A DNA stretch of 64,000 nucleotides from Tetramitus jugosus (lineage: Eukaryota; Protista; Heterolobosea): contig OW569383.1 of the NCBI GenBank assembly GCA_937625935.1, forward strand, positions 186,001 through 250,000. Direction: 5' to 3'. Every line of letters begins with the position of its first letter. The first letter of the stretch is position 1. Made by a program: the position numbers and the translations under genes. Below the pieces are notes generated by a model that saw only the letters and a program-made list of their open reading frames with translations, did no database searches and was not told the DNA's origin. Shown here piece by piece: positions 1-64,000 of this stretch.

Positions 1-2046
1 CTGCCTCTGTTCCCTGGTGCCTCGCAGTACAATCAAGTGGCACGTATTGTGGAGATGCTCGGTATGCCACCTGCGTACTTGTTGGACACTGGTCGCACCT
101 CACGAAAATACTTTAAACGAAAGCCGTACATGATGAATCCGAGTGATCATCCCTATGAGATGAAGACTGAGCAAGAGTACTGCCTGGAGAACAATGATAC
201 ACCAAAAGAGTGGAAACGCTACTTTAACTATACAAAGTTGGACGATCTGATCAAGTATTACTCGTACAAGAATATTCCACAGGAAGAAGTGAAGAATGAG
301 GAGTTGAATCGTGTTGCTCTGATTGATTTGTTGCACGGGTTGTTGCACTGGGATCCCAATCTTCGGTGGACGGCCAATCAAGCAAAGAATCATCCGTTTG
401 TGACTGGTGAACCATTCACTGGACCATTTGTTCCAGAGATTGATGCTGAGAGAACAATGATACCGATCAAGACACAGCACGCTGTTCCCTATGCAACAGC
501 ACCAGTTGCTACATCATGGGGCAACTCGTATCACAATCAACCAATGCCACAGCAACAACAACAGCAATCATTGGGCAAGAGGGTCATGTCTGGTGGTCTC
601 AGTCAGCAATTTGTCACACCTAACTCCTGGGGTCCTCAGACTGGTTTCCTCGGCAGCAACGTCTCATTGGGCAATTTGGGACCAAGTCCCAATCCAATGT
701 TTGGTTCCTACTCTCAAGCTCAACCAGTTGTTCAACAACAACAACAACAAGGAGCACAACAGGAGAAACAAGGTATTCCGATTGGACGTGGCAATCAACA
801 ACAACAATCCTGGAATCAACAGTCCTATGGCAACAACTCTTATGGCTATGGCTCGTCACCCATGTACACCTCTCCCATGTCATCCTCCGGATCCTACATG
901 GGATCATCGCTCAACATGCCTATGGTTCAGGGAACACCCACCAACAACTACAACAATAGTTATTCGAGTAACAGTGGTGGCCATTGGCAGGGAAGTCTTC
1001 CAAATTCATTCAACGGTGGCAATCACATGGCATTCTCCCCTCAACAACAACCACAACAGCAGCAACAACAAAAGTGGTCACAAAAGAAGTCATCCTATCG
1101 TGGAACCTTGTCAGAGCAATTCAATTCGATGCAACTCGACAATTCACCCAATGTTCGACAACGAAGCAGCAGCAGCGCTACTGCATCCTCCTACAACAAC
1201 AGTCCACGACAACAACAACAACAACAGCAGCAGCAACAGCAACAGCTTCAACAGTATGAGAACCACAAGGGCAGAGCGAGAAGAGAATCCTATGCTGGTC
1301 AACCACGATCGCACAAGTCTCAGAAACGACGACCATCCATTCAAGAACAAGAACCTGCCATGCTCAGTGCATCACTGCTCAATGATCCAGACTACTCTTC
1401 CAATGCAGCCAACGAACCTTCATCACCTCCATTCGATTCTGAAATGTCATCATCATCTGACAATTGGAATCCATTCTTCCCAGGAGAGGACTTGGAGTTG
1501 GACGATGCACCACCACCAGCATCATCTACTCATCACAACAACAACAATAGCAGTAATAATTGGTCCAATTCATCATATGGTAACTCTCAAAAGAATAACA
1601 ATTACAACAACAACAACAACAATAATACCAATAATAGTTATCAGAGTCATCAGGGACGCAATCGAAGCAGTTCATTTAACAACAAGAAGGGACAACACAA
1701 CAATGAAAAGGCATATCGGAACAACAATGGAGCTAGTGGTAGCAGTGTTGGATCATTCAAGCAATATCATGGCAATGGCTCATTTGTGAGCTCATCGTCC
1801 TACGATGGCAATTCCTATGATCCCTCCATGATGTATGGATCGTCTCCTGCGATGAACATGACTGGATTAGGATCATCACCCAGTTCCTACTCTAACATGA
1901 ACAACCCGAATAACAATAATAATAGCATATCGGGCAGTGGAAGCTATTCGCATCAAGCAGGTGGATCATGGCGCAATCATAACTCGAATCTCAACAGTTT
2001 CAACAACAACAATCCACCAAAGAAACAACAATCACAGAAGCGGTAG
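1..2046 (+). CDS. YAK1: YAK1/YakA-type DYRK-family kinase, C-terminal part (5' end outside window), with long Q/N/S-rich tail
   Basis: Frame open from base 1: LPLFPGASQYNQVARIVEMLGMPP...LIDLLHGLLHWDPNLRWTANQAKNHPF matches Yak1 subdomains X-XI; followed by about 530 aa of low complexity with RRES/RRPS PKA-type sites. Confidence 0.85.
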   Translation: MPLFPGASQYNQVARIVEMLGMPPAYLLDTGRTSRKYFKRKPYMMNPSDHPYEMKTEQEYCLENNDTPKEWKRYFNYTKLDDLIKYYSYKNIPQEEVKNEELNRVALIDLLHGLLHWDPNLRWTANQAKNHPFVTGEPFTGPFVPEIDAERTMIPIKTQHAVPYATAPVATSWGNSYHNQPMPQQQQQQSLGKRVMSGGLSQQFVTPNSWGPQTGFLGSNVSLGNLGPSPNPMFGSYSQAQPVVQQQQQQGAQQEKQGIPIGRGNQQQQSWNQQSYGNNSYGYGSSPMYTSPMSSSGSYMGSSLNMPMVQGTPTNNYNNSYSSNSGGHWQGSLPNSFNGGNHMAFSPQQQPQQQQQQKWSQKKSSYRGTLSEQFNSMQLDNSPNVRQRSSSSATASSYNNSPRQQQQQQQQQQQQLQQYENHKGRARRESYAGQPRSHKSQKRRPSIQEQEPAMLSASLLNDPDYSSNAANEPSSPPFDSEMSSSSDNWNPFFPGEDLELDDAPPPASSTHHNNNNSSNNWSNSSYGNSQKNNNYNNNNNNNTNNSYQSHQGRNRSSSFNNKKGQHNNEKAYRNNNGASGSSVGSFKQYHGNGSFVSSSSYDGNSYDPSMMYGSSPAMNMTGLGSSPSSYSNMNNPNNNNNSISGSGSYSHQAGGSWRNHNSNLNSFNNNNPPKKQQSQKR

Positions 2047-2405
2047 AAGGGACGTGTGTTGTTTGAACATGTGGAAAACAAAATGTTTGAAGCTTTTGCT
2101 TTGACTGTGAGAATGAGATCATGACAGTTGATGTGTGGAAAGAGCTCTCGGTGTATGATCTAATGAATATTGTCAGGAACAAACTATTCAGCTTTAGGTT
2201 ATCATTACTCGAGTAGTATTCGTTCAATGGTGCATTCACGCACGTAATGTGTTGTTACTGACACAGAAATAAAACGACATCTTTCTCCATTCAAAAATAT
2301 GTTCTAATAAGTTTATATGTACAATTGTTTCGTGTCATTGGATGACGCATCGATCATTGATTGATGATGTGGTGGTTGGTGGGTGGTGACTCGTTGTTTG
2401 TCGGT

Positions 2406-2873
2406 CTATGACAAGTGAGAATACTTTGACACCTTTGCCGTTGGATTATCGCCATGGGCCTTGATCGCCTTTTTCACCGCCGTGATCCATGCAGCTCTCT
2501 CTTCTTCGCTGCTTGTCTCTGCAAAGCACACGCGATTTCGACTGTTGAAACTGAAGACGTGCTTCTTGTTCACTTCGATTTCTTCTTCCTTGTCGACAAA
2601 TGATCCACCATGATAAACCATGCCTCCCTTCTTCTTTTTGCCTTCTTCGAAATCTTCTTTCGAATCGAACCAACAAAACTTGTCTTCTCTCACTGCAAAG
2701 TACACTGGTTTCCATTTCTTTAGAATGTCTGTTCTCCTGTTCAAATAACCACTCTTGTACACGATTCTTCCCCATTTGTCTTTTCTGTCCGTGCCATCAG
2801 TATTGTTGGTAGTTGCAGAATGACTATTGTCGGTGGTTGCATGGGTGGTGGTGGTTGTTTCTTCGGCCATCAT
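2406..2873 (-). CDS. Stand-alone PH-domain protein
   Basis: KSGYLNRR...KKWKPVYFAV...ETSSEEERAAWITAVKKAI is a PH signature. Confidence 0.85.
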   Translation of the reverse strand: MMAEETTTTTHATTDNSHSATTNNTDGTDRKDKWGRIVYKSGYLNRRTDILKKWKPVYFAVREDKFCWFDSKEDFEEGKKKKGGMVYHGGSFVDKEEEIEVNKKHVFSFNSRNRVCFAETSSEEERAAWITAVKKAIKAHGDNPTAKVSKYSHLS

Positions 2874-3122
2874 GATGGTTGTTGTTAGTATATGCCTATC
2901 TATATAGAGAGAGAGATATTGAGTGGTGTTGTTGTTTTGTTGTTGTTGAATCGTTGGAGAGCAGATGTTGAAATTATTGGTATTTTGACCATTAGGGACA
3001 TCACCTGTCGTGAATTGCCCGATTCATCGACGATGACGACGAATCGAACCACCAAACGGAGATACAAGCAATCTGTCAGACAGGTTTACAAGAGGAAAAG
3101 AACTCCAAGCAACGTTTGTGCT

Positions 3123-4168
3123 TTAGGCAAGTTTGACCTTCTTGAGCGCCTGTGGAGACTGCTCAACAGCCATTCCTTGCATCTGAGCACTGCTCAGCGT
3201 TCTCTTTATTAAGTGTTGTGCCTCATTGTTTGCTGTTGCATCTAGAAGCTCAGATTGCTCCTCTCCCGTTGCAACCAACGACGTCTGCTGTTGTTGTTGT
3301 TGCAACTGCAGTTGCTTCTCTTCCATCCGTTTCCTTAGCTCTCCATACGTATCCACTTCCATGTCATAAATAAGCTTGTCCACATGCAATTGGATCTCAT
3401 TCGAGTATGGTGGCCTTGTGCTCTGCTGTATCATCTCTTCTTGAGCAATTCTCCTCTCTTGTTCCCGCTTTTGTTTTTGCTGTAGAGCTTCCTCTGCCGC
3501 CATCGCCGTTTCTTGCTCTTCAAAATTCCAATAATATTGGCCAGTGGTTGACGAGTAGCGCACATTGGGCTGTAAATCATGAAACAACTCATTCATCGAG
3601 TACAGTACGTTGTATAAACGAGCTGAAACTACACTTTGATAGAGTGGAGCTTGAAAAACAAGACCACCCAGTATGTAATAACAATTGGTTGTTGTTACGC
3701 GTCCCTTGTCCACCTTTTCCTTCCGTATCACAAACAAATCAGGTTCATTGGCATAGTGAAGCTTGTATCGCACACCATCTTTGCTTTCGAGCAGTGCAGC
3801 ATCCATTTTTTGCATCTTGATTTGTTCATTGTTGCTCGTTCGATCATAGAATGGATTTCTAATGTTACAAAAGTAGGCCAGAGCAGTGTCTTCTCTCAAC
3901 ACGCCTCCATAGTACTATATATATATGTGTGTATGTGTATGTATGTGTGTGTTGTTGGAAGAAGAATCAATCAATAACAACCATATAACAAAGAACAAAA
4001 TTTGTTCATGTTTGTTAGCTCTTGCTAAGCTCATAGAATACTAGAATACTGACGAACAAAGCACAATTGATATCAACTTACCCTGAGCCATTCATCATCT
4101 CGAAATGTGATGATTGCTAGTTTCTTGATTTGCTTGGCACGGTTGAGCTTTGCTTGATGATCGTCCAT
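3123..4168 (-). CDS. MED6: Mediator subunit Med6; exons 4168-4082 and 3914-3123 (292 aa)
   Basis: FRDDEWLR|YYGG...LAYF..NPFYDRTSNNE, LFVIRK, YYILGGLVFQAP..SVVSARL; intron 3915-4081 GTAAGT...ATAG joins in frame. Confidence 0.9.
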
Positions 4169-4298
4169 TTGTGTTGTTTGCTTTTTTTTCGAACACCACA
4201 AATGAAAAGTGTGAAGTTTGAGATCAAGCTGTGAGTGGAATTTCTGAAGAAATCGGTTCATCATATGGATTTGGTGTACTTTATTAGAATTATGAAAT

Positions 4299-7200
4299 CT
4301 AGAGTCTCAAGTCTCTGACTTCAGCAATGATTTGTTGTGCGTTCTGCAAAACAACCAACATCTTGGCAGTTGCCTTTCTCTTGGCTGCAACTGCGTCATT
4401 CTCTCTCAACAATTCCTCAAACAGATCTTCCTTGTACAAATGTCTGACCAGTTCGCTTTGCAAATCAGCCTTACTCTTGTTGACCAAGAAACACATGACA
4501 GCCTTTGGCACGCTATCACTGATGCTCTTTCTGACAATGTTGAAATATTCCTTGAGCAGAGCTCTAATGATATCACTTTCTCTCTTCTCACGATCAGTGG
4601 CAGCATTTTGATAAGAGTTGTAATCCTAAGGTCATAATAACAAACAAAAAAGAACAAGGGTTAGCACTCATCGTCAGTACTGAAAAAAACATAACAGAAG
4701 AGAGGAGGTCATGAGAAATGCGCAAGCTTCTTCTGCCTGCTCACTGTGAAGGTATGTATCACATATCGATATCTACCGTTATCTGTGGAATATTGCCCAA
4801 TGTGTTGTACTGGTGGCTGTTATCGTATTGCTCTTGATACACTGGTTGCTGTTGCACAACAACAGGTTCAGGTTCAGGCGCAGGTGTGGCATTCTTTGCG
4901 TTTGGTTGGCTGTATGTATATGAGTATGGGTCTTCGTTTTGTACACCTTTGTGTGGATTACTCTCCTCCTCATCCTCCAAGTCGTCCAATTCCTTTCTTC
5001 CACCAAAGAAGTTTGATAGGAAAGATTGCTTTGGAGGAGGACGACGAGCAGCAGGTGGAGTAGAGGTATTCACAGTGGGTTTGGTTGGAAGATTTGCTGT
5101 TGGAGTAGTCTTTGATGGTTGCTTTGGTTGTGTCTTGGAAACATTGAACCATTCATCTTCTTCCTTTGGCTAATATATACATACATCACACACCACGGAC
5201 ACAGACACATACGTACACACACACACACACGTCAGTAATTGCACATTGCAACCACAGAGGGAGGATAACCATGTAAATCAATCGATGGTGAGCATTCAAA
5301 CTGAGACCAAAATAATGTGTGAACTACTCTTATTAAATGCTCGGGGAATCAACCCTAAACTCATCGTTTGCTCATAATATGTTTCCTCCCTCTTCAAGTC
5401 GCAATGATGAATCACTAATCACGACGCGAGCACACCGATACACCATATGAAGCCAGCAGATAACGATTTTTTGCGACATAGAACACACAGACTCAAGAAG
5501 AATGCTGCCATGCGCTCATTTGCTCATGATATCTCCTCCCTCTTCACAAAATAAAAAAAGTTGTGTAACAACTGTAAAAGGAAACATACCTTGTTGATTG
5601 GTTGAAGGTGAGGTTGTGGTTGTTGCTGTTGTTGTGGAATTGGTGGTTGTCTTCCTTGTTGCATTGGTTGTTGTGGTTGTTGTTGCATTTGCTGTGCTGG
5701 TTGCTCAGCTTGGTTGATGAGCATGAATGCACTTTGTCCACCGTTGAAGAAATCTGGATGATTCGTGTTAATGTATGCCATTTCGATCTGAATCAAATTC
5801 ACAATAAAGGTCTTCAATGGTTGTTGGTATTCTCTCAACAGAGTAATCACAAATTCCTTTGTTCTGTCCTTCAAGTTAGGGAATCTAGTCAATCCCTTCT
5901 CACAGTGCTCAACAACAGTTGCCAACTCTTCAAACACTTGATCAACACATCTGATGGCTGGTTCTTCCAATTGCTTCACTTGTCTCTTGACCAACATTTC
6001 GAATGCAGCTTCAGGGATGAACAGAGATGTTCTTGGACCCTTTGCGTTACGGATGGCAGTACGAATATCAGACTCATTCAAATTCTCACAGCTGTCCATC
6101 TTTAACAAGAATGGCAAGAATTTCTTTGTGAAGATGTGATTGATTCTGGCACCACCAAACAAGTCATTTGTGGTCAAGTCCACATTTCTACCTTCGATGG
6201 ACTCGTTGTAATCAGTGGAGAACTTGGTCAACAATTGGAGCAAGAGAGCACCGTTAGACATGTTGGATTCGGAGACTGGAACACCGTATTCGCCCAATCT
6301 TTGCTGTGCTTGTTGAATCAGTGCAGAAATTTTGGTTCTAATCTCTGGCAACACCTCACGAATGTGATTCAACAGAATGGTGTTCAGTGTCTTTGCCAAG
6401 TAGCGAGTACCCATGCGCTCAGCCATTGATTTGTAAGCAGGGTGCTTTTGGAAGAAGAGCGCTTCGTCCTTTACAGCTTCTCTGATACTCTTGTTGCTGT
6501 TAATGTCGCTTTGACCACGATTGACAACACCAATGAACCCTCTCTTCAATGGAATGACCTTGCCAGACAAAACATCAACGGCGTCAGTGCCTCTGTCCAT
6601 GAGATCCAACTTTGTCAAGACACCCAATGTTCTGTCACCTCTCTTGTCAACCTCAGCGGCCAACTTGAGAGCATCACTGTTGGCCAAATCAGTGTTGGCT
6701 GCAGTCACAGCCAAAATGATACAGTTTGGTTTGCTAATGTACTGAAGAATCATGTTTCTGATTTGATTCTCAATGTCTCTCGGTTGATCACCAACAGGAA
6801 CCTTGGTAATACCAGGCAAATCGATCAAGGTCAAATTCAAAACGTGTGGAGAGTAAATCTTCAAGTGAATTGGCAATGGTGAAATACCCTTGTTCTTACC
6901 AGTCAATCGATCAGTTTCATTGTTGATTTCTTGACGAAGTTGATCAAAATCAAATATCTTCTTGTTAGGCATGTGCAAAAACTCTCCCCATTCCTCATTG
7001 TTGTTCTCACTCTTTTGTTGAGCTTGTTCATCTGAAGCAGTCGCATTTTGATTCTTTGGTGTGTGAATCAATTGGAGCACAAGAGGTCTTCTCGTCACAA
7101 TACCTGTTCCTCTTGGTAGAAAATCTCTACCCACAATGTTTTCGAGCACAGAGCTTTTACCTGTTTTTACAAAAATTGTGGTTTTTGCGCCAAAAAAAAG

Positions 7201-7422
7201 TGATCAAAAAAAATGTCAGCAAGTCGAAAAAAAAGAATATTGGTAAGTTGAGTGTTCGTAATCAATTTTTTTGTCATGGCAAACTAGAAAGAAGTGATAT
7301 TGATGCATACCTGAAGATTGACTTCCAACAACGGCAATTTGTGGCAAGTCAATGGTATCTAGCATTCCTACAGAGTGAAACACATCTTGTAGTTTATTGA
7401 TGATTGGGATGAGCCGTTCCAT
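4299..7422 (-). CDS. Dynamin-related GTPase, Drp1/Dnm1/Vps1 class; exons 7422-7311, 7160-5590, 5169-4777, 4625-4299 (800 aa)
   Basis: [13 protein letters not shown]|[29 protein letters not shown], middle domain, insert B with [12 protein letters not shown] ([23 protein letters not shown]); introns 7161-7310, 5170-5589 and 4626-4776 all join in frame. Confidence 0.93.
4697..5546 (-). repeat. Intronic direct and inverted repeat system: A1 5496-5546, A2 5333-5396, B1 5256-5300, B2 4697-4734
   Basis: A1 and A2 share TGAAGAGGGAGGA..AT..ATGAGCAAA on the transcript strand; B1 and B2 are complementary to them. Confidence 0.85.
5190..5230 (+). repeat. CA-rich microsatellite near the 3' end of dynamin intron 2 (UG repeats in the pre-mRNA)
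   Basis: acacaccacggacacagacacatacgtacacacacacacacac. Confidence 0.7.
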
Positions 7423-7723
7423 TGTTTTCTTTTTAAGTTAATTGATATAATTACAGTTGTTGTCGTTTTGTTGTTTGTTGTTTTTCTTTCAACTTTCGAA
7501 GCTTTTTTTGTTTTGGGGTTTTCTGCTCTCTAGATCCCCTTTGGTCATTCTCCCGACGGCGAAGTTGGATTCCTCAACTTCTGTTCGAGAACGAAAGTGG
7601 AATCGGGGTTTTGGGGAATCATACAACGCCCAACCGACACCACCAATACAAGAATACCACCAATTTTCCTCAACTACAGAAGAATTTGTTCACAACACTG
7701 GTTTTCACAACAAAAAGTTTCGA

Positions 7724-8743
7724 ATGTCGTTAGATTCTGGAGACAAGGAAGGAGACATTAAATTTCGTATTGCCCATGCCGAAGCTTTCTGGATCGTCAT
7801 GAAAATATTGAATGACTTTTGTGAGATTGTAAATTTTGAGTTTAGTAAAGAAGGTCTCAATATTGTAGCAACAGACAGTACGTTGTTTTCTCCAAATGGA
7901 ATTTTTTGTATTCTTCAACACGCAACAACGATTGATACACTAACAACAAAGTCAGCTTCCAACGTCGTTTTGTTCAAACTTTTTCTATCCAGTAGTCACT
8001 GTCTTGTTTTTCAAACGAAAAAGCTCCAAAAGACTGTGACCGTTGGAGTGAACTTAAAGTTGTTGTGCAGTGGGCTCCAAAGTTGCAAGAAGGATTATGA
8101 GTTGTACCTGATCATCAATCCCAGTGAAGATCGTCTGACACTCTACTCACGCAAAAGCACAAGAGAGTTGTATTACAAGATATCTCAATTCCTAGTTCTA
8201 GATCAAGAAAAGTACGACATTGAGCAAGAGATGGACTATGAGGTTGAGATTCTCATGTCCAGTCGAGCACTGAGTGATGTGATAATTGATGTGAAATGTG
8301 TCAAGGCAGATGCCATCTCCGTTGCAGTGGTCCAAGAAGACGACTCAAACCGTGAGAAACAACAAGCAAGCTTAATTTGGGAAACAAGCTCCTCACTTCA
8401 AACAGTTCGAGCTCATATTGCAATCGGAGGACAAGACAGTGCACTGAACTGGAAGACGTCTGAGAGCCAAACAAGAGCCAACAACAAGAGAAGTATTGAA
8501 AACAGTTATTCCATGCGTGCCATAGACACGTTGACAAGAACAAGCAAGATTAGTGAGACAGTGTTGATTCAAATCGGTGAGTCGAAGCCTCTGTCATTCA
8601 CCTTCAAATTGGATCAAAATGTGGGCTTTTTCCAATTCTTTGTTGCGCCCTACGTCACAGATGACGATCTAGAGGAAGAGGAGGAGGAGGATGAAGACAT
8701 GCCATCTCTCACTTCAGCTTCATCATCATCATCATCATTATAA
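7724..8743 (+). CDS. Divergent PCNA-family sliding clamp; exons 7724-7877 and 7956-8743 (313 aa), acidic tail
   Basis: After removing the 78-nt intron (GTACGT..CTAAC..TCAG): EGLNIVATDTSNVVLFKL ~ PCNA GVNLQSMDSSHVSLVQL; GVNLKLL; KPLSFTFKLDQNVGFFQFFVAP ~ [21 protein letters not shown]. Confidence 0.8.
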   Translation: MSLDSGDKEGDIKFRIAHAEAFWIVMKILNDFCEIVNFEFSKEGLNIVATDSTLFSPNGIFCILQHATTIDTLTTKSASNVVLFKLFLSSSHCLVFQTKKLQKTVTVGVNLKLLCSGLQSCKKDYELYLIINPSEDRLTLYSRKSTRELYYKISQFLVLDQEKYDIEQEMDYEVEILMSSRALSDVIIDVKCVKADAISVAVVQEDDSNREKQQASLIWETSSSLQTVRAHIAIGGQDSALNWKTSESQTRANNKRSIENSYSMRAIDTLTRTSKISETVLIQIGESKPLSFTFKLDQNVGFFQFFVAPYVTDDDLEEEEEEDEDMPSLTSASSSSSSL

Positions 8744-8784
8744 CAATATGCTACTGAAATCAATCTTGACCAAAAATGGTTGTT

Positions 8785-9381
8785 TTACTCGAGTGCAAGC
8801 GTTTCATTCGATTCAGAGCTCTCTTCTTGCGATTTTTTATCTGTCGTCGTTGTCGCTGTTGCCTCTTTCGATGCACTCTTGTTACGCTCCACTTCTCCCA
8901 CACTCTCAATCAAAAATCTTTTCTCTTCGTCGTCAAACATTTTGGCCACGTTCCACAAAAAGGTCTTTGTGCACAATCGACTCAAAATTTTTGATTTTTG
9001 ATTCATTGTTAATAATTGTGCGACGTGGGTATTCGCGGCGCTAGCATTTCCACCATAACCATGTCTATTACTACTATTATTGTTGTTCTCTCTCTGTAGA
9101 ATGGCTTGTTTTCTGTTTTCAACCTTGATTTGTCGCAATCCCTTATCAAATGCATTCTGATTCAAGTTCAATGATCTCACATAACGATCTACAAACGTCT
9201 TTTCTAGCGTGTCTTTTTTCAGTGATGAGACAGAGATTGGCTTTTGAGTATGATTGGTGTTGTTGTTTGCTGTTGTTTTGGAAGGTTTTTGGATGATTGC
9301 TTTGGTTGATTTCTTGATTGTTTTTTCGAGGTTGGCCCTTCGTTCGAGGCTGTTGCTCTTGTTGCTCGGTGTCGTCGTCAT
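8785..9381 (-). CDS. Hypothetical basic protein (about 198 aa)
   Basis: Open frame, ATG in A-rich context at 9381; no family recognised. Confidence 0.55.
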   Translation of the reverse strand: MTTTPSNKSNSLERRANLEKTIKKSTKAIIQKPSKTTANNNTNHTQKPISVSSLKKDTLEKTFVDRYVRSLNLNQNAFDKGLRQIKVENRKQAILQRENNNNSSNRHGYGGNASAANTHVAQLLTMNQKSKILSRLCTKTFLWNVAKMFDDEEKRFLIESVGEVERNKSASKEATATTTTDKKSQEESSESNETLALE

Positions 9382-9638
9382 TTTTTCGTTCTTCGTTCGA
9401 GGCTGTTGCTCTTTTGTTTTATGGCGGGTGGTGTTCGACTTTTTGTCATGTCGGACTTGGTAATTCAATTATTTTGCTGAACTTCAATCATGTGAAGCCC
9501 GATGTGTGAGTTTGATGAACAGTTCCTTCAAAACCATCAAATAAATTATGAAAGAAGTGACAATGAGACTATTGGCTGCAACAGTCTAGTTCATCAATAG
9601 GGGAGTGATTTTACAAGGTTGATATCTATTGTAGGATT

Positions 9639-11102
9639 TCAGTATCCTTGAGAGGCTTCATATTTGACTTTGTAGCATGGCAACACTTGATCAGGATTGA
9701 AGATGATCACTTCAGCAGACCCGTCAGGACTCACATGACTATCGAATCCATCGACTTTGGCACAACCTGTCTGCACTTGTTCCATTCGATGCGCCTTTCC
9801 AACAAATACGAGACAGATCAACAAGTATGGATTTCCTCTTGAATAGGAGATACTCATGCCAGGATACTCTGAGAAATAGAATCCCTTGCCATACCAACCC
9901 ATATCCGTGCTGGAGCCAACCTTCTCCAACAAGAAATTGGTCTTAATAATATTTTCCATGTTCACTTCACTGGTTCCATGGAAGAGCAACAATGGCTTCA
10001 TACTGTCCACCAAGAATCCATGCTTCTGTGCCAAGTCAATCTTACATTGATTGAATTTGGCGACCAATGTTGGATTCACAATATATTCTACACTTGAGAC
10101 ACGATAGGATCCACCACCACCATATGTTGTGCTTCCCTGTCTCTGAAACTGTGATTCTGCCATTCTAAAGTGAATATGTTCTGCATCACAATCAAAAACA
10201 TTGGTTCTCAACAGCGGATAACGCACCAAGCTCTTTTTTCGTAAGGCTTCCACTTCTCCTTGACAAAAGAATCGAGTACTGCGCTGCAATTTTTCATCTC
10301 TCAGCTTCTTCTCAATCAATTTTCTCTCGGCAGACAACTTTTTCTGAATGGACGCTGTTTCAGCATCGTCACCGTGATTGGCTGACAGTGGTGATGGTGA
10401 GTTGGCCATGAGATCAACCTGAGAACGCAAATGTTCCTTTGTAGCCAACTGTGAAATGTACTCTTGTTCCAATTCACGGTTGTTCTTCAACTTGTCTCGA
10501 ATCTGTCTTGTCATTTGTTGTTTTCTGTGCAGGCACAGTCCTACATCAACCACTTCATCCAACTCACTCAACTGGTGTGGACTGTCATGATAACTGCCAT
10601 TATTACTACTGTTGTTGTTGTTCTTGTCATCTTTTTTCACAGTCAGTTGCAAGTGCTTCAATTTTGACTCGATCCGATCAGACAACAGAAAATTAATGGC
10701 ATCGTCAATTGAGCCATTGGTTCGATGTTGCAACACGAGTCTAATGTTATCCAATGACACATGAGACAATATATTGTGCACGTGCAACACTTTTTCTTCC
10801 ATCTCATCATCAACAACAACAACAACATCATCACTCGTGTTGCTTGACTGTCCAAATTGTCTCAACGATTGAAACTCTACATGTTGTTTCATGAGTTTGG
10901 AATAGTGGAGCAACAGCTTTCGAACTTGAGTATGAATGGTGGATGTGATGAGTGAGTTGAGCTCGTTGAAATCGTCCTCTGTGTACTCGTGTTCATCCCC
11001 TCTTCTAGGTAGAATGACTGGGTCATTACTGGAGACAGAGTTGATACTACTACTACTAACAGTAGTAGACGATGGTTTTTTCTTGTTAAACAAAAAACTC
11101 AT
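9639..11102 (-). CDS. PARP-type ADP-ribosyltransferase with CUE-like ubiquitin-binding domain and coiled coil
   Basis: LLFHGT, GWYGKGFYFS, SYS, AEVIIFNPDQVLPCY (H-Y-E triad); LSHVSLDNIRLVLQHRTNGSIDDAINFLL is CUE-like. Confidence 0.85.
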   Translation of the reverse strand: MSFLFNKKKPSSTTVSSSSINSVSSNDPVILPRRGDEHEYTEDDFNELNSLITSTIHTQVRKLLLHYSKLMKQHVEFQSLRQFGQSSNTSDDVVVVVDDEMEEKVLHVHNILSHVSLDNIRLVLQHRTNGSIDDAINFLLSDRIESKLKHLQLTVKKDDKNNNNSSNNGSYHDSPHQLSELDEVVDVGLCLHRKQQMTRQIRDKLKNNRELEQEYISQLATKEHLRSQVDLMANSPSPLSANHGDDAETASIQKKLSAERKLIEKKLRDEKLQRSTRFFCQGEVEALRKKSLVRYPLLRTNVFDCDAEHIHFRMAESQFQRQGSTTYGGGGSYRVSSVEYIVNPTLVAKFNQCKIDLAQKHGFLVDSMKPLLLFHGTSEVNMENIIKTNFLLEKVGSSTDMGWYGKGFYFSEYPGMSISYSRGNPYLLICLVFVGKAHRMEQVQTGCAKVDGFDSHVSPDGSAEVIIFNPDQVLPCYKVKYEASQGY

Positions 11103-11248
11103 GAATGGCCTGTGAGAGTGCTCTGTCTGGTGTGCTTTGCTTTGTTCTGTTTTTCTTGCTTTTTGGGTTCAGAACGACTTTGAATTCGTGTTCGCAATGT
11201 TGTTCTGAGTTCCACATCATTTGGTTCCAATAAGGATGACAAAAGTGT

Positions 11249-11345
11249 CTCCCATACCGGGACTCGAACCCGGGTCTTCCGGGAACTTTTGCATTTCAGC
11301 TTGGAAGTGAAAGCCGGATATCCTAACCAGCTAGACTATATGGGA
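11249..11345 (-). tRNA. tRNA-Glu(UUC) with 24-nt intron (11284-11307) at position 37/38
   Basis: TCCCATA acceptor stem, TAGCTGGTTAGGAT D arm, TCCGG-CTTTCA[intron]C-CCGGA anticodon arm, GGTTCGAGTCC T arm; T4 terminator at 11241-11244. Confidence 0.95.
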
Positions 11346-11952
11346 CTACAAAAGAATGTTTGCTTGTTCGTTTTGCGGCCATTTTTCACGCGTAGTCAGA
11401 TTAAATTGGGTGCTGATGGAAACACGCTGTATGTACAGGCAAAGATGAAGTAAAGAACCAGAGCCAATACATTGCCTCATACGATCTGGTTTGTAGGGAG
11501 GAAAAGAAATCAACCTATTGTTTGATAGTGTTGTGTGGCAGAATGGTAAGTGTTTCACGGTGCGGCAAAACTGAAAGACAAGGAGATCCTCTTCGGTACG
11601 ACGGGTATTCTAAACAGGGTGAAGAGGAGGTGCATCTACACCCTTCTATTCATCCCCTACACAAACAAGGAAAAACCAGTGGTTTCTGTAAAAAAAATTT
11701 GCCACGAAGCTTTGAGAGAAGAAGAAGGTTAATTCCTCTGGTTAATTGTTGCTCCGTCTCTCCACTACAGATTTAATAGTAGGTTTTAATGCACCATCGT
11801 TTCCTTGAGTAAACCACAGCATAGAAGGAGAAAACGGAACTTTTCCCATCTTCGAGCAGGAGATTGATTTGGCAGCGAAGACTGTAGTCAAGGTCTAATT
11901 TTATTTTGAGCGCACTTCGTCAATTCCAGAGAAATCTGGCCAAGAAATACTC

Positions 11953-13098
11953 ATGCATGCTAGCTCTCAGATTCAAGCTTTTAAGAATACTCTTAAAGGA
12001 CAAGCTCTCGGTCAAGCTCTACCTCGTCAAGATGCTTCTCTTATCTCTGGCAATGAATCCAACGAATTTGATTCTTCTTATCATTCCTCTGAGCAAGTCC
12101 AAGATGATGTTCCTCAGAGAATATTAGGAAGGTTCTCAAACCAGCCTACCATACTGAGAAAGAAGACTCGTGAGTTTCAGAATCCAAACAAAAAGGGTTC
12201 TAAGCGTGATAGGGAGAATGTTGCTCCCGAGGAAGTGCAAGATGAGAGACTTCAGAAACAAAGAAAGCTCTCAGATAAAACATTAGAGTTAGCCAATCTC
12301 AGACCTCTGGGACTATTCAACAAAGGGAGAGTATCAAGTGGCGTAGAGATCAAGAGAGGACCTAGAACTTCTGTTGAGCAACAGATCGCTTCAAGCAAAG
12401 TGAAAAGTAAAATTGAGGGAAGTAATACCAAGTTGAAGAGTAAAGACACTCTGAATGAAAGAGAAAAGCATAAAGAAAGAAAGAAAAGAAGAGGAATGGA
12501 GAAAGAAGGAAAAGAAAGAGTTCCAGCAGAGAATCAACAACCCTCTGTAAATGTCCTCGACACTCTTAACACTCCTGAGGAAGATGCTTGTCCACAATGG
12601 AAGGGAGGAGCTTATTTCCAGAGTTTGAGACAGAAAGTATTGTCAGATATGGAAGAGGCTAAGGTGAAAGGTCAAAAGAATCAGAACAAGCTTCAATCAG
12701 AGCATATTGCCATGTACAGCAAAAATATAGTGGAATCAAGCTTTGTTATCCTGGAGAACATGAAAGATGAAGAGGCACAGATTGGTGAACTCTCCCTATT
12801 GATGAACGAAGTAGATGTAATGGTCGGATCAATCGTTCAGAAATCTAGTCTTCTTGCTGCTTCTTTTCCCCCAAGAAAGGAAAACGAGAATGCTTCTTCT
12901 TGCGAAGACGGTCAATCTAATGATGATCCACTAGCCCTCCCTATTTTTGCGTCATTCCAATCCACGAGCACATCGAATTTTGACCTACCACAATGTGAAG
13001 CACCTAGAGATGCACATGAACAAGAAGGGGAATACAATGAACAGACCGATATCAAAGCAAAGAAGGTGAACCAATTCATGAAGGCATATTTAGCCTGA
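11953..13098 (+). CDS. Hypothetical charged protein (at least 381 aa); 5' exons possibly in 11520-11950
   Basis: Long ORF with K/R-rich NLS-like stretches; several short GT..AG segments upstream not resolved. Confidence 0.6.
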   Translation: MHASSQIQAFKNTLKGQALGQALPRQDASLISGNESNEFDSSYHSSEQVQDDVPQRILGRFSNQPTILRKKTREFQNPNKKGSKRDRENVAPEEVQDERLQKQRKLSDKTLELANLRPLGLFNKGRVSSGVEIKRGPRTSVEQQIASSKVKSKIEGSNTKLKSKDTLNEREKHKERKKRRGMEKEGKERVPAENQQPSVNVLDTLNTPEEDACPQWKGGAYFQSLRQKVLSDMEEAKVKGQKNQNKLQSEHIAMYSKNIVESSFVILENMKDEEAQIGELSLLMNEVDVMVGSIVQKSSLLAASFPPRKENENASSCEDGQSNDDPLALPIFASFQSTSTSNFDLPQCEAPRDAHEQEGEYNEQTDIKAKKVNQFMKAYLA

Positions 13099-13323
13099 GG
13101 TGATAGTAATTGAAATATCACTAGTTGTTACAATGTACGAATCGCAAAATAAAGTATCAATCCGTTTAGAATGGATTCGTGTCTGTGTTTTCTCCACCAA
13201 ACAAACCGTTACAAAACTACGACTTCTCCAATAAATATCTCGAGATGATGTGAACATGACAACAAATCCAAATCATAATTTAGTCAAGTGACTCAGAAAC
13301 AAAGGATAGAGGTTCTCCCTACC

Positions 13324-14121
13324 ATGCCAATAAGGATTAAAGATCGATTCCGCAAGTTGAAAAACAAGCTCAAAATGAAAGCACTTCGTTGCATGCCAAT
13401 GACTCATCGAGGTAAGCGAAGAAATTTAATGATGAGTCCTACTGAGAGAATGAGAAGGTGTTCAATGGCATTAGCGAGTCCTATTGGCAAGACGTATCAC
13501 AGGGCCTCCTTGCACGCGACTTCGCCCTCGCAGAGAGCATCTTACAGAGCAAGACCTCACAGTCATACATTTCTGTCATTGGAGGAAGAAAGAATGGATA
13601 TGAATCTGTTTCGGGAATTAAGTTCAAGAGATATCTTTGAACAGGACATGCAACTCGACGCTGTTTCATTCAAACACTTACAAGCAGAGGAGCTGTTTCT
13701 GGTGAGGATTGATGAACCCAAAATCCTCTCGAACAATGTTCAGGATGGGGATTTCATGAAAGCTCCAATTCCCCCTCCTATTCCTTCTTCTGGTTCAGAA
13801 CCTGTGTTGTTATTATGCGGTAATGATCTGGCACAATCATTAATCATAAGAGAAGACAAAAAGGATGACCAAAGCTCGGATATGTCGACAGACAAGCTCA
13901 GTACACCAACAAGAAGAGCATCATCGACAGATGGGGAGAATCAAACTGATGAACCCTTCAGTAGTCCTGATGCAGCATCAGTCACTTCCAATCAAGCTGA
14001 ATCATCATGCACTTCTCCAAACATGGTAGAGGGGATCCCTGTGTGGACAACGCTCCGACTAGCTCTCCTTAGAGAGTTGAAGCAATACATTGAGATGAAC
14101 AAGCACAAATTTATGTACTAA
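13324..14121 (+). CDS. Hypothetical protein (about 265 aa)
   Basis: Long ORF, basic N-terminus, S-rich C-terminal half; no family recognised. Confidence 0.55.
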   Translation: MPIRIKDRFRKLKNKLKMKALRCMPMTHRGKRRNLMMSPTERMRRCSMALASPIGKTYHRASLHATSPSQRASYRARPHSHTFLSLEEERMDMNLFRELSSRDIFEQDMQLDAVSFKHLQAEELFLVRIDEPKILSNNVQDGDFMKAPIPPPIPSSGSEPVLLLCGNDLAQSLIIREDKKDDQSSDMSTDKLSTPTRRASSTDGENQTDEPFSSPDAASVTSNQAESSCTSPNMVEGIPVWTTLRLALLRELKQYIEMNKHKFMY

Positions 14122-14169
14122 GACCACATAAAGATGCACCAAAACTTGATTTTATCGGTTGAAATGCTG

Positions 14170-15774
14170 TTATTGTTTCGTATCATGCAGCCTATTCTTC
14201 ACAGTTTGGTACTCTTCCAAAAGGTATTGCATGAGCAATTCCGGATCTGGAATCACAGTCTTTTCAGTTGTCATCGAGATGTTGATGTAATTATGATAGG
14301 ACAAAACGGCAACACCGAGCGAAGATCCAGGAGGTACTGGAGTCAGAGCAACACTACTACTCATTGGAACACCATCAATTGCAAGCTGACCAGGCGGACT
14401 TTGGACATTAGTCACAATACCACTCTGTAGGTAAGACATATAACCATAGAGTTTGTTGATCACTGCCTTGGGCAATACCTTTTGAACGACATACGTCAAA
14501 AAGTAAGTAAAGTACCGCTCAGGAAGCTGCTTATTATAATCCATCTCCTTCTTGATCCAATTGAGTCGTTCGACACAATCAGTGATACCCAATGGAAGGT
14601 TACTGACCATAAATCCAAACTTGTTTCTTGGCACCTTGAAGTCCTCGATGCTTGTTCGAATGTTCACAGGTGTAGTAATTCTAATGTCTTGACGCTTGAC
14701 AGGCTGCTTCTTATGTTCTGTATACTTGTCGACTGCACCAGCAAGACAACAGAGCATGAGATCATTAATCGTTGCATTCACCTTTCGACTCACACTCCTT
14801 GCTTCTTCAATTGATATTTCATTGGTTGAAAAAGCAACTCTCTTCTCTGCAGTAATGGGTGCACCATGCTCGCGTTTGAGCACCGTGTGTGGATCTAATC
14901 CAGCAGTCACTCCATTCCACACCCACTTGATCAATATCCGGAAGAAACCAATCACAAACCATAGGGCTACCATAAAAATGGGATACCAGGAATCAAATTT
15001 GATGAGTCGCAACAGTGGCCTCAAATTAAAACCACAGAGCTTGACTTGTTGGGACGATGACTCAGCGGAAGAGATCTTGCTTGCACCAGTCGTTTCACTA
15101 TGCTCACTAACAACATTACTCTTGACCTTGTTACTCATGGCAGCTCTCTGATTCGATATCATTTGTTCAATTTTTTGCACAGCATCACCATCAAACAACG
15201 ACTGACAGCACAGAACCAGTGCAGAACCATCACCAATCACGTGATGAATTCTCCATATGATTACAAAACCCTTGGAATGATAATCATCCACCACAACAAT
15301 CTCCCAAAGTGGCTTTTTCTTGTCTAATGGACGACTCGTCACATCACTCACCAAATTTCGAAAAGCAGCATCTTCATCTGTAGCTCCACCATAATAGGAC
15401 GTAGGATTCTCACTCTTCTTCAAGCTCAACGTACGGATATGGTCCTCCAACTTGACTTGAACAGTAGTAAAGTTCTCTAGCTCATCATCAATAATGGAAT
15501 GAAAGCGATAATAGTCTTGATTCTCCAGGATTTTGTCATTGATTTTTTGTTTGAGCGCATTGATAGCTATTGGCCTTTGCATGAACAGGATCACACTTTG
15601 GATGGCTGGTTGACTGTCTAGCTCAGTTCGATAGGTGAAACCACCCATGTGGGTCAAGGCTCTCTTTCTTCCTGTAAATGGCAATTTGGCGCGTAATGCA
15701 TCCTTGTCCGCTCCGTCTGGTTTTTTGGCGGGAATCACTTTGGCTGAATTTCCAAGCTTTTCTTGATGGATCAT
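14170..15774 (-). CDS. Wax ester synthase / diacylglycerol acyltransferase (WS/DGAT)
   Basis: PLDKKKPLWE, HHVIGDG (HHxxxDG), ATINDLMLCCLAGA, PVNIR, TNVQSP, LSY. Confidence 0.92.
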   Translation of the reverse strand: MIHQEKLGNSAKVIPAKKPDGADKDALRAKLPFTGRKRALTHMGGFTYRTELDSQPAIQSVILFMQRPIAINALKQKINDKILENQDYYRFHSIIDDELENFTTVQVKLEDHIRTLSLKKSENPTSYYGGATDEDAAFRNLVSDVTSRPLDKKKPLWEIVVVDDYHSKGFVIIWRIHHVIGDGSALVLCCQSLFDGDAVQKIEQMISNQRAAMSNKVKSNVVSEHSETTGASKISSAESSSQQVKLCGFNLRPLLRLIKFDSWYPIFMVALWFVIGFFRILIKWVWNGVTAGLDPHTVLKREHGAPITAEKRVAFSTNEISIEEARSVSRKVNATINDLMLCCLAGAVDKYTEHKKQPVKRQDIRITTPVNIRTSIEDFKVPRNKFGFMVSNLPLGITDCVERLNWIKKEMDYNKQLPERYFTYFLTYVVQKVLPKAVINKLYGYMSYLQSGIVTNVQSPPGQLAIDGVPMSSSVALTPVPPGSSLGVAVLSYHNYINISMTTEKTVIPDPELLMQYLLEEYQTVKNRLHDTKQ

Positions 15775-16409
15775 TTGTTCTGAAGTTGTGTATGCTTGGA
15801 AGCTGTCTCAGAGGAAGAATAACTTGTGGATCTCAACCAAGAACGTGTGAATGTCGATTGATGTGATGTGTTCGGTTTTGTTGTTGTTTTTTTGATATTA
15901 TAATTAACATCAGACAAAGGGTGGATGATCACACGCAATGTTGAGTGCTGAGAATATTCCCAATAATCATCCAAGCCCAGTAAAATTCTCCTGAGGGACG
16001 CGTGAGGGAAATGGAAAGTTGGGCATGCGCTGATAAGGAATTTCACATCTCCCATCTTTTTTCACAAGTTCCAAAAGTCGTAAAGTTTGACTGGTGAGAT
16101 GTTTGTGCAGGAGACGTTGTAGTGTTGGTGAATCACCGTTCAAAAAAACGGTCGTTGTATTTCGGATAGGATCATCTTTTTTTTGGTTCTTGGGGAAGAA
16201 GAAATGATAATATTATCTACAAAGGATCCTCAAACAGTCACCGGTTTAGACCAAAGCCAAGATCTCTTTCAGTCCTTCTGGCGGGAGGGGGAATGCACAC
16301 TTTTTAATTCTTTCAGTATTCCATTCTAGAAACCAACATACACAAGCACGCAAGCAACTAGCTCATTGCTCATCTCTCCAGAGAACTATCAAGTATATAT
16401 CAGACAATC

Positions 16410-16694
16410 ATGCAAAGTAGAATTATCCAAGTGGCAGCTAGACAAGCCCTCATGCTATCCAACAAGAGTTCAATCTCTGCTCTTGCTCCACTCAAGCAGC
16501 AAAATCGCTCACGGAGTCATATCTCTTCGAGAAAGTCCTCCATGGATGACGTTTCATCTTCCTTCAAGAGACTTGTAACCATCAATGAGATCCAAAATCG
16601 AATGGAAAACAAGATGAAAGACGGAAGGCAGCATAGGATTTCAACTCACGGCGCTCATTCTAGAGCCTTAAGCAATAAACAACCAGTTTTGTAA
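16410..16694 (+). CDS. Possible small protein (94 aa) with presequence-like N-terminus
   Basis: ACAATCATG start context; R/S/A-rich, acid-free first 45 aa; lies in an otherwise empty 1.2-kb spacer. Confidence 0.4.
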   Translation: MQSRIIQVAARQALMLSNKSSISALAPLKQQNRSRSHISSRKSSMDDVSSSFKRLVTINEIQNRMENKMKDGRQHRISTHGAHSRALSNKQPVL

Positions 16695-17010
16695 ACTGAC
16701 GGGAAAACTTTTGTAAACAAAACTTAGAGTCAAAAAGCATCTCTCGCCAAGAGTATGTCATTGTATTTCCATTACATGGTGAGAAGAAAGTGTCAACTAG
16801 TTCAATCTTGTTATGTCTTAGACGATTGTTAATTTCAGGTTCTATGTTGAAATAGTATTGATTTCTGGTCCCCAGTTGTGTGAATTCCTACTATTTTTGA
16901 AGGCATTTATACCAATGTCATGTTGTACCTTTTATTCCATTTCATACAATTCAAATTTCCAACAACCACAATACAACCATATCACTTAGTACTCCTCTAT
17001 AGAAGACAAC

Positions 17011-18267
17011 ATGAACAAGCTCTCTATTTGGCACTTTACCATCCTTTGTCTGCTACTGCTTGTAACGCAGTGTGTCATTGCAGACGACTCCCAATTCAAC
17101 TCCAAAGTTCAACAACTCTTACGGTACATGAAGCCAACTGACAAGAGTGCTGGCTGCATAAACTTTACTCCCTATGTCAATGGATACAATCCTGATGAAG
17201 GTCCTCACCCTCCACCAGAGCTCATTGACCAATTACTCGACGTTATTGTGACTGAAACTTCCTTCACTTGCATCAAGACATATGGTGTCCTCAACGGACT
17301 GAACTACACATTTGAGGCCGCACGAAAGCGCAACTTGAAAGTGATGGCTGTACTATGGATTGACATGGACGACAATATCAACGAACAATCCATTCAGGTC
17401 GGTATCGAAAGTTCTTTCCAATACAAAGACACCATTATTGCTCTAGTGTGTGGTAATGAACTGCGAGTGCGAGTAGGAAAAGGAGCCTCAGAACCTCATA
17501 TTAACAATTGCATTGACAAACTTAGAGCTGCCAATGTCGAACAACCATTGTCTGTGATTGAATCTTGGTGGGGATGGGTAGATGAACAAGCACAATATCG
17601 TCAATGGTCCATCATTGATCGTCTGGACTGGGTAGGAATCAATGTGTTCCCTTGGTGGGAGTCCATGTTTGATCGTGGTTGTTACACTGAGGAAGGAGCT
17701 GTTGATTTCCATATTGAAACCATTCATACTGTGCAGAAATTGTATCCAGACAAACCTGTTATCCTTACAGAATTTGGATGGCCTGCTGGTCCGAATGACT
17801 TTGTGCAAGCCAATCCAAAGAATCTAACCTGTGGAACTGCAACGGAGGCTCATCAAACATATGTGATCAGTCAGACCATTCGACGACTGCAACAGGAGAG
17901 TTTGTACGGAATCATGTTCTCTTCGTTTAGAGAACATTGGAAACATGGCAGAGAAGGAGTGATTGCATCCTATTGGGGTATCTGTGGTAACGAATCCCCA
18001 TTCCAGTGCAAAAATGTACATGACGTGAAAGGACAATGCACGCAACCTGATACTTGCTCCTTGGGTCCTAATCCAATTGTCAGCCGATCTCCCATTGTCG
18101 ATTCCTCCAGAAGTGACTCACCTCAAACAACTCCTTCTACGACAACTGCTATCAGTCCCTCCAATACGAGAGAGCAACCAGGAGCCGTTCTTTCCAGTTC
18201 TGCTAGCATCACTCAAACGATTCTATCATCCATCCTCTTGCTGATTGCTTCTTTCCTGGTCTTGTAA
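17011..18267 (+). CDS. Secreted, probably GPI-anchored GH17 beta-1,3-glucanase/transglucosylase
   Basis: Signal peptide; CIKTYG, VCGNE (acid/base Glu), ILTEFGWP (nucleophile); S/T stalk and hydrophobic C-terminus. Confidence 0.88.
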   Translation: MNKLSIWHFTILCLLLLVTQCVIADDSQFNSKVQQLLRYMKPTDKSAGCINFTPYVNGYNPDEGPHPPPELIDQLLDVIVTETSFTCIKTYGVLNGLNYTFEAARKRNLKVMAVLWIDMDDNINEQSIQVGIESSFQYKDTIIALVCGNELRVRVGKGASEPHINNCIDKLRAANVEQPLSVIESWWGWVDEQAQYRQWSIIDRLDWVGINVFPWWESMFDRGCYTEEGAVDFHIETIHTVQKLYPDKPVILTEFGWPAGPNDFVQANPKNLTCGTATEAHQTYVISQTIRRLQQESLYGIMFSSFREHWKHGREGVIASYWGICGNESPFQCKNVHDVKGQCTQPDTCSLGPNPIVSRSPIVDSSRSDSPQTTPSTTTAISPSNTREQPGAVLSSSASITQTILSSILLLIASFLVL

Positions 18268-18419
18268 ACACTGGAAATCCTAAAACAAAAATAGCTTACC
18301 CAAGAAACAGCCTCGAACAACAATAACAACAAAAACAACCACCAAAACTACATATCCATAAAAAAAAAATTACCATTCATCCCACTCCACTCTACCTACC
18401 GTTGTAATAAAACAAAGTC

Positions 18420-19169
18420 ATGCTCATCACAATAGACACCGTACTCAATGGCTTCTTAACAGTTGATGCACCTTCCCCATGCACCACACAACAACTCAAA
18501 TCACTCATTCAACAAAAGCATGGCTACGACGCTCAACTCCAAACACTTGTACAATCGGGAAAAATTTTGTCGGATCAATCGAGTATCCCCGCCGCCACCA
18601 GCAGCCAACAACAATTTTTGGTTTTGTTGATGAGAATGAATGACAATAAGGATCAGTACATGACGACTCAACAAATTGAAATGCAAAAACGAATCCGTGA
18701 AGAAATCAAGAGACAACAACAGCTAGCAGCGGAGAAACAAATTCAGGCGGAGAAAGATCGGTTAGTCCGACAGCAGGAGGAACTGGTTCAGCAGAGGCAG
18801 CAACAGGAGAGACAAGAGCAAATGCGTAGGCAAATGGAGCAAATACCGTTACCTACCGTGGATGAATTGCCTGTTGATGATAATCTGATGGCCATGTTGA
18901 TTGAAATGGGATTTTCAGAGTTTGCAAGCAAGAAGGCATTGCTGTTGTGCCGAATGAATGTCAACACTGCGGCTGAATACTTGTTTTCACGTTTGGGTGA
19001 CCCATCGATTGAAGCTCCATTGACCCGACAGCAAATGGTGGCTGTTCTGCAAGCGAATCCACAATTTCAACATCATTGGCAAAGAATTCAACAACAATTG
19101 CAACAGGCTGGTCTGTTGACTGGTGTTCCAGCACAGCAACAACAATTCCAGCCACCCAATTCACAATAA
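18420..19169 (+). CDS. UBL-UBA protein (Rad23/UBAC1-like shuttle factor)
   Basis: N-terminal UBL (LKSLIQQKHGY..QTLVQSGKILSD); UBA (LIEMGFSEFASKKALL..NVNTAAEYL); STI1/XPCB-like LQANPQFQ. Confidence 0.8.
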   Translation: MLITIDTVLNGFLTVDAPSPCTTQQLKSLIQQKHGYDAQLQTLVQSGKILSDQSSIPAATSSQQQFLVLLMRMNDNKDQYMTTQQIEMQKRIREEIKRQQQLAAEKQIQAEKDRLVRQQEELVQQRQQQERQEQMRRQMEQIPLPTVDELPVDDNLMAMLIEMGFSEFASKKALLLCRMNVNTAAEYLFSRLGDPSIEAPLTRQQMVAVLQANPQFQHHWQRIQQQLQQAGLLTGVPAQQQQFQPPNSQ

Positions 19170-19192
19170 AATCGCGAGTTTCTTTCGGGACA

Positions 19193-20701
19193 ATGAAAAA
19201 ACTCTTTGCTTCTGAACACGGAACTGGACAACAAGAACAAAAAAAACAAATGAGGACAAAGAGAGCTCGTCAAGAGGAAGAAAGTCACAGACTGAGTGAT
19301 GAAGAGGACCACCAATCCAAAAAACACAAACACGGAAAAAGGAGAAGAGACGATGCAACAAAAAGAGAATTACAGTTTTCTGATCTGCCCATTGATGCCA
19401 TCAAGGAAATTTTAGCTTTTCGACCTTTTGTCTCCATTCCTTGGAGTCAAATGTTGATTTCTTTGGATAACGATTCTTCCGTCAAGAAACTCCAAGATTA
19501 CTTTGGCTATTTTCCAAAGGAGGGAACAACTCCCGCCAAAACCGTACATTTGTTGTTTCCCAATGTCGAGTTCCGGATCAATTCGATGCCGCGTCATATC
19601 ACAAAAGGACATTCCAAATCAAAGAGAGATACTTGTTATTTGGCAGAATTGCTGTTGACTCATGTGGAGAAGCTTTGCATTGATTTTCGATGGTCAAAAG
19701 ATGTCAGAGCTCAAAGCAAATTCTTCAAGAGGTACTTGGCCGGTCGTTTTCACAGTGAATCCAATATGGGAACACAGTTGCGTGAGTGGACTGTTCGTGG
19801 AGGATCTCTTGATCAATTGTTACCTGCGCTGAAGGATGATACTGCCTATCGTGGACTGAGACAAAAGCTGTTGAGAGTTGAGGTGCCCGGACAGAGGAAT
19901 TCTCTGTTTCCCGAAATTTCCTCCATGTACGCCAATTTGAAGTTACTCACAGTAGAAAAGCCTGCCTTCAAGGTGTACATGCCGTGGAGCACTCTCTTCA
20001 CTCCTGCCAGAACTGATGAGTCAGCATCTTTGAGTGCTCATGATGTCTTTGAGTTTGTCGCTGACAAGATGCCACAACTGAGAAATCTTAGGATCATTGG
20101 ATACGTGTACACACCGGAATCTTTTCAAATGTTGGCCACGACGCACAGGCATCTCGAAGAGTTTGTTTTCGACCTGTCAAAGAATTCAGCGATGGATCAG
20201 CTCTTTATGGAATTGGGCAGGCACATATTTTCTGGGATCGAGCTTAATACATCTCTAAGACGAATTCATGTAGTTGGTGGCACTGTGCCGCTACAAGCAC
20301 AAGATTTACAAACATTGGCAAAGAATTCCAAGTTGAGACACTTGACTTTCGAATCAATTCGATTTGATGCTCAATGTGAAAAGCTATTGCCTTCCTTGTC
20401 CATAACCAGTTTATGTTTATTGGATGTAAACATTGAAGCAATTCCAAACATGGTCGAACTGTTGTTGCAGATGCAACAATTGGAGAATTTGTCTGTTGGT
20501 GACGCTGTACTTGATGTAGTTGGGTTATCTCATCTCCTCAAAGAATCCAAGAATCTGAAACAACTTAATTACGTGGTTAGACCACAGCAATTGGTTATGG
20601 GTCCCCTGCTGAAGACACTCGTGCATGACTACTCCAGTGTTTTCCACATTGTTGAGCATCAGACCGTCCTGCAATCAATCATTTCAAAGTACAATCAATA
20701 G
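19193..20701 (+). CDS. F-box / leucine-rich repeat protein (start 19193 or 19250)
   Basis: FSDLPIDAIKEILAF F-box start; repeated LxxLxL (LRNLRI, LRHLTF, LENLSV, LKQLNY). Confidence 0.7.
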   Translation: MKKLFASEHGTGQQEQKKQMRTKRARQEEESHRLSDEEDHQSKKHKHGKRRRDDATKRELQFSDLPIDAIKEILAFRPFVSIPWSQMLISLDNDSSVKKLQDYFGYFPKEGTTPAKTVHLLFPNVEFRINSMPRHITKGHSKSKRDTCYLAELLLTHVEKLCIDFRWSKDVRAQSKFFKRYLAGRFHSESNMGTQLREWTVRGGSLDQLLPALKDDTAYRGLRQKLLRVEVPGQRNSLFPEISSMYANLKLLTVEKPAFKVYMPWSTLFTPARTDESASLSAHDVFEFVADKMPQLRNLRIIGYVYTPESFQMLATTHRHLEEFVFDLSKNSAMDQLFMELGRHIFSGIELNTSLRRIHVVGGTVPLQAQDLQTLAKNSKLRHLTFESIRFDAQCEKLLPSLSITSLCLLDVNIEAIPNMVELLLQMQQLENLSVGDAVLDVVGLSHLLKESKNLKQLNYVVRPQQLVMGPLLKTLVHDYSSVFHIVEHQTVLQSIISKYNQ

Positions 20702-21020
20702 ATGGCCATTCCCTGATACACTCTCATGCGCACTCATGGAATTGTAATCCGAACAGAGAACAGTGGTTTGACACGAGAGAAATAGTTATTCGGTATACGT
20801 TGCGATCATGCTCTTTTTTTGTGAGAGCTTCTAAAGTTGGAAATTTTGATCCTGGATAGATCACGTCCTAAAGTTGACATTGATGTGACTTGATCAAATG
20901 ATACAACTGCACAACTCACGATCTCTTGTGTTTCACTGCTCAAGGTCAATCCAAAAAAACGAAACAGAATTGTAGATCTACTAGTACATAGAAGTTACAA
21001 ACTAACTTTGTAGAGACACA

Positions 21021-22571
21021 ATGTTCATGTTTACGAACAAGACAACGCCACCAGTGGCAAAAATGATCAAGGATTCAGCCATCCTACTGCGCGACAATCA
21101 AGACTTGGATGCCATCCTGGACAGTATCGACTCCAACGTCAAAGTTGTGATGATTGGAGAGGCCAGTCACGGCACACATGATTTTTATCAGATGAGAGCC
21201 GAGTTGACCAAGCGTCTCATTGCGGAACGAGGCTTCAACATGGTGACAGCAGAAGCCGATTGGCCCGACACCTATCGTGTCAACAAATTTGTCAAGAATA
21301 TGAACACGAGAGACAAGACTTCTGTGGAGAGTTTGTCCGACTACGACCGTTTCCCACGATGGATGTGGAGAAATTTGGTTGTGACACAGTTTCTTGACTG
21401 GCTTCGTTCCTACAATGACTCACACTTCCAACAGCAGGACTACATGAAAAAGGTTGGATTCTACGGATTGGACATGTATAGTCTAAACAGTTCGTTGGAC
21501 GCCGTTATCAAATACTTTGATTCGGTGGATAAGGAGAAGGCTGAAATTGCTCGACAATACTATTCGTGTTTTGACAGATTCGGAGGGGATTCTCAATTCT
21601 ATGGATCCAAGACGGGTAAGGGACTGGACAAGGGATGTGAGAAGGAAGTCCTGCAAGTCATTCGCGACTTGTTCTCACGAAAGAGTCAAGAAATGTTTGG
21701 TAGTTCTGACACTCAAAGCCAAGAAGACTACTTTTGTGCACAAATCAATGCCACTGTAGTTCGTGACGCTGAGCGTTACTATAGAAACATGTTTGACAAG
21801 TATGATGGGGAGAACACGTGGAACATTAGAGATACGCACATGTTGAAAACCTTGGTTTCTCTCTTGGGTAACTATCCCAACGGAAAGGCAGTTGTATGGG
21901 CTCACAACAGTCACCTCGGAGATGCTTCTGAAACAGCGATGGGAGCCCGCAGAGAAGTCAACCTGGGTCAATTAGTCCGAGGTCACTTTGGTATGGACCA
22001 GTGTTACAATATTGGTTTTACAACCTATAATGGCACTGTCACTGCTGCTCATAATTGGGACAAGGATCCTCAATTCATGCCTGTTAATCCTGGAATGGAA
22101 GGCTCCTATGAAAAGTTATTCCATGATGCACTTCCTCACATGAATATTGATATGACGAATCCGTTGCCTTATGCGCTCATCTTCCGTGGCTTGGGCAATC
22201 AAAATCATGTCGCACACTCTGATCTGATCCGTGAATTGACTCACAAGAGATTGGAGAGAGCCATTGGTGTGATCTATAGACCAAAAACAGAGAGATACAG
22301 TCACTATTTCCAGAGTTGTTTGCCCAGACAGTTTGATGCTGTGATTCATATTGAAACAACGTTGGCTCTGTTCCCATTGGAGTTGCATCCTCAATGGATT
22401 ACCGGTCAAAGAGAACATGCACCTAGTGCCTATCCTGGTATTGCTCATTTGGATGCAAAGAAGTATGAATTTGAAGGATTCTTCGATCCTAGTCACTATG
22501 ACTTTGGTCCCGACTTTATGACCAAGATGCACGATAGAGGATCTACCTCTCAACAAACCACCAATCCTTAG
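21021..22571 (+). CDS. Erythromycin esterase (EreA/EreB) family protein
   Basis: IGEASHGTHDFY, EADWPD, FPRWMWRN, FYGLDMYS, WNIRDTHM, WAHNSHLGDA, RAIGVIYRP, QFDAVIH. Confidence 0.92.
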   Translation: MFMFTNKTTPPVAKMIKDSAILLRDNQDLDAILDSIDSNVKVVMIGEASHGTHDFYQMRAELTKRLIAERGFNMVTAEADWPDTYRVNKFVKNMNTRDKTSVESLSDYDRFPRWMWRNLVVTQFLDWLRSYNDSHFQQQDYMKKVGFYGLDMYSLNSSLDAVIKYFDSVDKEKAEIARQYYSCFDRFGGDSQFYGSKTGKGLDKGCEKEVLQVIRDLFSRKSQEMFGSSDTQSQEDYFCAQINATVVRDAERYYRNMFDKYDGENTWNIRDTHMLKTLVSLLGNYPNGKAVVWAHNSHLGDASETAMGARREVNLGQLVRGHFGMDQCYNIGFTTYNGTVTAAHNWDKDPQFMPVNPGMEGSYEKLFHDALPHMNIDMTNPLPYALIFRGLGNQNHVAHSDLIRELTHKRLERAIGVIYRPKTERYSHYFQSCLPRQFDAVIHIETTLALFPLELHPQWITGQREHAPSAYPGIAHLDAKKYEFEGFFDPSHYDFGPDFMTKMHDRGSTSQQTTNP

Positions 22572-22648
22572 TGACACTAAACTCTGTAAATACATGTAAA
22601 GTTTAATAATGATTCAAATTGACCTTCATCCTTTGTTATTTCGAAGGA

Positions 22649-24076
22649 TCAACACCGCATCAGTGAAGAGTTAGAGTAGTTACATGGTGTTGTTTCAGGA
22701 ATAATGTATGCAGAGCTCGTGAACTTCAATGAAGGTAATGAAATGAAGCTGATGTAGTCTTCAAAGGTCATTTCAATGAAGAATGAAGTGTAACCAGATT
22801 GTGGTATGTCTACTGCGGTAGTCCACTCAAAAGAACTCTGGTCTGTCAAGTCCTGTGACTCGTAGCAAGCTCCAGTGATACCGATTCTGAAATCTCGAGC
22901 ATTTGGATTGGTGCATGACCACAGAAGAACTTTTGTTGGTCTCTTTCCCTTGATGAGAGTCACTGTCAGGTTGGCACCCGTTGAAGTATCCACTTTCTCG
23001 AATGTGTAATCAGGTAGTTCAATATTGTTCACCAGGAGAAAGTAAATTGAAATAATCGTCAATTGTGCATCTGACCCACTTAGGTCGTGTCCTGTGTTTG
23101 GTACATACCGAATTCTCTTGTCCGTTCCAGGGAGTTGTAAATACGAAAAAGACGAACCATCCGGCCAGAAGAAGTCATCATTGGCACTATTGACAATTAT
23201 CTTGGTCATGTTTGTTAATCTCTCCGCAAACACCAATGGATCTATCAGATTGATCAATTCTCTCAGAGAATCCTCGTCTGCACTTGTGATGTTCATTGCC
23301 ACATAGTCGTCCAAGGCTTCAGGCCATCCACAAAGTGAGTTATGAATGTTCTTAAACACTTTCTCCATATTCAACAAGTCTATCACAACCGGGATGACAG
23401 TTTTAACCCGTTCGGTATCAGCAGCGGCTGTCAACCAAGCATCCCAACCTCTCTTTGACGCGCCAACAACAGTAAATCTCTCCACATTGATGTTGAATTT
23501 GCTCTTGGTGACAACTTGAGCTACGTCCATGCCTCTCACAGATGCCTTGACCATAGGGAACAATACGATCCATTTTGGATCTCCAGTGTCAAGAAATTGT
23601 TTAAAGCCATAGGCCAATAATGAATCTTCTTGTCTCTCCTTCTGAAGAGGGTCATCAGTGAAGCGTAATGGTTGCGTTGGGATGTTGCACAACCCAACAA
23701 CAATCGATCCAGTAAGAATCGAAGTCTGTGTAATTAATGGATCCAACAGACTTGGAATATCGTTCATCTGACCACCTTGTATCAGTAACAAAGCTTCATC
23801 CGTCACCCTCAGAATATCTGGTACACTGATCAACATGTGGTGTGTCCATTTTGGTTGGGAAACTATTTGTTCATCGAGCCAAGTCTGAGATGTCATGTTG
23901 ACCAGTAGAACCGTCAGACCAGAGAATTTCACAGTCCTCCAGACAGAGTACTCGAACGAACTGTCGGGAGCATTGACAAAATCGTCGAGGGGAGCTGCTG
24001 ACACACGATAAGGGATGGCCATCAACTCCCAAACGAGTACAACAAGGAGAAACGCAAGCAGAGAGTAGATCTTCAT
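22649..24076 (-). CDS. Secreted PqaA / AprA-family alpha/beta-hydrolase-fold protein
   Basis: Signal peptide; LDDFVNAPD, MTSQTWL, FPMVKASVRGMD, GASKRGW, DDFFWPD, PNTGH, NPNARDFR. Confidence 0.88.
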   Translation of the reverse strand: MKIYSLLAFLLVVLVWELMAIPYRVSAAPLDDFVNAPDSSFEYSVWRTVKFSGLTVLLVNMTSQTWLDEQIVSQPKWTHHMLISVPDILRVTDEALLLIQGGQMNDIPSLLDPLITQTSILTGSIVVGLCNIPTQPLRFTDDPLQKERQEDSLLAYGFKQFLDTGDPKWIVLFPMVKASVRGMDVAQVVTKSKFNINVERFTVVGASKRGWDAWLTAAADTERVKTVIPVVIDLLNMEKVFKNIHNSLCGWPEALDDYVAMNITSADEDSLRELINLIDPLVFAERLTNMTKIIVNSANDDFFWPDGSSFSYLQLPGTDKRIRYVPNTGHDLSGSDAQLTIISIYFLLVNNIELPDYTFEKVDTSTGANLTVTLIKGKRPTKVLLWSCTNPNARDFRIGITGACYESQDLTDQSSFEWTTAVDIPQSGYTSFFIEMTFEDYISFISLPSLKFTSSAYIIPETTPCNYSNSSLMRC

Positions 24077-24249
24077 ATTCTTGAGATTGTTTTAGTGGAT
24101 TGGAAGAGCAGAAGTCCAAACAAAAACCAGGTTGTGTAAATGGCACAGCACCATGTTTTGACAAAAAAGAAGCATCCAATACAACGCCAGCGAATGAACT
24201 TGGACTTATTGTAATATTCCGTCTAACAAAACTCCTCCCAAACGAAAAA

Positions 24250-24933
24250 ATGCAAAGACTGCTGATCCGCTCACAACAAAGATGGAAAGCTTTCCAACAT
24301 TTGGGTTCTCGCTCTGCTGAAATCACAACAACTCAGCCAAGATTGTCCGCCATTTGGCGCCCCATTCAAGCCCACGCTTACAGCACAGAAGCTTCAACTC
24401 CGACAGCAGTGGGCGCCGAAAATCACAACTCCGCTGCCACTACGAACAATTCAACAACAGCAGTTAAGGCATCCAACAATGCAGCTCCAGCAACTTTCGA
24501 TGAGATCTCTATTGATGACTTCGCAAAGATTAATCTAGCTGTGGGAACCATTCTGAAGGTCGAAACTGTGCCCAAGTCCAAGAAGCTTTTTAAGCTCACT
24601 GTCGACCTAGGCCAATCGGCAGCACCAAACCAAAGCTCTGATGCAGAATCAAGTACTGCTTCTACGTCCAATATTAGAACTATTCTCTCTGGTGTTCGCC
24701 AATACTATCCCACTGAGGAGTCCATTCAACAGTTTTTGTTGAACAAGCAGTGCATTGTTGTGGAGAATTTGAAGCCACGTAGTATGATGGGTCATTTGTC
24801 TCATGGAATGATATTGTTTGCAACAGGTGTTGACTCTGAAGGAAATCCAAGTATTTCTCTGGTGAATCCAAACAACCAACAGAACAAGTCGGAGGCTGAT
24901 ACCGTTGTTGTGAACGGTACGAGGGTCATGTAA
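24250..24933 (+). CDS. Stand-alone tRNA-binding OB-fold (Trbp111/CsaA/MetRS C-terminal type) with mitochondrial-type presequence
   Basis: ISIDDFAKINLAVGTILKVE..KKLFKLTVDLG..RTILSGVRQYY..VENLKPRSMMGHLSHGMIL; N-terminus MQRLLIRSQQRW...HAYSTE. Confidence 0.85.
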   Translation: MQRLLIRSQQRWKAFQHLGSRSAEITTTQPRLSAIWRPIQAHAYSTEASTPTAVGAENHNSAATTNNSTTAVKASNNAAPATFDEISIDDFAKINLAVGTILKVETVPKSKKLFKLTVDLGQSAAPNQSSDAESSTASTSNIRTILSGVRQYYPTEESIQQFLLNKQCIVVENLKPRSMMGHLSHGMILFATGVDSEGNPSISLVNPNNQQNKSEADTVVVNGTRVM

Positions 24934-24981
24934 CGAAATTAAACAATTTTATATTACTATTGTATTTATGTATTTATGTAT

Positions 24982-25914
24982 TTACATGTGAAGAAGCAAA
25001 GAGGGATTGAAGTCGATTCGCTGACCCTTCATATAACTCCCCAATTGGTTGGTTACGATTCTAATGTTGTGTGTATTGGGAAGTGATTCAGACTTTAGAG
25101 TGAAATTTACGTTATCATGCGTACTGATGGGCAAAAACAAGTTAGAAAGACTTCAAGTGTCACAACAAATGAGAAAAATTATTACTTACTGCCCGAAACA
25201 CCAATATTCAATGATATCACCGAACGAATCCTGTATCTTTCCTTTCAGCGCTTCTGTGCTGTATGTTTGGCTGTACACTGGATCCGTTTGATATCTTCCA
25301 GTGTCTACACTCTTCTTTGTAGGAGCATGATGAGTCAATAGAACAACTCTCTTCTGGTCCAGTTTAGCTTTCTCTAGTTGATTCTCAATCCATGTGAGTT
25401 GTTCTTGATGAAGCTGATTCCGAACGGTCGGTGAGAAACCTTCTCTCTTTCCGTTTGACCTGACTTGAGATGGATCATCTGATAAGATGTGCTTGAAATC
25501 CGAGATGGCCAATTGACACTTTTCAAACACTTCCTTTTCCATGTGAGACCACAATGTAGCTCCAACAAATCGAACGTTATCTACGTCAAATGTCTGACAA
25601 TCCAACAGGACAACATTGTGCAACTGGAGTTCATTGGGAACAACACTCTCAAAGTAATGATGCCAGAATGTTTTAGCAGTAGTGAATGTGTCATGATAGA
25701 ATTCATGATTACCCAAGATCACCAACACATGTTCAAACTGAGGACTCAGTAGCTTCAACAATTCATCATAGGCAGCTCTCTTTGGTATCGTGCTTATATC
25801 GCCCAATAGGCAACAAACTCGACCCAAGGGTTCAATCTGGGGCATCGTACGTAATGTGTACGGAATCTCCAAATGGAGATCGCTGAATATTTGGAATGTG
25901 ACTGGTTGGTTCAT
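24982..25914 (-). CDS. Calcineurin-like metallophosphoesterase; exons 25914-25190 and 25123-24982 (288 aa)
   Basis: SDLHLE, LLGDI, GNHEFY, GATLWS, THHAP; 66-nt intron GTAAGT..CTAAC..TCAG restores WCFGHTH. Confidence 0.9.
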
Positions 25915-25973
25915 TTGTCTTTCTGTGTTGTCTGGTAGCTTCTTGGCAAGTGGGAACTTGTGCTTTTATTTCA

Positions 25974-26207
25974 ATGGTTCGTGACCTTTCAGACCATGAA
26001 AGGGAACTTGAGATTGAACTTGATGTTCCAGAACAGCATCCAGTTCTCTTACACTCAAATGTTCTTGACATCTTTGAAGACGAAACGATTCAGAGACGAG
26101 CTCAAATTGAACAGAATTGCGAATTCCAGCAACAGCAACTGAATTTCACAGAGGCAAGCTTAAGAAGATATTTATTCCGAAGCGTGCTTTACGATCGGCA
26201 AAACTAA
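25974..26207 (+). CDS. Possible small acidic protein (77 aa)
   Basis: ORF with protein-like composition, but only 60 nt from the divergent start and no family recognised. Confidence 0.3.
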   Translation: MVRDLSDHERELEIELDVPEQHPVLLHSNVLDIFEDETIQRRAQIEQNCEFQQQQLNFTEASLRRYLFRSVLYDRQN

Positions 26208-26383
26208 TCTTCGATCGGGCTTCACATTCGGTGGCTCTGACTTGGCGAGCATGGCCTGTGGCAAAAATCACACACAAGCTCCTGAAAATATGTCTGCCCA
26301 ATAATTCAACAACAGAATTTGGTTGAATTCAAAACACACAAAAGCTTTCATCAACAACAAGGAGCAATTTCCCAACAATATAA

Positions 26384-28825
26384 ATGTCCTCTTCTATTCA
26401 CTCTGCCATGATGGAACAGGAGGAAGATGAGAGAGAAGAGCGATTGGCTCAATCTTCATCACGGTCTTCACTATTGTCCTCTGCTAGTCGTTCTTCAAAG
26501 AAAAAGATGAAGCAACAAAATGATGACTATGACAACTATGAAGAAGAGAATTTTGATGTGCATGCACAAAATGTTGCTGCATCTTCTTCTGAAGTTGTGA
26601 TTGTTGTGAATGACAATGTCGACGAACGACCATCTACTGCACAAAAAAATGGCGCGCAATTGTCGGGGATGGAAGAAAATTTTGGCGCGGAAATCATCGT
26701 ACTGGATGAACCACCATCGCCTTCGCTTCCTAGCGTACACCCCTCGCTCCTCTCTCGCCGCAGCAAGGCCAAGGAAATTTCCCCACTGCCCCAAAGCTTA
26801 CACGTCTACAGTAATACAACTGCCACCACGAGCAGCGGCAATCAGTTTAGCTCTCAGCAACCAACAGCAGGAGACTATAGCTATGGTCATCACCATTATC
26901 GTGTCAACTCAAACACGTTCCCCAATATTCCCTCAGTGTCCTCCATTGGTTCTATCGCTTCATTGGACGATGAAAGTTCCATGATTGATGAAGAGATGCA
27001 AGAAGTGTCTCCAATGCCAAATATTCATTCTCATCAAGGTGGTGGTAGTAGTAGTAACAATGGTGGTGGTGGTGGTCATCATGGCAATGCTGGACATGTG
27101 TTTGCAGCAAATGAGTTGACTGCCGATTATGATCAACCATCTCCAACGTCTCCCATGAGTCATGATCACGTCATGATACGTGTTCAGTCAGAAGATGGCA
27201 TCTCAGAGTCTACAATGGAAGCAAAGTATCACATGGAGCACTTGAAGGATATTATGATGCTAGAGTTGCATGGAGACAAGATTCCGTTGAGTAATTTTCG
27301 TGAAAAGAAGATTATTTTGCCTAGTGAGAGTCTAAAGGCCAAGGAAATGGCTATCGAAAGTAAAGTGAAACTCAGAGATAAGAGAATTGAGAGATGGAAG
27401 AAGGCAATGGAGAGAGCAAAAGCCGGTTTGAGTAGTTCACTCAGTATGGAGAGTCTGGTGGGTCAATCTGAAAATTCTCTCATTCAAAAGCTGAAGGATC
27501 GATGCTTGAATGGACCCTTGTTCTCCTTCCGTAAGAAGGATGACAAGAAAAAGATTTATGATGTGAGAAGAGAGGATTTGGATGATGTCAAGGGTATTAT
27601 TATGGATCTGGGGTATGCATTATCCATGTACGGTGTGCCTTCTCATCGATTAGAGTATTATTGTGCGTTGATCGCGAGCTTTTATGGAATTATGTGTACG
27701 ACGTTTAGTGTGCCGACTGGATTGTTCTTTTGTTTTGGAAATTATGACGAGAAGGACGCCGGTACCTACATTATCAAAATTACGAGCTCTTCACTCAATT
27801 TATCAAAGTTGTGTCAATTGGATGATGTTGCTGAGAGGATTGCACGTGGTCAATGCACAATTGCCTATGCTCGCCGGAAGATTAAGGAGATTATCGAGTC
27901 AAGGCCATTGTATAACAATGTGATGCTGACAATCTTCTCCTGTTTTTTACAATCGGGCATGTTTAGTGTTTTCTTTAGTGCGAATATGGGAGAGGTTTTG
28001 GCGTCTTTTGTGGCCGGATTGGTCGTTGGTATTCTAAGTGTGGTGTCCAATTATTATGAATCGATTGGACAAGTGGTTGGTATTCTGTGCGGTGTCGTGT
28101 CTGGTGTCGTCGGAATTGCGTTCAAGGTCATTCTAGGCTCTTACTATCCAGTATCGGTGTTTATTATCGCATTGAATGGTGTCATTTCGCTGTTGCCTGG
28201 TCTTACGTTCACAGTTTCCATTACAGAGTTATCCGCGCGGCAACTGCTATCCGGTTCATCTAGATTAATGTCTGCATTTGTTGCTGTGATTCAACTGGGT
28301 TTCGGTGTTTTGATTGCTGACAAGATGGCTCATTTCGTGAAATCGATTGATATTTTCATCACGATGCCCGATCAATTAATCAGAGAGGCACCCAAACCAT
28401 GGTTACTTGCAATTGTGATTCCTATTTTGGCACTATCGACTGTTATCCAATTCAAGGCGCCAAAGTATCCACTCGCTCTCTTCTTCATCATTGCCGATGC
28501 CTATGCAGGTTTCTTCTCCACGTACTTTTGCACAATGATGTTTGGAAAAGAAATGGGAGCTATTGTGGGTGCATTCAGTGTCGGTGTGGTCGCAAACATT
28601 TATGGACTCGTGTGTGGGCATCCTAGTATTGTTGTGTCTACATGTGGAATCATTTACTTGGTGCCTGGTTCGCTGGGATATCGCTCAGTGGATGCATTCT
28701 TGCAAAATGATTCCACACGTGGTCTGGCCTTTATCTTTGACATGTTCATCACGGGCATATCACTCACGGTAGGATTGTTGCTGGCTGACTTGTTTGCCCT
28801 AAAACGGAAGAAGCTTTCATTATGA
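26384..28825 (+). CDS. ThrE/Prm10 (DUF1212) family membrane transporter with long disordered N-terminus
   Basis: LGYALSMYGVPSHRLE, LNLSKL, SLLPGLTFTVSITEL...SGSSRL, GIIYLVPGSLG; about 10 TM helices. Confidence 0.88.
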   Translation: MSSSIHSAMMEQEEDEREERLAQSSSRSSLLSSASRSSKKKMKQQNDDYDNYEEENFDVHAQNVAASSSEVVIVVNDNVDERPSTAQKNGAQLSGMEENFGAEIIVLDEPPSPSLPSVHPSLLSRRSKAKEISPLPQSLHVYSNTTATTSSGNQFSSQQPTAGDYSYGHHHYRVNSNTFPNIPSVSSIGSIASLDDESSMIDEEMQEVSPMPNIHSHQGGGSSSNNGGGGGHHGNAGHVFAANELTADYDQPSPTSPMSHDHVMIRVQSEDGISESTMEAKYHMEHLKDIMMLELHGDKIPLSNFREKKIILPSESLKAKEMAIESKVKLRDKRIERWKKAMERAKAGLSSSLSMESLVGQSENSLIQKLKDRCLNGPLFSFRKKDDKKKIYDVRREDLDDVKGIIMDLGYALSMYGVPSHRLEYYCALIASFYGIMCTTFSVPTGLFFCFGNYDEKDAGTYIIKITSSSLNLSKLCQLDDVAERIARGQCTIAYARRKIKEIIESRPLYNNVMLTIFSCFLQSGMFSVFFSANMGEVLASFVAGLVVGILSVVSNYYESIGQVVGILCGVVSGVVGIAFKVILGSYYPVSVFIIALNGVISLLPGLTFTVSITELSARQLLSGSSRLMSAFVAVIQLGFGVLIADKMAHFVKSIDIFITMPDQLIREAPKPWLLAIVIPILALSTVIQFKAPKYPLALFFIIADAYAGFFSTYFCTMMFGKEMGAIVGAFSVGVVANIYGLVCGHPSIVVSTCGIIYLVPGSLGYRSVDAFLQNDSTRGLAFIFDMFITGISLTVGLLLADLFALKRKKLSL

Positions 28826-29240
28826 GAACAAGCAATAAAAGTTGGAGTTGTTAAACGACGTCAGTAACCCGCAAGTTATCAACATAGAATGGTTCAGACG
28901 GTAATTCCATTAGTGTATTAAAATAAAAGCATCATTCGATCGCTTCAGTATCAACTGTGCTTGGATCTACCATTTCCACACAACTGATGAAAAAGACCTG
29001 AGACACAAAATAATTACGGTTTCGGAAAGGGAAAAAAATATTTATTTTCCCATATGATTGGAATAATCATGACTGGGTGTTGTGAGTTGTTTAACTCGTG
29101 GTGATTTGCAGGCATCCTAGCATACCGCTGCATTTCTGTTACTCTTGAAACCACAGGAAAACAAAGCAATTCCAAACACGAGGCCCAAGACAAACAGAAC
29201 ACTAGTGACAATATTATGCCAATACTGTTTCCCAAGTTCT

Positions 29241-30131
29241 TCAGGCACTACAGATTTTCTGGACGAGCGAACTGCAGAAAAAAGTTTTCATCCAAGAGAT
29301 TCTCCCTTCTGCATCAACTTCTGTTGTGGTAGTCATTTCTTCGATCTGGTCGTCAATGTCCTTTACCTTTTGTACATACATCACTCTGAGTTGTCTCAAG
29401 TAATCAAGATTTTTCTTCCTCAGGTTCTGATTTTCTGTTTTGAGTCTTTTCACTTGTTCTGGTGCTGGATTGGTTTCCTCCTCTTCGTCGAGTGTACCGT
29501 CCCTGGGTCTCTTCGTCTTCGTTTCGTTGACAATACAAGCATAGCTACTCTTCATATCGAAGTGGTAGATGCTCGTGTAGAGGCCATCCTTCTTTTCAGT
29601 GACAGACACATCGCGAACCGCGGTTGTATCATTCTGACAGGAGACCTGAATCTCTGCACCACGATTGTACGTGCCGTCAACAGTCTTCATCTTGAGTAAG
29701 ATACCACCGTTAATATTATCTGGATCAATCAGCTCCATGCTCACACCACCATCACCGTCCATGGCAATTGGAAAACAATTGTGTTTATCGTCAGACAATT
29801 GCCAACCCTTGTAGCTACCATCCTTGGCACAGGAAGCAGCAGGTGCCGTAACCGGTGAACAAAAACTAATGTAGTAATTGTAGTTATCACGACCCTTGGC
29901 AATATAACCAGCGCTGTACATTTCTCAAGTATTAGGTCATTAATTAAAAAAAGGAAAGGATGACACCTTACAAAATTATTGAACATACCGGTTGGATAGA
30001 GGGTTCAAATTGAACAGGTAATCTTTACCCTTGACGGTGAAAGTCTTGATACAACTGTTGGCCAGTATTTGCACAGTGGCACACAACAAGAGTGCCGTGA
30101 AAAGAACGAGAATCGAGGATGGGAAGTTCAT
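29241..30131 (-). CDS. Signal peptide + MRH (mannose-6-phosphate receptor homology) domain + coiled coil; exons 30131-29989 and 29913-29241
   Basis: YLFNLNPL, YNYYISFCSPV, RGAEIQVSC, YHFDMKSSYAC; 75-nt intron GTATGT..ACAG joins in frame; 3' end uncertain. Confidence 0.72.
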
Positions 30132-30246
30132 TCAATTTTTTTGTTTCTTCCGGAAGTCCTCCCGAGGAGAAATTTTATTCCGACTGGTATAATTATGATA
30201 CAAAATGGCAACTTTTCATGTCAGTGCTCAACATGTACAACAAAGT

Positions 30247-31080
30247 CTACTCCTTTACGGCATTCGAATGCTGAAACAGTGGCGTATTGATGTTGCTCTT
30301 CACTGAATGAGGCAATAAATTCTCCAACTCTTCCAACCGTGCCAACAACACCATGACACCTTGTTGACTCTGTACGACACTGCGATTCAATCGCTCTGCG
30401 TCCCTTAGAGCTGCATTGAGCTTCTTTAGCTGTTCATTCTTGGCATTCAAATCCGCAACGAGCAACCCTGATTCCGATTCTGTGATTTGTAACCGATTTT
30501 GGACCGCTTGCTGACGTACGGCGATTCCGCGAGACTGTTGCATCGCATACGTTTGAAATTCTGCACACATGTCAATCAACGGTCTTTCATCGATTTGGTC
30601 AAGGTGCGGATCGAGTTCGTAGTTGGATCCAGAGGAGGAGGCAACGCCCGTGTTGGCCACCGCAGCAGCGATAAAGGACACTCCAGGGAGGGCAGTGGGT
30701 GCCCGCGAAGAAAAAATCGAAGAAGAGCTCTCTATTTTGTTTTTGAGAAGCGGATAAATATGGGGGAGGTTTTTGAGCTGTTCCATGGTTGACTCTTCTT
30801 CTTGTTGGGAGTCGAGGGTGTCTGGAAGCACATTTCCAAACATGTCGGTTATTGTATTTTCAAGCGGTGTCACGGATACAATGCCCTCCAATTCTCCTGC
30901 GTCGTGGTTTTTGCGTGGGTGATTTCCCGATGTCGGAGCGGGGTGACTCTCTTGTTGTTCGGCTTGGGAACTGGCCGTGGTAGGAACGGAGAATGATGTG
31001 TAGGGTGGCACTTCGTCCAAATTCAATAGGGGACTGTTGTTTTGCTGTTGTGCATCTCCTTTCGATTGATCTTGTCCCAT
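30247..31080 (-). CDS. BORCS5: BORC subunit 5 (myrlysin/LOH12CR1)-like
   Basis: Myristoylation start MGQDQS; LKNLPHIYPLLK; IDERPLIDMCAEFQ..IAVRQQAVQNRL; C-terminal LEELENLLP. Confidence 0.75.
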   Translation of the reverse strand: MGQDQSKGDAQQQNNSPLLNLDEVPPYTSFSVPTTASSQAEQQESHPAPTSGNHPRKNHDAGELEGIVSVTPLENTITDMFGNVLPDTLDSQQEEESTMEQLKNLPHIYPLLKNKIESSSSIFSSRAPTALPGVSFIAAAVANTGVASSSGSNYELDPHLDQIDERPLIDMCAEFQTYAMQQSRGIAVRQQAVQNRLQITESESGLLVADLNAKNEQLKKLNAALRDAERLNRSVVQSQQGVMVLLARLEELENLLPHSVKSNINTPLFQHSNAVKE

Positions 31081-31200
31081 TTTTCTTCTTTTTTTTTGTT
31101 GATTTGTTTTTTCGAAGTTTGGCAGAAAACTTGATTTTGTAATCGACAAGAGAAGTGTCAAGTAGTTTTGTTTGATTTTATTGTGTTTCAAATCCTGTTG

Positions 31201-32331
31201 TTAATCTGAAACTTCAAATTCTGAAAATCCATTCATGTCTTCGTCTTCCCATTCAACTGCTTGTTCATCGAACCAGGACTTGTCTCCACAATTGTCATGG
31301 AGAGAAACTTCTTCCATATCGAGGAAATCAAAGGGAGAGACTTCAGAAGAAACAAACTGGGCAATTTCTTGCTTCAGATTGTACAATGAGGCGTCTTCGT
31401 CGAATGGATTCAAATTCAATCCATCACTGTTGTTGAATGTTTGCAAGTTGGAGGCCGAGGAAGCAGGAGATGTTGGTGAAGATGGAGTAGGGCTCACAGA
31501 GGTAGAGGGTTGAGCTCCTGCTTCCTCTTCCTTGTGTAAATCTTCCTTGTTGTCTTCATACAACGACTTTAAAAGTGATTCCTGTTCCTTGTCCGACAAC
31601 TCCTGCATGAAACAACTTTGTCTCTTGTGATGTCGATGATGATCCTTCTTGGATAATTTGGATGATCGAGACCGGTTGTGATTGGATCTTGACACATTCT
31701 TGTTGTTGAAATGGCTTGATGATGACGATGATACTTTTTGTAAGCAACCGTCAAGGAGGCTACCGTAACTCACACACAAATTATCGTTTCCGACCATGGA
31801 TCGATAGCTGTTTTCACAATAGTGGCAAAATTGAGGAAAGGAATAGAGGCTGTAGGTCTGAGCTGGCTGCCCCATTGCAGAATGATACCACTCTGCACCA
31901 TATTTACACAAGTAGGAGTACTCCATGGAAGAGCAGTCCATGAAATCAATGGGAACACCATCCCGGATATCCCAAATCGTCTTGACATGCACTCTCTGAA
32001 ACAGAGGCATCGAAACACCTCTTCTCACAAACATGTCTCTATAGTAGACGTCAACTTCATCTACAGTTTCCATTCTGTTGCTGTCAGATGAGTCAATCGA
32101 TAGAATGGTTCTAACGATACGACCAATGAACAGTGGCACATTGGTCTCTCCTCGTGGAAACAACGATTCTGCTTCGTTATAGTACGAGTAGATATGAAGG
32201 GCTTGTTCATAAGCATGGACAATATGCTTAATGTGTGGTTCTTCTTCTTTGCCGAGCCAAAAGGGCAGCACGGTGACCTGAAAGGACGAAGAAGCTTCTT
32301 CTTGTTTGGCTTGTTGTTGTAGGTAGGTCAT
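31201..32331 (-). CDS. Hypothetical protein (376 aa): globular aromatic-rich N-half, acidic disordered C-half
   Basis: Long ORF; no family recognised. Confidence 0.65.
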   Translation of the reverse strand: MTYLQQQAKQEEASSSFQVTVLPFWLGKEEEPHIKHIVHAYEQALHIYSYYNEAESLFPRGETNVPLFIGRIVRTILSIDSSDSNRMETVDEVDVYYRDMFVRRGVSMPLFQRVHVKTIWDIRDGVPIDFMDCSSMEYSYLCKYGAEWYHSAMGQPAQTYSLYSFPQFCHYCENSYRSMVGNDNLCVSYGSLLDGCLQKVSSSSSSHFNNKNVSRSNHNRSRSSKLSKKDHHRHHKRQSCFMQELSDKEQESLLKSLYEDNKEDLHKEEEAGAQPSTSVSPTPSSPTSPASSASNLQTFNNSDGLNLNPFDEDASLYNLKQEIAQFVSSEVSPFDFLDMEEVSLHDNCGDKSWFDEQAVEWEDEDMNGFSEFEVSD

Positions 32332-32918
32332 TTCTGAACTTGAACTAATTTCTTTTCTTCTATGCTTTCAGAAATCTGAAACCGTTCAAAATGTCCTTTG
32401 CTCTGGGATTGCGCGGGAAAAAATCTCTTCGCCGTTTCGGTTCGTATCTCCGGACTTTCGGAAAATTATGAATACAAAGAAATGCCCACTTTTTTTGATT
32501 CAACAAAGGTGAGGCCAATGCAGTAGTGTTTTACTTGGTAACGAATCTGAAGTGCAACTGAGTTGTGCGAGTGGAAATTTGTGCAACTGACAGTCTGAAC
32601 TGATGGATTGGTTTTTTATTGGTATTACAAATCAACTTTGTATTCCAATTTATTGAAAGCTAACAATGGGAGATCCTTTCTAAGAATACAACCATTAAGA
32701 GCGGATAGCGTGTTATTTTGTCCCTTGAACTATTTTAATTCAGGAACGATTGTTTCCAGAAGTTCCAAACTAAAAACCACAGAAAGAAAAATGGTTCCGC
32801 GGACATGTCTCATGATCGGGAGTTTTTCTCGGGTTTAATAATTAGAAATGGGAATTCCTAATCTATGTACAGAATTTGTACAGTCCTGAGGTCCGTGATC
32901 GTTCAAATGAACGGTGAC

Positions 32919-34145
32919 TTATTGTGTTGGTTGAACCACTTTCCAGTAGTGCATGGCATGATCGTAGAAGGAGCAACTGCAAACATAGTCATCCTCACCG
33001 TTGTCCGTATTCAATCTCCAGTCAACGCCATAGGCAAGAGATTCATGTTCTCCATAGGATGCAACAATTTCCTGTTCTTCCAGATTCAACACATGGAATC
33101 CGTTGTGCATGCAAGCAGCAAGTAACAAGTCCTTATTGGTCTTGTGCCACTTCAATCTCCATACTCCACCACCCATGTGATACTCACTGAGTGGGGATCT
33201 ACCAGGTCTCAGCATACGCACATCCCACACTCTCACATGTTCATCATAGCTACCACTGGCAAACAAGTTAGGATCATGAGGACAAGACTGCAAACTGCAC
33301 ACACCTGCTCCGTGACTTCGATTGACAAAAGCAGGTGTTTCATAGCCGACTCTGCTGTCCCAGCCCTTCATCAATGCATCATCACCTCCCGTATATATGA
33401 AATCAAACGAAGTTGTATGATAATTGAATGCACCGATCCAAGCTTCAAAATTATGTGCCTTCCAGGTGTCCAAAACAGTTAATTCAGACGGCGTAAACTG
33501 AACCAAACTCGCATTACCATCACTCTGTGTCACAATCAACTTTATATTGCTCTCATCATGATTCACTCGATTGTTCCAATCAATTGACAAGCACATGTTC
33601 TCGGCCTTTTTCTCATAGCTCTCTCCCAGTTTATCAAACGAAATTTGATGCTCTGTCAAGAAGCGCTTCTCTCGTGCTTCTTCATCGACTTGTTCTTCTT
33701 CTCCACCTTCTTCTTCTACTCTTCCACTGTCTGGAAACACATGACTCACTCGTTCATTCAACTCTGTTCCCTCCATCGAAAACAATCGTAGCGAAGCATC
33801 CGCTCCCGCCATTGCCAACCAAGGTTTCTCCGCTATGGCGTGATAACTCCACTTGATGTCAAAAATAGCAGTCGTATCAAAATTGTGCAGGAGCTTGAGT
33901 TGCGACGATTGACCCATATCACTATCGGAACAAGTAGTTTGAAATGAAAACAATCGACCAAGCCTTTGGTTCTTGGAAGGATCCAATTGGTAGGTACCAC
34001 ACAAGACAATGTGATTGAATGAGTCGATGGGGCACCATTCGATGCAATCTGCGGTCAGCTCTGTGTCAAAGGTGAAGAAGGGTCCCTGAACGTTCTTGTT
34101 CTCTGTCTTTTGCATTTTTGTTACTTCCGTTCCGTTGTTTAACAT
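32919..34145 (-). CDS. DPH7: Diphthine methylesterase, WD40 (WDR85)
   Basis: ADCIEWCP, CGTYQL, WKAHNFEAW, TGGDD, GGGVWRLKWH, ACMHNGF, HESLAYGVDW, CSFYD. Confidence 0.93.
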   Translation of the reverse strand: MLNNGTEVTKMQKTENKNVQGPFFTFDTELTADCIEWCPIDSFNHIVLCGTYQLDPSKNQRLGRLFSFQTTCSDSDMGQSSQLKLLHNFDTTAIFDIKWSYHAIAEKPWLAMAGADASLRLFSMEGTELNERVSHVFPDSGRVEEEGGEEEQVDEEAREKRFLTEHQISFDKLGESYEKKAENMCLSIDWNNRVNHDESNIKLIVTQSDGNASLVQFTPSELTVLDTWKAHNFEAWIGAFNYHTTSFDFIYTGGDDALMKGWDSRVGYETPAFVNRSHGAGVCSLQSCPHDPNLFASGSYDEHVRVWDVRMLRPGRSPLSEYHMGGGVWRLKWHKTNKDLLLAACMHNGFHVLNLEEQEIVASYGEHESLAYGVDWRLNTDNGEDDYVCSCSFYDHAMHYWKVVQPTQ

Positions 34146-34723
34146 GGCGGACGAACCTGCTGAATAATCCCCGACCTTTCCGACAACTGTTATTTGTTAG
34201 GGTTCTGTAAATTCATTGGACTCCGAATACTTCAGCAATTTTTTTATTTAGACTTGATACAACGCGAATCTCCAACATTCACTTAACCATTGGATGTGGT
34301 GAGATCTGGTCTCCATTACCCTTCCAACGTAAACAATGAATGGTCAATTTTGTCAGTTGAAGGTCTGGATTCCCAGCAGGAAAACCCCGCCATGGAAAGA
34401 GAATCTCTACTTCCAGGCAATCTTCTACGTCGCCTCTGTATCGGCCGAAGACCAACTTCTTTGAGGAAGAACTAGGCCTCTGACAGCTTATTCGAACAGC
34501 AACCATCCAATCTCATCTGTCGCAGCTCGCACCCACCTCTCTTCCTTTCAGCAAACGCCCAGAATTTTTCAGAACAACCTACATCGAACAACACTGACAA
34601 CAATAACAAGAATAACAACTGACCTTACTTTACCTGGAATGCAACTCACTTCATCGTTATAAAAACCACCATCCAACAACAACAACAACCACAACCACAT
34701 CAACAACAACAACAAAAACATCC

Positions 34724-37264
34724 ATGTCATCGTCATCATCATACCAACAAACTTTCAACAACAATAATGCATCATCGTCGTTATTCTCAACAGCACACCA
34801 TAATGTGCACCATCCAAATGACATACCCTATCACTTTTCATTCATTGACATGAAACGAGTCAGTTTCGAATCAACAGTCATGTCCGTATTCCTCATGGTA
34901 TTTTTCACGTTTGGCACACTGTCCACCCTTGTGAATTGCGCGCTCATTCGCCTGTACAATTACAAAAAATGTCAACAGCAGCAAAAAAAGAAGCGACAAA
35001 AGCTTTCCAAAAGCTCGAACTTTTTACAACGACACAAGAGCACCAACAATGACGTTGATGATGACAATTGGAGTGAAACAACAAGGTATCAAGAAGAACA
35101 AGAAGAACAAGAAGAAGAAGGAAGAGCTACAGTGAGTCAACCTCTCGTCACAGAAGCAGAACAAGATGACATGATGATAATGACTGGTGGCATGTCAATC
35201 AAGCAACGCTTGTTTTTGACACTTTGGGCACTATTTTGGATCGTTTACACACCATTGACCATACTTTCTGCCTTGTCTGAATTTCCAGTGTACTATTCGA
35301 TGATGATTGAAACTTTTTGCTCTGTTCTCGTGTTGATCCATGTGCTTATCATTGGTCCAATGTTGCGAACGAGGAAAATCAGAAGAAACAGTTCTGCCAA
35401 TATTTTGGTTCATCAGGATGTTGCTATTGTGAAGAAACAGCAAGTCTTGTCTAGAGTGGTCACTCGATTGTCAACTGATTGTTCACGGATCAAGAGAGTT
35501 GTTGAAAAGAGACTGAGTTTGAATTCCTTGGGTGGTGTGGACGAAGAGGGAACAGAAGAATGTGATACGCGTAGTTTGTTGCGACATGGTGAATCAGAGG
35601 CAAGTGAATCTCTGTGTTCGAGTAGTCACCACGTGATGGGTGATGGTCAATCATCATTGAACAATGATAAGAGTAGACATCATTTGGTGCGCGACTATGG
35701 AACGAGTCCATCAGACGAGCCACAAGCACAACATGATGAGAATGGATCGGGTGAAGGACCAACGATTTCCAATTATCAAGGAAAGAGATGTTCCATTGCA
35801 TCATCGGATGAAGTGTTCAACAACACTGGCGGTGTAGTCGATGTAGAACAAGGTGAACTCCAGAGCAAATCTCAGAGTTCTCATCAGTTGTCTTGCGGAA
35901 GAGGTATTCTACTGTTAGTATCAATAGTTTTGCTGTCTGCTTTGGGCGCTTTTCTGTATACGCTGCCAACGTGTCAAATATGCTTTACATTGCGGCCGTT
36001 CACTCTTTCGAGTGCAATGACTCGACTATTCTTCCCGACGACTGCCGTATCAAATAAGAATTCAGTGTGCAAGTGGAACACGATATGTCGAACATACTTT
36101 ACAGTGACAGAAGATATTAGCACATCTATGATTATCAATTTTCATTCGTATTCACGCAAACCGACAGAAGCGTATGTGTTGCTGCAACAAGAAGGCAGTG
36201 AACAAGTTGTTCGATACAATGCGACATTTTTTCGAATGAAGCAAATTCCAGTGCAAGAAAGGTATCAATATTGGGCCGATTTGACGAACTTGACTCCTGA
36301 TACCACTTATATAATACAAGATGTGATTGTTAAAGTGGGAGACAAGCTGGTGAACAACATTATTGAACATTCTGTCAAGTTCAGAACTGGCCCAGATAGT
36401 CACTCTAATAAGTCCATTGCCTTTGTTTCAGGTGGAGATATGGAGTGGGGCAAAGCTGGAATCTCATTGAGCAAGTATGCAGCTTCACAGGACGATATAT
36501 TGTTTGCTGCTATCGGAGGTGATATCGCATATGAAAATGCTATACCCTCATGTTTCATGAGATATGACGAATGGTTCTTCAACTGGAATTCCATCATGAC
36601 AACAAAGAGTGGTCACTCCATACCCATTTTGACCACGATTGGAAATCACGAGGCTGGAGGCTGGAGAAAGACGAGATCCTATGTACCATTTTACTTCCAC
36701 TACTTTCCACATCAGATAGGTATTCAAGACGTTGATCCTGCTCATCGAAGTGCTTATCACAAACATATTTTTGCCGGTCACACATCATTGATCATTTTGG
36801 ATTCATATGTAGTGACTCCTATCATTGGTGAACAGAAGAAATGGTTAATAGATACCTTGCAAAACTCAACCCAAAACAATAGATTGGCACTCTATCATGC
36901 ATCAGCATTCCCTGCTCATTTATCCGAGATTAGAGATATCACATCAGAGTTGCAGAATCACTATGTACCGCTATTTGAAGAGTATAACTTGAAAGCTGTT
37001 TATGAGCACCACTATCATTGTCTGGCTAATACCCATCCGATTAGAAACGGAAAGATTGATCCAACTGGTGTCCGATACTTGGGACAAGGTAGCTGGGGTG
37101 TTTCTCCTCGACAATCAATTGATACTAGGTGGTGGAGTGATGACCATGCAAGCGTAGAGCATGTCCTCTATACTCGTTGTTCTGCCGAGCAATGTGATGT
37201 TCATACTTTCGCCTTTGATCATCACTCGGGTGAAACCGTGATTCGATCAACCATTCATATCTAA
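34724..37264 (+). CDS. Membrane-anchored purple-acid-phosphatase-like metallophosphoesterase
   Basis: About 4 N-terminal TM segments, FN3-like LTNLTPDTTY..FRTGP, then GGD, GGDIAY, GNHE, LYH, EHHYH. Confidence 0.85.
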   Translation: MSSSSSYQQTFNNNNASSSLFSTAHHNVHHPNDIPYHFSFIDMKRVSFESTVMSVFLMVFFTFGTLSTLVNCALIRLYNYKKCQQQQKKKRQKLSKSSNFLQRHKSTNNDVDDDNWSETTRYQEEQEEQEEEGRATVSQPLVTEAEQDDMMIMTGGMSIKQRLFLTLWALFWIVYTPLTILSALSEFPVYYSMMIETFCSVLVLIHVLIIGPMLRTRKIRRNSSANILVHQDVAIVKKQQVLSRVVTRLSTDCSRIKRVVEKRLSLNSLGGVDEEGTEECDTRSLLRHGESEASESLCSSSHHVMGDGQSSLNNDKSRHHLVRDYGTSPSDEPQAQHDENGSGEGPTISNYQGKRCSIASSDEVFNNTGGVVDVEQGELQSKSQSSHQLSCGRGILLLVSIVLLSALGAFLYTLPTCQICFTLRPFTLSSAMTRLFFPTTAVSNKNSVCKWNTICRTYFTVTEDISTSMIINFHSYSRKPTEAYVLLQQEGSEQVVRYNATFFRMKQIPVQERYQYWADLTNLTPDTTYIIQDVIVKVGDKLVNNIIEHSVKFRTGPDSHSNKSIAFVSGGDMEWGKAGISLSKYAASQDDILFAAIGGDIAYENAIPSCFMRYDEWFFNWNSIMTTKSGHSIPILTTIGNHEAGGWRKTRSYVPFYFHYFPHQIGIQDVDPAHRSAYHKHIFAGHTSLIILDSYVVTPIIGEQKKWLIDTLQNSTQNNRLALYHASAFPAHLSEIRDITSELQNHYVPLFEEYNLKAVYEHHYHCLANTHPIRNGKIDPTGVRYLGQGSWGVSPRQSIDTRWWSDDHASVEHVLYTRCSAEQCDVHTFAFDHHSGETVIRSTIHI

Positions 37265-37613
37265 TTAATGCACTAATGCACTAATGCACAGCAATGGAGT
37301 GTTTCTTATAATAAACCCTGCTGCTTAAATGATACTCGATAGTCTTGTTTCCAAGTATTCACGTTTACTTGATCTGAAAGGCATCGATGAGTGGTATCTC
37401 TTCTTCGGAGTTGTACATGCAAGTTGCTTCAACAGGAGAAAGACCTACATCTTCGTTTGGTTTGTTTGATCTCAAAAAGTAAAGAGCGATATCGTAGATG
37501 ACAGTTTTTCTGTAATTTCAGAACGGCGCGAATTCTGTCTCTCGGCTATTCCAGAGTTTTCTCGAAGTCACAAGCTTTCACAGACAAACTGAAAGAACCA
37601 CACAGAACGCACA

Positions 37614-40600
37614 ATGAGAAGAAATGGAAACGCACCTGATCACAACAACAACAAAAGATCCATTCTCACCATTCGTTCACCCCAGAACAACAACAACACA
37701 AGCAATCATTCAAATTCAATAGTACAGCATCAATGTTCAACATCAAATTCCCCTGCTTCTGCTATTGTGAACGCCACAACCACAACAGCAACAACAACGA
37801 CCAATAATCCCTTTGTTCATCAATCACTCTCTACTAATAACAACAATCAACATCATCGTCATAGCCATAGTAGTAGCAATAGAGCTCCATTGACATTTAC
37901 AAACAACAACATCAATAATCGCATCAGTAGCAACAGCAATAGTAGTATTAGTAGCAATACCCATCACAATACCAATCAACAGAGCAATATTCGTCCTTTT
38001 CATCATCATCAACATACGAATAGTAGTGTTGGTGGTAGTAGTAGTAGTAGTAATAGCAGTAGCAATCGAAGTGGATCCACTTCATCATCCTTGTCATCTT
38101 CGACAACACTGTTAGCGAACAGTGACAAGTATGATGATTCACAATTGTCTGCCATTGAAAGTGACATTCATACGCCATTGATCATCTCTGCGGGTCCTGG
38201 TTCAGGAAAGACGCGAACATTGTGTGGTCGCATTGTTCATTTATTGCACAAGGGAGTCAAGGCTCACGAGATTTTAACATTGACATTCTCAAGAAGTGCT
38301 GCACAAGAGATGGAACATCGTATAGATGACATGAGTCTCGATTTACCTGGTTATGACACTCAATCCATCAAGGTTTCAACGTTCCATGCGTTTTGTTTGA
38401 GTGTTTTGCACGGTAATTTGGAAACATTGGACCCGAATATGAAAAACTTTTCGATTGCGACACGAAGTCAACAATTGAGTTTTTTGAAGGAATCCATTCT
38501 CAAATTCAATTACAAGATTACAAAGGGAAAGGAGTTGGAGCCGGATGATCCATTGAATGAAGAGTTGATGAAGAAGGAGGATGCTAATTGGTTATTGAAC
38601 TGGATTGCCAAGCAAAAGTGTCGTGGGGTGTTGCACACGGAGCTATCGAATCATAAGAATGGATTCTTTTATGAGTATTATGCGAGTCAATTGGTTTCGA
38701 ATCGATTGATTGATTTTATGGATATGATATTGATGACGATTGATTTGTTTGAGAGCAATGCCGATCTCGCTGCAAAATACTCGAACCGTTACAAGTTTAT
38801 ATTGGTTGATGAGTTTCAGGATTTGAATCCCTCACAGTTCAAGATATTGATGTTCTTGTTGACAAGGCACAGAAATATTACCATTGTGGGAGATGATGAC
38901 CAATCAATTTATGGCTTCAGAGGAGGAACATCAAAACTTTTTGCTCATTTTAGATCTTCATTCCCTGATCATATCGAAAAACAGCTTCAAATCAATTATC
39001 GTAGTACAATGAGCATAGTGAAAGCATCTCAATCATTGATTCAATACAATCGAAATCGAACTAAAAAGTACATTTCGACATTCAATGAAGTGGGAGACAA
39101 AATTAGAATCAAAGGTGTTCACTCCACCGAAGAGGAAGTGGATTTTATCTCTGGTTGTATAAAAACATTAGTATCAAATGGCAGTTCTTATCGGGATATT
39201 GCCATCTTATCAAGGTTGCATAAGAATGCACTGAGTAAGTACGAGGATGAAATGAAGAAGCGTGGTATTCCTTTTGTTCGCGTTAGGAAAAAGGGATTTT
39301 CAGATAGAGAGATTATTCGAATCATTCTTGGTTACATGTCGTTGACTGTGAATGAGTTTGATGATGAATCGTTTAGAAAAGTTGTGAATACACCTAGTCG
39401 AGGGATTGGAGAGGCAGCACAATTGTATCTCGAGAATTTTAAAAGAGAGAGCAAACGGAAGAGTTTATTGCAAGCACTAAGGCATGCCGAGAAGACTGCC
39501 TATCCTCGAACAAGATCCGCACATAAAGTGAATAAGAAGGTTCAAGGTGCTCTCACTAAGTTTCTGAATCTAATTGATGAATTTTCGGATAGCAGCCAGA
39601 AACTCAGCATAAAAGGACTCATTAGTGTTGTTGCTGATGGTATTGGCTGTGAGAGTTTTGCTGAGAAATCGAAAAATAAGGAGCAAAAGGCAAGAGAAGT
39701 AAAGAAGAAAGTAATGGTAAGAAGAGGTCAAACACAGAATGACGACGACGATGCAGAGATGGAGGATATCGAAATTGAATACAACGTAGAGGAAAATTTA
39801 ACACATCTTGTCAATTCGGCTGTGCAGTACACAAACGAGAGATATGATGATTCAGCTGCCGAACTAATGACCGTATCGGAGCGAGTTGATTTGTTGAAGG
39901 CTTTCATCGATGTGACCCGAGCCGAGGAAGACGAGAGAGAGTTACTTGAGAAACAGGGAGATCCTGATGCGATAACGATCACCACTATTCATGGTGCGAA
40001 GGGTTTAGAGTGGAAACATTGCTTTATTGTTCGTTCTAATCAAGGGATGATGCCAATTATGTACCGGGGAGAAAACGACACCGATCAGGAATATGACAAC
40101 AAAGAAGAGCACTTTGAAGAAGAACGAAGATTATTTTATGTGGCTCTGTCACGAGCCAAGAAGACATCTTGTATTACATATGTTCTCGCGAATGAAAAGG
40201 ATCGTCCATCTATGTTTATTGAACAAATTGGACGTGAATATGTAGTTACTGATCAGACAGAGGCTGCTAACAAATCTAATCTTCCCTCTAGCCGAATGTT
40301 TAATCCACGCGGTAATCCAAATCCAGTTCAACCATCAAGTGTCCATCAACAACCTACGTTAGCAAACCAGACTGCCGTAATTCCACAACAGAAGAAACAG
40401 TTCAAACCTGTCCCCTTGCCATCAAAGTTCGAGGGATTTACGTCTAGAAGTAATAATTCTAATCCTTCCCCTAACCAAACTGTTCCGGCAAGAAGTTTTA
40501 AGCCAATCGAAATACCGAAGAAGAACATTCCATCATCAACTAACACTTCCATCACAACAGTACATACCCTGAGAACTCCCAAGCAAGAGAATTCAACCAT

Positions 40601-40817
40601 CCGAACATTTACTAGGGTTTCACCTCCTCCACGCCCGGCTAATCCACCACCATCGCGATCCTTTGATACTCAACTCCACACTCAAGAAGCTTCTCAAAGA
40701 AAACGACCTCCTTCCAGTTCTCGTGATCTATCAGAAGGGTTTTTGTTTGATGATTTGGATGATTTGTTTGGTGAAGTACCCACACAAGATCGAAAGAGAC
40801 AGAAAACTTATCTGTAA
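37614..40817 (+). CDS. UvrD/PcrA/Srs2-type superfamily 1 helicase
   Basis: AGPGSGKT, TFHAF, VDEFQD, VGDDDQSIYGFRG, NYRS, TIHGAKGLEW, EEERRLFYVALSRAK. Confidence 0.95.
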   Translation: MRRNGNAPDHNNNKRSILTIRSPQNNNNTSNHSNSIVQHQCSTSNSPASAIVNATTTTATTTTNNPFVHQSLSTNNNNQHHRHSHSSSNRAPLTFTNNNINNRISSNSNSSISSNTHHNTNQQSNIRPFHHHQHTNSSVGGSSSSSNSSSNRSGSTSSSLSSSTTLLANSDKYDDSQLSAIESDIHTPLIISAGPGSGKTRTLCGRIVHLLHKGVKAHEILTLTFSRSAAQEMEHRIDDMSLDLPGYDTQSIKVSTFHAFCLSVLHGNLETLDPNMKNFSIATRSQQLSFLKESILKFNYKITKGKELEPDDPLNEELMKKEDANWLLNWIAKQKCRGVLHTELSNHKNGFFYEYYASQLVSNRLIDFMDMILMTIDLFESNADLAAKYSNRYKFILVDEFQDLNPSQFKILMFLLTRHRNITIVGDDDQSIYGFRGGTSKLFAHFRSSFPDHIEKQLQINYRSTMSIVKASQSLIQYNRNRTKKYISTFNEVGDKIRIKGVHSTEEEVDFISGCIKTLVSNGSSYRDIAILSRLHKNALSKYEDEMKKRGIPFVRVRKKGFSDREIIRIILGYMSLTVNEFDDESFRKVVNTPSRGIGEAAQLYLENFKRESKRKSLLQALRHAEKTAYPRTRSAHKVNKKVQGALTKFLNLIDEFSDSSQKLSIKGLISVVADGIGCESFAEKSKNKEQKAREVKKKVMVRRGQTQNDDDDAEMEDIEIEYNVEENLTHLVNSAVQYTNERYDDSAAELMTVSERVDLLKAFIDVTRAEEDERELLEKQGDPDAITITTIHGAKGLEWKHCFIVRSNQGMMPIMYRGENDTDQEYDNKEEHFEEERRLFYVALSRAKKTSCITYVLANEKDRPSMFIEQIGREYVVTDQTEAANKSNLPSSRMFNPRGNPNPVQPSSVHQQPTLANQTAVIPQQKKQFKPVPLPSKFEGFTSRSNNSNPSPNQTVPARSFKPIEIPKKNIPSSTNTSITTVHTLRTPKQENSTIRTFTRVSPPPRPANPPPSRSFDTQLHTQEASQRKRPPSSSRDLSEGFLFDDLDDLFGEVPTQDRKRQKTYL

Positions 40818-40832
40818 AAGACCTTTATGCTT

Positions 40833-43800
40833 CTAAATAGTTTCATAGCTGTTCTTGCTCTTACGAATCAGGAAGATGGTCAATGCAATGACTAGAGCTG
40901 CAATTAGAAGACCTTCACCACCGACCAAGAAGACGAAGAGACCAACTGGCATAGTAATGTGATGCTTAGGAGTTGAAGGTTGATTTGGCTCAATCTTAGC
41001 TTCCTTGAACTTGACATTGTCATGTTCTACTCCTTGTCCAGAGATCACCAAAGCATATTGTTGTGGTCCATTCGGAATATGGTGTCCTTTCACGGAAACA
41101 CGCAACTTTGTGTTAGCTTCAATAGATGGAATAACAACCTTCTCCACATTGTTGAGACGATCTGGTATCACACTTGTGGATTCATCCAAAGAGTTGCCCA
41201 ATAAAATTGAGTTACCAAAAGAAACCTCCAAATCCAAGTCATTGACCAAAGCAACAGAACTAGCAGGGGATGCTGGATAATCTGTCCAAACCAATGTGAC
41301 GGTCACATTTCCTTGTTGCTTAATTTCGAGATCATAGTAGTGAACATAGCCAGTGGAGATGGAAGCACGATCCTTCACAAACAACTTGTTTAACGTGGCA
41401 CCATTCAAAAACAATGTGTTTGCAAGATTCAACAGACCAAATCCTTCAAAGTAACGTCTTTGGTTTGGTTTCAAATCAGAGAATTGAATCAAGTGAATAG
41501 AGTTACCTTCGACTCTCCATCTTGCAATACCAGTCATAGGCTTAGCACAATCAATCATAACAGCCTTCACTAGAGCAGCAGATGGCTTTAATTTGTTCTT
41601 TTCCTCTTGCTCTCCAGTTGGGTAGAAACCACTCTCGAAGTAATCACGAACCAATGTAGCAGTCGATGCGGCGGTAGGTGTTGCCATGGAAGTACCAGCC
41701 ATTGGTTGAATCTGGAAAATAAGATTATCTTGATTACCAGCTGAACACTTCATTGATGGATCAGAGCCATGTGATTTGGCAGAAAGAACATAGAAACCAG
41801 GTGCCGTTACATCTGGTTTAATTCTTCCGTCCATAGCTGGACCCAAAGAAGAGAAGGAAGCCAAATTATTCACCTGATAAAACTTTGCAGTTCCCTTCTT
41901 TTCAAGATTGTCGAGAGCACACTTCTTGCAGCACATGTTGTTGACACTTGCGAGTGGGTTGGTACTCTCTTCAGGCATAGGAATAGCGCAATTATCTAGG
42001 TACTTGCAGCATCCCTCTTCAGTATCCAAATCTTTGATTGAATCACAAATATCCATCTTGCAAGTTGTGTTGCAATCACAGAAATTCTTTTGCCAGAGAG
42101 GTGCTCTGTATGCCTTGGCCTTATCATTGTAATCTCTGAAGTTGGCCATCACATCTTGCCATCCTTCGAATGCACTGGTTCCAGCTGCGACAATCAAAGC
42201 ATTCTTAGCTTGCTTCAGTGGACCAGTGAGAGTCATCAATCCATCGTTACGTCCACTGTTACCAGCACTCCATACAATCAAAAAGTCATCATGCTCGTGC
42301 ATAAAGGTATCAATTTCTCTTGATTCAATACCATATCCATCACCAATGACACCACCAATGGAGTTTGAATGGATTCTAGCACCTTGTTGATAAGAAAATG
42401 GGAAGTATCCCTCATTCAAATCTAATGGCATAAATAGTTCATCGCCTGATGGGCAAGTCTGATCCTTCATCAAATCGCAAGGACATCCTGCCAAGTGAGT
42501 ACATTGGCAACCTCCCTCCTTGGAACAACCAATATCCATGAAGGCAATCTTTGCATGATTAGCAATACCATTGTAAGCACCTGAAGGAGAATTAGGATTC
42601 AAGCTGGAACCAGCAAGTGTACCACCGACGTGAGTTCCATGACCATGGATATCATCCAATCCGTCCATATAAGCCAAATACCCAGCAATCTTTCTGTGGC
42701 CTGTTTGAACAAGTGGTACAGTAGCATTAGTGAATGGAACTGCATTCTTGTCATCATAGAAGAAACAATTGTAGACATCGAGTCCAGAATCACCATATCC
42801 AATCACTTGATTCTTTCCAGTGATTCCCCTGTCGGTATAAGGAGATCGTGATACCATATTGGATTGAACTACCCATCTGTTTGTCTTGTTGTCCTTGAAT
42901 GACGCAAAATTCAACAAATCAATCCAATGAACTGCAGAGTGATGAGCAAGAATTTCAACAGCTTGAATGACACTCTTGAAAGGCAAAGAAGCGACAATCT
43001 TCTCAGAAGATGCCTTCATAATGACATGAACATCAATACCCTGCTTCATCAATGCGTTCTTCATCTCTTGCAACACGAGATCAGCATTGGAAGATTTGAA
43101 AATATGAACAGCCAATGGTACTCTTTGCTTTTCTCGTTCCAATTCTTGCAATCGCTTCTTGTGGAGTTGCTCTGCAGTCAAATTTGAGCTCTCTTGACTT
43201 GTGTGAGCCTTATCCAACTGAGTGGTCAGTCTTTCCTGCTCTTGAGCCTTTCTTGAAGTGATACGATGGGACAAGGCAAATTCTAGAGCTTCCTCAGAGC
43301 TTAAATCATGGGCCGTCTTGAGTTCAGGATGATAATCAATCATGAAACGCACTTGATTTTGACTAGAATCAGTTACTATTCTATCAGCTTGTTGCAGAGT
43401 GGCTTGCACTAGGAATGAAAAATGAGGAATATAGTAATCCAGATTCACACCATAGCTTTGATGAAATTGTGATTTGAATTCATCAGTCAATTGAGTCGTT
43501 TCTGGATTGAATTTGATCAAAAATGAATGCTTTTCAGCTGAATCGTTACTTTGTCCTTGGCGATCATTTTGACCAAAGAATTCTGCAAAATTGTAAAAAA
43601 CAGACGATTAGTGCCCAATTTCGCGCCAAATTTTTTTCCGAAAAAACTTCAATCAAAAAAGCAGGAAAAGAAAATCAACATACTAGAGTGATGCAAGGAC
43701 CAAGTCTGGGAAGGAGAAGATAGCACCTTGTCTGTTATGTCCTTATCTTGAATGATGGATCTCCTTAATTGTATCGTGTCAAGGTTGGATGTGGTGGCAG

Positions 43801-43888
43801 TGTGCTTTTCATCATTGTGCAAGAAACACAATGAGAAAGAAAGCAAGAATAAGAGAGATAGTGTGAAAACAAGAATGTGCTTTCGCAT
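40833..43888 (-). CDS. Membrane-anchored S8 subtilase (KP-43/Tag-like); exons 43888-43684 and 43582-40833 (984 aa)
   Basis: Signal peptide in exon 1; GDSGLD, HGTHVGG, AGNSG, GTSMATP; TLVWTD..LVNDLDL C-terminal domain; TM helix and YETI tail; 101-nt intron GTATGT..GCAG. Confidence 0.93.
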
Positions 43889-44089
43889 GTTTGTTTGTTG
43901 TTTTTGCTCGCGTGTTTTTTGATGTGTTTCGCGCAAAAATACGTTTCATTGTTCAACTCCGTAGTCGAATTTCGGTTCACTTCTCCGTTTGTCCGGTCAT
44001 CTCATTTCACTCAGTCGGTTGAACTAAATTTCGGGATATCGAATTTATCCGATGACAAAAAACTTTCTGTTTTCGCCAAAACAAAAAGA

Positions 44090-45330
44090 ATGAGACGTCA
44101 AGCAATCAATTGTGCTGCTCGTGCCAGCCTGATCTCAAAGCAACAGAATCAACAAAAAGTTGCCTCCTTGCTCAAAGTTTCCAGAGCTGCTGCAACTTAC
44201 TCATCCTGCTCCCTCACTTCTCCAAAACTCGTTCCCAATCAAAAACAACAACAAGTAACAACAGCATCTCTTTTTTCAACACAACAGTACAAGTCATATC
44301 ACACTACGACTACTACTCCAAATTACAATAACAGTTCAGCAACATCAGAAGAGAACACATTGAAGGTAGAGCTATTGAAGAATGCATTGCAACAAGTGCA
44401 TACATATGGTTGGTCAATTGATGCGTTGAACTCTGCAGCCAAAGAGCTAAATTTATCAACAATGGCTGTGAGTCAATTGTTGCCTAATGCTGAGCTTGAG
44501 TTGATTGAATATTTCATTACAAAGTGCAATCAACACATGTCAAGAACGATTCAATTGATGGACACGAGCAGGTGTGTTTGCTCTTTATTTTTTGGCGCGC
44601 TTCATTTTTGTGTTTTTTGGCGCGCTTTACTAGCTTACAATTTTTGTTGTGTATCCGATTGCTAACACAAATCTTTGACAATGGTCGTAGCATGCATCCA
44701 AAGGATATTATAAAGCTGGCTATTCGTACAAGACTAGAAATGGTTGCACCATATGTTCAGAGTGGCACTTGGCCTCAAGCAATGTCTTCCTTTATCTTTG
44801 GCAAGCATCCATTGAATTTTGTGAGTCAAGCTTTTTATCATTTGACTTCTTCTGCGAGCACTGGAGGATCCAGCTCAAACATGTCCAAGAATAGCATCAC
44901 TGGATTGAATGCCATGTATCATTTGGCTATTTTGGCTGATGAAATTTGTTTCTTGACTGGTGTGAGAGACACTGATGTACGTATATCCTTGTCGATAACC
45001 CTTGTATTTCTTTTTTGTGTGTAACAACAATGATGTGTGTTTTGTGTGTGTTTGAGTGACTGATGCTTATTTTTTACTTTTGTTCAGATTGATTGGTATG
45101 CCAAGAGAGGAGCTGTTGCTACTGTTTATGCAAGCACAGAGTTTTACATGTTGACCGATAAATCTGAAGGTTTCAGTGAAACTTGGCGATTCTTGGAGAA
45201 TCGAATGGAAGAGGCAGCATCTGTCAAGAGTTTGACTGACAACCTATTCCAAGAGGTTCAATTCTGGGCTAAGGGCTTTGAGAGCATGTGGGGAATGAGT
45301 AAGGGACCAAATACACCACATAAGCTATAA
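44090..45330 (+). CDS. COQ9: Ubiquinone biosynthesis protein COQ9; exons 44090-44571, 44691-44976, 45088-45330 (336 aa)
   Basis: Mitochondrial presequence; VHTYGWS, IRTRLEM, LADEICFLTG..TD|IDWYAKRG..VYASTEFYMLTDKSEGFSETWRFLENR. Confidence 0.92.
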
Positions 45331-45446
45331 ACTATTTTCTTTTTTGACAATTCACCATAGCTCGAATGTTGTATTGCTTGCTGCTTTGGCGCCTCTTCAG
45401 TGCGAGTTTCTCCGAGTGAACTACAAACTAGCCGCAGAAGAAAGAG

Positions 45447-46790
45447 ATGCGAAACAAGTACTTTCTAACACTGGTATTGATTGTTTGTGTTTGTAGCTTG
45501 GTGAACGAAGTGAATGCCAACTACTTTATGACTAGACTCAAGAGACGGTGGTTCATTGCTGGTGAATTCTCTCGTGTGGCTCAGAGCGATGGAAGTATTT
45601 TGGATGTGAACAATTTTGCAGCGTGGGATGGAAAGAAATGGAGAGACTATGGTGAAGGAACGAATGGACCTGTTACAGCTCTGTTTGTTGACTCATGCTT
45701 CAATATTTACCTCGCAGGTAGCTTTACAGAAGTAAATGGAACAAAAACGGGACCAATCGCTGTTTGGCACGTCTGGAATAACAAGTGGGAGAGTCTCGGT
45801 CACTTGAGAAACCAAACTTTGAATAGTGTCGTGAACTCAATATCAGTCAATTGCTATGATACGCCAACAGATAACTCGAGGTGTGCTTGTGATGTGTATA
45901 TTGGTGGTGAGTTCGAATATGCATTGAACAATGACACGAGCCAGATTGCAAACAATGTGGCCATGTACAATACTCGCAGAAAACGGTGGAACAACTTGGG
46001 AGGAATTCACGTTCATGGAATTAATTCCATGGTCAGAAGTGTAGATTTTAGGAATTTTGGGTTGACAGTTGTATCGAGGTTTGGTTGGTTCGGAGGTGAT
46101 GGGTTCTTGAAACGATACATGTATGATTATGGACAACACACATGGAAGACTATTCAATCGATTGAATCGAGCGATTTTATCTCTAGTGTGTATTATGATC
46201 CAAATTACTTTGAACCAATAGATGTGCTCGTATCTGGTATGTTTGCTGTTAATACAACAGACGGAGAGTGCAGAAATCTATGCATCTATGATCCGATGAA
46301 GGACAGATGGACATCGGTAGCACCTGAACTCAACACTGGTTATATTTCACGAAGTATTCAGTTGTTCGATTCCATATTCATCACGGGCGACATTAGGATA
46401 CAAGGGGAAAACGACACTGAGATATCGACATCCGTCGCCATCAATACAGGAGGTTCTTGGCAATCGTATGGAATGAACCCAAATAACTTTACTATACCCG
46501 ACAATGTGCTCTCATTCACTGCATGTTCTATTTATGATTTAGGTTGCAGTGAAAATTCGATGGCAATCGTTGCGGAAGGAATAGATTCCAATGATGGAAT
46601 CGTAAAGTTCTTTAATTATGAGAAGGGTGAGTGGATGGATTTTGGTCGAGGGCTGAACGGCAGTGGCACAGCAACTCTAATAACATCTATTAACTATGCA
46701 GATAATGCAGGAACTGTTCTATTCAACTTTGGCACATTACTGAGAACTCTCATATGTGCTTTATCAGTACTCTTCTTTACCGTACAATAA
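45447..46790 (+). CDS. Secreted/surface beta-propeller protein (Rax2-like repeats) with hydrophobic C-terminus
   Basis: Signal peptide; repeats of (IY)xGGxF...NNxAxWD..W..LG..NG.V.AL. Confidence 0.7.
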   Translation: MRNKYFLTLVLIVCVCSLVNEVNANYFMTRLKRRWFIAGEFSRVAQSDGSILDVNNFAAWDGKKWRDYGEGTNGPVTALFVDSCFNIYLAGSFTEVNGTKTGPIAVWHVWNNKWESLGHLRNQTLNSVVNSISVNCYDTPTDNSRCACDVYIGGEFEYALNNDTSQIANNVAMYNTRRKRWNNLGGIHVHGINSMVRSVDFRNFGLTVVSRFGWFGGDGFLKRYMYDYGQHTWKTIQSIESSDFISSVYYDPNYFEPIDVLVSGMFAVNTTDGECRNLCIYDPMKDRWTSVAPELNTGYISRSIQLFDSIFITGDIRIQGENDTEISTSVAINTGGSWQSYGMNPNNFTIPDNVLSFTACSIYDLGCSENSMAIVAEGIDSNDGIVKFFNYEKGEWMDFGRGLNGSGTATLITSINYADNAGTVLFNFGTLLRTLICALSVLFFTVQ

Positions 46791-46826
46791 AAGATTACAA
46801 AATTGCATTAAACATCAAGTTTCTGC

Positions 46827-48365
46827 TTATTTTTCCATGTTGTTCAAAACGCTGCTCAGTTCTTCCGTTATTCGGTCAAAAGAGCACTCAACTTTGACAT
46901 CACGATTCGTCAATCCCTTAATTGTGCACACTCTGTTCTCTACTTCTCTACTTCCAAGTAATATGGCCAACGAACATCCCTCTCGCTCAGCACGCTGCAA
47001 TCCATTTAACAATTTCGATCCATAGATGGGTCCAACCACAGAAAAGTCCACATTCATCTCATTGCTCTCACGAATTCTCTGTGCCAATCGCATGCACTCT
47101 CTCTCAATCTCTCTATCGGCACTACTTCCCGTCAAACCAATGACACAAATCGAAACTGGCTTCTTAACTGCAAGCTCCGAATCTGACACTTGATCCAACA
47201 AGAGAGACAATCGCTCCACTCCAGCAGCCCAACCAATCGCTTCCACTTCGTTCTTTGACCCCAACATTGGAAACAATCCGTCATATCTTCCACCTGCCAA
47301 CACTGCCACATTTCTCGTGGGCTCGTTCATTGTCATAGTCGTTGCAGTCGTATTATTCGATGGAATATTAGACACAAACTCAAATGTCGTATGACTGTAA
47401 TAGTCCAAACCACGCACCAAATACGGATTCACCACATACTCAATCCCCAAATCACTCAACACATCCTTCAAACTCTCAAATCTCTCTCGTGTCTCATCAG
47501 AGTAATACTCGGAAAGCATGGGCGCACCATGATTCACCAACAGTCTCTGATCACTCTCCGATTTGGAGTCCAAAATGCGCCAAACTTGTTGCATTTCAGA
47601 GAATCGCAACGCACGGTGCAATCGATACCTCGATTCCTCACATAACTCACTTGTCATAGGTTCCAAAAACTGTACCAGATCTCGACAATACTCGAACCGT
47701 TCCCTGGAATTACCCAACGAGTTCAACTCCAATTGGACTCTTCCATTTTCTAATACTCCGATCGATTTCAAAAAAGAATGTGCCATTTGAAGCACTTCGA
47801 CATCTTGATGCAAACTTTGCTTATTTTTTGATGATATCGATGATTTGTTATTGTTATTGTTATTGTTATTGTTTTCTCCAATTTTTTCCACTCCAAATTG
47901 AGTAAATTGTCGAAGTCTACCCTTTTGTGGTCTCTCATAGCGATACATGCTGCCCAAATAGAACAAGTTTCGATGAAACAAGTTGTGTTGAATGACTGAA
48001 CGTACGATACCTGCTGTGCCCTCTGGTCTCAAACACATACTACTTTCACTATTACTTTCTATAGTACTATTTTTACTACTATTATTATTCTTGTTTAAAT
48101 TACTATCACTAGTATGAGTAGTATTAGTAGTATGAGTGTTGTTGGATTGAAGCATAAACATTTCTTTTTTGATGACGTCACTTGTGGCTCCTAGTGTGCG
48201 TTCAAATAGACCAGAGAACTCTACGTGTGGTGTCTGAATGGGTTGATAGTGGTAGCGTTGAGTCATTTCGAGTGCTTTTTGAGTGATGAATTGATATTGG
48301 AGGAGGGAACGGGAGTTGGGTAGGAGATCGTGCATGCCACGAACTGATTTGTAAATTTGACTCAT
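46827..48365 (-). CDS. hisS: Bacterial-type (probably mitochondrial) histidyl-tRNA synthetase with Asn-rich inserts
   Basis: VRGMHD, LRPEGTAG, RYERPQKGRLRQFTQ, LVRGLDYYSHTTFE, GGRYDGL, GWAAGVER. Confidence 0.93.
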   Translation of the reverse strand: MSQIYKSVRGMHDLLPNSRSLLQYQFITQKALEMTQRYHYQPIQTPHVEFSGLFERTLGATSDVIKKEMFMLQSNNTHTTNTTHTSDSNLNKNNNSSKNSTIESNSESSMCLRPEGTAGIVRSVIQHNLFHRNLFYLGSMYRYERPQKGRLRQFTQFGVEKIGENNNNNNNNNKSSISSKNKQSLHQDVEVLQMAHSFLKSIGVLENGRVQLELNSLGNSRERFEYCRDLVQFLEPMTSELCEESRYRLHRALRFSEMQQVWRILDSKSESDQRLLVNHGAPMLSEYYSDETRERFESLKDVLSDLGIEYVVNPYLVRGLDYYSHTTFEFVSNIPSNNTTATTMTMNEPTRNVAVLAGGRYDGLFPMLGSKNEVEAIGWAAGVERLSLLLDQVSDSELAVKKPVSICVIGLTGSSADREIERECMRLAQRIRESNEMNVDFSVVGPIYGSKLLNGLQRAEREGCSLAILLGSREVENRVCTIKGLTNRDVKVECSFDRITEELSSVLNNMEK

Positions 48366-48506
48366 TTTTTTTTTTATTGTTGTTTTTTTGGTGTTGTTGG
48401 TGTGAAAATGATTTTTTTGTTTATGGATTTTTTTGCATGATTGTCGGCAAAACTGAATCTCCGAGCGTTGTTGTATCATGCCATTTTGGTTGGGTATTAA
48501 CACCCA

Positions 48507-51449
48507 TTAAGCATTGTTTTGTTTGTAGGAGATGAGCACTCGAGTGCACAGGGATTCAAGTGTTGGGAAATCAATGTGTCTGTAACGGCCCCAGAATCCA
48601 CCTTGTACCCATTGTCCAGCTCCAAAGCATGGTGAGCTGAGACCATGAAGGATTCGAGCAATAATCTTGCCATTGGAGAGCATTTTGATGTCATGCTTGG
48701 ACAAGAGTGTGGCAGCATCGCGCATAACTATTGACTGGGAGTTGTCATTCAGAGTCTCAATTGTTTTCACCAAATCGAGCGCAATCAGTGGACTTTGAAT
48801 GTTGTCAGACAGTTCAGCTGACGAGGTAAAATACAGTTCAATCTGATCCTGGATAGACTTTTGTTTCTTGTCTGTTGGCAGCTCAACGTCCCGTTTTTGA
48901 AATTCTGACAAGGATGAAAAGGCAGATCGGTATGCCAGCTTGTACATTTCATCAAGCTTCCACAATGTATTCTGTTCGAGGTATCGCATTTTAGACAGTA
49001 GAATCTTGGCAAGTGAGGCAATCTCTTCTGAGTTTGGAACTCGGATCACTTCAACACAAAATGCTTCTTCGGTAGTCGTATATTTAATCTCTCCACAGTC
49101 TTGTAGAGCATCCAGTTCTTTTTCAACCTCGGATGATGTCTTGCCAGTTTCTTTGCATATGGAGGCAATGTCGAAAATGTGCTGTCCATTTTTCACAGAC
49201 TTGTGTTTCACTTTGAGTATGGAATTCACGAGCTTGTTGGTTTGGGCGAGCTGTGTGGGATGTGTCGCATGGAAAAATACAGTGTAACGATTCTTACAGT
49301 TCGCATTCACATGTATCATTGGAGATTCAGTGTCCAACAGCTCAATGTGCGTGAGCAGTGTCTTAATTACTGTGGATGACATGTCTAATTCTTGTTCGAG
49401 CTCTGGAATGCCTGAAAGGAATTCTCCAGCATCATTGGCAAACAAGCATCGAAGAAATCGTTTCATATCAATCTCCGAAGCTCTCTCACCAAACACCAAG
49501 CTTCGCAAACGTACAGCATCTTCGTCACACAATAGCAAATGACATGGTGAAGCGATGCCGTCTCTGCCAGCACGACCTACTTCTTGTACATAATTTTCAA
49601 TACTTCTCGGCAAAGAGAAATGAATAACACTTCTCACATCCTTCTTATTAATACCCATTCCAAAAGCAACTGTGGCAACGATGATTCGTACTTCGTTAGA
49701 TATAAACTGTTTTTGGATGGAATTTCTGGTTGAAGCTTGCATGCCGGCATGGTATGACTTTACAGCACCCGGGACATCTTTCATGTGTATTTGCAAGTGT
49801 TGGCATAATAAATCAGCTTCGTTCTTCGTCGTGGTATAAATAATAATCGATTCACTATCACTGAAAGGTTTGCTTCTCAAAAGTTTTGTAACTTCGGCGA
49901 ACCGTTCATCACTTGATCTGACTATCGAGCTAGAAAGAATTAAGTTATCCCTGCATACAGTTCCTCGTATCACATGCTCTTCGTGACGGGTTTCAGCTTC
50001 AAAAAGTCTCTTGCAAATATCTTTCTCGGTTGCTTTCGTTGCGGTTGCTGTTAATGCCAATATTGTATCTACATTAAAGTTTCTCAGTGCTGAATGGATA
50101 TGTAAATAACTTGGTCTAAAGTTATGAGACCACTCAGAAACACAATGCGCTTCATCCACACATGCGAAAGCAATACGGCAATCGCTACCGACCAACAGCT
50201 GCAAAAAATTATCACTAGATAATCGCTCTGGAGAAATAAATAAGATCCGAACGTCCCCAGATGTGATCCTCTTCAGGACTGCATTTCTCTGACTCTTGGT
50301 TTGACTCGCAGTAAGAAAGTCTCCAGGTAAACAATCTGGCAATTGTCTCATCTGATCACTCATCAATGAGATAAGGGGTGATATCACGAGTACCAATCTA
50401 TTCTTGATCTCTGATTCTTCCTCCCCTTCGAACTTGAAATACTTGGATGTCATAATCAGTGCAGCAAGTTGATAACAGAATGACTTTCCAGTACCCGTTG
50501 GCAAAATAGTCAAGGTTGATTTAAACCTTAAAATTCGCTTTGTTGTTTCCAATTGTCCCTGCCTCAATCCATCATAACCAAAATATTCTTTGGCAATACG
50601 GTTCAACTCTGACTCACATGTTTCACTATCGAATATGCGTTCAATACAAGCCGATGATAAGTGCACTTGATCATCACTGTTGTCGTTTCTTGTGCTCTTC
50701 TTTGTTCGACTTGTTTTTGTAGTCTCTACACCTTCTGTTCCTTCTTCACCTGAACTCACACCACTCTCATCATCATCACTTCTCTTTCGCTTCTCTGTTG
50801 ATGTCAACAACTCGTCATCCATAGAACTCCGTGTATCATGATTCTTTCTTCTCGGTACACGCCTCGTAAACCGTTTTGTTTTTCTCTTCAAATTCGTTTT
50901 GACAAAATTGTTACTAATGATTCCTCCCTTTAATCGTGACTTACCCGCTCCTACCAAGCTCGAACCTTCCTTTTCTTTCTTCATGTGTACTCTGTCGTAC
51001 GCTTCTTGATCTTGCAACTTCTTTTTTCTCTGTTGGTCATGTTCTTCATCGGCCACCGCGATTTGTTCCATGTGTCGGTTTGCTCTCTCAAAAATATCGT
51101 TTCTGCGAGTCTTCTTCTCATCATCTTGGTCACTACCACCACCACCACCACCACCACAGTGATCATCCTTGTTCATGAATCGCTGTTGTTGTGTTATGGT
51201 GCTAGTCAACCGAGGTTTCTTACGTTTCGGTTGAATGAGAGCTGTTGGTAAAACGACAAATGTCGCCTCTTCATTTTCCTTGTTCATTAATGAACTGTTA
51301 CTATTCTTGTCATCACCACTGTTTGTTGTTTCTTGTTGTGTGAACAAGTGACTCATTCCGGATATTTTAATGTTGCTCATGGAGAAGATGTTGTTGCTTC
51401 TCTGGGCTGATGCTGCAGAAGGCTTGCCCTTTCGTGTGGAAGCGGACAT
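48507..51449 (-). CDS. RECQL4: RECQL4-like RecQ helicase
   Basis: LPTGTGKSFCYQL, VDEAHCVSEWSHNFRPSY, ATVAFGMG, YVQEVGRAGRDG; NNFVKTNLK and IARILHGLSSP..W...FWG are RecQ4-type. Confidence 0.88.
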   Translation of the reverse strand: MSASTRKGKPSAASAQRSNNIFSMSNIKISGMSHLFTQQETTNSGDDKNSNSSLMNKENEEATFVVLPTALIQPKRKKPRLTSTITQQQRFMNKDDHCGGGGGGGSDQDDEKKTRRNDIFERANRHMEQIAVADEEHDQQRKKKLQDQEAYDRVHMKKEKEGSSLVGAGKSRLKGGIISNNFVKTNLKRKTKRFTRRVPRRKNHDTRSSMDDELLTSTEKRKRSDDDESGVSSGEEGTEGVETTKTSRTKKSTRNDNSDDQVHLSSACIERIFDSETCESELNRIAKEYFGYDGLRQGQLETTKRILRFKSTLTILPTGTGKSFCYQLAALIMTSKYFKFEGEEESEIKNRLVLVISPLISLMSDQMRQLPDCLPGDFLTASQTKSQRNAVLKRITSGDVRILFISPERLSSDNFLQLLVGSDCRIAFACVDEAHCVSEWSHNFRPSYLHIHSALRNFNVDTILALTATATKATEKDICKRLFEAETRHEEHVIRGTVCRDNLILSSSIVRSSDERFAEVTKLLRSKPFSDSESIIIYTTTKNEADLLCQHLQIHMKDVPGAVKSYHAGMQASTRNSIQKQFISNEVRIIVATVAFGMGINKKDVRSVIHFSLPRSIENYVQEVGRAGRDGIASPCHLLLCDEDAVRLRSLVFGERASEIDMKRFLRCLFANDAGEFLSGIPELEQELDMSSTVIKTLLTHIELLDTESPMIHVNANCKNRYTVFFHATHPTQLAQTNKLVNSILKVKHKSVKNGQHIFDIASICKETGKTSSEVEKELDALQDCGEIKYTTTEEAFCVEVIRVPNSEEIASLAKILLSKMRYLEQNTLWKLDEMYKLAYRSAFSSLSEFQKRDVELPTDKKQKSIQDQIELYFTSSAELSDNIQSPLIALDLVKTIETLNDNSQSIVMRDAATLLSKHDIKMLSNGKIIARILHGLSSPCFGAGQWVQGGFWGRYRHIDFPTLESLCTRVLISYKQNNA

Positions 51450-51711
51450 TCTTTTGTTGCTTTTGTTTGTTGTTTTTCGATGAGTGAAGAAACATGACCT
51501 GAACATTTGAGTGTTGATGAACCACTTTACTTTTTTGGCCAAAAATTACGATTCTTCTCTTGAAGCTTCAAAAAGCAAGTTCGCAATTGCACTCCACTCC
51601 CAAAAAATTTGAGTTCTCACAATTGTAGTTAGCGTTACAAAAGAACAACCAAATCACAGCTTTCTCATTTTGTCACCTCTTTCGTCGTCATCATAAACAA
51701 ATTTGTACAAA

Positions 51712-54700
51712 ATGGATCACTATTCGTATGGTTTAGCTTTAGCCGCTGGTATTGGAAGTGCTGCACTAGGTTACGCAGGCAAGCGTCTCTATCAATATAG
51801 AAAGAACAGACACAATCCTCAATCACTGGGCATCAAGGTGACAAGACTCCAAAAACAAGACACAACTGAAAAGAAAAAGAAGGAAAAAGTAAAGGAGAAG
51901 CAAAATGAGTACTTGTTTGATGTAAAACAGTATTTGGCATCTTTCAAGGAAGGTACTACTACAACTTCGACTGCACAAGTATCAGATGAAAGCAGTACCA
52001 TTAGTGCAGGTGGTGGAGTTTTGGCAAGATTCGAAGGAAAGAAACAGAGATCAGCTCGTATCCTACTGACAGAGTTTGAGAATTTGGTAGAGACACCAAT
52101 TCCAAACATTGGCTTGCTGCCAGAGAAGAACAATTTGTTTGTCTGGCACTGTAACATTATTCCTCAATATGGTGCAAGTAAGGGCGCAGTGTTTCACTTT
52201 ATTATTCGTATTCCTGACGAATACCCAGAGAACGCTCCTACCGCTGAGAACTGTACTCCTAGTGCAGGCTATCTATACCCATTCTCCAGTTGGGATACTA
52301 CAATGTCATTATCTACTGAAATGCAAAGAATTGAACAACAACTCAATGTATTAACTATGGACTTAACGGCACAGACTAAGGCTGTCATTTTACCAAAGGT
52401 TCACCATGATTCAAACAAGCAAGCCTGGCCACCAGTGCCCAAGTCGGGTTTATTGACAATGTTAACAGCAAAGGAAGACACATTTGCAGAAAAGAAAAAG
52501 AAACAACTTGTCTGTTTCTATACCAAGCAAAATCATGAACAGGCCAAACTGGGCTTGGGAATCACTTTCAACAAAAATATTAGAACTGGAGAATTGCAAC
52601 AGATTCGTTGTACTCAGCATCTGGTTTCTCTAAAGGCTTTCAATCGATACAAGATTAGAAATATCGATCGCATGAACTGCACTCACTGGTTGCCTGTTTA
52701 CATTTGTCCATCTCATGCACCAATGCGTTTGGTCGAGAGAGCAATCAGTTTGATCTGTACAGGTACATCTGATTCATTCGAGCCAGATCAAGTGTTGAAG
52801 GTTCTTCCAAAACTGATGAACAATCTCTTGGTTGAGACAGCCACAGGTGTGCTGCCTGGTGTCACTGGACTAAGACTCTACTGTCTCATCCACAGACTCT
52901 TATTGGCCTTGAATGAGCAGTATCCTGCTATTGGTAAGAAGGCAACTCAATTCATCTCTGATTTTATCCACAATGACGCCGCCAGACACAAGAATGTGAC
53001 ACCAAACTTGGGAGAATTGATCGCAATGCTCAGTATCACTGATTTGACTTGGAGTGACTTAAAGGGAGCTTACTATAGAGAGTCAAGTGTGAGAAATGCT
53101 TATTGGATCATTAAAACTCATCCACAATTGGATCCCGAGTACAAGGAGAAGATGAGAAAAAAGAGATTGGAAGAGCTGAAAGAAATGAAAGATGATTCAT
53201 CATCTATTCACGAGTTCGAGGACGAAGAAGAAGAGGAGGAAATTACAGAGGAGGAAAGAATTGAGAAGAGTTTTGCTGTGACAAGAGTAGGCAAACAAAT
53301 TTTGGCCTTCCAGATTTTTATTCAACAGAATATTGCTCAGCCAAGTAACATAACCAGACAACAAATTGCTAAGCAGTACGATGACTTTTTTGGCGCTCCT
53401 GTAGACAATATTGAAACGGCGTTCATTGAAGAGATTGCATTCATAAAAGGAAACAATTTCAGGACGGATGACTATTTGGCAGCTATCGCCATGCCAATTT
53501 TGAGTGATGAAGACCTCGCGGCTCAGTTGATTAGAGATATGCACGAATCCAAAAAGAAGGGCTATCATGGAGAGATAATTCTCAATACAATCATCAAGCC
53601 AGAAGAGTTTGCAAAACTGAACAGAATTGATCTGAAGAAGTTTTTTGAAATCGAAAATTACGAACTGGTGTTGCACTCGGATGAAGCAAAGTGGAAACAA
53701 GAAGCAGAGCAAAGGTGGGGAATCCAATCGATAGTGGAACATTGTTCTTCATGGAGAGAAACATATCTGTGTAACCACTTGAGGGATGTGGTTGAAGGAC
53801 TGAATGATTCTCTGGATTTTGACTATGTGTACAGTACAGCCGAACAATGCAACAACTACATCACCTTCTTGGAACTCGAGCTCTTCAATCCAACAAACCT
53901 GAAATCAAGATACTTCTTCCTCGCCAAGGTATTGGACAAGCTAAATAATTTGAAGACATTTAAGTTGCTAAAGGGAGCAGATGAACTCGATCCAAAGGCT
54001 TTCAAAGCACTCTGTATGGGACTAAATCGTTGCAAGAAACTCAGTACCCTCATCCTCGATAACTGTAAGCTGACCGCAAATGATCTCCAATATCTTCTCA
54101 CGAACGATTTGGTGAGCGATAGCATTACCAAACTAAAATTATCAGGAAATCATATCGGTAACGATGGAGTCGTTTTGATCGCAAAATTCTTGGGTAATCA
54201 TAAAACGTTACCTAATTTGGAAGAACTCTCACTCAACGGATGTAAAATCAACACTGTCAGTCCACTTGCTGATTCGTTGATCTTTAAGACAAAGTTAAAG
54301 GTAGTGGAACTTAAGAATAATGCTATGGGTGGTGAGACCTCTGCCTTGTTGAAGAAAGCAGCTTACTGCACAAGTCTGGAGTCCATTAACGTAGCTGGAA
54401 CCAGTGCGTATATTGATTCAATGAGTCTGACCACCAATCTCACGATCACATCTGCTCTTAAGACGCTCGTTCTCTACAAGGCTCTATCAATTTCTTTGGA
54501 TAGTAATTTCGTGAAAGCCTTTGGAGGTAATACCACATTGACAACACTGGATCTCGGCTGTTCCGGTATCTCCTCTATGCCTCATCTGGGACAAGCATTA
54601 GCAGCGAACAAATCTTTGAAGACTCTAATTCTTCAATCATGTCGAATTTCTGCAGAGGGGCTCTGTCTGCTTGTTGAAAACATCAAAGACAAGGGAGGTC

Positions 54701-55770
54701 TCACTTTGATCGAGGAGCTGGATTTATCAGAGAATCTAATGTATCCAACTGCAATCCTCGAAGAAAATCGTAAATTCTCAAAGAAGGAGAGAAGCGAGTT
54801 TGACATTTTGGGAGAGTTATTAAGCGTTGCACCGAACCTAAAATCTCTAAATCTTGGATCATGTTCCTTGCACTACAAATCACTGGTGAAATTCTCAGAA
54901 GTTTTAGAATCACATGATTCCCTTCATAAGTTAGACCTAAAGAAGAACAAGTACATTGCTAGATCGATCCATCACTTGGTAAATGCGCTCAAGAAGAACA
55001 CTGTACTTGAAGTACTCGACATATCAGGCTCTAATATTGGTGCTTCCGGCGCAATATCTATTAGTGAAGCTGTCCTACACAATGTTGCATTGAAGAACCT
55101 CAGTATTTATGGTAACTTTATTGGGCCTGATGGATGTTGTGGAATTTTGGAAGCGCTCCGAAAGAATCCAAAGTCTTCATTGAAAGAATTGGACATGGGC
55201 TTGAATAGAATCAAGGCTCGCGGTGTCAAGCTCCTAATTGATCTGATCAATGATGAAAAGTACACGTTCCCTCTCACCTATATCGGACTCAAGGATGACC
55301 ATATTAATGACATTATGGCTCTTAGACTGGTTTCCTCAATCGTTAAAACAAAGAATCTAACGAACAAAATTGAAATGATCACACTGCATGGAAACAAGCT
55401 GAGAGGAACCACGATCAACCAGATTGCCAGTGACTTGAGTGTCGCAAATATTAAATTCGATCTGTCCAAGCTCGTAGAAGCCAAACAGCAAGATAAGCAA
55501 CAAAGAACGGTCTACCTCCCAAGTTTAAGCATGTCTATCACCCCAGAGGCAATCAAACGTATGTTCTACAAGAGTTATTGTGGTGCAATTATCAGTGTCG
55601 ACATACATCCCCACAAGCGTAGAGGAGATTTCGCTTCGGCCAAGTACGCATTCGTGGAATTTGCGGAACAAGAGTCTGTCAGTATTGCTATGACACTCGC
55701 TGGCAACAAGAAGAATACGATTGGAAGTAACATTATCAGAATTTATAGAGCTGGCATCACCCAGAATTAA
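51712..55770 (+). CDS. Multidomain protein: hydrophobic N-anchor, E2(UBC)-like domain, unnamed domain, RNI-type LRRs, C-terminal RRM
   Basis: NLFVWHCNI..GAVFHFIIRIPDEYPENAP; LKLSGNHIGNDG-type LRRs; RTVYLPSL...KYAFVEF (RNP2/RNP1). Confidence 0.85.
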   Translation: MDHYSYGLALAAGIGSAALGYAGKRLYQYRKNRHNPQSLGIKVTRLQKQDTTEKKKKEKVKEKQNEYLFDVKQYLASFKEGTTTTSTAQVSDESSTISAGGGVLARFEGKKQRSARILLTEFENLVETPIPNIGLLPEKNNLFVWHCNIIPQYGASKGAVFHFIIRIPDEYPENAPTAENCTPSAGYLYPFSSWDTTMSLSTEMQRIEQQLNVLTMDLTAQTKAVILPKVHHDSNKQAWPPVPKSGLLTMLTAKEDTFAEKKKKQLVCFYTKQNHEQAKLGLGITFNKNIRTGELQQIRCTQHLVSLKAFNRYKIRNIDRMNCTHWLPVYICPSHAPMRLVERAISLICTGTSDSFEPDQVLKVLPKLMNNLLVETATGVLPGVTGLRLYCLIHRLLLALNEQYPAIGKKATQFISDFIHNDAARHKNVTPNLGELIAMLSITDLTWSDLKGAYYRESSVRNAYWIIKTHPQLDPEYKEKMRKKRLEELKEMKDDSSSIHEFEDEEEEEEITEEERIEKSFAVTRVGKQILAFQIFIQQNIAQPSNITRQQIAKQYDDFFGAPVDNIETAFIEEIAFIKGNNFRTDDYLAAIAMPILSDEDLAAQLIRDMHESKKKGYHGEIILNTIIKPEEFAKLNRIDLKKFFEIENYELVLHSDEAKWKQEAEQRWGIQSIVEHCSSWRETYLCNHLRDVVEGLNDSLDFDYVYSTAEQCNNYITFLELELFNPTNLKSRYFFLAKVLDKLNNLKTFKLLKGADELDPKAFKALCMGLNRCKKLSTLILDNCKLTANDLQYLLTNDLVSDSITKLKLSGNHIGNDGVVLIAKFLGNHKTLPNLEELSLNGCKINTVSPLADSLIFKTKLKVVELKNNAMGGETSALLKKAAYCTSLESINVAGTSAYIDSMSLTTNLTITSALKTLVLYKALSISLDSNFVKAFGGNTTLTTLDLGCSGISSMPHLGQALAANKSLKTLILQSCRISAEGLCLLVENIKDKGGLTLIEELDLSENLMYPTAILEENRKFSKKERSEFDILGELLSVAPNLKSLNLGSCSLHYKSLVKFSEVLESHDSLHKLDLKKNKYIARSIHHLVNALKKNTVLEVLDISGSNIGASGAISISEAVLHNVALKNLSIYGNFIGPDGCCGILEALRKNPKSSLKELDMGLNRIKARGVKLLIDLINDEKYTFPLTYIGLKDDHINDIMALRLVSSIVKTKNLTNKIEMITLHGNKLRGTTINQIASDLSVANIKFDLSKLVEAKQQDKQQRTVYLPSLSMSITPEAIKRMFYKSYCGAIISVDIHPHKRRGDFASAKYAFVEFAEQESVSIAMTLAGNKKNTIGSNIIRIYRAGITQN

Positions 55771-55819
55771 CATTCCAATCAACCATAATCACAATAATAA
55801 TAAATTTCGTATATCCAGA

Positions 55820-56692
55820 TTAGATATGACTCTTAATCAAAGCTCCACCATCCAAAGGAAGCAAAGCTCCAGTCATCCACGAAGAAGCCTTGGAGCCCAA
55901 ATACAGTACAATAGAGGTCAAATCCTCAGCTGAGCCAGCTCTTCCCAACGGAACATTCTCCAAGATCAACTCCCCGAAATTTTCCAATGTTTCATGGGTC
56001 ATCTTTGTTGGCACAATTCCAAGAGCGATACAATTGACACGAATACGTTCTTTTGCCAACCGATCAGCCAAATGTTTGGTCAAGTGATGAACAGCAGCCT
56101 TGGAAGTAGAGTAAGCATAGGTTTCCAAGTTGGGAGCACAGACACCGTTGATTGAACCAGTGGTGATGACAGAGGATGTCTCACCAGATGTCTCTGCTGC
56201 CTTTTTCAACAGAGGAAGTGTGTGCTTGGTCATGTGAAACACTGATTTCACATTGAGAGCTAACACCTTGTCCCAAGCACTATCCGGATACGTCTCAATC
56301 GACTCTGCCCAATTCGTTCCCGCGTTATTAATCAAAATATGAACTCCGCCCTGTAGTCTTTTGTCTCCTGAATCGGCCAATTCCTGTATTTTTGAGACAA
56401 CGAACCGACAACCGTCTTCGGTCGCAACGTCCGTCGGAATACTGAGACATGACCCTGCGTTGGCGCCAATTGTTTGAGCCATCTTGTTCAAGAGATCACA
56501 CGTCATATCACACTGTTTGGCGTTTCGGCTCGTGATAATCACGTGAGCACCGTTGACAACGAGACCTTGAGCCATCATGAGACCTACTCCACGACTGCCA
56601 CCAGTGATGAGAGCCACCTTGTCCTTGACTGAGAAAAGCTTGTTCGATTCAAGAGTAGAGAAATTGGATGATTGTGATGATGATGGTTTCAT
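55820..56692 (-). CDS. Short-chain dehydrogenase/reductase
   Basis: TGGSRGVG, NNAG, YSTSK, DGG; C-terminal SHI is PTS1-like. Confidence 0.93.
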   Translation of the reverse strand: MKPSSSQSSNFSTLESNKLFSVKDKVALITGGSRGVGLMMAQGLVVNGAHVIITSRNAKQCDMTCDLLNKMAQTIGANAGSCLSIPTDVATEDGCRFVVSKIQELADSGDKRLQGGVHILINNAGTNWAESIETYPDSAWDKVLALNVKSVFHMTKHTLPLLKKAAETSGETSSVITTGSINGVCAPNLETYAYSTSKAAVHHLTKHLADRLAKERIRVNCIALGIVPTKMTHETLENFGELILENVPLGRAGSAEDLTSIVLYLGSKASSWMTGALLPLDGGALIKSHI

Positions 56693-56852
56693 TGTCACTG
56701 ATTACTCTTGGTTTTAAAAAATCCAACTTTTTATTCCTCCGGAAAATTTGTCTTTTTTGATGAAAGTGAAGGAAGACCAATAAATTTTGATTTGTTTCAG
56801 GTTGTCCTCGTAGAGTATTTGTATTTATTTACAATTGTTTGATGATTCGAGT

Positions 56853-57143
56853 TTAAGGAGTAGGAGTAAACAATGCAGCTCCTCCTGCTCCAACAGCGGC
56901 AGCTGCAGCTCCGGTGACTCCACCAATCGCTCCAATGGATTGGCATGCAGCAACTAGACCTCCGAGAGCCATTGAAGCGACTCCTCCTCCGTTGGCAATG
57001 GCTGCAGCAGACATCATTTTGGCTGCGACACTACCCGCAACGATTCCACCACCAGTGAATCCAAGTACTGTGACTACTGGCACGATGGTGACTGCTGCGA
57101 CGAGACCCACTCCTGTTACGCTTACTGCTGTTACTAAGCCCAT
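56853..57143 (-). CDS. ISG12/IFI27 (Ifi-6-16) family small hydrophobic protein
   Basis: LGFTGGGIVAGSVAAKMMSAAAIANGGGVAS..GLVAACQSIGA is the ISG12 motif. Confidence 0.9.
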   Translation of the reverse strand: MGLVTAVSVTGVGLVAAVTIVPVVTVLGFTGGGIVAGSVAAKMMSAAAIANGGGVASMALGGLVAACQSIGAIGGVTGAAAAAVGAGGAALFTPTP

Positions 57144-57452
57144 TTTTTCTTGTTTGCAACTTTTGTTCTTTTGGTTGTTTTTGGTTTATCGTGGTTAAAA
57201 TTGTGAAGAAGGGTTGGTGCTTCGTTTTATAGTCTATTTCGAAGGGCTTCCTTCAAAATTTCGGACCGAATCGAAATTGGAACGGATTTTTATTTCTGAG
57301 TACATAATCCCAACCTTGTGCAACAGATGCACCAAAAAAGCGAATCACCGCATGGTTGTTGCGCTATTATCTTGTTTGATGAAAGTTTTCAACAATAATT
57401 GTATCCAAATACAAGGTGTTTATTACGATGTAATATCAAGCACAGCATGAAA

Positions 57453-60400
57453 CTATTGAGATCGAGAGGAAGTATCACTATTGAAATTTCGATCATGAAG
57501 CTCCTTGCTCATGCCTCTGACATGTTGATAATGAGCATATTCTGGTGAAACTGAAAATCTGGTGAATGTGTCACAAATGTTGACCAGAACTTCGTTGGAC
57601 ACACCCAAGAACACTTCTTCCGCATCTGCAGCTGTAATGTCATCTTGTTGAGCCAATACCTTTCGATAGTTCTTCACTACTTTACTTGGAAGGTTGCACT
57701 CATAGGGACTTCCTCTTGCAATGCAATCGTCATATAAATCTTGGAGGTACTTCTTTCTCTTTTCAGCTGGTGAGGTCATACTCTCTGATCTCACATCTTC
57801 CAAACGTTTCCAAAGAATAATGTTCTCAAGTGCAAATTCCTTCTTGGCATATGTGGAGATAGCCAAGTAACCATATTCATCTCTCAGCATGTTTTGTAAT
57901 TGAGATTCAATAGTGCTGGTACCCGTCTTCAATTCACTCATGTATTGCTTCAGGCGAGAATAATCTTCATGTTCTCTGTGAAGTTTAACACGTTGGATGA
58001 AACGAACAAGTGTTGACAAGCCACCAAATGCCATTATCCTCAATGAGATGTAAAGAATGTCAAACAAGAATTCAATGATCTTTGCTGCAGAGTTGGGAGA
58101 TGCTCGAGAATCGAACCGATCAGATATACCCACAATATAGGACACAGTCATGACAATCATGGCTGATACCATAAAAACTGATTCAATTCTGAACATCAAT
58201 GGGTCATCTGACTTGAAATGATTCACAAATGTCCACACAATTCTCTTCAAGTATTCAACGTCAGCATTTCCTTCAGACATCTTCTTCAATTCTCTTCTGA
58301 ACAGTTTTCGACTCAAGATGATGGTGCAGTCCCAAATAAATGTTGCCACAATTAACGCACCCAGCAGAAGTGACATGAGGGAGAATGAAAGGGCATTGAC
58401 AGTCGAGGCCGCATTTGCTTTGATTACATTTGTTGCCTCCAGGATGGAAATGACAACAAAGTAAGTGCAAGAAGCAGCAAATACCAGCGAGCCAAGAACA
58501 ACATAGACCAACTTGGATGATAACATCTTTAAGAAGCGAATTTTCTTCAAGTTTCGTTTTTCAACATCCATGATTGCATACAAGTTCTTCAGGAAGAAGT
58601 ATCGAAGCATCTGCCAGAAGTAAATGAATAGTGACAGTAGAACAACTGGGTTCACAATTGTCAGAATCAAGTAGGCAATGCTGTTGATTCCTCTATAATC
58701 CTTTTCGCTGTTGGCTGCGATGAGCAATGAATTTCTGATGATTCCATTCAAAACACACTCCACAATAATGGCTCCCAGTCCAATGTAAGGAGCAAGGAAC
58801 CGAGACTTGATCGGTTGTTTTCTCTTCCAAACAATACTCATAACCAATAGAACGATGCAAATCAGTGCAAAGAATGAATTAACAATGATACTCGTGATGT
58901 AAAGACCATCTGACGCCTTATTGGGTGCCTTTGGATCATAGATGATCATCGCACTGAAACTTGTTGTGTGACTGCAATGACATGTGACACTTTTTTCATC
59001 TTCTTTGTACAACCAGCACCCATCTGTGAACCATGAAGAGTTGGTGTTCTCATCCATAAATCGACATTCAAATCGGAATGATGAATTCTCTTTCTCAACC
59101 TCCTTATTCAGCACAATTTCCAATGGATAATCCAAGTCCATCAATTTAACCTTGGTTTCACCTTGTTTGATTTCAAAGTCAACAACAGGAGTGCTGAAAT
59201 TTGAACTTGTCAGTAGATATGGATTGAAAATATGATTGAAACTGACAGACTGGACAACATATACTTGCTCGGATGACAGTACAGAAATGTTTCTTGGAAT
59301 AGTTACTTGAACATCATTGGTGTAAATGTCTGTTCCACGAATAGTATCACCCGTTTCCTTTTTAACAGAGAGCTGATATGTGTCTGTGACAATATTGGTT
59401 TGATTTTCAGAGATCCATTTGGAACTGGCAACCCAGGCAGAAATCTTGGAGATAGTTGAAATCATTGGATTAGATTGATGAGTTCCCTCAGAGTCATACC
59501 TCACCATCAAATTTGAAACAGCTCTTGCTAATGAATCTGTTGTTGAGTCTCTCAATTCAAGGTTTCCTTGAGCACATAGATCAATGATTTTATCTACGAG
59601 CAAATGGGAGCTTGATGTGACATTTAAAGTCATTGATGCAGTTGTCAATTTTGTCAATGTTTCAATTGCATTGATATTAATTGTTGCAGAACTGATTGAA
59701 ATGGATGAATTTTTTGTTTCTCGATCCAAACGATCTGACATGAAGGACAGGACAGAGCCCACAATTTTTTCGGATTCATTGTTCATTTTGGTCGTAGAAA
59801 GTGAACCCGTGATCGATGTCAAGATATCATTTGAAGATTGGTCATTCAAATTCGAAATAAGATCTTGAAGAATGTTAGTGGTGTCAATATCTGTCAAACT
59901 AATGTTGAGTTGAGCTATTGATTCAATTCCGAAGAAATTTGTGACAGTTCCTTGCACAATTATATGCTTAGAATTCAAATTTGGCAATATCGTTTGAATT
60001 GTTGGTGAGTTCGAGATTGTTTGAAGTGGAATATATCTCTTGCTCGATGGATCAAGATATGAGAATGAATATTGCAGTGGGTAGTATTCAATTAGGTCAG
60101 TGGCACCGATTGAAAACTCAAATTGTGTTTGAAGAGCAGTTCCATTGCATGGAGAACATGATAAAACTTGGATGAGTGAAGCAGATGCAGTTTTTGCTGA
60201 CACAGACACTTCACCCTTATTAGTAAAGTTTCTATATCTGACTCGGTATGTGAATACATACGAGCTATTGGGTTTGAGAAATCCTTGTGACAGAACGAGA
60301 GGGACAACATTGTATGAACTGCCTGAGATCACTGTTATTTCATTCTTCTCCTTCCTCAACACTATCCATTCATAATCCAGCAAATGATTTGGTCGATTCT

Positions 60401-63400
60401 TAGAAACTGATGGTTCAATACGTAACTTATTCCGTGCATCAAGTAGATCTGGTAATGTAGTAGATATTTCTGGAATTGGCATATCGGATAGATCATCAAT
60501 CACAGTTAGTGTCACCTGTGAACTTGCTTTTCGAGAAGGGACAAGTGAATCAGGATAATAGATTACGCTCAGTGTATAGATCCCCACATCTTCATTAAAT
60601 AAAACTGTCGATCGATTGGACGACATAAAGTTTTTGCAACCAACGCAACTCCAATAGAATCTAGAAGTGACATTGTTAGACACAGTGATATCATAACTTT
60701 TCGAAGCGTCGATCGTGTGATTGTGGAAGGCAGTAACCATTCGATTTCCTCCAGATATAATTGTCACGGGGCGGGCTGGTACGACTGTAACACTGACATT
60801 TGTTTGCACTATTGATGAGAAGAGTGCCAGGGTGATGTAGAGAGTCTCTGAAAGTGTTGGAACGAAATCTATGGTGACTGAGTTTTCAAGAGTTTGGTAT
60901 TCTCTTCCATTCACAGTCCATTTCTTGGTCTCAGAAGCACAAACTGGTAAATTTTTGGTTCTCAGAACCAAAGGATACACTTCGAATTGTCTCAAATAAA
61001 GTTGAGAGTCTCCAACATCTATATTCTTTGAATCGACAACAGGTTTGGGTATAATAAATCCTGTTCGTGCTTGTCCAATAGTGATGCCATCATGGATCAC
61101 TTTCACTTGAATGATATTCGAAGAGAATCCAAAGTAGCGAGCAGGCAAGATAATATTTCGACTGGTTTGAGATGATAGATATTCCCCGACTCCTGGTTTC
61201 ATTCCATCATCATTGTACATTGACCATACGTATGTATAACTGCTGTTAAATTTGGAGGTATATGTTGTAAATTCGATATTGTTGCAGAATTGGATCGATG
61301 TTGATGTACCTATACTCACTGTTATCGGGCTACAATCAAGGCCAGAAAAGCCTGGATTGCAAACACAAGTATCGACTCCTGAACAATACCCTTTCCCAGA
61401 ACAAACATCGGAACTATTTTGAGGTATGTTGAAGCAGGTGATTGGTGAGTCGCAAACCATCAAATTTCTGTTCTCTGCTGCACTTGCAAGTTTCCAATCA
61501 GTCACAACTATGCCCGTTACATTTCTAACCTTGACAAGAGAAACAACAGAATACATTATTGCGTTCAAATTCCACGAAGAGGGACTTGAACAATTTCCAA
61601 ACCACCATCCTGAAAGATGTTGAGTTGCACATGCTAGAGTTACACTGTCAGAACTGTGATCAGCAGTACCGAAGGGGACATTAGTATAAGATAGTGCATT
61701 CGTATTGATTGTTAGGGCATAATCAGTATCAGATGATCCGATCTTCATTGAACCAAAGGTTGAAGTTCGATCGAAATGAGAGGTCCAATAATCTATGACT
61801 GTGTAGTTAGCAACTCTGTTCAGTAAGGAAAACTTTTTCAATCCCAAGAAGAAATCTCCGTCCAAACTTCCGAATCCATCTTCATACTTAGTCCATCCAA
61901 CGTTGAAACTGGCGTCTCGGTATTGTCTTCTCTGGAGAACAGTAAAAGTTTGTACTGTCATTCGACAAAGTACTAACATTGACTGACAAAATGGATTGAT
62001 TCTGTACACAGCAGAAGGAGCATCTGGCCATATCTCTCTCACACTCTGGCAATCAACAATATTTCTTTTCTCACTATTAGTGAAGAAGTCTACCTCGATC
62101 ACATCTCCATTTTGATTTAAATATGGACCATAAATGGAAGAAATATTCCTCAGTGTGGATGAGGGATTTCCTGAAGCCATTCTCACTTGGACAGGATCTA
62201 TTGTTCCCCAAAAATTGAATTGTGCATTCACTACAGAGCTTCCTCTGTTGTTGAGTACAAAAGAGCCTGATTTAAATTGGAAGTAGTTTCTATGAATTTT
62301 GACTCCTCCAGTCACATCGACAAGTTGATTAAAACCTGGAAGAATGGTATTATCAGCTATCTTATTGTTTCTGAAGTCGGATAGAACACATCCTATCGTT
62401 GGAAACTTCAGTGAGACCACTTGATTAAAAATTAAATTATTAGAGAAAATATTACTTTCAATCAGGATTGGTTGTGAGCAATTCACAGTTTCAAATGACA
62501 GAATACAACTGGCATTGTTCCTTTGGAATGTGTTCTTCTGAATGTAAAATTGTCCCTCACTTTGTTTGTTAATCGTAACAGCTCCAGTGCATTCTGTAAA
62601 CTCATTATTATTGACTGTTCCAACATCAGCTTTAGTCTTGACATTCAACGGATCTCCTAAATTCGCGAAACGATTGCCAGTAATACTCAATTGACCATGT
62701 TCACTATCTACTTTTACACCAGTACCCATACCAACAAATTGATTCTTTGTTATTGAAACTGATGCAGAGTTCTTTGATACCACCTCCATTATGGGAGCGT
62801 TTCCATCGATCTGAAATAAATTATCGTTGATATCCGTGGTCGATGATGAACCGGTTGCTTTGATGTAGATAATGGGATTGACACTGGAATTGTTGGAAGA
62901 CATATTACTGTACTTGATCTCCACATTCTCTGTATCCTGTGTTTGAATTGCATATTCATCCACTTCTTCGAAGCGAGAATATGAAATGACCAATGATCGA
63001 CCTTCTCGTGTCTGTAGTGTAATACCTTTCCCACAGACAACATAAACCAGCAGTATCTGGGATGAATTTGAAGTAATTTTTGGTTGAGAGACAGCGTTCA
63101 GGCTTCGGATATGAGTATGCGATGTGAGACTTCCTTGCATGTGTAGAGTTGCATTCAGGAGTGAAAGGGCCCCATTTCCACTAAAAATCAACTCAGCACC
63201 AGGATACCCAGCTAGAGAATTATTTGTCACCTTGATTGGTCTGTTGATGAGATATCGATAATTCGTCTCAAGATTAGTGCTCATTACAATGTGTTGAGAC
63301 AAGATGATGCTTGTATTTGACATTGTTCCGAGACTCACAATCAAATTGCCATAACCACTCGGAAGAACAATACCACTCCATAAGCTATTAGAGAAGCTTG

Positions 63401-64000
63401 TTTGAGCTGCAATAATGATGTTTCCAATTGTATCAACGGTGATCAATCTTCCACTCTCAGTCAGTCCCATGCTTCCAAAGGTTTCACATATCACCGTACT
63501 ACCAATTGGATATGAAATTTTACACACAAAACCATCTGAGAGAAGAAGGTCACTCGACGATATCGTGGTTTGTCCGAGTATGTTGACAGTGCCGAAAACT
63601 TTACCCGTAACTACCAGGAAGTCAGATGATCGACCATTAATTCCATAGATTTCTAAAGAACCTGAAGATGAATTGCTAAAGATTCTTCCTTTTAGAGAAT
63701 CTGAATAATCATATAACCGAGTCCCATCGAATGAAAGACTGTAATGAGAGTCCGGCTGTTTGGAAGTCACAAGAGGTGCCTTATCACCATATTGCTGAAC
63801 CTCAATTATTGTTTTTTGATTTAAGTCCACGAGAACATAGAAACTGGTTGAGTTAGTAGTTGGGCTCATTACCTTTCCACCCATAGTAACTGAGCTCTCA
63901 GTGCTGAGACCTAACCCCATAGTACCGTTGTGAACCGCCAGATTCATACCAACATTTTTTCCCCCTCCAACACTGGAAGCAATCTCTTCTATGAGGTTGG
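57453..64000 (-). CDS. Giant receptor: beta-helix repeats, fibrinogen C domain, EGF, REJ/PKD, GAIN/GPS, 7TM, RGS (5' end outside window)
   Basis: Frame open to window edge; QRR..F..GW..YEDGFG...FFLGL..GWWFGNC; CSGKGYC..CVC..GFSGLDC; C..W..GC..TCHCSHTTSFS; 7 hydrophobic helices; KEFALENI..NLPS..DTFTRF. Confidence 0.9.
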   Translation of the reverse strand, partial: NLIEEIASSVGGGKNVGMNLAVHNGTMGLGLSTESSVTMGGKVMSPTTNSTSFYVLVDLNQKTIIEVQQYGDKAPLVTSKQPDSHYSLSFDGTRLYDYSDSLKGRIFSNSSSGSLEIYGINGRSSDFLVVTGKVFGTVNILGQTTISSSDLLLSDGFVCKISYPIGSTVICETFGSMGLTESGRLITVDTIGNIIIAAQTSFSNSLWSGIVLPSGYGNLIVSLGTMSNTSIILSQHIVMSTNLETNYRYLINRPIKVTNNSLAGYPGAELIFSGNGALSLLNATLHMQGSLTSHTHIRSLNAVSQPKITSNSSQILLVYVVCGKGITLQTREGRSLVISYSRFEEVDEYAIQTQDTENVEIKYSNMSSNNSSVNPIIYIKATGSSSTTDINDNLFQIDGNAPIMEVVSKNSASVSITKNQFVGMGTGVKVDSEHGQLSITGNRFANLGDPLNVKTKADVGTVNNNEFTECTGAVTINKQSEGQFYIQKNTFQRNNASCILSFETVNCSQPILIESNIFSNNLIFNQVVSLKFPTIGCVLSDFRNNKIADNTILPGFNQLVDVTGGVKIHRNYFQFKSGSFVLNNRGSSVVNAQFNFWGTIDPVQVRMASGNPSSTLRNISSIYGPYLNQNGDVIEVDFFTNSEKRNIVDCQSVREIWPDAPSAVYRINPFCQSMLVLCRMTVQTFTVLQRRQYRDASFNVGWTKYEDGFGSLDGDFFLGLKKFSLLNRVANYTVIDYWTSHFDRTSTFGSMKIGSSDTDYALTINTNALSYTNVPFGTADHSSDSVTLACATQHLSGWWFGNCSSPSSWNLNAIMYSVVSLVKVRNVTGIVVTDWKLASAAENRNLMVCDSPITCFNIPQNSSDVCSGKGYCSGVDTCVCNPGFSGLDCSPITVSIGTSTSIQFCNNIEFTTYTSKFNSSYTYVWSMYNDDGMKPGVGEYLSSQTSRNIILPARYFGFSSNIIQVKVIHDGITIGQARTGFIIPKPVVDSKNIDVGDSQLYLRQFEVYPLVLRTKNLPVCASETKKWTVNGREYQTLENSVTIDFVPTLSETLYITLALFSSIVQTNVSVTVVPARPVTIISGGNRMVTAFHNHTIDASKSYDITVSNNVTSRFYWSCVGCKNFMSSNRSTVLFNEDVGIYTLSVIYYPDSLVPSRKASSQVTLTVIDDLSDMPIPEISTTLPDLLDARNKLRIEPSVSKNRPNHLLDYEWIVLRKEKNEITVISGSSYNVVPLVLSQGFLKPNSSYVFTYRVRYRNFTNKGEVSVSAKTASASLIQVLSCSPCNGTALQTQFEFSIGATDLIEYYPLQYSFSYLDPSSKRYIPLQTISNSPTIQTILPNLNSKHIIVQGTVTNFFGIESIAQLNISLTDIDTTNILQDLISNLNDQSSNDILTSITGSLSTTKMNNESEKIVGSVLSFMSDRLDRETKNSSISISSATININAIETLTKLTTASMTLNVTSSSHLLVDKIIDLCAQGNLELRDSTTDSLARAVSNLMVRYDSEGTHQSNPMISTISKISAWVASSKWISENQTNIVTDTYQLSVKKETGDTIRGTDIYTNDVQVTIPRNISVLSSEQVYVVQSVSFNHIFNPYLLTSSNFSTPVVDFEIKQGETKVKLMDLDYPLEIVLNKEVEKENSSFRFECRFMDENTNSSWFTDGCWLYKEDEKSVTCHCSHTTSFSAMIIYDPKAPNKASDGLYITSIIVNSFFALICIVLLVMSIVWKRKQPIKSRFLAPYIGLGAIIVECVLNGIIRNSLLIAANSEKDYRGINSIAYLILTIVNPVVLLSLFIYFWQMLRYFFLKNLYAIMDVEKRNLKKIRFLKMLSSKLVYVVLGSLVFAASCTYFVVISILEATNVIKANAASTVNALSFSLMSLLLGALIVATFIWDCTIILSRKLFRRELKKMSEGNADVEYLKRIVWTFVNHFKSDDPLMFRIESVFMVSAMIVMTVSYIVGISDRFDSRASPNSAAKIIEFLFDILYISLRIMAFGGLSTLVRFIQRVKLHREHEDYSRLKQYMSELKTGTSTIESQLQNMLRDEYGYLAISTYAKKEFALENIILWKRLEDVRSESMTSPAEKRKKYLQDLYDDCIARGSPYECNLPSKVVKNYRKVLAQQDDITAADAEEVFLGVSNEVLVNICDTFTRFSVSPEYAHYQHVRGMSKELHDRNFNSDTSSRSQ

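Follow-up and report, generated by a model that had tools for sequence, protein, structure and literature searches.

A cassette exon of a heterolobosean Drp1/Dnm1-type dynamin is skipped in most transcripts and lies between introns predicted to form a long-range RNA helix

We show that exon 3 of the single-copy Drp1/Dnm1-type dynamin gene of Tetramitus jugosus, a soil amoeba related to Naegleria, is a cassette exon that is conserved and keeps the reading frame. Most transcripts skip it, and the form that contains it is minor. The two flanking introns carry an inverted repeat that is predicted to fold into a stem across the composite intron, and this helix probably causes the skipping. Since public RNA data reveal that the exon bracketed in this way is left out of most transcripts, a distant protist seems to have the kind of splicing, with a looped-out exon, that is familiar from animals. 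The mechanism is already known; the lineage and the gene are new.

Results

The gene is encoded on the reverse strand of the window, a stretch of 64,000 nucleotides from contig OW569383.1, and its features are listed in Table 1. Pfam searches, run exon by exon, identified Dynamin_N (2.6e-48) and Dynamin_M (8.7e-108) in exon 2 and the GTPase effector domain (GED) in exon 4; they found no PH domain and gave no match for exon 3. With Dynamin_N, Dynamin_M and GED present and an insert B in place of a PH domain, the protein is of the Drp1/Dnm1 type, and the closest named matches are Naegleria and Percolomonas (64–69% identity). Exon 2 ends at a codon boundary (..AAC AAG), and in the major mRNA exon 4 is spliced straight onto it. 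Exon 3 is a genuine coding exon. Its peptide includes DEWFNV and SFLSNFFG (motif at 5022–5002), and the motif, (S/G)F(L/F)SNFFG, resembles the adaptor-binding motif of the insert B of fungal Dnm1. The host, which had been taken for an intron-poor protist, is a heterolobosean to which that label roughly applies.

Table 1. Features of the dynamin gene and of the paired elements in its introns (positions in the window)
Feature	Positions	Strand	Remarks
Exon 1, coding part	7308..7422	(-)	ATG at 7422; junction 7157/7308 in X1 and X2
Intron 1	7158-7307	(-)	Donor GTATGC
Exon 2, Drp1/Dnm1-like dynamin	5590..7157	(-)	GTPase and middle domains, Q-rich tail
Intron 2	5170..5589	(-)	420 nt, GTATGT..AG; contains A1, A2 and B1; junction 5169/5590 in X2
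A1, 5' arm of core helix	5496..5546	(-)	Its start lies 43-46 nt past the 5' splice site of intron 2
Imperfect 5'-arm extension	5420..5495	(-)	MFE helix runs on to 5420/4827
A2, diverged direct copy of A1	5358..5405	(-)	5' arm of hairpin within intron 2
B1, inverted partner of A2	5245..5290	(-)	Ends 24 nt before the likely branch site
Exon 3	4777..5169	(-)	393 nt, phase 0/0, open; encodes most of insert B
Exon-3 3' end within extended helix	4777..4827	(-)	MFE pairs 5467-5420 with 4775-4827
Intron 3	4626..4776	(-)	151 nt, donor GTAGAT, acceptor AG; junction 4777/4625 in X2 and X7
B2, 3' arm of core helix	4697..4734	(-)	In intron 3
Exon 4, GTPase effector domain	4302..4625	(-)	Pfam GED 8.6e-32

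A preliminary description of this DNA had placed the splice sites of exon 3 and predicted a junction, 5590->4625, that would skip it without loss of frame. We found this junction, which removes 964 nt bounded by GT..AG, in three RNA runs from three studies (X1, X2 and X7), alongside inclusion junctions that confirmed the splice sites of the exon. In X1, a contig of 2094 nt covered exons 1, 2 and 4 with the skip junction at a depth of 162; the depth of the junction was 75 in X2 and 33 in X7, an oligo-dT run, where it lay in a contig of 1516 nt. The inclusion junctions reached depths of 20 (X2) and 9 (X7). By these contig-based and rough depths, the exon-3-containing form is minor, at about 1/8 to 1/5. 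The presence of both kinds of junction in the RNA indicates that exon 3 is a true cassette exon, whose length and phase keep the frame as predicted. The gene is single copy in the genome, with exon 3 and exon 4 each present once, which rules out a retrogene as the origin of the skip junction.

Two further expectations of the preliminary description fared less well. The share of inclusion looked alike across the three runs, so nothing indicates the regulated switch that it had envisaged, and the proposed circular RNA, with a back-splice 4777->5169, left no backward joint among the contigs of four RNA runs, two of them not poly(A)-selected, although contigs drop rare forms.

Some of the RNA retained intron 2 along with exon 3. 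Contigs passed unbroken through it in X1 (4776–5612) and X2 (5260–5618), and in X1 exon 3 was continuous with it at a depth of 22.6. It was the only intron with RNA coverage (22.6 in X1 and 9.9 in X2); introns 1 and 3, unlike intron 2, had zero depth among the contigs. Retention of intron 2 introduces a stop after 21 codons (ORF 5524–7149).

The core of the structure is the pairing between A1 and B2, which forms, as had been described, 37 Watson–Crick pairs over 38 nt with five bulges on A1. The blocks, written B2/A1, are AGAAGAA/UUCUUCU, GCU/AGC, UGCG/CGCA, CAUUU/AAAUG, CUCAUGA/UCAUGAG, CCUCC/GGAGG and CUCUUC/GAAGAG. RNAduplex gave this duplex −43.6 kcal/mol. The comparison with shuffled controls that had been suggested bore the pairing out: dinucleotide shuffles of B2 against intron 2 averaged −25.7 (sd 3.3, best −38.0) and none of 500 reached the observed value, while the best of 600 natural 38-mers scored −34.8 kcal/mol. 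When 200 geometry-matched pairs of natural segments from the window were put through an identical procedure, their mean was −29.3 and their best −39.5, against −46.1 for the locus (0/200). The complementarity of the upstream and downstream introns thus exceeds chance. In a thermodynamic fold of 1024 nt, the A1/B2 helix had a pair probability of about 0.9 and A1 a summed pair probability of 34.4; the helix was part of both the MFE and the centroid structures, and the whole region had a z of −4.1. Helices predicted in vitro may, if they are long-range, fail to form during transcription.

The inverted repeat spans about 125 nt and not the 38 of the earlier account. In the predicted fold, 5467–5453 pairs with the final bases of exon 3 as well as the GU of its donor, so that the 5' splice site of exon 3 is inside a paired stretch, and duplex prediction pairs AUCGUUAUCUG with CAGAUAACGGU at the 3' end of the exon. 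The whole extended helix, which covers the exon-3 donor, was assigned −96.4 kcal/mol. The extension alone scored −53.8 kcal/mol, a value reached by 5 of 500 shuffles and by none of 500 natural pairs, and the local alignment score of the inverted repeat was 48, against a shuffle maximum of 33. A second inverted pair proposed earlier (5190–5177 with 4759–4745) is present, with 8+5 bp, but goes unused in the predicted fold, where 4756–4768 pairs with 5486–5474 and displaces it; it lies in GU/AC-rich sequence of low complexity that offers alternative partners. The donor that the extended helix is predicted to bury is GTAGAT, atypical as had been pointed out, versus GTATGC in intron 1 and GTATGT in intron 2. 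This weak donor alone could account for skipping.

Intron 2 contains a further hairpin, formed by A2 and B1 (−40.8 kcal/mol, z −7.1, 0/500 shuffles), upstream of the likely branch site TACTGAC (5237–5231), which was read from the sequence. B1 is also an alternative partner of A1, at −35.6 kcal/mol; the thermodynamic model predicts that A1–B2 and A2–B1, which are nested, coexist. There is a single cassette exon, and mutually exclusive pairings selecting among exons were not found. When the 26.35 Mb genome was searched with DNA sequences and patterns, A1/A2, B2 and their shared motif turned up only at this locus, by which we rejected a transposon, a dispersed repeat or a MITE as their identity; no known RNA family or intronic snoRNA was detected in 4400–5800 at E<=1.

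The arms of the core helix have the spacing of a zipper stem. From 5589 to A1 there are 43–46 nt, and from B2 to the candidate branch-site A there are 22 nt (TACTGAC, 4679–4673, A 4674) or 35 nt (TGCTAAC, 4666–4660, A 4661), both intron-3 sites being putative assignments from sequence. The total linker from the 5' splice site to the putative branch site is then 65–81 nt.

Homologs of exon 3 are kept in seven heterolobosean lineages, and its length is a multiple of 3 in all six loci with both ends. The mRNA-type contigs of relatives mostly do not contain it, including that of L020 (88% identity). Several lineages have non-consensus exon-3 donors (GTAGAT, GTGAAT, GTATAT, GTACAT and GTTTGT). Pairing between the introns that bracket the exon was significant in 5 of the 7 complete loci (4 of 6 lineages), with sequences that were all different. 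Unrelated sequences pair in L011 (z −4.9), in L022 (z −3.4, 2/500) and in L014 (z −3.7), where the arm is of low complexity and a reversed control also scores −38.3. In Naegleria fowleri none of 1000 controls reached the observed pairing, and in a control matrix of all introns no cell other than this one (z −6.1) was strong. With their cognate arms, L014 and L022 gave −41.5 and −38.0, versus −27.9 and −35.8 when the arms were swapped, and in one case both arms have changed between the two loci (GUGUG/CACAC versus GUGUAUG/CAUACAC). L015 and L016, in contrast, showed no significant bracket pairing (z +1.0 and −1.1), with a weak pairing of the donor region in L016 (3/100). Both have short introns and retain exon 3, and the pairing is therefore not needed for keeping the exon.

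For the closest relatives, L009 and L010, the contigs do not include the 5' part of intron 2, the site of the A1 equivalent; intron 3 of L009 has a B2-like CATTTGCTCCTCTCAC. A1 and B2 were unchanged in a comparison of 4–5 strains (L007, L008, X1, X2 and X15), a comparison with about 15 events in 571 intronic nt that is underpowered (P ~0.1). Metagenome scanning with a GED alignment yielded L020 and L022. With exon-3 alignments, the first was too divergent and the second matched 600 pattern stretches, none of which was confirmed; the sole match of a protein search with exon 3 was a strain of the same species.

Discussion

We infer that the helix is the probable cause of exon-3 skipping. A structural role gains support because the helix is predicted to be dominant, because its geometry is that of a zipper stem, and because analogous pairings are found in four other loci. 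The inverted repeat would fold into a long-range helix spanning exon 3, which would bury the weak GTAGAT donor of the exon and serve the composite intron of 964 nt as its zipper stem. The 5' splice site of intron 2 would thereby be brought to a linker of ~65–81 nt from the branch site of intron 3, and, with so short a linker, the spliceosome would join the two, exon 3 being looped out. The nested A2–B1 hairpin would meanwhile occupy B1, without which A1 has no local partner for zipping intron 2 by itself. Inclusion may result if splicing of intron 2 or intron 3 precedes helix formation, in a kinetic competition during transcription.

Three other explanations can be set against this one. According to the strongest of them, which we consider rather unlikely, a local duplication and inversion copied the exon-3/intron-3 junction into intron 2 and left the inverted repeat as a neutral relic, and skipping results from the weak GTAGAT donor and poor exon definition, independently of structure. 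A1, A2, B1 and B2 are indeed all local copies of one sequence found nowhere else in the 26 Mb genome, the non-consensus donors of several lineages and the L015 and L016 loci, in which no significant pairing was seen, fit this view, and the strain polymorphism test was not significant. However, independent bracket pairings of unrelated sequence are present in four other loci, in N. fowleri at this exon only, and in L014 and L022 swapping the cognate arms weakens the pairing. The distances of the arms to the 5' splice site as well as to the branch site are also those of a zipper stem, and so old a relic should have decayed as did the remainder of these fast-evolving introns.

It is improbable, in our estimate, that the structures mainly slow the removal of intron 2, generating an intron-containing, prematurely terminated transcript that tunes dynamin output, with exon choice being secondary. 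The RNA coverage unique to this intron (22.6 in X1, 9.9 in X2), the stop after 21 codons in the ORF 5524–7149 and the strong A2–B1 hairpin within it are in line with such a role, but the retained form is minor next to the skip form, and the pairing with intron 3 and the conserved in-frame exon with its motif would be left unexplained. We regard it as very improbable that a circular RNA of exon 3 (4777->5169) is the main product and linear skipping its by-product: inverted repeats flank circular RNAs in animals (PMC8052449), but the four runs, two of which were not poly(A)-selected, held no backward joint among contigs that cannot prove absence, and the extended helix is predicted to bury the exon-3 donor that back-splicing requires.

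In organisms other than animals, exon skipping that keeps the frame is regarded as rare and, for the most part, without function (PMC6142364). Here, the length phase and a protein motif of a cassette exon have been kept across a class of protists, both isoforms are present in RNA, and the helix is a strong structural candidate for the mechanism that chooses between them. Should the helix be causal, RNA structure can replace the protein splicing regulators used by animals. A broader proposition, which we put forward tentatively and think may well not hold, is that throughout Heterolobosea one Drp1/Dnm1 gene yields two classes of fission dynamin through RNA-structure-driven skipping of an ancient insert-B exon that bears the adaptor-binding motif of the Dnm1 type, a helix rebuilt from new sequences in each lineage setting their ratio kinetically. 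If this were true, the isoform ratio, being set kinetically during transcription, could respond to temperature or transcription speed, intron–intron loop-out would be a general means by which a deep-branching lineage of protists chooses exons, and structure-guided exon skipping would be older than animals.

In animals, exons are looped out through long-range intronic complementarity, as in Drosophila (PMC2724269) and in the conserved complementary regions of humans, where looped-out exons have lower inclusion (PMC8052449). The dynamin locus resembles these cases in its complementary boxes in both flanking introns, its low exon inclusion and a pairing that abuts splice sites. It differs in that the host is a unicellular heterolobosean with few and short introns, the helix is much longer (~95 bp overall) and takes in the donor of the exon itself, the default is skipping, and the arms turn over completely between lineages instead of being conserved in sequence. 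As in the docking/selector systems of Dscam1 (PMC12962786) and ATE1 (PMC7797038), both a box (A1, A2) and the sequence complementary to it (B1, B2) are present in several copies, and A1 has alternative pairings, with B1 (−35.6) or B2 (−43.6). Unlike Dscam1 and ATE1, the gene has no mutually exclusive exons, and the best pairings, one nested inside the other, are predicted to form together.

Mammalian Drp1 undergoes alternative splicing in its variable domain (B-insert), and the exon described here is likewise an alternative exon in the same disordered insert between the middle domain and GED. In yeast, the adaptor motif of the Dnm1 insert B, F606-L-N-Y-F-F-G-K613, has four essential hydrophobic residues, and was reported to be fungal-specific (PMC3494853). 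The F-L-x-x-F-F-G of exon 3 matches these four residues at the sequence level. The optional exon has the motif through which Dnm1 is recruited to mitochondria in yeast, so that the forms with and without it may differ in the adaptors they bind or the organelle they target. A search for the Mdv1 N-terminal Pfam family gave no match in the genome and likewise none in control genomes, which makes it uninformative.

Zipper stems and self-complementarity are known from yeast introns such as those of RPS17B and RPL7A/B (PMC2536676, PMC12311795, PMC12350175). Like them, the predicted helix starts tens of nucleotides past the 5' splice site and ends ~20–35 nt before a putative branch site; a stem of the yeast type shortens the effective intron, and the linkers here (65–81 nt) are within the published window of 42–85 nt. 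As in yeasts, the stems recur structurally while their sequence is not conserved. However, the natural stems of yeast are confined to a single intron and enforce inclusion, whereas the stem described here reaches from one intron across an exon into the next and is expected to enforce skipping. Howe and Ares 1997 reportedly engineered pairing between the region of the 5' splice site of intron 1 and the branch region of intron 2 and obtained more exon skipping. If the helix is causal, the dynamin gene would offer the natural counterpart of this cross-intron pairing engineered in yeast.

Exon 3 is a cassette exon

The dynamin-related protein is encoded in single copy at 4299-7464 on the minus strand, and its closest named relatives are those of Naegleria fowleri (69% identity), Percolomonas (67%) and N. 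gruberi (64%), which places the organism among the heteroloboseans. The genome (26.35 Mb, 56 contigs) was searched exon by exon; exons 3 and 4 were each found once, so the form lacking exon 3 is not a retrogene. The donor of exon 3 is GTAGAT, versus GTATGC for intron 1 and GTATGT for intron 2. The neighbouring genes are a divergent PCNA-like ORF (7457-8743, plus strand; PCNA_C, E 1.6e-4, which does not pass the Pfam threshold) and a MED6 homologue (3123-3902, minus strand; E 1.2e-28).

RNA contigs of three runs from three studies (two soil metatranscriptomes and one oligo-dT library) were mapped to 4100-7600. We observed a junction excising exactly 4626-5589 (964 nt, GT..AG) in all three, which is the 5590 to 4625 skip junction predicted in the preliminary description. 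It lies in a 2094-nt contig covering exons 1, 2 and 4 in run X1 (depth 162), in a 1516-nt contig in X7 (depth 33), and was also present in X2 (depth 75). The inclusion joint 4777/4625 was detected in X2 (depth 20) and X7 (depth 9), and the joint 5590/5169 in X2 (depth 20). Judged by the depths of these contigs, which are approximate, about 1/8 to 1/5 of the transcripts include exon 3, a share similar across the three runs. These results confirm that exon 3 is a cassette exon, as had been proposed together with regulation or a circular RNA; no backward joint was found among the listed RNA contigs, which are unable to prove its absence. A fourth run, X15, covers the introns evenly and resembles DNA from a different strain.

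Intron 2 was covered by RNA contiguous with exon 3 in X1 (depth 22.6) and X2 (9.9), while introns 1 and 3 had zero depth; therefore, this coverage represents a specific intron-2-retaining species, and DNA contamination was ruled out. No other intron of the gene had RNA coverage in these two runs. Retention of intron 2 would terminate the protein after 21 intron codons, upstream of the GED.

Features of the gene and pairings that bracket the optional exon
Feature	Position	Strand	Description	Energy and controls
Exon 2	7157-5590	minus	Pfam Dynamin_N and Dynamin_M	
Exon 3	5169-4777	minus	393 nt, phase 0/0; no Pfam match	
Exon 4	4625-4302	minus	Pfam GED	
A1	5546-5496	minus	intron 2	
A2	5405-5358	minus	intron 2; direct copy of A1	
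B1	5290-5245	minus	intron 2; inverted partner of A2	
B2	4734-4697	minus	intron 3; inverted partner of A1	
F-L-S-N-F-F-G	5002-5022	minus	in exon 3; also L014 5756-5779 and L011 3508-3531	
L011 pairing			arms CAUAUCAAGUAUCUUCGUGC (57 nt inside intron 2) and GCCGAAGAACUUGAUAUG (13 nt inside intron 3)	-34.8, z -4.9, 1/100
L014 pairing			perfect 17 bp, GUAGCGUGUGCGUGCGU/ACGCACGCACACGCUAC; intron-2 start with bases right after exon-3 donor	-41.5, z -3.7, 1/100
L022 pairing (congener of L014)			intron pairing	-38.0, 2/500; reversed control -27.5
N. fowleri pairing	L006 4931-4970		40 nt of intron preceding the insert-B exons, with final 30 nt of second insert-B exon, just before donor	-28.1, 0/1000 shuffles

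A predicted long-range helix joins introns 2 and 3

On the transcript strand, the pairing of B2 with A1 claimed earlier was recovered: 37 of the 38 positions are paired, and all five bulges lie on A1. Its energy (-43.6 kcal/mol, RNAduplex) held up against the shuffled controls that had been suggested as a check: when B2 was dinucleotide-shuffled and matched to intron 2, the mean was -25.7 (sd 3.3) and the best of 500 was -38.0. The strongest of 600 natural 38-mers reached -34.8, and the strongest of 200 natural segment pairs of matched geometry -39.5, versus -46.1 for the locus by the identical procedure. Whole-genome DNA and pattern searches for the elements returned this locus only, which rules out a dispersed repeat, and an Rfam search gave no match. 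Within intron 2, A2 and B1 are predicted to form a helix of their own (-40.8 kcal/mol, z -7.1, 0/500). A 1024-nt partition-function fold gave summed pair probabilities of 34.4 for A1-B2 (about 0.9 per pair) and 17 for A2-B1, the two helices being nested and not mutually exclusive; both are also present in the MFE and centroid folds of the 964-nt composite intron (z -4.1).

Imperfect complementarity carries the pairing on past the core, to a length of about 125 nt overall (5546-5420 with 4827-4697; local alignment score 48 vs a shuffle maximum of 33). The full helix reaches -96.4 kcal/mol, and the extension by itself -53.8, a value that 5 shuffles but no natural pair equalled (500 of each). Inside it, AUCGUUAUCUG (5467-5457) is predicted to pair with CAGAUAACGGU, the final nine bases of exon 3 plus the donor GU. 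A second inverted pair reported beside the splice sites (5190-5177 with 4759-4745) does exist, but it is of low complexity and displaced in the predicted folds.

Two other observations concern these introns. The intron-3 stretch 4749-4760 (GAUACAUACCUU), which resembles the 5' end of U1 snRNA, could pair through 11 of its 12 nt with the exon-2/intron-2 donor (5581-5592, AAGGUAUGUUUC); with 57 short inverted pairs present, this one could easily be coincidental. Immediately upstream of the intron-2 acceptor lies a (GU)n-like microsatellite (5193-5240) that differs in length among strains (4-nt indel, 5227-5230) and at which the RNA contigs break.

Possible role of the helix in skipping

A1 starts 43-46 nt downstream of the intron-2 5' splice site, and B2 ends 22 nt upstream of TACTGAC or 35 nt upstream of TGCUAAC, both likely intron-3 branch sites. 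Given this spacing, the helix should bring the intron-2 donor close to the branch site of intron 3; it would also conceal the weak GTAGAT donor of exon 3, and both effects would favour the 964-nt excision. Alternatively, A1 could zip intron 2 alone via B1, which ends 24 nt upstream of the intron-2 branch site; this duplex (-35.6) is, however, weaker than A2-B1. Inclusion of exon 3 would reflect splicing of one intron before the A1-B2 helix closes. Slow removal of intron 2 after the loss of intron 3 would then yield an intron-2-retaining species, and the intron-2-retaining RNA fits this idea.

The main rival explanation combines a weak donor with a local inverted duplication that is neutral. 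Four to five strains of the species carry zero changes in A1 or B2, but they vary too little for this to carry much weight (P about 0.1). Among relatives, the bracketing arrangement is often kept and the sequences are not. The L011 pairing exceeds its reversed (-22.9) and reverse-complement (-25.5) controls; the L014 repeat is of low complexity, and its reversed control likewise gives -38.3. Both arms differ between L014 and L022 (GUGUG/CACAC to GUGUAUG/CAUACAC), and the cognate introns pair more strongly (-41.5 and -38.0) than the swapped ones (-27.9 and -35.8). In N. fowleri, when every intron of the gene was compared with every exon end, the insert-B pairing was the sole strong cell of the matrix (z -6.1; next -3.0). 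No significant bracket pairing was found in L015 and L016, which have short introns; the closest relatives, L009 and L010, whose contigs do not include the 5' portion of intron 2, were left out of the comparison. We consider the helix a plausible structural cause of skipping, comparatively supported but unproven.

In N. fowleri, a second, weaker pairing (z -3.0) joins the preceding intron to the first insert-B exon, at its end (L006 4629-4720 with 5242-5271); the two exons between them total 345 nt, also in frame. The relatives' intron 2 contains an internal purine-rich/pyrimidine-rich hairpin (L004 3238-3330, L014 5493-5592, L011 3211-3290; arms such as GGAGGAAAUAG/CUAUUUCCUCC, CGAGAGGA/UCCUCUCG and GGUAUAGAAAGGU/ACCUUUCUAUUACC), which is analogous to A2-B1.

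The optional exon in relatives

Homologues of exon 3 were found in genomic contigs L004, L005, L010, L011, L014, L015, L016, L022 and L006 (N. fowleri). They are stop-free and share the motifs (D/E)(D/E)W(F/L)xV and (S/G)F(L/F)SNFFG; exon lengths are 393, 294, 351, 267, 258, 336 and 291 nt, and the N. fowleri insert is an exon pair of 441 nt, every one a multiple of three. The intron-2 position is common to all lineages where it is readable, and one lineage, L017, has no counterpart of the exon. In mRNA-type contigs of relatives (P0004, P0005, P0009, P0010, the N. gruberi model and L020, from a sister species with 88% identity), the Q-rich tail runs directly into the GED. The exon is present in the genomes of L014, to which P0004 is 90% identical, and of three congeners. 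Taken together, these contigs suggest that the insert-less form is the usual mRNA throughout the group. The annotated N. fowleri protein (L006, 830 aa) contains the insert-B exons and the N. gruberi model (P0015, 688 aa) does not; these annotations may represent two isoforms and not a species difference.

The F-L-S-N-F-F-G motif is kept in seven heterolobosean lineages. In yeast Dnm1, the insert-B motif F606-LNYFFG-K613 binds the adaptor Mdv1, and FLxxFFG in exon 3 matches its four essential hydrophobic residues (PMC3494853). BLASTP aligned the motif segment to RDSFLNYFFG in a fungal Dnm1 insert B, a short match (E 0.14). The motif of the optional exon is likely to be adaptor-binding.

Comparison with known systems

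Exon skipping outside animals has been held to be infrequent, without enrichment for frame-preserving events (PMC6142364). Looping-out of exons through intronic complementarity reduces inclusion in Drosophila and human (PMC2724269; PMC8052449). The proposed mechanism is of a known kind, here in an unexpected lineage and in a gene whose optional exon bears a likely adaptor-binding motif. In yeast, a stem inside a single intron promotes the splicing of that intron (PMC2536676, PMC12311795), and, like these zipper stems, the bracket motif recurs in heteroloboseans without sequence conservation.

Pairing engineered between two introns reportedly raised exon skipping in yeast (Howe and Ares, 1997), and the case described here, in Discoba, resembles a naturally occurring form of the same arrangement.
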